From Sulfolobales archaeon (GTDB lineage Archaea > Thermoproteota > Thermoprotei_A > Sulfolobales > AG1), in the NCBI GenBank assembly GCA_038867615.1, contig JAWBYA010000017.1, forward strand, positions 1 through 11,110: a DNA stretch of 11,110 nucleotides. Reading direction: 5' to 3'. The notes below the pieces were generated by a model. That model made no database searches, was not told the DNA's origin, and worked only from the letters and a program-made list of their open reading frames with translations. Numbering within the stretch: position 1 is the stretch's first letter; each line of letters opens with the position of its first letter. Position numbers and translations under genes: made by a program. Below are positions 1-11,110 of the stretch, one piece after another.

Positions 1-32
1 AAACTCTCCCAACAATGAAGACAAAGATGCAA

Positions 33-91
33 TCTGACCTCCTCCCCGCTCTAAGGGAACCCTCGCCCTTCAGGGCGGGGAGGAGGTCAGA
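33..91. mobile_element. Two IS200/IS605-family (tnpB-type) right-end remnants fused in inverted orientation (MITE-like relic)
   Basis: GGAACCCTCGCCCTTCAGGGCGGGGAGGAGGTCAG (56-90) has the hairpin + TCAG terminus typical of crenarchaeal IS605/IS1341 right ends. Bases 33-49 (TCTGACCTCCTCCCCGC) are a perfect 17-bp inverted copy of 75-91. There is no tnpA or tnpB in between. Confidence 0.8.
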
Positions 92-467
92 GCGGGAGAA
101 GCCCTGAGGAGCTCATTGAGCTGCTGAAGAGGCATGGGATCAGGGTTCTCGTGGATGTGAGACACGGAAAAAGAGCTAGAAAGGGTTTTTCACCCGCAGA
201 TCTTATGAAGAGGCTGGAGGAGCATAGCATAGTCTATACCTCCATGCCATTCCTAGGTGTTCCGAGGATTATCAGAGAGCCCTACATAAATGGAAGGATA
301 TCTTTCGACTGCTTTAAACAATGGTATCTCTGGTGGGTCGAAAAGAACAGAGGAGAGTGGGAAGATGCAAGCCAAGGGGAGAGCAGAAGCATTACTGCCA
401 CAGAGATATACTGGCTGACTACCTAGTAGAAAGGGGGTTCTTTGAAGATAGATTCGATATTGAGTAG
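91..467 (+). pseudogene. DUF488-family protein, 5'-truncated and frameshifted
   Basis: The frame from 91 reads SGRSPEELIELLKRHGIRVLVDVR...GFS...LG, the DUF488 N-terminal signature. The C-terminal motif YCHRDILADYL...* is in a different frame (381-467). The start is replaced by the IS end. Confidence 0.8.
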
Positions 468-640
468 CAGAACCTTAGGCAAATATTGATCTCTAGATCA
501 TGTTGCGTTATCCGCTATGGACTTATGATTAGAGATTATAATCATAAGCAGGGCTTAGGCAACAGAGTTGCTTAAGGGGACTTCCGCAACCGATGAAAGA
601 GATCCTGGAGGCTATGAAGTCTAGTTAATTAATATTGTTC

Positions 641-1615
641 TCAGATCTTATCACATCTGAGGGTTTTCATCATGAGTAGCGTTGTATCAGATCCGAATTT
701 CTTTCCACGGGCTAACCTGTTATAGTCATACCTTAATATTGTACACCATATTTTCTCTGCATTCTCCACCATTTTCTCCCTAACGTAACGGGACATAGAT
801 GCTATGGTCTCTGCTATATCCACTCCACCCTGTCCTTCTATTACTTGAAGGCAGTCCACCCATAGATACATAAGATTATCTACCTTCCTACTCCTTGTTC
901 TAGAAGTATAGTGATTAGTCATATCAAATCCATATCTAATAAGATCCCAAGGATTCTTAACATTCTCTAGCACTATGATCTCGATAGCTTTAAAGGTGCT
1001 GATCTCACTCTCAAAACCTATCCTTATGAAGTCTCTGAGGCTATTCATAACATCTTTAACAGCTTTGTCGAAGCCGTCTTCATATCCACTAAGCTTTCTC
1101 TGCCTTATGCACTCATCGATCTCATTATTTCTCCTTTCGATACTCTCTATAGTGTATTCTGAATATTCTTCATTATCCTTATCATCAATAGAGGATCTTT
1201 GAGATCCTATGTTATTCTCGGTGATTGCTATGCACTCATTATCCTCATTCTTATACTTTTTCGACCATTGGCTTAAGATCTGCCCCAAAACTATATTTTC
1301 AATCTTATCCAAGTAATGGTGTAGCACATAGTAACAGAGACCCTTCTCTCCATACTTGTTTAGCACATCCCTAGCCTGTGAGAACAATGTATCACAACTC
1401 ACCCTAGCTTTATCATGCATTTTCTTATCATCAATGTCAGAGCTAACTGTAAAGGGAGAAAGATAAAAGCGTATGATATCCTTTTTTATAGGGTTATAGG
1501 TGATCGACCCACTAGGAGTTATATTAGAATGTTCGTCTATAGTTTTATCGATCTCTCTATTATAATACTTACAGATCAGCCTACCAATAGCCATATGAGC
1601 ACCATGAGAAGGCAT
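641..1615 (-). CDS. Hypothetical protein (324 aa), possibly a metal-dependent hydrolase (Zn-dependent phospholipase C/YdjM-like His motifs)
   Basis: Long ORF with a GGGG RBS-like element upstream. It has N-terminal MPSHxxH, a middle D...HD and YVLHHYLD, an arrangement reminiscent of helical Zn-hydrolases. The family assignment is tentative. Confidence 0.65.
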   Translation of the reverse strand: MPSHGAHMAIGRLICKYYNREIDKTIDEHSNITPSGSITYNPIKKDIIRFYLSPFTVSSDIDDKKMHDKARVSCDTLFSQARDVLNKYGEKGLCYYVLHHYLDKIENIVLGQILSQWSKKYKNEDNECIAITENNIGSQRSSIDDKDNEEYSEYTIESIERRNNEIDECIRQRKLSGYEDGFDKAVKDVMNSLRDFIRIGFESEISTFKAIEIIVLENVKNPWDLIRYGFDMTNHYTSRTRSRKVDNLMYLWVDCLQVIEGQGGVDIAETIASMSRYVREKMVENAEKIWCTILRYDYNRLARGKKFGSDTTLLMMKTLRCDKI

Positions 1616-1638
1616 AATATCAACCCCAAGTACTTAGT

Positions 1639-1678
1639 GTGAGCTACCCCGCCCTTAAGGACGGGGTTTTCGCTTCCC
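1639..1678 (-). mobile_element. Isolated IS200/IS605-family right-end remnant
   Basis: The minus strand reads GGGAAGCGAAAACCCCGTCCTTAAGGGCGGGGTAGCTCAC. This is an imperfect hairpin (1646-1667) followed by a TAGCTCAC terminus, typical of tnpB-element right ends. Confidence 0.75.
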
Positions 1679-2199
1679 TAACCCCCCTTATTTATAACCA
1701 TGTATATGTTAATCCTATCTTCAATACTATATATTACGAATGGCTTCTCCTTAGTTCCTGGCATTCCTGGAGAGCCTGGGGGCATTCCTGGGAGCGATAT
1801 CCCCTTGATATCTGGTCTCTCGTTAAGGAGCTTCTTAATAGCCTCCGCAGGCACATGCCCAACCACTATATAGCCCTCTACAATTGATACGTGGCATGAT
1901 CTCAGCTCCATCGGGATACCAAGGCGATCCATAACAGAATCTATATCATCTACAATAGCTATCTCAACCCTAGCACCCAAGTTGGAGAGATATCTAGCAT
2001 ATTGTGAGCAACATTCACATAGCCTGGGCTTTATAAGAGATATTTCGACTCCATCATGCCTAATCCTAGCATCGCTGGATATGCTGGATATCGAGATATG
2101 GAGAGCTATGGATATAATAGCAGCAGCTATAACTGGTATTAGCAATGAATAGAGAAGCCTTCTAGAGGTTCTCCTCCCCACCCTCCTTGTTCTCTTCAT
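1678..2199 (-). CDS. DUF411-family (CopG-like) exported metal-binding protein
   Basis: Motifs CECC, LxSCHVS, GYxVxGHVPAEAI and LPGMPxGSPGM match DUF411. The N-terminus is basic followed by a hydrophobic signal/anchor. GGTGG RBS upstream. Confidence 0.9.
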   Translation of the reverse strand: MKRTRRVGRRTSRRLLYSLLIPVIAAAIISIALHISISSISSDARIRHDGVEISLIKPRLCECCSQYARYLSNLGARVEIAIVDDIDSVMDRLGIPMELRSCHVSIVEGYIVVGHVPAEAIKKLLNERPDIKGISLPGMPPGSPGMPGTKEKPFVIYSIEDRINIYMVINKGG

Positions 2200-2214
2200 A
2201 ATTCCACCATAGCC

Positions 2215-3570
2215 CTAGGTATCTAGTATTGAGTGGGGATCTCCATATATATCGTATTCTCTCCACTCATCCTCTGTCCTTCTCTTTCTCCTCGACTTCC
2301 TAGTTCTTCTCTTCAGCTCCTCCAAATACTCCTCATCCACATCCTCCCAGCCCTCCTCCTCAACCATGCTCTTCACCATGCTCTGAGCCTTCCTCCTCAA
2401 AATCTCCTCAAGCTCTGGATCAGTCTCCAACCCCCTCTCCTCCGTCTGCCCCCCACCACCTTCTCTAAGGACTTTCACCAGGTTTATTGAGATCCCTCTG
2501 AATAACTCCCTATAGTAGTTATTCACCATAGGGTCTAGCTGTGCAATAGAGTTGATTAGCTGTTTAGTGCTTGTTGGCTCTCCGTCTGGCTTTACTTGGT
2601 ACTCCTTATCATCAACAACTATGTAGATCTCCTCTGGTATGTATCTCTGTATCGCCTTGATAGCTGTCTCGATATCCTCTCCATGTTTGAGGGTGCTATC
2701 TATAAATGCACAGGCTATCTTCTTGATCTTCTCGTAAGAAGTAGCCTCTATGGCTATGTTTGGCATTACAGGGAATATTTCTTTCACAGCCCGCCTCAGA
2801 TCCTGTGAAGATCTAAGCCTCGGATCGCTAGCAATATCAACCCAGCTAGGTAGATACTCTATATCATCAACCTCTCCAAAGAATATGTCATATATACCTC
2901 TATTCAAGATATACCTTATGTTGGTCAGCATTCTACCCTTCGCATGGTATTTCATCAGCTGTCTAGGGATATAGACTGCTATTGGCTTTATCGGTGTTGG
3001 TATATGTGTTCTGCAATCAACTATATACTCTGTTAATGCCATCATCTCAGCTATTGGAAGCTCTATCTCCTGCCCATCTATCTTTGCGGTTATCTCTCCC
3101 CTTTCGTAGTAGTTGATTACATTGTTGAGATCCATTATCAGCTTATTCCCATGTTTAAACACCCAGCCAAGATCTACAGCATCATCTGACACAACAGAAT
3201 AGAATGATCTCATAGCTAGGCATGTGCCCTCGAAATACGACCCCCACCAGGGGTAGCACCTCTCAAGGGCTTTGAGTGTCTCCTCATCCAATACTCCTCC
3301 CTTGTGTGTGATGAATATATGTATCTCCCCACCCCAGCCATTAACCCTATACATCCAGTTTGCTACATAGCCTGTTATGCCATCTACTCCATAGTCGAAT
3401 CTGTGTGGGGCGAAGCTATATAGGCTTCTGTTGAGCCACTTTGAAACGAGATAGGCTACTAGCGAGTCTCTAAGATCTGAGAGGTCTGAATTGGGATCCC
3501 CCGAAGCAACTACTGGGAGAGCCCTTCTAAGCAAATCCAGCCAAGCGGAGCTCCTAACCAAGCCACACAT
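2215..3570 (-). CDS. Hypothetical protein (451 aa) with charged low-complexity C-terminal tail
   Basis: Long ORF, 27 bp downstream of the 1171-aa gene and 15 bp upstream of DUF411 (operon-like spacing). No recognisable family motif. Confidence 0.85.
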   Translation of the reverse strand: MCGLVRSSAWLDLLRRALPVVASGDPNSDLSDLRDSLVAYLVSKWLNRSLYSFAPHRFDYGVDGITGYVANWMYRVNGWGGEIHIFITHKGGVLDEETLKALERCYPWWGSYFEGTCLAMRSFYSVVSDDAVDLGWVFKHGNKLIMDLNNVINYYERGEITAKIDGQEIELPIAEMMALTEYIVDCRTHIPTPIKPIAVYIPRQLMKYHAKGRMLTNIRYILNRGIYDIFFGEVDDIEYLPSWVDIASDPRLRSSQDLRRAVKEIFPVMPNIAIEATSYEKIKKIACAFIDSTLKHGEDIETAIKAIQRYIPEEIYIVVDDKEYQVKPDGEPTSTKQLINSIAQLDPMVNNYYRELFRGISINLVKVLREGGGGQTEERGLETDPELEEILRRKAQSMVKSMVEEEGWEDVDEEYLEELKRRTRKSRRKRRTEDEWREYDIYGDPHSILDT

Positions 3571-3597
3571 CCAGTAAATATAGCAAAATCCGCATAT

Positions 3598-6500
3598 TCA
3601 GCCTCTTCTTTTTCTCTGTTCTCTCTCTTCCTGCTCTTCGCTCTTCTCCCTCTCCTCAGCCTCTCTCTGCTTCTCGAGCAGCATATCCGCTTTGGTTTCA
3701 TATCTAGGTTTATCACGCTTTGTGAGCTCTTCCTGTGCCAGAGAGGCAAGGCGGTTGATTGAAAGCTCTTCTATCTCTCTCTCCATCTCCCGCCTAGCCT
3801 TCCTCTCCATCTCCTTCTCGATCTTTGCTAGCTCTTTCCTTAGCTTCCTCCTCTCCTCGCTATCCTTTATTTCCTCCAGTATCTCTCTATGTATCTTTTT
3901 CAGGGTTTCTATGCTCCTCAGGTCGAGCCTCTCCTTGTGTCTGATCTTTTCAAGCATCTCCTCAGGTGCTAGTTGCTGTCCCTTTCTCACAAGCTCAAGC
4001 TCAAGCTCTCTTCTAAACCATATCTCTTTTAGCGATTTATCGCCGTATTTCTTCAATAGGTTTATGAGCTTCTTATGTGGCATATTCATCAGCCTTATGA
4101 ACTTCGAGTGTACTGCCTTTACAAACTCCCTGGCTGTGGCGTAGATCTTGGCATCTATCCTCCTCTTAATACGCTCATCGATCTTCTTCTCCCACTCATC
4201 GCTAGAAGCCCTGTGGAACTCGTGTCTCTCCCCTATGAAGTCGTAGTTGCCTAGTATAGCTCCCTTGGTCTTTATGGCTAGATATGCTAGCCTCTCCCTA
4301 GCCCTTCTGGTTGTCTTGTCCCAATATACATTGCGGTGCTGTAGGAGGAAGTAGAATGGCGACACACCTAGCAGGGCATCTATCTTTGTCTCTAGGAACA
4401 TGAAGCTCCTGAACCTCCTGCTCATCTTGCTACCAATCCTCGGGTCGAATTCCAGCATTATGTAGCCCTCCCTTGCTGCCTGCTTACGCTCTGGTTCGTA
4501 GATGGTGATGATCCGTGTCCTGGTATCCTTCCCAACCGCTTTGCTTGCCACTCTATACTCTAAGATCTTATCCAGAGCCTTTCCAATCACATATGCGTAG
4601 AGGTTCTTCAGTACTGGCTTATCTGAGGGTGAGTATCTATCGAACTCGTCTAGGAACTTGCCTATTTCGCCTAGCAATATATCCTCTTCAAATGGTGCCA
4701 TGTGTGCTTTCTTCATAGCCTCTTTAATGGTTTCATCATCGGGTAGCTTCAGATCTCCCTTCTCAACAGCCTTCTCCACAATCTTCATAGTCAGCAATGC
4801 AGATACCTCGAACACCTTTTGCCAGTCGAAGTCTGGGTTCACCATGAAGACCCTCACAGGTATATCCCTGGGAGGTCTCTCGTATTTCTCGAAGAACCTC
4901 CCTAGGTTTGAGTAGCTGGTCAGCCCTATGGGCATGCCATCGGCTTTTCTCTCCTCTGTTAGTAGTGGTATGTAGTTGAGGAATCTCTTTCTAAAGTCCT
5001 CCTTATAGTCTGGCATATCTGGCTCGATCCATAGCGGCTCTGGGACACGCTTCGACGTAGTCCTACTCCACGGAGGCTCCATCATCTCCCGCATCCCATA
5101 GAAGATCCTATCTCCGAAGACCTCAGCCATGATCGGGTCTGTCCAGAAGGCTGGGTCTCGGAGATGCATCATAATAACCTCTCTCCGAACTTTTGGAACC
5201 TCACCTAGGCTGGTTATGCCTTCTGGCACTATATCCCTTATCTCCCAATTAACCTCCTCCAAGCATTCCTTAGGTGTTCTCTCTGAGAGGCATTCATCAA
5301 ATTTTATAAGGGTTGGGTATCTCCATTTAAAGCGACGATACCCTAGTGCTCCGAGCTGAGGAAGCGATCTCATATTTAGCGTTTTGAATGCATATATGGT
5401 CTGCAGATCTATGTTCACCTGATCAACCCCTAGCACGTGGAAGAACCATCCCTTCCTAGGTCTTATACGTATTTTGTTGCCCTCTTTATCATATGTTGTC
5501 TCTCCAGGTGTGTACATATATCTGTTTATATATGGGTGGAATGCGTGGATTATTATCTTCGATGCTAGGGCGTAGAGATATTTGATCCATGCCCTTGCCC
5601 TCATCCTAGACGGCTTCATCCTCCTCCTCACTTCAGCCTCGATCATCTCTCTGAGCTCTTTCTCCCTCTTCTTCAGCATCCTCTCAAGCTGCATCTCATC
5701 CCACTTTGTTACAACAGCCCCTGTTCTGTATCTCCTCATGTTCTCCCTCTTGATCACCCTCAGCTCACGCTCCCTGAGGATCTCGATCTCGTGCTTTACC
5801 ATTGCATCTACAAGCCTCTCTATATATTTATCGTTATCCATCTTAGAGAAGTGCCTCCAGATCCTCCTATATATCAGCGTCCTAGCTCTGGAGACATCTG
5901 GTATTTTAGAGCCCGCCCATCTCCTCCTAATCCTATACAAGCTTCTACGCCAATATTCTGGGTTCTCCAACTCCTTAGCGTATTCATCTAGTGGGAGCAT
6001 GTTGAAGGGTTTGAACATCTTTAGATAGTCTATTGGGTCGAACTCCCCAAGATACTTATTATAGTCATCCTCGATGTCATCCACATATATTCCGTAGCTC
6101 TCTATTATCTTCCTCATCTTGTCAAGCGCCTCTGCTAGGCGGTAATCACGGTTCTCATCCTTAACCCTTTCCTCGATCCACTCCATCTCCTTCAACAAAT
6201 CACTAACTCCTTTCCTTGGATCTATTCTCCTCCTGCGCAGAGCTGTTGCTGCATCTACAAGTGGTTCGAGATGTCTTAATACCCTTCTATGCTCCATTAC
6301 GAAGTATCTCACGAAGCTTGCTAGGTACTGAACCTTTCTTATATAGAATATCTTTCTAGCCTCTCTGCTCCAGTATCTCCTACCCCTCTTCCTATCCAGG
6401 CTATACATCCCCATGAACTCCCTCACAGCCTTCTCTGGCAGGTACTCAAGTATTCTCCACCAGCCCTTCTGGCTTCTCAGCATGAACATCGCTATGATGG

Positions 6501-7113
6501 CTACGTGGACATATCTTCTAAGCAGTCTCCTAAGCTTATCCCCATCGCTCAGTATCCTCGACAGCTCTCTGACAAGCTCTGCATCCCCTATCTCTACATA
6601 GCATCTCTCATACTCCCCCTCATGCTCTGGCGGCTCCTGGAATTCTGGGTCGTAGCCTGTCTTCGGCTTCCACCTCCGCCTGGTTTTATAATATTTTATT
6701 ATAATAGGTATTCTGCCCCTCTCAGCCCTATACTCGACCCCCTCTGGCAGTAGTTTTTTGAAGTCCTCCGACTCTAGGTATTCCCCTAGCTCTATGTATC
6801 CCTCAACAGCCTGTGCTATGTCTTTAAGCCCCAGCTCTGTTGGCTTGGGGAGCTTCTCTGGGAGCCTTAGCTTGATGATCCTCTCTATCTTTATGGATGG
6901 TGTGAGTCTCACGGTCTTCTCAGCCCCGTCTTCTCTGTATCTCAGCTCCTGCGGCTCTAGACATGCCCATATTTTTATTGATGATGCGTTTGGAGATACG
7001 ATGTATCGTGGGACTTTGTCTATCTTCTTCTTTGCTATGTGGAATCCGTGTTTTCTATCTATATACAGGGCTTCTCTATTCCCAGCCCTAGCTCTCCTAC
7101 CGCTTGCAAGCAC
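3598..7113 (-). CDS. Large R/K/E-rich hypothetical protein (1171 aa) with C-terminal coiled coil; weak RuvC-like motif resemblance
   Basis: 3.5-kb open frame with codon usage like its neighbours. The start is uncertain: the frame stays open upstream to about 7170, and AGGGGG is followed by in-frame CTG codons near 7160. No family confidently recognised. Confidence 0.9.
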   Translation of the reverse strand: MLASGRRARAGNREALYIDRKHGFHIAKKKIDKVPRYIVSPNASSIKIWACLEPQELRYREDGAEKTVRLTPSIKIERIIKLRLPEKLPKPTELGLKDIAQAVEGYIELGEYLESEDFKKLLPEGVEYRAERGRIPIIIKYYKTRRRWKPKTGYDPEFQEPPEHEGEYERCYVEIGDAELVRELSRILSDGDKLRRLLRRYVHVAIIAMFMLRSQKGWWRILEYLPEKAVREFMGMYSLDRKRGRRYWSREARKIFYIRKVQYLASFVRYFVMEHRRVLRHLEPLVDAATALRRRRIDPRKGVSDLLKEMEWIEERVKDENRDYRLAEALDKMRKIIESYGIYVDDIEDDYNKYLGEFDPIDYLKMFKPFNMLPLDEYAKELENPEYWRRSLYRIRRRWAGSKIPDVSRARTLIYRRIWRHFSKMDNDKYIERLVDAMVKHEIEILRERELRVIKRENMRRYRTGAVVTKWDEMQLERMLKKREKELREMIEAEVRRRMKPSRMRARAWIKYLYALASKIIIHAFHPYINRYMYTPGETTYDKEGNKIRIRPRKGWFFHVLGVDQVNIDLQTIYAFKTLNMRSLPQLGALGYRRFKWRYPTLIKFDECLSERTPKECLEEVNWEIRDIVPEGITSLGEVPKVRREVIMMHLRDPAFWTDPIMAEVFGDRIFYGMREMMEPPWSRTTSKRVPEPLWIEPDMPDYKEDFRKRFLNYIPLLTEERKADGMPIGLTSYSNLGRFFEKYERPPRDIPVRVFMVNPDFDWQKVFEVSALLTMKIVEKAVEKGDLKLPDDETIKEAMKKAHMAPFEEDILLGEIGKFLDEFDRYSPSDKPVLKNLYAYVIGKALDKILEYRVASKAVGKDTRTRIITIYEPERKQAAREGYIMLEFDPRIGSKMSRRFRSFMFLETKIDALLGVSPFYFLLQHRNVYWDKTTRRARERLAYLAIKTKGAILGNYDFIGERHEFHRASSDEWEKKIDERIKRRIDAKIYATAREFVKAVHSKFIRLMNMPHKKLINLLKKYGDKSLKEIWFRRELELELVRKGQQLAPEEMLEKIRHKERLDLRSIETLKKIHREILEEIKDSEERRKLRKELAKIEKEMERKARREMEREIEELSINRLASLAQEELTKRDKPRYETKADMLLEKQREAEEREKSEEQEEREQRKRRG

Positions 7114-7198
7114 CAGGGATGCTAGGAATGCTAGCTCTGCTCTGCCGCGCAGCAGCAGCCCCCCTAATAATATATGCTAAAAAACATGCCCAAACCCT

Positions 7199-8068
7199 GA
7201 TCAAAATTAGATCTGATCAGATCTAGATCGAGAACCGACCCCCCGATCCCGAGTGCTTTCCACTCCGCTGCTCCTTTGCAAAGTGCAGTATGAACATATA
7301 TGACTCCGAAAGATCGCCTAGATCTTTAAGACCCCATAGATCGTGGATCAAAAAAGATCCGAGAAAAAGATCTGTGAAAGATCCAGATCCAGATGATCCA
7401 GATTTTTACAGAATATTATTCTTGCCCTCTCCTAGATTTGTTGAATATTATCTATTGAATCCCCAGATATTTCTATAGACTTTGTTTAGATGCCCATAGA
7501 TATGTGTTTTTTATTCATCATAGTCTATATCTTTTGGGGTATATATATCACAAGCCCATACTTTCTATGTATAACTCTGTATATTTTTAGCTGTGTCTAT
7601 TTCGATCTCTTGATCTTCGGGATCTTGTTCCTCGGGATCTTCTTTTTCTCTTCTGCATTTCTTTCGATGCTTTCCATGTTTAACTGATTGTTTTTTATCA
7701 CAGCGATCTTTGCTAGTAGCCTTATATGTTTTTCATGTGTTTTGGTATTACCTTTTATAAGTTTTTCGCCTGATCTTTTTTGATCTGTCTTCTCTGGATC
7801 TTTTCTGGATCTTTGGGGGTTTTCTAGGTGTGTTTGATCTCCTCCAGATCTTTTTTTCTCCGAGGATCTTCATTTTCTTTTTGATCTGGTCTGTTTTTGT
7901 TTTCTTTTTCGCTCGGGATCTTCTGATCGGATCTTTGGATCTTTTAAATGCCAGATCGATCTGTTTTATAGCACACCTGTTTTTCCACGCTTAACCGAGT
8001 GGTTTTAGCCTTGGCTAAATTTTTGATCCCATGAACTTTTTTGCTTTTGATCTGCCTTCTCTGGGATC
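7199..8068. repeat. GATC-dense low-complexity non-coding region with polarity switch
   Basis: About 37 GATC by hand count in 870 bp. The left cluster (7199-7398) is mostly A-rich AGATC, the right cluster (7604-8068) mostly T-rich GATCT(T), and the AT-rich core 7399-7603 has no GATC. Confidence 0.8.
7208..7225. promoter_or_regulatory. Perfect 18-bp palindrome, candidate operator upstream of the 1171-aa gene
   Basis: TAGATCTGATCAGATCTA is self-complementary and lies about 25-40 bp upstream of an AT-rich TATA-like stretch (7165-7184). Confidence 0.4.
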
Positions 8069-8334
8069 TTTTTCAACCTCGATAATCCCTGGCTTTGGAG
8101 TTCGGTGTATATATAAAAATATGTAGCACTCAAATCATAGTCCCAGATAAAAAAAGATCCATCCAGCCCTTGCGGCATTTCGTTCATGCATAAAACGAAC
8201 CCGAATCAAGGGGTGGATGTATATCGAGGGATATGCGGGAGAGATTTGAGTGCTACACATTGACCGCAGATCTTTTACGAGTAAATAGATCCCCAGATCG
8301 AGATGTCCCAGAGAAGAAACCCCTTTGCAAAAAA
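8037..8334. ncRNA. Nested quasi-palindrome; candidate structured ncRNA or cruciform DNA site
   Basis: Concentric inverted repeats centred at about 8189: 8179-8184/8194-8199, 8160-8172/8207-8219 (12/13), 8122-8136/8243-8257 (15/15), 8078-8083/8297-8302, 8056-8066/8306-8316 (11/11) and 8037-8044/8327-8334. Expression is not demonstrated. Confidence 0.5.
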
Positions 8335-8507
8335 CAACTAGAATAGTAATCAAGGGATATTGGCTAGGAAATGCCCCGCACAACCCCCTCGATCGGCGGG
8401 CACCAGAAAAACCACTAATATATTATATATAGGTATATTGCCCCGTCCAGCCAGCCAACACAAGCCCATAGCTAGAGGTTTAAAACCCTACCCAGCCTTA
8501 ATGCATC

Positions 8508-8645
8508 AAAAACATTCTATAGAAGATCTCAAGCCCAGGGTTTTTGATTTTTGTTTTTGTATATACCTTTCAATTCTATAGCAGATCATTTGTTTTTGTA
8601 TATACAGATATAGCCCAGATTCTTTCAATTCTATAGCAGATCATT
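8508..8645 (-). CRISPR. Mini CRISPR-like array: two identical 24-bp repeats plus one degenerate repeat
   Basis: AATGATCTGCTATAGAATTGAAAG (minus strand) occurs at 8622-8645 and 8567-8590, with a degenerate copy at 8508-8531. Spacers are 31 and 35 bp. The repeat ends in the canonical ATTGAAAG handle and is 20/24 identical to the Sulfolobus islandicus repeat GCTAATCTACTATAGAATTGAAAG as I recall it. Confidence 0.75.
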
Positions 8646-8686
8646 ATTTTCCCTGGGCTCTCATCCACACATATAATATTGCTAAA

Positions 8687-8699
8687 GGGGTATATATAT
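8687..8699 (-). promoter_or_regulatory. TATA-like element upstream of the mini-array (possible leader promoter)
   Basis: ATATATATACCCC on the minus strand, about 40 bp before the first repeat. The same 13-mer occurs at 7536-7548. Confidence 0.35.
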
Positions 8700-8711
8700 T
8701 TGAGTAATAGA

Positions 8712-9545
8712 TCATATATATATGAGCCACCTATCGGGCTCCCTCAGCATTTTATCTCCAGTCTCTTCAAGTGCTTTAACAGCATGCCCTGTGATGAGTT
8801 CTAGAAAATCTCTAGCCTCCCTCTCATCGCTAAAGTGAGGAACTAACACGGCTACGCTGGGCAGTAGAAATGTGCGCTTAACACCATATGTGCGCTCTAA
8901 AATGCTTCTTATAATATCTACTCCACCTGTATCTATATGTCTAGCCGATTCAAACCACCTAGGCACGTTCTCCAGCAAGATAGCTCCAGAGATGACCATG
9001 AATACAAGGTCTATCCTCTTGGCACCAGTAGCATTTATAACCCTTCTGCCATTCTCTCCAGCTCTCTCAATCAGGATACTCTTAGCACTTAGATCTGGGA
9101 GGGGGAATCTAAGATCTTCGGGCATGGACTCGACATTGCTCTTCAAAACCCCATAGTCATGCCCGATAACCAGGAAAGGCAGGTCTCCCAGCAGGGCATC
9201 GAATCTCTTTCTGCTACCCAGTATCTTTTCTATCTCATCGAGGTTGAAGCCAAGCTTAGCAAGATAAACAGTATATGCCGATGCACTTGAATTAACAAAC
9301 AACCTTGATAACTCTCTAGGCTTCTCGATGAACTGCGTGGCTGGGTAGAGAGTGAGGTTGATGATTGGAGGTCTAAAGATCTTTGAGAAGCTGTAGAAGC
9401 TGTTGATCGCTTCACCAAGTCTCCAAGCATCAATGGGTTCGATCCTCGGCTTGTAGATCTTGCTGAGCTCATCCTCATCCCAGCTAAACACAGTTATGGG
9501 TATCACAGCACCTCCAACATGGACATTATCACCCATATAACCCAC
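8712..9545 (-). CDS. Hypothetical protein (277 aa) ending in HbYX-like LIYI
   Basis: Long ORF. The start may be the ATG at 9536, which follows a GGGTG RBS. The C-terminal ~65 aa are paralogous to the adjacent 70-aa ORF. Confidence 0.85.
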   Translation of the reverse strand: MGYMGDNVHVGGAVIPITVFSWDEDELSKIYKPRIEPIDAWRLGEAINSFYSFSKIFRPPIINLTLYPATQFIEKPRELSRLFVNSSASAYTVYLAKLGFNLDEIEKILGSRKRFDALLGDLPFLVIGHDYGVLKSNVESMPEDLRFPLPDLSAKSILIERAGENGRRVINATGAKRIDLVFMVISGAILLENVPRWFESARHIDTGGVDIIRSILERTYGVKRTFLLPSVAVLVPHFSDEREARDFLELITGHAVKALEETGDKMLREPDRWLIYI

Positions 9546-9559
9546 CCTAGGCGCACATA

Positions 9560-9772
9560 CTAGATATACATGAGATGGTTATCCCTGCCCATCCTCTTCT
9601 GGTTATCGTATGCGATCTCAATGTTCTCTATAACTTTCTTCATAATATCCTCCAAGAATTTCTTAGCCTCCTTCTCATCACGATATGGGGGGACTGGCTC
9701 TAAGAGTCTAGTTATCACATCTGAGACTAGGAGACCGTACCTTGCCCTTAGCAAGCCCTGCTCCATAATCAC
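9560..9772 (-). CDS. Small hypothetical protein (68-70 aa) ending in HbYX-like LMYI
   Basis: Overlaps the stop codon of the upstream gene. GGAGG RBS precedes the ATG at 9766. Clear homology to the C-terminus of the 277-aa protein supports coding status. Confidence 0.8.
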   Translation of the reverse strand: MIMEQGLLRARYGLLVSDVITRLLEPVPPYRDEKEAKKFLEDIMKKVIENIEIAYDNQKRMGRDNHLMYI

Positions 9773-10428
9773 GCCTCCAGGGCTATCTCTCTCTCAACCC
9801 TCTTCTCATCCTCATCAGGTTCATTGCGTCTAAACAGCCTGTGGGGCGGTATATACCTTATAGGATCTATATACTGCTCCCTAGCCACGCTCCTCACAAT
9901 CTCTGGGTCTATGTTGAGGGGCTTCGGCTCAATTACCATGGTTTCGACCTCATAGCCATCGCTAGCCTCTCTAAGCCCTACAAGTGTTATGGGATGCTGA
10001 AGCACCCACGCAAAGATCTCCGCCTGCTTCTTGGCATACTCATCTATCGGGTATGTCTTAAACTCAAAGTATTTGTCGAGATAAGGGCTATAGAGATCTG
10101 GCTGCGCAGCAATGTATATCCCGTTCTCATATCTCCTAAACGTGGGTGGAATACCGACCCCTACTACCTTTGCTTCGTGGAGTGCGATGTACATTTTAAT
10201 GCCTTTCCTGAGCAGATCTTCGCTGTATATTTTGTGGAGCTCAAGCAGAGATTTCAGATCATATGTGAATATCCTCAATATGAATGGGTCGAGATCTCTG
10301 GGTGTTACGTGGTTCTTGGATACGTAGAGCTGCTCGAATATCTTCCCAAATATCATCCCCACAAGTGTTCCCTGAGGGGGAGAGGCTATCCTCTTAGCGA
10401 TATCCGATGCCTTCGCAACTAGAACCAT
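9769..10428 (-). CDS. PD-(D/E)XK superfamily nuclease, RecB/Cas4-like, without Fe-S cysteines
   Basis: Motifs appear in the expected order: GKIFE, IAAQPD, YFEFKT, QAEIF (QxxxY-like). GGTGG RBS upstream. The protein has no cysteine. Confidence 0.75.
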   Translation of the reverse strand: MVLVAKASDIAKRIASPPQGTLVGMIFGKIFEQLYVSKNHVTPRDLDPFILRIFTYDLKSLLELHKIYSEDLLRKGIKMYIALHEAKVVGVGIPPTFRRYENGIYIAAQPDLYSPYLDKYFEFKTYPIDEYAKKQAEIFAWVLQHPITLVGLREASDGYEVETMVIEPKPLNIDPEIVRSVAREQYIDPIRYIPPHRLFRRNEPDEDEKRVEREIALEA

Positions 10429-10470
10429 GCCCCCACCAACTATATCCCCGAAAAAGGGGCTTCCAGCGGG

Positions 10471-11110
10471 CTATGCTGTTATAGCCCTTGATGTTTTCTC
10501 TATCTGCTTTTCAAGTTTTTCCCTGTGGTACCTATATAGGTTGAGTATTTCTGATGCGTAGTTCCTTAGCTTCTCTATGTATTCAGCTATTATCTCTGCC
10601 TTTCTCGCTATATTCTTCATAGTTGCAATGCCTTTCTCAAGATCTTTTTCTGTGATGTTTGCCAGGATATTTAGCATATCTTCGACCGTTATCTCCCTAT
10701 GCCAAATAACAACTGGGTTTTTTAAGATGTCTTTATAGGTTAGGTAGTTGTCTCCATAGACTAGTTCGATTCCTTGGTAACTGAGCACTATTCGGTCGAA
10801 TACACGTTTCCTCTGATCTTCTGTCTCTTCTTTTTTGCCCATCCTATATGGTTTATACCTCCTCTCCTCTGTGTTTATTGCGATTGGTATTCCAAAATTA
10901 AACCCCTGCATCTTATTCCTGAGTATATATTCTGGGTCTTTGCCCCGTCTAAGGTCTCTCAATGCTCTCCTCAGGGTTCTTGATCTATCGCTCGGTATCC
11001 ATGCCAAGGGGGTGTTTTGTTCCCTAAGCAGCTCTTCTAGTTCTTTCTCTCTCTTCATCTCTATCTCCGCCCTTTTCTTCATAGATTCTTCGATGAGGCT
11101 TGGGTTGCTG
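10471..11110 (-). CDS. Hypothetical protein, probably 5'-partial, with helical/coiled-coil segments
   Basis: 203 aa from the ATG at 11082, but the frame stays open to the window edge (SNPSLIEESM...), so the true start may lie outside the window. Confidence 0.75.
   Translation of the reverse strand, partial: SNPSLIEESMKKRAEIEMKREKELEELLREQNTPLAWIPSDRSRTLRRALRDLRRGKDPEYILRNKMQGFNFGIPIAINTEERRYKPYRMGKKEETEDQRKRVFDRIVLSYQGIELVYGDNYLTYKDILKNPVVIWHREITVEDMLNILANITEKDLEKGIATMKNIARKAEIIAEYIEKLRNYASEILNLYRYHREKLEKQIEKTSRAITA

What the first reader, a model, noticed from the sequence alone, without database searches (positions are those of the whole stretch)
8508..8645. Stand-alone mini-CRISPR with Sulfolobales-type repeat and no cas genes in the window
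Seen: two identical 24-mers ending ATTGAAAG and a third copy that has lost the GAAAG end. Known: mobile-element mini-arrays, RNA anti-CRISPRs (Racrs) and CreA-like regulatory RNAs use host Cas6/Cascade. Inference: these two short crRNA-like RNAs may be decoys or transcriptional regulators rather than immune memory.
Basis: partly seen in the sequence, partly recalled or inferred. Interest (0 to 1): 0.75.

Follow-up and report, generated by a model that had tools for sequence, protein, structure and literature searches.

The report
Conserved crRNA-like gene beside orphan cassette
A tiny CRISPR-like unit (one or two repeats, an inherited guide and a decayed third repeat) lies at the edge of an unknown mobile gene pair in a hot-spring archaeon whose genome carries matching CRISPR arrays and cas genes, and it looks like a fixed guide-RNA gene for decoy or control duties, not immune memory.

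Summary
On the minus strand there are two identical 24-nt repeats (8645..8622 and 8590..8567), spacers of 31 and 35 nt, and a third copy (8531..8508) whose ATTGAAAG end is replaced by GTTTTT.

The window is a whole 11.1-kb contig of a 2.2-Mb hot-spring archaeal assembly. That assembly holds a 122-repeat array whose repeat is 21-22/24 identical to the mini-array's, plus two type I-A cas modules on other contigs.

The unit is not the eroded end of a longer array. Three related loci keep the same unit: a second species of the genus and two metagenome contigs. All three have one repeat region, a homologous guide and the same degenerate repeat. Only the 5' repeat is rearranged or swapped for the host's second repeat type.

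It has no host-type leader. I found no protospacer and no seed-type target nearby.

It marks the border of a 6.3-kb cassette: a GATC-dense 1.3-kb non-coding stretch and two orphan genes. The cassette is absent at this locus in the sister species, and a foreign CRISPR array abuts it at a PAM-like site.

Best reading (0.5): a non-adaptive crRNA-like RNA gene that uses host Cas6 and Cascade, acting as decoy or regulator. Transcription, processing and effect are inferred.

The parts
8622..8645 (-). Full repeat R1, AATGATCTGCTATAGAATTGAAAG
   Evidence: It is 22/24 identical to the 7 trailer-end repeats of the C1 array and 21/24 identical to that array's other 115 repeats.
8591..8621 (-). Guide-like spacer 1 (31 nt)
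   Evidence: Its first 16 nt are homologous to the start of the L012 guide, and its last 15 nt duplicate the start of spacer 2.
8567..8590 (-). Full repeat R2, identical to R1
   Evidence: No second full repeat separated by a guide occurs in L012, L013 or G002; G002 has only a 13-nt partial repeat copy abutting its repeat.
8532..8566 (-). Guide-like spacer 2 (35 nt). Its 3' end, CCTGGGCT, is conserved in all four loci.
   Evidence: four-way alignment.
8508..8531 (-). Degenerate repeat TGAGATCTTCTATAGAATGTTTTT, ending in a run of five T. I infer this run to be the transcript's end.
   Evidence: It is conserved in L012, L013 and G002. The signature is found in 2 of 325 genomes of the order.
8646..8701 (-). 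Upstream region with AT-rich TATA-like boxes (8687-8701 and 8671-8679). I infer a promoter. It is not a host-type leader.
   Evidence: It is conserved in G002 and L012. Its local similarity to the host leader is at chance level: score 16 against a null mean of 17.4. Two host leaders score 329 against each other.
8651..8659 (.). Arm of an inverted repeat (CCCTGGGCT on the plus strand) that pairs with 8532-8540. Together they enclose the array.
   Evidence: A terminal stem is predicted in the window (z -3.45) and in L012 (z -1.58), but not in that form in L013 (z +0.32).
7114..8400 (.). Conserved non-coding region dense in GATC. It is part of the cassette next to the mini-array.
   Evidence: It holds 42 GATC, or 32.6 per kb, against a genome mean of 10.6 per kb. 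It is the second densest region in the genome. It is conserved in L010, L012 and L013, with indels that are not multiples of three.
3598..7113 (-). Orphan 1171-aa gene of the cassette
   Evidence: No match in Pfam, PHROGs or NCBIfam. Five metagenome homologues at 76-89% identity. Only one 50%-identity cluster among 1.84 billion proteins. Mismatches by codon position against L010 are 71/45/120.
2215..3570 (-). Orphan 451-aa gene and end of the cassette. Homology to L010 stops at its stop codon.
   Evidence: A CRISPR array in L011 abuts this gene at the position matching window 2844, where the window has CCC just 5'.
8712..9545 (-). 277-aa gene directly upstream of the mini-array. The pairing is kept in the sister species G002.
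   Evidence: Confident model (pLDDT 87) with no clear fold match.

Best explanation
The locus is a small, self-contained gene for a crRNA-like RNA, not a working immune array. Its parts, in order, are an AT-rich promoter-like box, a full CRISPR repeat, a guide-like segment and a degenerate repeat. In the degenerate repeat the handle-forming end has been replaced by an oligo-T tract. In the window the repeat plus the start of the guide is present twice.

Proposed mechanism. The unit is transcribed from its own promoter and ends at the T tract. The host's Cas6 cuts each full repeat and leaves an 8-nt AUUGAAAG 5' tag. The resulting RNA or RNAs load into the type I-A Cascade encoded on contigs C1 and C11. 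The guide is inherited, not acquired, and has no perfect target, so these complexes do not cleave.

They could then do one of two things. They could tie up Cas proteins, acting as a decoy that protects the neighbouring mobile cassette, which appears to be a CRISPR target elsewhere. Or they could sit on a partly matching site and act as a regulator. I put decoy and regulator about equal.

Shown here: the anatomy, the cognate arrays and cas genes in the same assembly, the retention of the unit with a homologous guide in four loci, and the lack of a host-type leader.

Inferred: transcription, Cas6 cutting, loading into Cascade, and the effect.
For: 1. Cognate system in the same assembly.
- C1:626879-634758 is a 122-repeat array whose repeat is 21-22/24 identical to the mini-array's.
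- Csa3, Csa5, Cas7/Csa2, Cas5a, Cas3', Cas3'' and CsaX lie about 5-12 kb from the array's trailer end; Cas4, Cas1 and Csa1 lie beside the leader.
- A second array with a second type I-A module is on C11.

2. The unit is kept in 4 of 4 loci that cover the position: the window, G002 (a sister species), L012 and L013.
- In all four, GAATTGAAAG stands directly before a homologous guide that ends in CCTGGGCT.
- In all four the same degenerate repeat follows, TGAGATCT....TAGA.TGTTT.

3. The guide diverges by point changes and indels. It is not replaced.

4. The 5' repeat changes while the rest stays. The window has a second repeat. G002 has a 13-nt partial repeat duplication. In L013 it is replaced by the repeat type of the host's C11 array, 22/24 identical to that type (my hand comparison).

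5. There is no host-type leader.

6. The unit stays with the cassette in 3 of 3 loci that reach the cassette's array-side end: window, L012 and L013. The cassette looks mobile and looks like a CRISPR target.
- The 1171-aa protein was found in 1 of 41 related genomes, G000 only.
- The flanks differ among the window, L010, L012 and L013.
- The cassette is absent at the G002 locus.
- The L011 array abuts it at a site with CCC just 5' in the window.

7. The architecture, a repeat then a guide then a degenerate repeat, is that described for CreA and other crRNA-like RNAs. I saw this in the listing abstract of PMC9458426, passages of PMC10120712 and section 5 of 10.1101/2024.12.27.630466.
Against: - No RNA evidence of any kind.
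- Cas6 was detected only below the family cut-off: two candidates at 20.8 bits against a cut-off of 58.65.
- No seed-type target with at least 12 of 15 matches was found in cis in the window, L012, L013 or the G002 locus, apart from the unit itself. Nothing convincing was found in the cas loci.
- The 5' seed of the guide is its least conserved part. A conserved regulatory target would predict the opposite.
- Only four loci exist, 85-91% identical in the flanks, so retention could be inheritance without selection.
- The unit also exists without the cassette in G002. That weakens the reading 'the cassette's own decoy'.
- The genus carries many solitary repeats: 25 in G000 at up to 3 mismatches, including this unit's two, and 23 in G002. 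Repeats may simply spread and decay here.
Confidence: 0.5

Rival explanations
1. It is a working mini-CRISPR array carried by a mobile element. It uses the host's Cas proteins to destroy competing elements, as described for the virus-borne mini-arrays of SPV1 and SPV2.
For: - R1 and R2 are identical, as expected after one acquisition event.
- It has 1-2 spacers and no cas genes, and cognate host arrays exist.
- The neighbouring cassette looks mobile.
- The model itself is established in PMC6858448, of which I saw passages.
Against: - There is no host-like leader, whereas the SPV arrays have one.
- The guides are homologous in four loci instead of differing between relatives.
- The two guides overlap by 15 nt.
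- No protospacer was found in the own genome, in the four related loci, in phage or plasmid records or in viral contigs. The single 17-nt viral hit is a chance match.
- The guides are 31 and 35 nt, against 34-49 nt for the 121 spacers of the C1 array.
Confidence: 0.15
2. It is an inert relic. It would be a scrap of a host array captured by recombination, or a recombination hot spot that marks segment borders, now decaying without function.
For: - Every lineage has a different rearrangement at the 5' repeat.
- Synteny breaks coincide with the unit.
- Solitary repeats are common in the genus.
- No target was found.
Against: - An intact handle-forming repeat end adjoins the guide in 4 of 4 loci despite the rearrangements.
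- The degenerate repeat and the guide's 3' end are conserved in 4 of 4 loci.
- The upstream AT-rich box is kept in 3 of 4 loci.
- In L013 the lost repeat was replaced by another functional-looking repeat type rather than simply decaying.
Confidence: 0.2
3. The repeats serve only as Cas6 cutting sites. They would separate or stabilise the transcripts of the flanking genes (the 277-aa gene upstream, the cassette downstream), with no guide function.
For: - The unit lies on the same strand as all large ORFs, between two gene blocks.
- Solitary repeats in this genome are mostly intergenic. Two of 25 lie in same-strand ORFs, against 55% of random sites. Ten of 25 lie within 200 nt upstream of an ORF start, against 18% of random sites.
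- One chromosomal repeat (C1:429154) sits in what looks like the 5' untranslated part of a small ORF.
Against: - The T tract after the degenerate repeat and the AT-rich box before R1 suggest a separate short unit.
- This reading does not explain the conserved degenerate repeat or the conserved guide 3' end.
Confidence: 0.1

Closest known systems
crRNA-like regulatory RNAs (CreA of CreTA, CreR, crlRNAs of CRISPR-supervised immune systems)
   Same: The layout is the same: a near-perfect repeat, a guide-like segment, and a degenerate second repeat. The guide is inherited. The RNA depends on a type I Cascade encoded elsewhere. It lies beside non-cas genes of unknown function.
   Different: The known ones lie inside or beside cas loci, and their guide partly matches a PAM-flanked site at a nearby promoter (section 5 of 10.1101/2024.12.27.630466; passages of PMC10120712). 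Here the unit is on another contig than the cas genes. No such site was found in cis. The guide's seed is its least conserved part.
RNA anti-CRISPRs and viral crRNA-like RNAs (Racr, Cracr)
   Same: It is a repeat mimic placed just after a promoter-like box, without cas genes, next to a mobile cassette that looks like a CRISPR target. It is multiplied to two units in the window. The repeat type matches, and in L013 switches to, a resident repeat type.
   Different: Racrs were described as solitary repeat units in phages and plasmids of bacteria (PMC10651486, abstract and passages). Cracrs are said to silence cas or toxin promoters (abstract of 10.1101/2024.10.29.618823). Here no virus or plasmid hallmark gene is recognisable. 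The unit also exists without the cassette in G002. No match to cas promoters was found.
Virus-borne mini-CRISPR arrays of Sulfolobales viruses (SPV1, SPV2)
   Same: It has 1-2 spacers, no cas genes, and repeats like those of the host.
   Different: The SPV arrays have host-like leaders. Their spacers differ between relatives and hit the relative's genome (PMC6858448, passages). None of these three features was found here.
Stand-alone CRISPR repeats in archaeal viruses and conjugative plasmids
   Same: These are leaderless repeat copies outside arrays (PMC6858448, passage).
   Different: Here the repeat comes with a conserved guide and a conserved degenerate repeat. It is also one of 25 repeat copies outside the large arrays in the genome.

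Membership tests
Canonical adaptive CRISPR array | Two or more near-identical repeats at regular spacing | tested here: met
   Two identical 24-mers 55 nt apart and a third degenerate copy 59 nt further on.
Canonical adaptive CRISPR array | Leader like that of the resident arrays | tested here: not met
   Local alignment score 16 against a shuffle mean of 17.4 (maximum 25). Two host leaders score 329 against each other.
Canonical adaptive CRISPR array | Spacers unrelated to each other and renewed between relatives | tested here: not met
   The two spacers share 15 nt. The guides of the window, G002, L012 and L013 are homologous.
MGE-borne mini-CRISPR array (SPV type) | Spacer matches a related or competing element | tested here: not met
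   No match beyond 15-16 nt in the own genome. At most 26 of 35 positions, and only to the homologous guide, in related loci. Only chance hits in phage records, plasmid records and viral contigs.
MGE-borne mini-CRISPR array (SPV type) | Carried on a virus or plasmid genome | tested here: inconclusive
   The cassette is patchy, has varying flanks and looks CRISPR-targeted. No hallmark gene was found. The contig ends do not overlap.
crRNA-like regulatory RNA (CreA / CreR / crlRNA) | Repeat, guide, then degenerate repeat, with the repeat cognate to a resident system | tested here: met
crRNA-like regulatory RNA (CreA / CreR / crlRNA) | Guide partly complementary to a PAM-flanked site at a promoter nearby | tested here: not met
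   A seed scan over positions 1-17, skipping 6 and 12, with a threshold of 12 of 15, found only the unit itself in the window, L012, L013 and L025. Part of the window's upstream block lies beyond the contig end.
crRNA-like regulatory RNA (CreA / CreR / crlRNA) | Located within or beside a cas locus | tested here: not met
   The cas genes are on C1 and C11. None is on C17.
RNA anti-CRISPR (Racr / Cracr) | Repeat mimic directly downstream of a promoter and not linked to cas genes | tested here: inconclusive
   The repeat mimic is shown and the lack of cas genes is shown. The promoter is only an AT-rich box read by eye.
RNA anti-CRISPR (Racr / Cracr) | Binds Cas6 or Cas7 and lowers interference | not testable with these tools
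   This needs biochemistry or an interference assay.

The most novel reading that the evidence does not exclude
In this genus CRISPR repeats have become a general RNA tag. G000 carries 25 repeat copies outside its large arrays, this unit's two included. Eleven or twelve of them ride on the 3' end of a 64-copy MITE-like element with its own TATA-like box. The unit studied here would be one member of a genome-wide set of Cas6- and Cascade-dependent RNAs. Its own task would be to control or shield a new kind of mobile two-gene cassette with a GATC-dense origin-like region. That would be an archaeal type I-A counterpart of CRISPR-supervised systems, spread by a transposable element.
Probability: 0.12. 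Interest if true: 0.8.

Novelty: new member of a known kind. Interest (0 to 1): 0.5.

Why it matters
In the papers I read, crRNA-like RNAs that turn CRISPR effectors into regulators or decoys were worked out experimentally in bacterial types I-C, I-E, I-F and V-A; I-B is named only in a listing abstract. For archaeal type I-A I saw only a census figure: about 10% of loci hold mini-arrays (PMC10120712, passage).

This locus offers a compact, conserved type I-A example away from cas genes. Its natural allelic series (repeat doubled, partly duplicated, or swapped for a second repeat type) points to which parts matter. It also flags a 6.3-kb cassette with two proteins that have no relatives among 1.84 billion cluster representatives. 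If the RNA proves to guard or control that cassette, the pair would be a route to a new mobile element or defence system in hot-spring archaea.

Tried and rejected
Protospacer searches.
- Own genome: best exact matches were 15-16 nt.
- The 121 spacers of the C1 array and 16 of the C11 array against the contig and against the related loci: nothing better than 14-15 exact nt, or 18 nt with 2 mismatches.
- Phage and plasmid records: only chance hits, all in bacterial records.
- Viral contigs: four pattern scans gave 0, 0, 0 and 1 hit. The single hit is a 17-nt match in an unrelated terminator-like hairpin.
- Genome collection: 0 hits for the signature.

Seed and PAM scans.
- CCN plus a 14-nt seed with up to 2 mismatches gave 5 hits for spacer 1 and 2 for spacer 2 in the genome. 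My rough hand estimate of the chance expectation is about one per spacer.
- The best is a perfect 12-nt seed with CCC at C2:100139. It lies inside a 573-aa ORF, so I rejected it as chance.
- The cas loci gave nothing with a PAM.
- The chromosomal look-alike unit at C1:429154 also has no target within 5 kb.

Expression. No RNA holder was listed among 23 runs, so expression could not be examined. This says nothing either way.

Read laying. No contig spans the whole array in run X1. A joint from 90 to 8566 in one contig of X3 (22 nt on the shorter side) resembles the cassette-free arrangement of G002, but it is too short to rely on.

Nature of the contig and proteins.
- No terminal overlap of the contig ends.
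- No tRNA in the window or in L010-L013.
- No shared terminal repeat between the two cassette ends; only one 9-mer.
- 1171-aa protein: nothing in Pfam, PHROGs, NCBIfam, phage records, plasmid records, viral contigs, 40 related genomes, the ESM Atlas, or PDB sequences. Its AlphaFold model was unusable (pLDDT 36) and was not searched.
- 451-aa protein: nothing.
- 277-aa protein: good model (pLDDT 87), but Foldseek gave E above 0.1 and the wide search gave a best Z of 4.1. Those rows are generic ferredoxin-like hits, including weak RAMP rows at Z 3.2-3.7. A Cas6-like nature is therefore neither shown nor excluded.

Other negative results.
- Rfam: nothing at the mini-array. The multi-copy element gave only sub-threshold hits.
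- I considered that L013's swapped repeat arrived on a copy of the MITE-like element. It is not supported: nhmmer finds no copy in L013.
- RNA structure: the terminal stem is predicted in the window and in L012. The energy z-score is notable only in the window. Three sequences are too few for covariation.
- Cas10 (TIGR02577) and Pfam Cas6 (PF01881) were not found in the 94%-complete genome.

Limits.
- Supplementary files of PMC10120712 (lists of type I-A mini-arrays) and PMC10651486 (lists of solitary repeat units) were not seen and may hold similar archaeal cases.
- Recalled, not from any call: CCN as the type I-A PAM in Sulfolobales, oligo-T as an archaeal terminator, and the 8-nt tag left by Cas6.

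Full report
**Observation.**
On the minus strand the window carries AATGATCTGCTATAGAATTGAAAG at 8645..8622 and again at 8590..8567. A third copy, TGAGATCTTCTATAGAATGTTTTT, lies at 8531..8508. With up to three mismatches the 24-mer occurs twice in the window, against 0.00 expected, and 0 of 200 shuffles gave a match.

The spacers are 31 and 35 nt. Two details were not in the finding. The last 15 nt of spacer 1 equal the first 15 nt of spacer 2 (family D4). A 9-nt inverted repeat (8532-8540 and 8651-8659) brackets the array.

Contigs from independent public hot-spring runs cover 8401-8652 and 8527-9748 without a difference. The sequence is therefore not an assembly artefact of this genome.

**Where it lies.**
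The window is the whole of contig C17 of a 2.22-Mb, 28-contig assembly that is 94% complete. All large ORFs and the mini-array are on the minus strand. No ORF of the contig matches a cas family.

The same assembly holds a 122-repeat array at C1:626879-634758. Its 24-mer is GAAGATCTACTATAGAATTGAAAG, and seven trailer-end repeats carry G at position 9. The mini-array repeat is therefore 21/24 identical to the main form and 22/24 identical to the trailer form.

- Cas4, Cas1 and Csa1, plus Csx1 and a ring nuclease, lie next to the leader.
- Csa3, Csa5, Cas7/Csa2, Cas5a, Cas3', Cas3'' and CsaX lie about 5-12 kb from the array's trailer end.
- A second array of 17 repeats, of a second repeat type, lies beside a second type I-A module on C11.
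- Cas6 was seen only below the family cut-off, as two candidates at 20.8 bits.

Cas6 remains open.

**Relatives.**
The 1171-aa protein has five metagenome homologues at 76-89% identity. It has no other relative among 1.84 billion cluster representatives. Four metagenome loci were fetched.

- L012 covers the mini-array position. It has one full repeat, a 45-nt guide homologous to the start of the window's spacer 1 and the end of spacer 2, and the same degenerate repeat.
- L013 also covers it. Its repeat is of the C11 type, 22/24 identical to that type by my hand comparison. Then come the last 10 nt of the first repeat type, a homologous 50-nt guide, and the degenerate repeat.
- The sister species G002 has the 277-aa gene and the unit at 89.7% identity to window 9739-8503. 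There the repeat is followed by a 13-nt partial copy of its own end, then a homologous 37-nt guide and the degenerate repeat.

The four-way alignment shows three things kept in all four loci:
- GAATTGAAAG directly before the guide;
- the guide's end, CCTGGGCT;
- the degenerate repeat, TGAGATCT....TAGA.TGTTT.

The upstream AT-rich box is kept in three of the four loci. What varies is the 5' repeat region and the first third of the guide.

The signature occurs in 2 of 325 genomes of the order, G000 and G002. So the unit is not the eroded end of a longer array in relatives. It is a short unit everywhere it is seen.

**Not an adaptive array.**
The 200 nt upstream of R1 are no more similar to the C1 leader than shuffled sequence is (score 16, null mean 17.4, maximum 25). 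The C1 and C27 leaders score 329 against each other. The guides are inherited with point changes and indels, not replaced.

None of the searches below found a convincing protospacer or target.
- Own genome: no match beyond 15-16 nt.
- Related loci: at most 26 of 35 positions, and only to the homologous guide.
- Phage records, plasmid records and viral contigs: only chance hits.
- No host spacer matches the contig.
- A seed scan of the kind used for regulatory crRNA-like RNAs found only the unit itself in the window, L012, L013 and the G002 locus.
- The cas loci gave nothing convincing.

**The neighbourhood.**
Homology among the window, L010, L012 and L013 covers window 2215 to about 8440-8700. 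That stretch contains:
- a 1.3-kb non-coding region with 42 GATC, or 32.6 per kb, against a genome mean of 10.6 per kb; it is the second densest such region in the genome;
- the orphan 1171-aa gene, whose mismatches by codon position (71/45/120 against L010) indicate a real gene;
- an orphan 451-aa gene.

Beyond both ends the four loci differ. L010 stops being homologous exactly at the stop codon of the 451-aa gene. In G002 the unit is followed directly by a multi-copy palindromic element and by DNA like G000 contig C12, with no cassette.

In L011 an 18-repeat array (GATGATCTACTATAGAATTGAAAG, 22/24 identical to the mini-array repeat) abuts the cassette in the middle of the 451-aa gene. The window has CCC just 5' of that point. 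From recall, CCN is the type I-A PAM in Sulfolobales. The simplest reading is therefore that a spacer against the cassette joined the two in the assembly. That would mean the cassette is treated as foreign by some hosts.

The 277-aa gene upstream is itself patchy. It was found in 3 of 21 genomes, one of them a weak match with internal stops. Its homologues sit on contigs up to 108 kb. The unit therefore sits at a border between accessory segments, not clearly on a plasmid or virus.

**Interpretation.**
The anatomy is that of a crRNA-like RNA gene: a promoter-like box, a cognate repeat, an inherited guide, and a degenerate second repeat. Here the degenerate repeat has lost the handle-forming end and gained a T tract. 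This layout is described for CreA, CreR and other crRNA-like RNAs. Repeat mimics without cas genes on mobile elements are described as RNA anti-CRISPRs and viral crRNA-like RNAs.

I therefore read the locus as a non-adaptive guide-RNA gene that uses the host's Cas6 and type I-A Cascade (confidence 0.5). I cannot decide between decoy and regulator.

For a decoy:
- the link with a cassette that looks CRISPR-targeted;
- the doubling of the unit in the window;
- the switch of repeat type in L013;
- the poorly conserved seed.

For a regulator:
- the CreA-like layout;
- the presence of the unit in G002 without the cassette.

Against both: there is no RNA evidence and no target.

The rivals are an immune mini-array (0.15), an inert relic or recombination scar (0.2), and a plain Cas6 processing site for the flanking transcripts (0.1).

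**What is unexplained.**
In the window a 24-nt repeat is flanked on both sides by the same 15-17 nt. It looks like an insertion with a target duplication. It could equally be the ancestral state, from which the single-guide alleles arose by deletion between the direct repeats. The four alleles do not settle the order of events.

**Novelty.**
The kind is known. This is a new member: archaeal type I-A, away from cas genes, at the edge of an orphan cassette, with a natural allelic series. Interest is moderate. It would rise if the RNA is shown to act on the cassette, or if the genus-wide spread of solitary repeats proves functional.

Noticed in passing
G000 C1:535917-536128 (-) and 10 further copies (loci L018-L023 hold six): A MITE-like element of about 205 nt, with a TATA-like box, has 64 nhmmer hits in the genome. 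Eleven of the 64 (a twelfth nearly) run on into a full CRISPR repeat at their 3' end. The others stop just before it. Ten of the repeat-bearing copies built the model. There is no Rfam family for it. Copies also lie at the ends of L010 and of G002 contig C5.
   Followed up: partly
G000 genome-wide; G002 genome-wide: There are many solitary CRISPR repeats outside arrays: 25 in G000 at up to 3 mismatches (including the two of this finding) and 23 scattered matches in G002. In G000 they are mostly intergenic. Two of 25 lie in same-strand ORFs, against 55% of random sites. Ten of 25 lie within 200 nt upstream of an ORF start, against 18% of random sites.
   Followed up: partly
G000 C1:429154 (-): This is a chromosomal unit with the same layout: an AT-rich box, a repeat, 32 nt, then a 14-nt repeat core. 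Here the second repeat core lies inside what reads as a 41-codon ORF starting in the 'spacer'. No target was found within 5 kb.
   Followed up: partly
window 7114-8400; G000 C4:145750-146450: GATC is 2.7 times over-represented genome-wide: 10.6 per kb against 3.9 expected. Two non-coding regions are extreme, one in this window (32.6 per kb) and one on C4 (36 per kb). They may be origins or protein-binding arrays.
   Followed up: partly
window 35-92: A palindromic element (CTGACCTCCTCCCCGC...GCGGGGAGGAGGTCAG) is repeated on contigs C11, C12, C14, C19, C23 and C27, and in L010, L012 and G002. In metagenome contigs the first ~370-nt depth bin, which contains it, has summed depth 250-530 in three of four runs, against about 10-30 in most other bins. 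It gives a weak Rfam HgcC hit of 30.6 bits, below the gathering score of 50.
   Followed up: partly
L011:4360-5498: An 18-repeat CRISPR array with part of a leader is joined directly to the cassette sequence inside the 451-aa gene. This is probably an assembly join through a spacer that targets the cassette.
   Followed up: partly
window 9739/9740: One metagenome run carries 1611 extra bases between 9739 and 9740, a possible insertion element. G002's homology to the window also begins at 9739.
   Followed up: no
window 8118-8136 and 8243-8261: A 19-nt inverted repeat, 95% complementary, with arms 106 nt apart, lies in the conserved non-coding region. The AGCACTCAAAT part is conserved in all related loci.
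   Followed up: no
L012:4572-5768 (-): In L012 the gene next to the mini-array is a PAPS-reductase-domain protein (Pfam PF01507, E 7e-16), in place of the window's 277-aa gene.
   Followed up: no

What the first reader, a model, noticed from the sequence alone, without database searches (positions are those of the whole stretch)
8712..9772. Tandem paralogues sharing a C-terminal domain that ends in an HbYX proteasome-docking-like motif
Seen: the 70-aa protein aligns almost gap-free with the last ~65 aa of the 277-aa protein (YG...VPxxxDExEAxxFLExI...E...D...R..DxxLxYI), and both end hydrophobic-Tyr-Ile. Known: C-terminal HbYX motifs of PAN, Cdc48 and PbaA/PbaB bind 20S proteasome alpha-ring pockets. 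Inference: element-encoded proteasome activators, inhibitors or adaptors, with the short form acting as a stand-alone modulator.
Basis: partly seen in the sequence, partly recalled or inferred. Interest (0 to 1): 0.7.

Follow-up and report, generated by a model that had tools for sequence, protein, structure and literature searches.

The report
Orphan archaeal paralogues with conserved tail
The long gene is the intact last member of a small tandem gene family of unknown function found only in a few hot-spring archaea, the short gene is what a 1.6-kb deletion left of its neighbour, and the shared Leu-x-Tyr-Ile end is truly conserved but nothing yet ties it to the proteasome.

Summary
Observation confirmed. 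The 70-aa ORF aligns with residues 213-277 of the 277-aa ORF (30% identity, one gap, E 2e-6). They end MYI and IYI.

The interpretation needs revising. Both genes belong to a tiny orphan family of about 280-aa proteins. It gives 5 real clusters among 1.84 billion representatives, and clear matches in 2 of 325 genomes of the order. Where intact, it forms a tandem array of three full-length paralogues (L016).

The 70-aa ORF is not a stand-alone domain protein. It is the 3' remnant of the middle paralogue. Homology stops at window 9739/9740. One metagenome contig carries 1611 extra bases exactly there. An intact 279-aa version has the same last 57 residues.

The tail is a real feature. 21 of 22 distinct native C-termini read L-x-Y-X, on an end modelled with low confidence after a long helix. 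That fits the operational HbYX definition, but so do 29 of 1903 long ORFs in this genome.

There is no homology to known proteasome regulators and no link to proteasome genes. No family or fold match was found (best Z 3.8). Function is unknown. I favour a strand-type docking tail for self- or paralogue assembly, and put proteasome docking at about 15%.

The parts
8712..9545 (-). Intact 'A-type' family gene (277 aa from GTG 9545, 274 aa from ATG 9536). It has a ferredoxin-like core with a large helical insert, a long C-terminal helix (residues 241-268) and a conserved tail.
   Evidence: ORF list. 80-87% identical orthologues in G002 and in metagenomes. AF2 models: pLDDT 80.8 and pTM 0.83; pLDDT 88.4 and pTM 0.88.
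8715..8726 (-). Codons for the terminal L-I-Y-I (L274 and Y276 are nearly invariant in the family).
   Evidence: Sequence. Alignments A2 and A4. Tail tally: 21 of 22 native tails are L-x-Y-X. Residues 272-277 have pLDDT below 50.
9560..9739 (-). 3' remnant (59 codons plus stop) of the 'B-type' paralogue. Its DNA is 100% identical to the end of the B gene in G002.
   Evidence: The blastn homology to L007 and L016 ends at 9739. 0 of 180 nt differ from the G002 B gene, against 72 of 834 in the A genes. Intact B (P0017, 279 aa) has the same last 57 aa.
9740..9772 (-). Eleven junction codons (MIMEQGLLRAR) that give the remnant a start codon. They overlap the stop codon of the upstream 219-aa ORF.
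   Evidence: These codons do not align to the B genes. A contig of run X4 carries 1611 extra letters between 9739 and 9740. Contigs of X1 and X3 bridge the junction as in the window.
8509..8645 (-). CRISPR-repeat-like copies just downstream of the A gene: two exact 24-nt copies (8622-8645 and 8567-8590) and one degenerate copy (8509-8532).
   Evidence: The host's 122-repeat array at C1:626879-634738 differs from this repeat by 2-3 nt. One copy plus a degenerate one is conserved downstream of the A gene in L007, L013, L014, L016 and L017.
9769..10428 (-). Upstream 219-aa ORF, now joined to the remnant. It is an independent gene with homologues elsewhere.
   Evidence: Homologues at 39-46% identity in 12 of 150 other genomes of the order, in unrelated neighbourhoods. 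No Pfam hit.

Best explanation
Shown: the locus holds the end of a lineage-specific tandem gene family. When intact it is three adjacent genes of about 280 aa each (C, B, A). Here a deletion of about 1.6 kb removed C and the first three quarters of B, leaving A intact and a 70-aa chimeric ORF that is a B remnant. Each family protein is modelled as one ferredoxin-like core: strands 10-21, 57-68, 177-189 and 225-235, with a helical insert at 69-175. A long helix (241-268) follows, and then a short end modelled with low confidence whose last four residues are L-x-Y-[I/L]. Inferred: the tail is a short docking peptide held out on the helix. The invariant residues are at -3 (Leu) and -1 (Tyr), while -2 and 0 vary. 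I therefore think it most likely binds as an extended strand, with Leu and Tyr on one face, in a hydrophobic groove of a neighbouring subunit of the same family. That would build homo- or hetero-oligomers of the paralogues. The biochemical role of the assembly is unknown. The remnant ORF is most likely a decaying pseudogene, not a regulator. The confidence given is for the whole statement: about 0.9 for the shown part (family, array, remnant, conserved tail) and about 0.35-0.4 for the inferred self- or paralogue-assembly role of the tail.
For: - Family and array: three tandem paralogues in L016. A profile search finds only 5 real clusters in 1.84e9 representatives, and 20 proteins in the 90% clusters.
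- Remnant, homology: it ends at window 9739.
- Remnant, reads: X4 has 1611 extra bases at that exact joint, while X1 and X3 contigs bridge the deleted form. From L016, a missing B part of 669 nt, a 30-nt gap and a C gene of about 858 nt add up to 1557 nt, which fits 1611.
- Remnant, intact parent: P0017, 279 aa.
- Remnant, other loci: B or C copies are cut differently elsewhere. They are 173 aa and 161 aa next to TnpB genes and 137 aa frameshifted.
- Remnant, decay: variant P0027 has a -1/+1 frameshift pair through DEKE.
- Tail: L274 and Y276 are among the 26 invariant or nearly invariant columns of 277. 21 of 22 native tails are L-x-Y-X, with -2 being I, M, V, A or T.
- Tail placement: it is not placed with confidence in either model, at pLDDT below 50.
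- Single core domain: structural alignments run from about residue 10 to about 240, so they include strand 225-235.
- Selection on A: 31 synonymous against 35 non-synonymous codon differences between the window and G002. This is my crude reading of relaxed purifying selection.
Against: - No direct evidence for oligomerisation.
- The i/i+2 argument is an inference from 22 tails that are not independent.
- A stays intact where B and C are destroyed, so A cannot strictly need its paralogues.
- The tail equally fits the operational HbYX definition (small or hydrophobic at -2, Tyr or Phe at -1; PMC3493965, passage read).
- One homologue (P0008) lacks the Tyr, and one A variant (P0030) has its last 28 residues replaced.
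- The remnant keeps an open frame with a start codon coupled to the upstream gene, so it could still be translated.
Confidence: 0.4

Rival explanations
1. One reading: the tail is an HbYX motif that docks into the pockets between alpha subunits of the host 20S proteasome. The family would then be accessory proteasome activators, inhibitors or adaptors, built like PbaB (globular core, projecting C-terminal helix, flexible HbYX end).
For: - All 21 Tyr-containing tails satisfy the operational definition: small or hydrophobic at -2 and Tyr at -1 (definition in PMC3493965, passage read).
- The last residue is the more variable one (I, L, N, T), as X should be.
- The tail is unplaced after a long helix. 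In PbaB the last 19-23 residues are disordered behind helix alpha6, and binding depends on HbYX (PMC3605417, passages read).
- The host has a 20S alpha subunit with an invariant Lys68, which I take, untested, to be the counterpart of the K66 that binds activator C-termini (PMC12352868, passages read). It also has one Cdc48 ending IYA.
Against: - The tripeptide is common: 29 of 1903 ORFs of 150 aa or more in this genome, and 0.93% of archaeal proteins (PMC11475706, passages read).
- The strictly conserved hydrophobic residue is Leu at -3, not the -2 'Hb' position, which is Thr in two tails and Ala in two.
- No homology to AAA+ or PAC2 regulators: no Pfam hit, and hhalign against the host PAC2 protein gives probability 0.1%.
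- No proteasome gene lies next to any locus.
- The family is clear in 2 of 325 genomes of the order, whereas the alpha subunit is in 28 of 31.
- PbaA shows that an HbYX end need not bind mature 20S (PMC3605417).
Confidence: 0.15
2. The tail docks on a different host machine (for example a PCNA subunit or a AAA+ unfoldase), or acts as a C-terminal degradation signal that keeps these proteins short-lived.
For: The conserved tail, modelled with low confidence, implies an intermolecular partner. In one context (L017 and L013) a PCNA gene lies about 2.8 kb downstream. Hydrophobic C-terminal tags are known degrons in bacteria (recalled, not checked here).
Against: The tail lacks the Qxx[LIM]xx[FY][FY] spacing of PIP boxes (recalled consensus). 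The PCNA neighbour is absent from the window and from G002, so it is probably just a chromosomal flank. There is no evidence for any degron system.
Confidence: 0.15
3. The proteins are highly diverged RAMP-like (RRM-fold) CRISPR-associated subunits that work with the adjacent mini CRISPR-like array.
For: A CRISPR-like repeat plus a degenerate copy follows the A gene in all six loci examined. The weak structural matches include Csm3, Cascade and Csy subunits and a RAMP protein (Z 2.0-3.3). Tandem paralogous subunits are typical of effector complexes.
Against: All Z values are below 4 and are shared with many unrelated ferredoxin-like folds. No Pfam, NCBIfam or PADLOC hit. No cas gene is nearby. 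The repeat lies within one co-inherited DNA block, so its linkage is not independent evidence. The same repeat follows many TnpB genes in the genome, which points to IS debris. The spacer has no target in the genome (14-mers) or the window (10-mers) beyond low-complexity hits.
Confidence: 0.06
4. The family is a fast-evolving, dispensable orphan family in decay, and the conserved end is needed only for folding or stability of each monomer.
For: Patchy distribution. Repeated truncation of B and C, and one A variant with a replaced C-terminus. Many non-synonymous changes.
Against: A is intact in every locus where its whole gene is on the contig. The tail is not packed against the body in two models, yet it is among the best conserved positions across paralogues about 30% identical.
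Confidence: 0.15

Closest known systems
PbaB / PbaA (PAC2 family, PF09754), archaeal proteasome assembly-factor homologues
   Same: Similar size (about 250-280 aa), an alpha/beta core, a projecting C-terminal helix, and then a flexible end finishing in small/hydrophobic-Tyr-X (PMC3605417, passages read).
   Different: No sequence relation: no Pfam hit, and hhalign against the host's own PAC2 protein gives probability 0.1%. PbaB is a three-layer alpha-beta-alpha fold, whereas this model is a split ferredoxin-like sheet with a helical insert. No PAC2 structure appears among the structural matches. The distribution is a few genomes rather than archaea-wide. Binding to 20S is untested.
HbYX tails of PAN and Cdc48/VAT AAA+ ATPases
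   Same: Penultimate Tyr preceded by a small or hydrophobic residue at the extreme C-terminus, conserved across homologues.
   Different: This is not an AAA+ protein. The invariant hydrophobic residue is at -3, not -2. In this host the PAN homologue ends AAYQHI and only one of the two Cdc48 proteins ends in HbYX (IYA).
C-terminal I-x-I docking motif of small heat-shock proteins
   Same: A short C-terminal motif on a flexible extension, with alternate hydrophobic residues conserved. It binds as a strand in a groove of a neighbouring subunit to build oligomers. This is the mode I infer here from the L(-3)/Y(-1) pattern.
   Different: No alpha-crystallin domain. The motif here is L-x-Y-[I/L] at the very end. 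This is a mechanistic analogy only.
RAMP (RRM-fold) subunits of CRISPR effector complexes
   Same: A ferredoxin-like core with large insertions, tandem paralogues, and a CRISPR-like repeat next door.
   Different: Structural Z is only 2.0-3.3. I saw no G-rich loop, there is no profile hit, and there are no cas neighbours.

Membership tests
HbYX-motif proteasome-binding proteins | The extreme C-terminus reads small/hydrophobic - Tyr (or Phe) - any residue. | tested here: met
   21 of 22 distinct native tails: -2 is I, M, V, A or T; -1 is Y; 0 is I, L, N or T. The exception is P0008, which ends FIRI. Definition from PMC3493965 (passage read).
HbYX-motif proteasome-binding proteins | The tail is flexible and solvent-exposed. 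| tested here: met
   A prediction only. pLDDT is below 50 for residues 269-277 and 272-277, after helix 241-268.
HbYX-motif proteasome-binding proteins | Binds the pockets between 20S alpha subunits and/or opens the gate, dependent on the last residues. | not testable with these tools
   This needs a pull-down and a peptidase assay. No computational result here bears on it.
HbYX-motif proteasome-binding proteins | Belongs to, or co-occurs with, the proteasome system (homology to PAN, Cdc48 or PAC2, or gene linkage). | tested here: not met
   No Pfam, NCBIfam or PHROGs hit. The neighbours are ORFans, TnpB genes and CRISPR-like repeats. Clear matches are in 2 of 325 genomes, against the alpha subunit in 28 of 31.
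PAC2 / PbaA-PbaB (PF09754) | Match to the PAC2 profile. | tested here: not met
   No Pfam hit at E up to 0.1. The host's real PAC2 protein scores 134.6 bits. hhalign of family alignment A2 against it gives probability 0.09%.
PAC2 / PbaA-PbaB (PF09754) | PAC2 three-layer alpha-beta-alpha fold. | tested here: inconclusive
   No PAC2 chain is listed by Foldseek or VIA-align for either model. Absence from these lists does not exclude the fold.
RAMP superfamily (Cas5/Cas6/Cas7) | RRM core recognisable by profile or structure, with a glycine-rich loop. | tested here: inconclusive
   Only Z 2.0-3.3 to Csm3, Cascade and Csy chains among many other ferredoxin-like folds. No profile hit. I did not see a G-rich loop in alignment A2.

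The most novel reading that the evidence does not exclude
A variable-region family in Sulfolobales has independently evolved a PbaB-like architecture: a globular core, a projecting helix and a conserved HbYX-type end. Up to three paralogous subunits would use it to cap or block the host 20S proteasome. Since the proteasome times cell division in Sulfolobales, this would let an accessory gene set tune host proteolysis or the cell cycle.
Probability: 0.13. Interest if true: 0.8.

Novelty: categorically new. Interest (0 to 1): 0.4.

Why it matters
If the tail is only an assembly motif of an orphan family, this is one more uncharacterised archaeal family. It would still be a candidate new fold: the model is confident (pLDDT 88) and the best structural Z is 3.3-3.8. 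If the tail does dock on the 20S proteasome, it would be the first accessory, non-AAA, non-PAC2 proteasome-binding family in archaea. It would sit in a lineage where a preprint (10.1101/2025.05.09.653063, abstract read) reports that phosphorylation of the proteasome alpha subunit controls cell division. Either way, the correction matters: the short ORF is a deletion remnant, not a designed 'short form'.

Tried and rejected
- Complex prediction: three host alpha subunits (alignment A3) plus residues 236-277 of the family (A2) scored 0.04 and 0.00 against a mark of 0.32, so the verdict was 'no answer'. I use it neither for nor against binding.
- Sequencing runs: no RNA holder was listed for window 8450-10450, so expression of either ORF is unknown.
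- Family libraries: Pfam, PHROGs, NCBIfam and PADLOC gave nothing for either protein.
- PDB sequence profile search: best E 0.071.
- Structure searches: Foldseek against PDB and BFVD gave no hit at E 0.001 or better. VIA-align wide gave best Z 3.8 and 3.3, and the second look gave Z 3.7.
- ESM Atlas: no usable hit.
- Collections: tblastn against plasmids and phages found nothing. Viral-contig scans with the family, the 1171-aa protein and the 219-aa protein found nothing. The 1171-aa protein was found in no other of 150 genomes.
- Technical error: the alignment query to genome contigs failed because it had no conserved stretch, so I used the single protein instead.
- Spacer targets: only low-complexity 14-mers turned up in the genome (10-mers in the window).
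- Earlier findings of this scan: none.
- Rejected ideas: (1) a palm-domain polymerase, suggested by DNA polymerases heading the Foldseek lists, because TM is 0.16 or less and E is above 0.1; (2) GvpF, rank 43 at TM 0.12; (3) PCNA linkage, because the neighbour appears in one context only.
- Literature: 'HbYX' plus 'Sulfolobus' gave 5 papers, none on such a family by title or abstract.

Full report
**Observation.** On the minus strand, ORF 8712-9545 (277 aa) and ORF 9560-9772 (70 aa) lie 14 nt apart. BLASTP aligns residues 213-277 of the long protein with 5-70 of the short one: 20/66 identical, one gap, E 2e-6. They end RWLIYI and NHLMYI.

**The family.** Neither protein matches Pfam, PHROGs, NCBIfam or PADLOC.
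- A word-indexed search found 10 relatives.
- A profile search of 1.84 billion cluster representatives found 6 hits, 5 of them real: P0007, P0011, P0012, P0013 and P0014. The sixth, P0015, is a repeat protein.
- A profile search of the 90% clusters gave 20 proteins.
- Among 325 genomes of the order, 4 scored at E 0.001 or better. These were the window's genome, one genome of the same genus (G002), one probable distant relative whose C-terminus runs off its contig (G087, E 1e-7), and one dubious hit containing a stop codon (G148).
- The sequences fall into four types, about 30-37% identical to each other.
- In metagenome contig L016, three of the types lie head to tail: a C type cut by the contig end, a B type of 282 aa and an A type of 277 aa.

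The window's 277-aa gene is A type.

**The 70-aa ORF is a remnant.**
- DNA similarity between the window and all related loci stops at window 9739.
- The last 180 nt of the short ORF are identical to the end of the 173-aa B-type ORF in G002. The adjacent A genes differ at 72 of 834 nt.
- An intact 279-aa B protein (P0017) has the same last 57 residues.
- Laying contigs of four hot-spring runs over 8450-10450 gave the key result. One contig of X4 matches both sides of 9739/9740 but has 1611 extra letters between them. Contigs of X1 and X3 bridge the joint exactly as in the window.
- By arithmetic from L016, 669 nt of missing B, a 30-nt gap and about 858 nt of C make 1557 nt, so the insert has the right size to be the lost genes. 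I could not read those letters.
- The first 11 codons of the short ORF are junction sequence that overlaps the stop of the upstream 219-aa ORF.
- Elsewhere the upstream paralogues are cut at other points. They are 173 aa and 161 aa beside TnpB genes, and 137 aa with a frameshifted end.
- One population variant of the remnant (P0027) has a -1/+1 frameshift pair that rewrites the conserved DEKE motif.

**Structure.** AlphaFold2 gave pLDDT 80.8 and pTM 0.83 with 10 sequences, and pLDDT 88.4 and pTM 0.88 with 23 sequences.
- The topology is strands 10-21, 57-68, 177-189 and 225-235 with helices, a helical insert at 69-175, and a long helix at 241-268.
- The end (272-277) stays below pLDDT 50.
- Foldseek found nothing at E 0.001 or better in PDB or BFVD.
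- VIA-align against 48,161 chains gave best Z 3.8 and 3.3. The tool states that 7-8 is typical even for models without a clear match.
- The weak matches are ferredoxin-like or RRM domains aligned from about residue 10 to about 240.
- So the last 65 residues are not a separate domain. They supply the end of helix alpha2, strand beta4 and the terminal helix of a single core. This is my inference from the aligned ranges; I could not inspect coordinates.

**The tail.** I collected 33 sequences, which gave 24 distinct last-40 tails.
- Two tails are not native ends: P0006 is truncated and P0014 is frameshifted.
- Of the 22 native tails, 21 end L-x-Y-X: LIYI 12, LAYL 2, LMYI 2, LTYI 2, and LVYI, LVYN and LVYT one each.
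- P0008 ends FIRI.
- A later-seen A variant (P0030) has its last 28 residues replaced.
- In the 23-sequence alignment only 6 columns are invariant and 20 nearly so, and L274 and Y276 are among them.
The tails meet the operational HbYX definition of Forouzan et al. (PMC3493965, passage read).

**Against over-reading the tail.**
- The tripeptide ends 29 of 1903 ORFs of 150 aa or more in this genome, and 0.93% of archaeal proteins in ProEnd (PMC11475706, passages read).
- The invariant hydrophobic residue is at -3, while the 'Hb' position -2 varies and is Thr or Ala in four tails.
- There is no homology to PAN, Cdc48 or PAC2. The host's own PAC2 protein gives hhalign probability 0.1%.
- No proteasome gene is nearby in any locus.

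**Context.** The window is a whole 11,110-nt contig.
- It holds ORFans: a 1171-aa protein found in no other of 150 genomes, and ORFs of 451, 324 and 203 aa.
- It also holds a DUF411 protein and a DUF488 fragment.
- The 219-aa ORF has homologues in 12 of 150 other genomes, in unrelated neighbourhoods.
- No integrase, replication or capsid gene was found, and there is no plasmid, phage or viral-contig match apart from a 36-nt hairpin also found behind a tnpB gene of plasmid pMGB1.
- The flanks of the A gene differ between loci: dCTP deaminase in G002, and a methyltransferase-domain gene upstream and PCNA downstream in L017.
- This is an accessory, recombining region. 'Element-encoded' is not demonstrated.

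**Mechanism.** Shown: a tandem family, a deletion remnant, and a conserved tail that the models do not place.

Inferred: the tail is an intermolecular docking peptide. The i/i+2 conservation (Leu -3, Tyr -1) suggests strand-type binding in a groove. I rank the candidate partners as follows:
- a subunit of the same family, about 0.35-0.4;
- the 20S alpha pocket, about 0.15;
- another host partner or a degron, about 0.15;
- monomer stability only, about 0.15;
- a RAMP-like CRISPR role, about 0.06.

None of these was tested directly. The one complex job returned no answer (see Tried and rejected).

**Verdict.** The family matches no known family or fold, so formally it lies far from anything known. 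With function unknown and orphan families common in Sulfolobales, I score interest at 0.4.

Noticed in passing
window 8509-8645 (minus strand); also L007, L013, L014, L016, L017 just after the A gene: There is a mini CRISPR-like unit here: a 24-nt repeat (two exact copies in the window, one in the other loci), an A-rich 31-46-nt 'spacer', and a degenerate repeat. It is bracketed by the inverted repeat GCCCAGGG/CCCTGGGC. The repeat differs by 2-3 nt from the host's 122-repeat array at G000:C1:626879-634738. The spacer is conserved between loci and has no target in the genome (14-mers) or the window (10-mers), so it looks more like a CRISPR-derived RNA element or IS debris than an adaptive array.
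   Followed up: partly
G000 genome, e.g. C1:232908, 235408, 239136, 535916; C2:202754; C4:201440; C7:66523: About ten solitary copies of the host CRISPR repeat (GTCGATCTACTATAGAATTGAAAG type) sit directly behind a conserved stretch of about 70 nt that encodes a TnpB C-terminus (..DGSPMPLGS..). So the right ends, or guide-RNA scaffolds, of an IS605-type TnpB family appear to finish in a CRISPR repeat. One literature search listed no paper on this by title or abstract. It may be worth its own look.
   Followed up: partly
window 33-91: An imperfect 25-nt-arm hairpin sits at the contig end. Its bases 55-90 match 100% the DNA just downstream of a tnpB gene on Saccharolobus plasmid pMGB1 (NC_021914). 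It is probably an IS200/IS605 end that caused the contig break.
   Followed up: partly
window 9560-9739 versus G002 (L003:589-768): This 180-nt stretch is identical between two genomes whose adjacent A genes differ by 8.6%. That points to recent recombination or transfer of just this segment.
   Followed up: no
window 7114-8500: A stretch of about 1.4 kb has no convincing ORF. It is AT-rich with strong T-over-A skew around 7500-8000 and many GATC-containing short repeats (..GATCTTTTT..). It is partly conserved in L016 (window 8118-8370). Its function is unknown.
   Followed up: no
window 9769-10428 (minus strand): By eye, the 219-aa ORF has a ...PDL...EFK... pattern that recalls PD-(D/E)xK nucleases. 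No profile hit supports this. Its homologues occur in 12 of 150 genomes of the order.
   Followed up: partly
G000:C1:497539-498783 and C2:262036-264204, C2:286762-289071: The host's PAN-like ATPase ends AAYQHI, which is not HbYX. One Cdc48 ends SLFI and the other ends PPIYA. In this organism only one of the three candidate proteasomal ATPases carries a canonical HbYX end.
   Followed up: no
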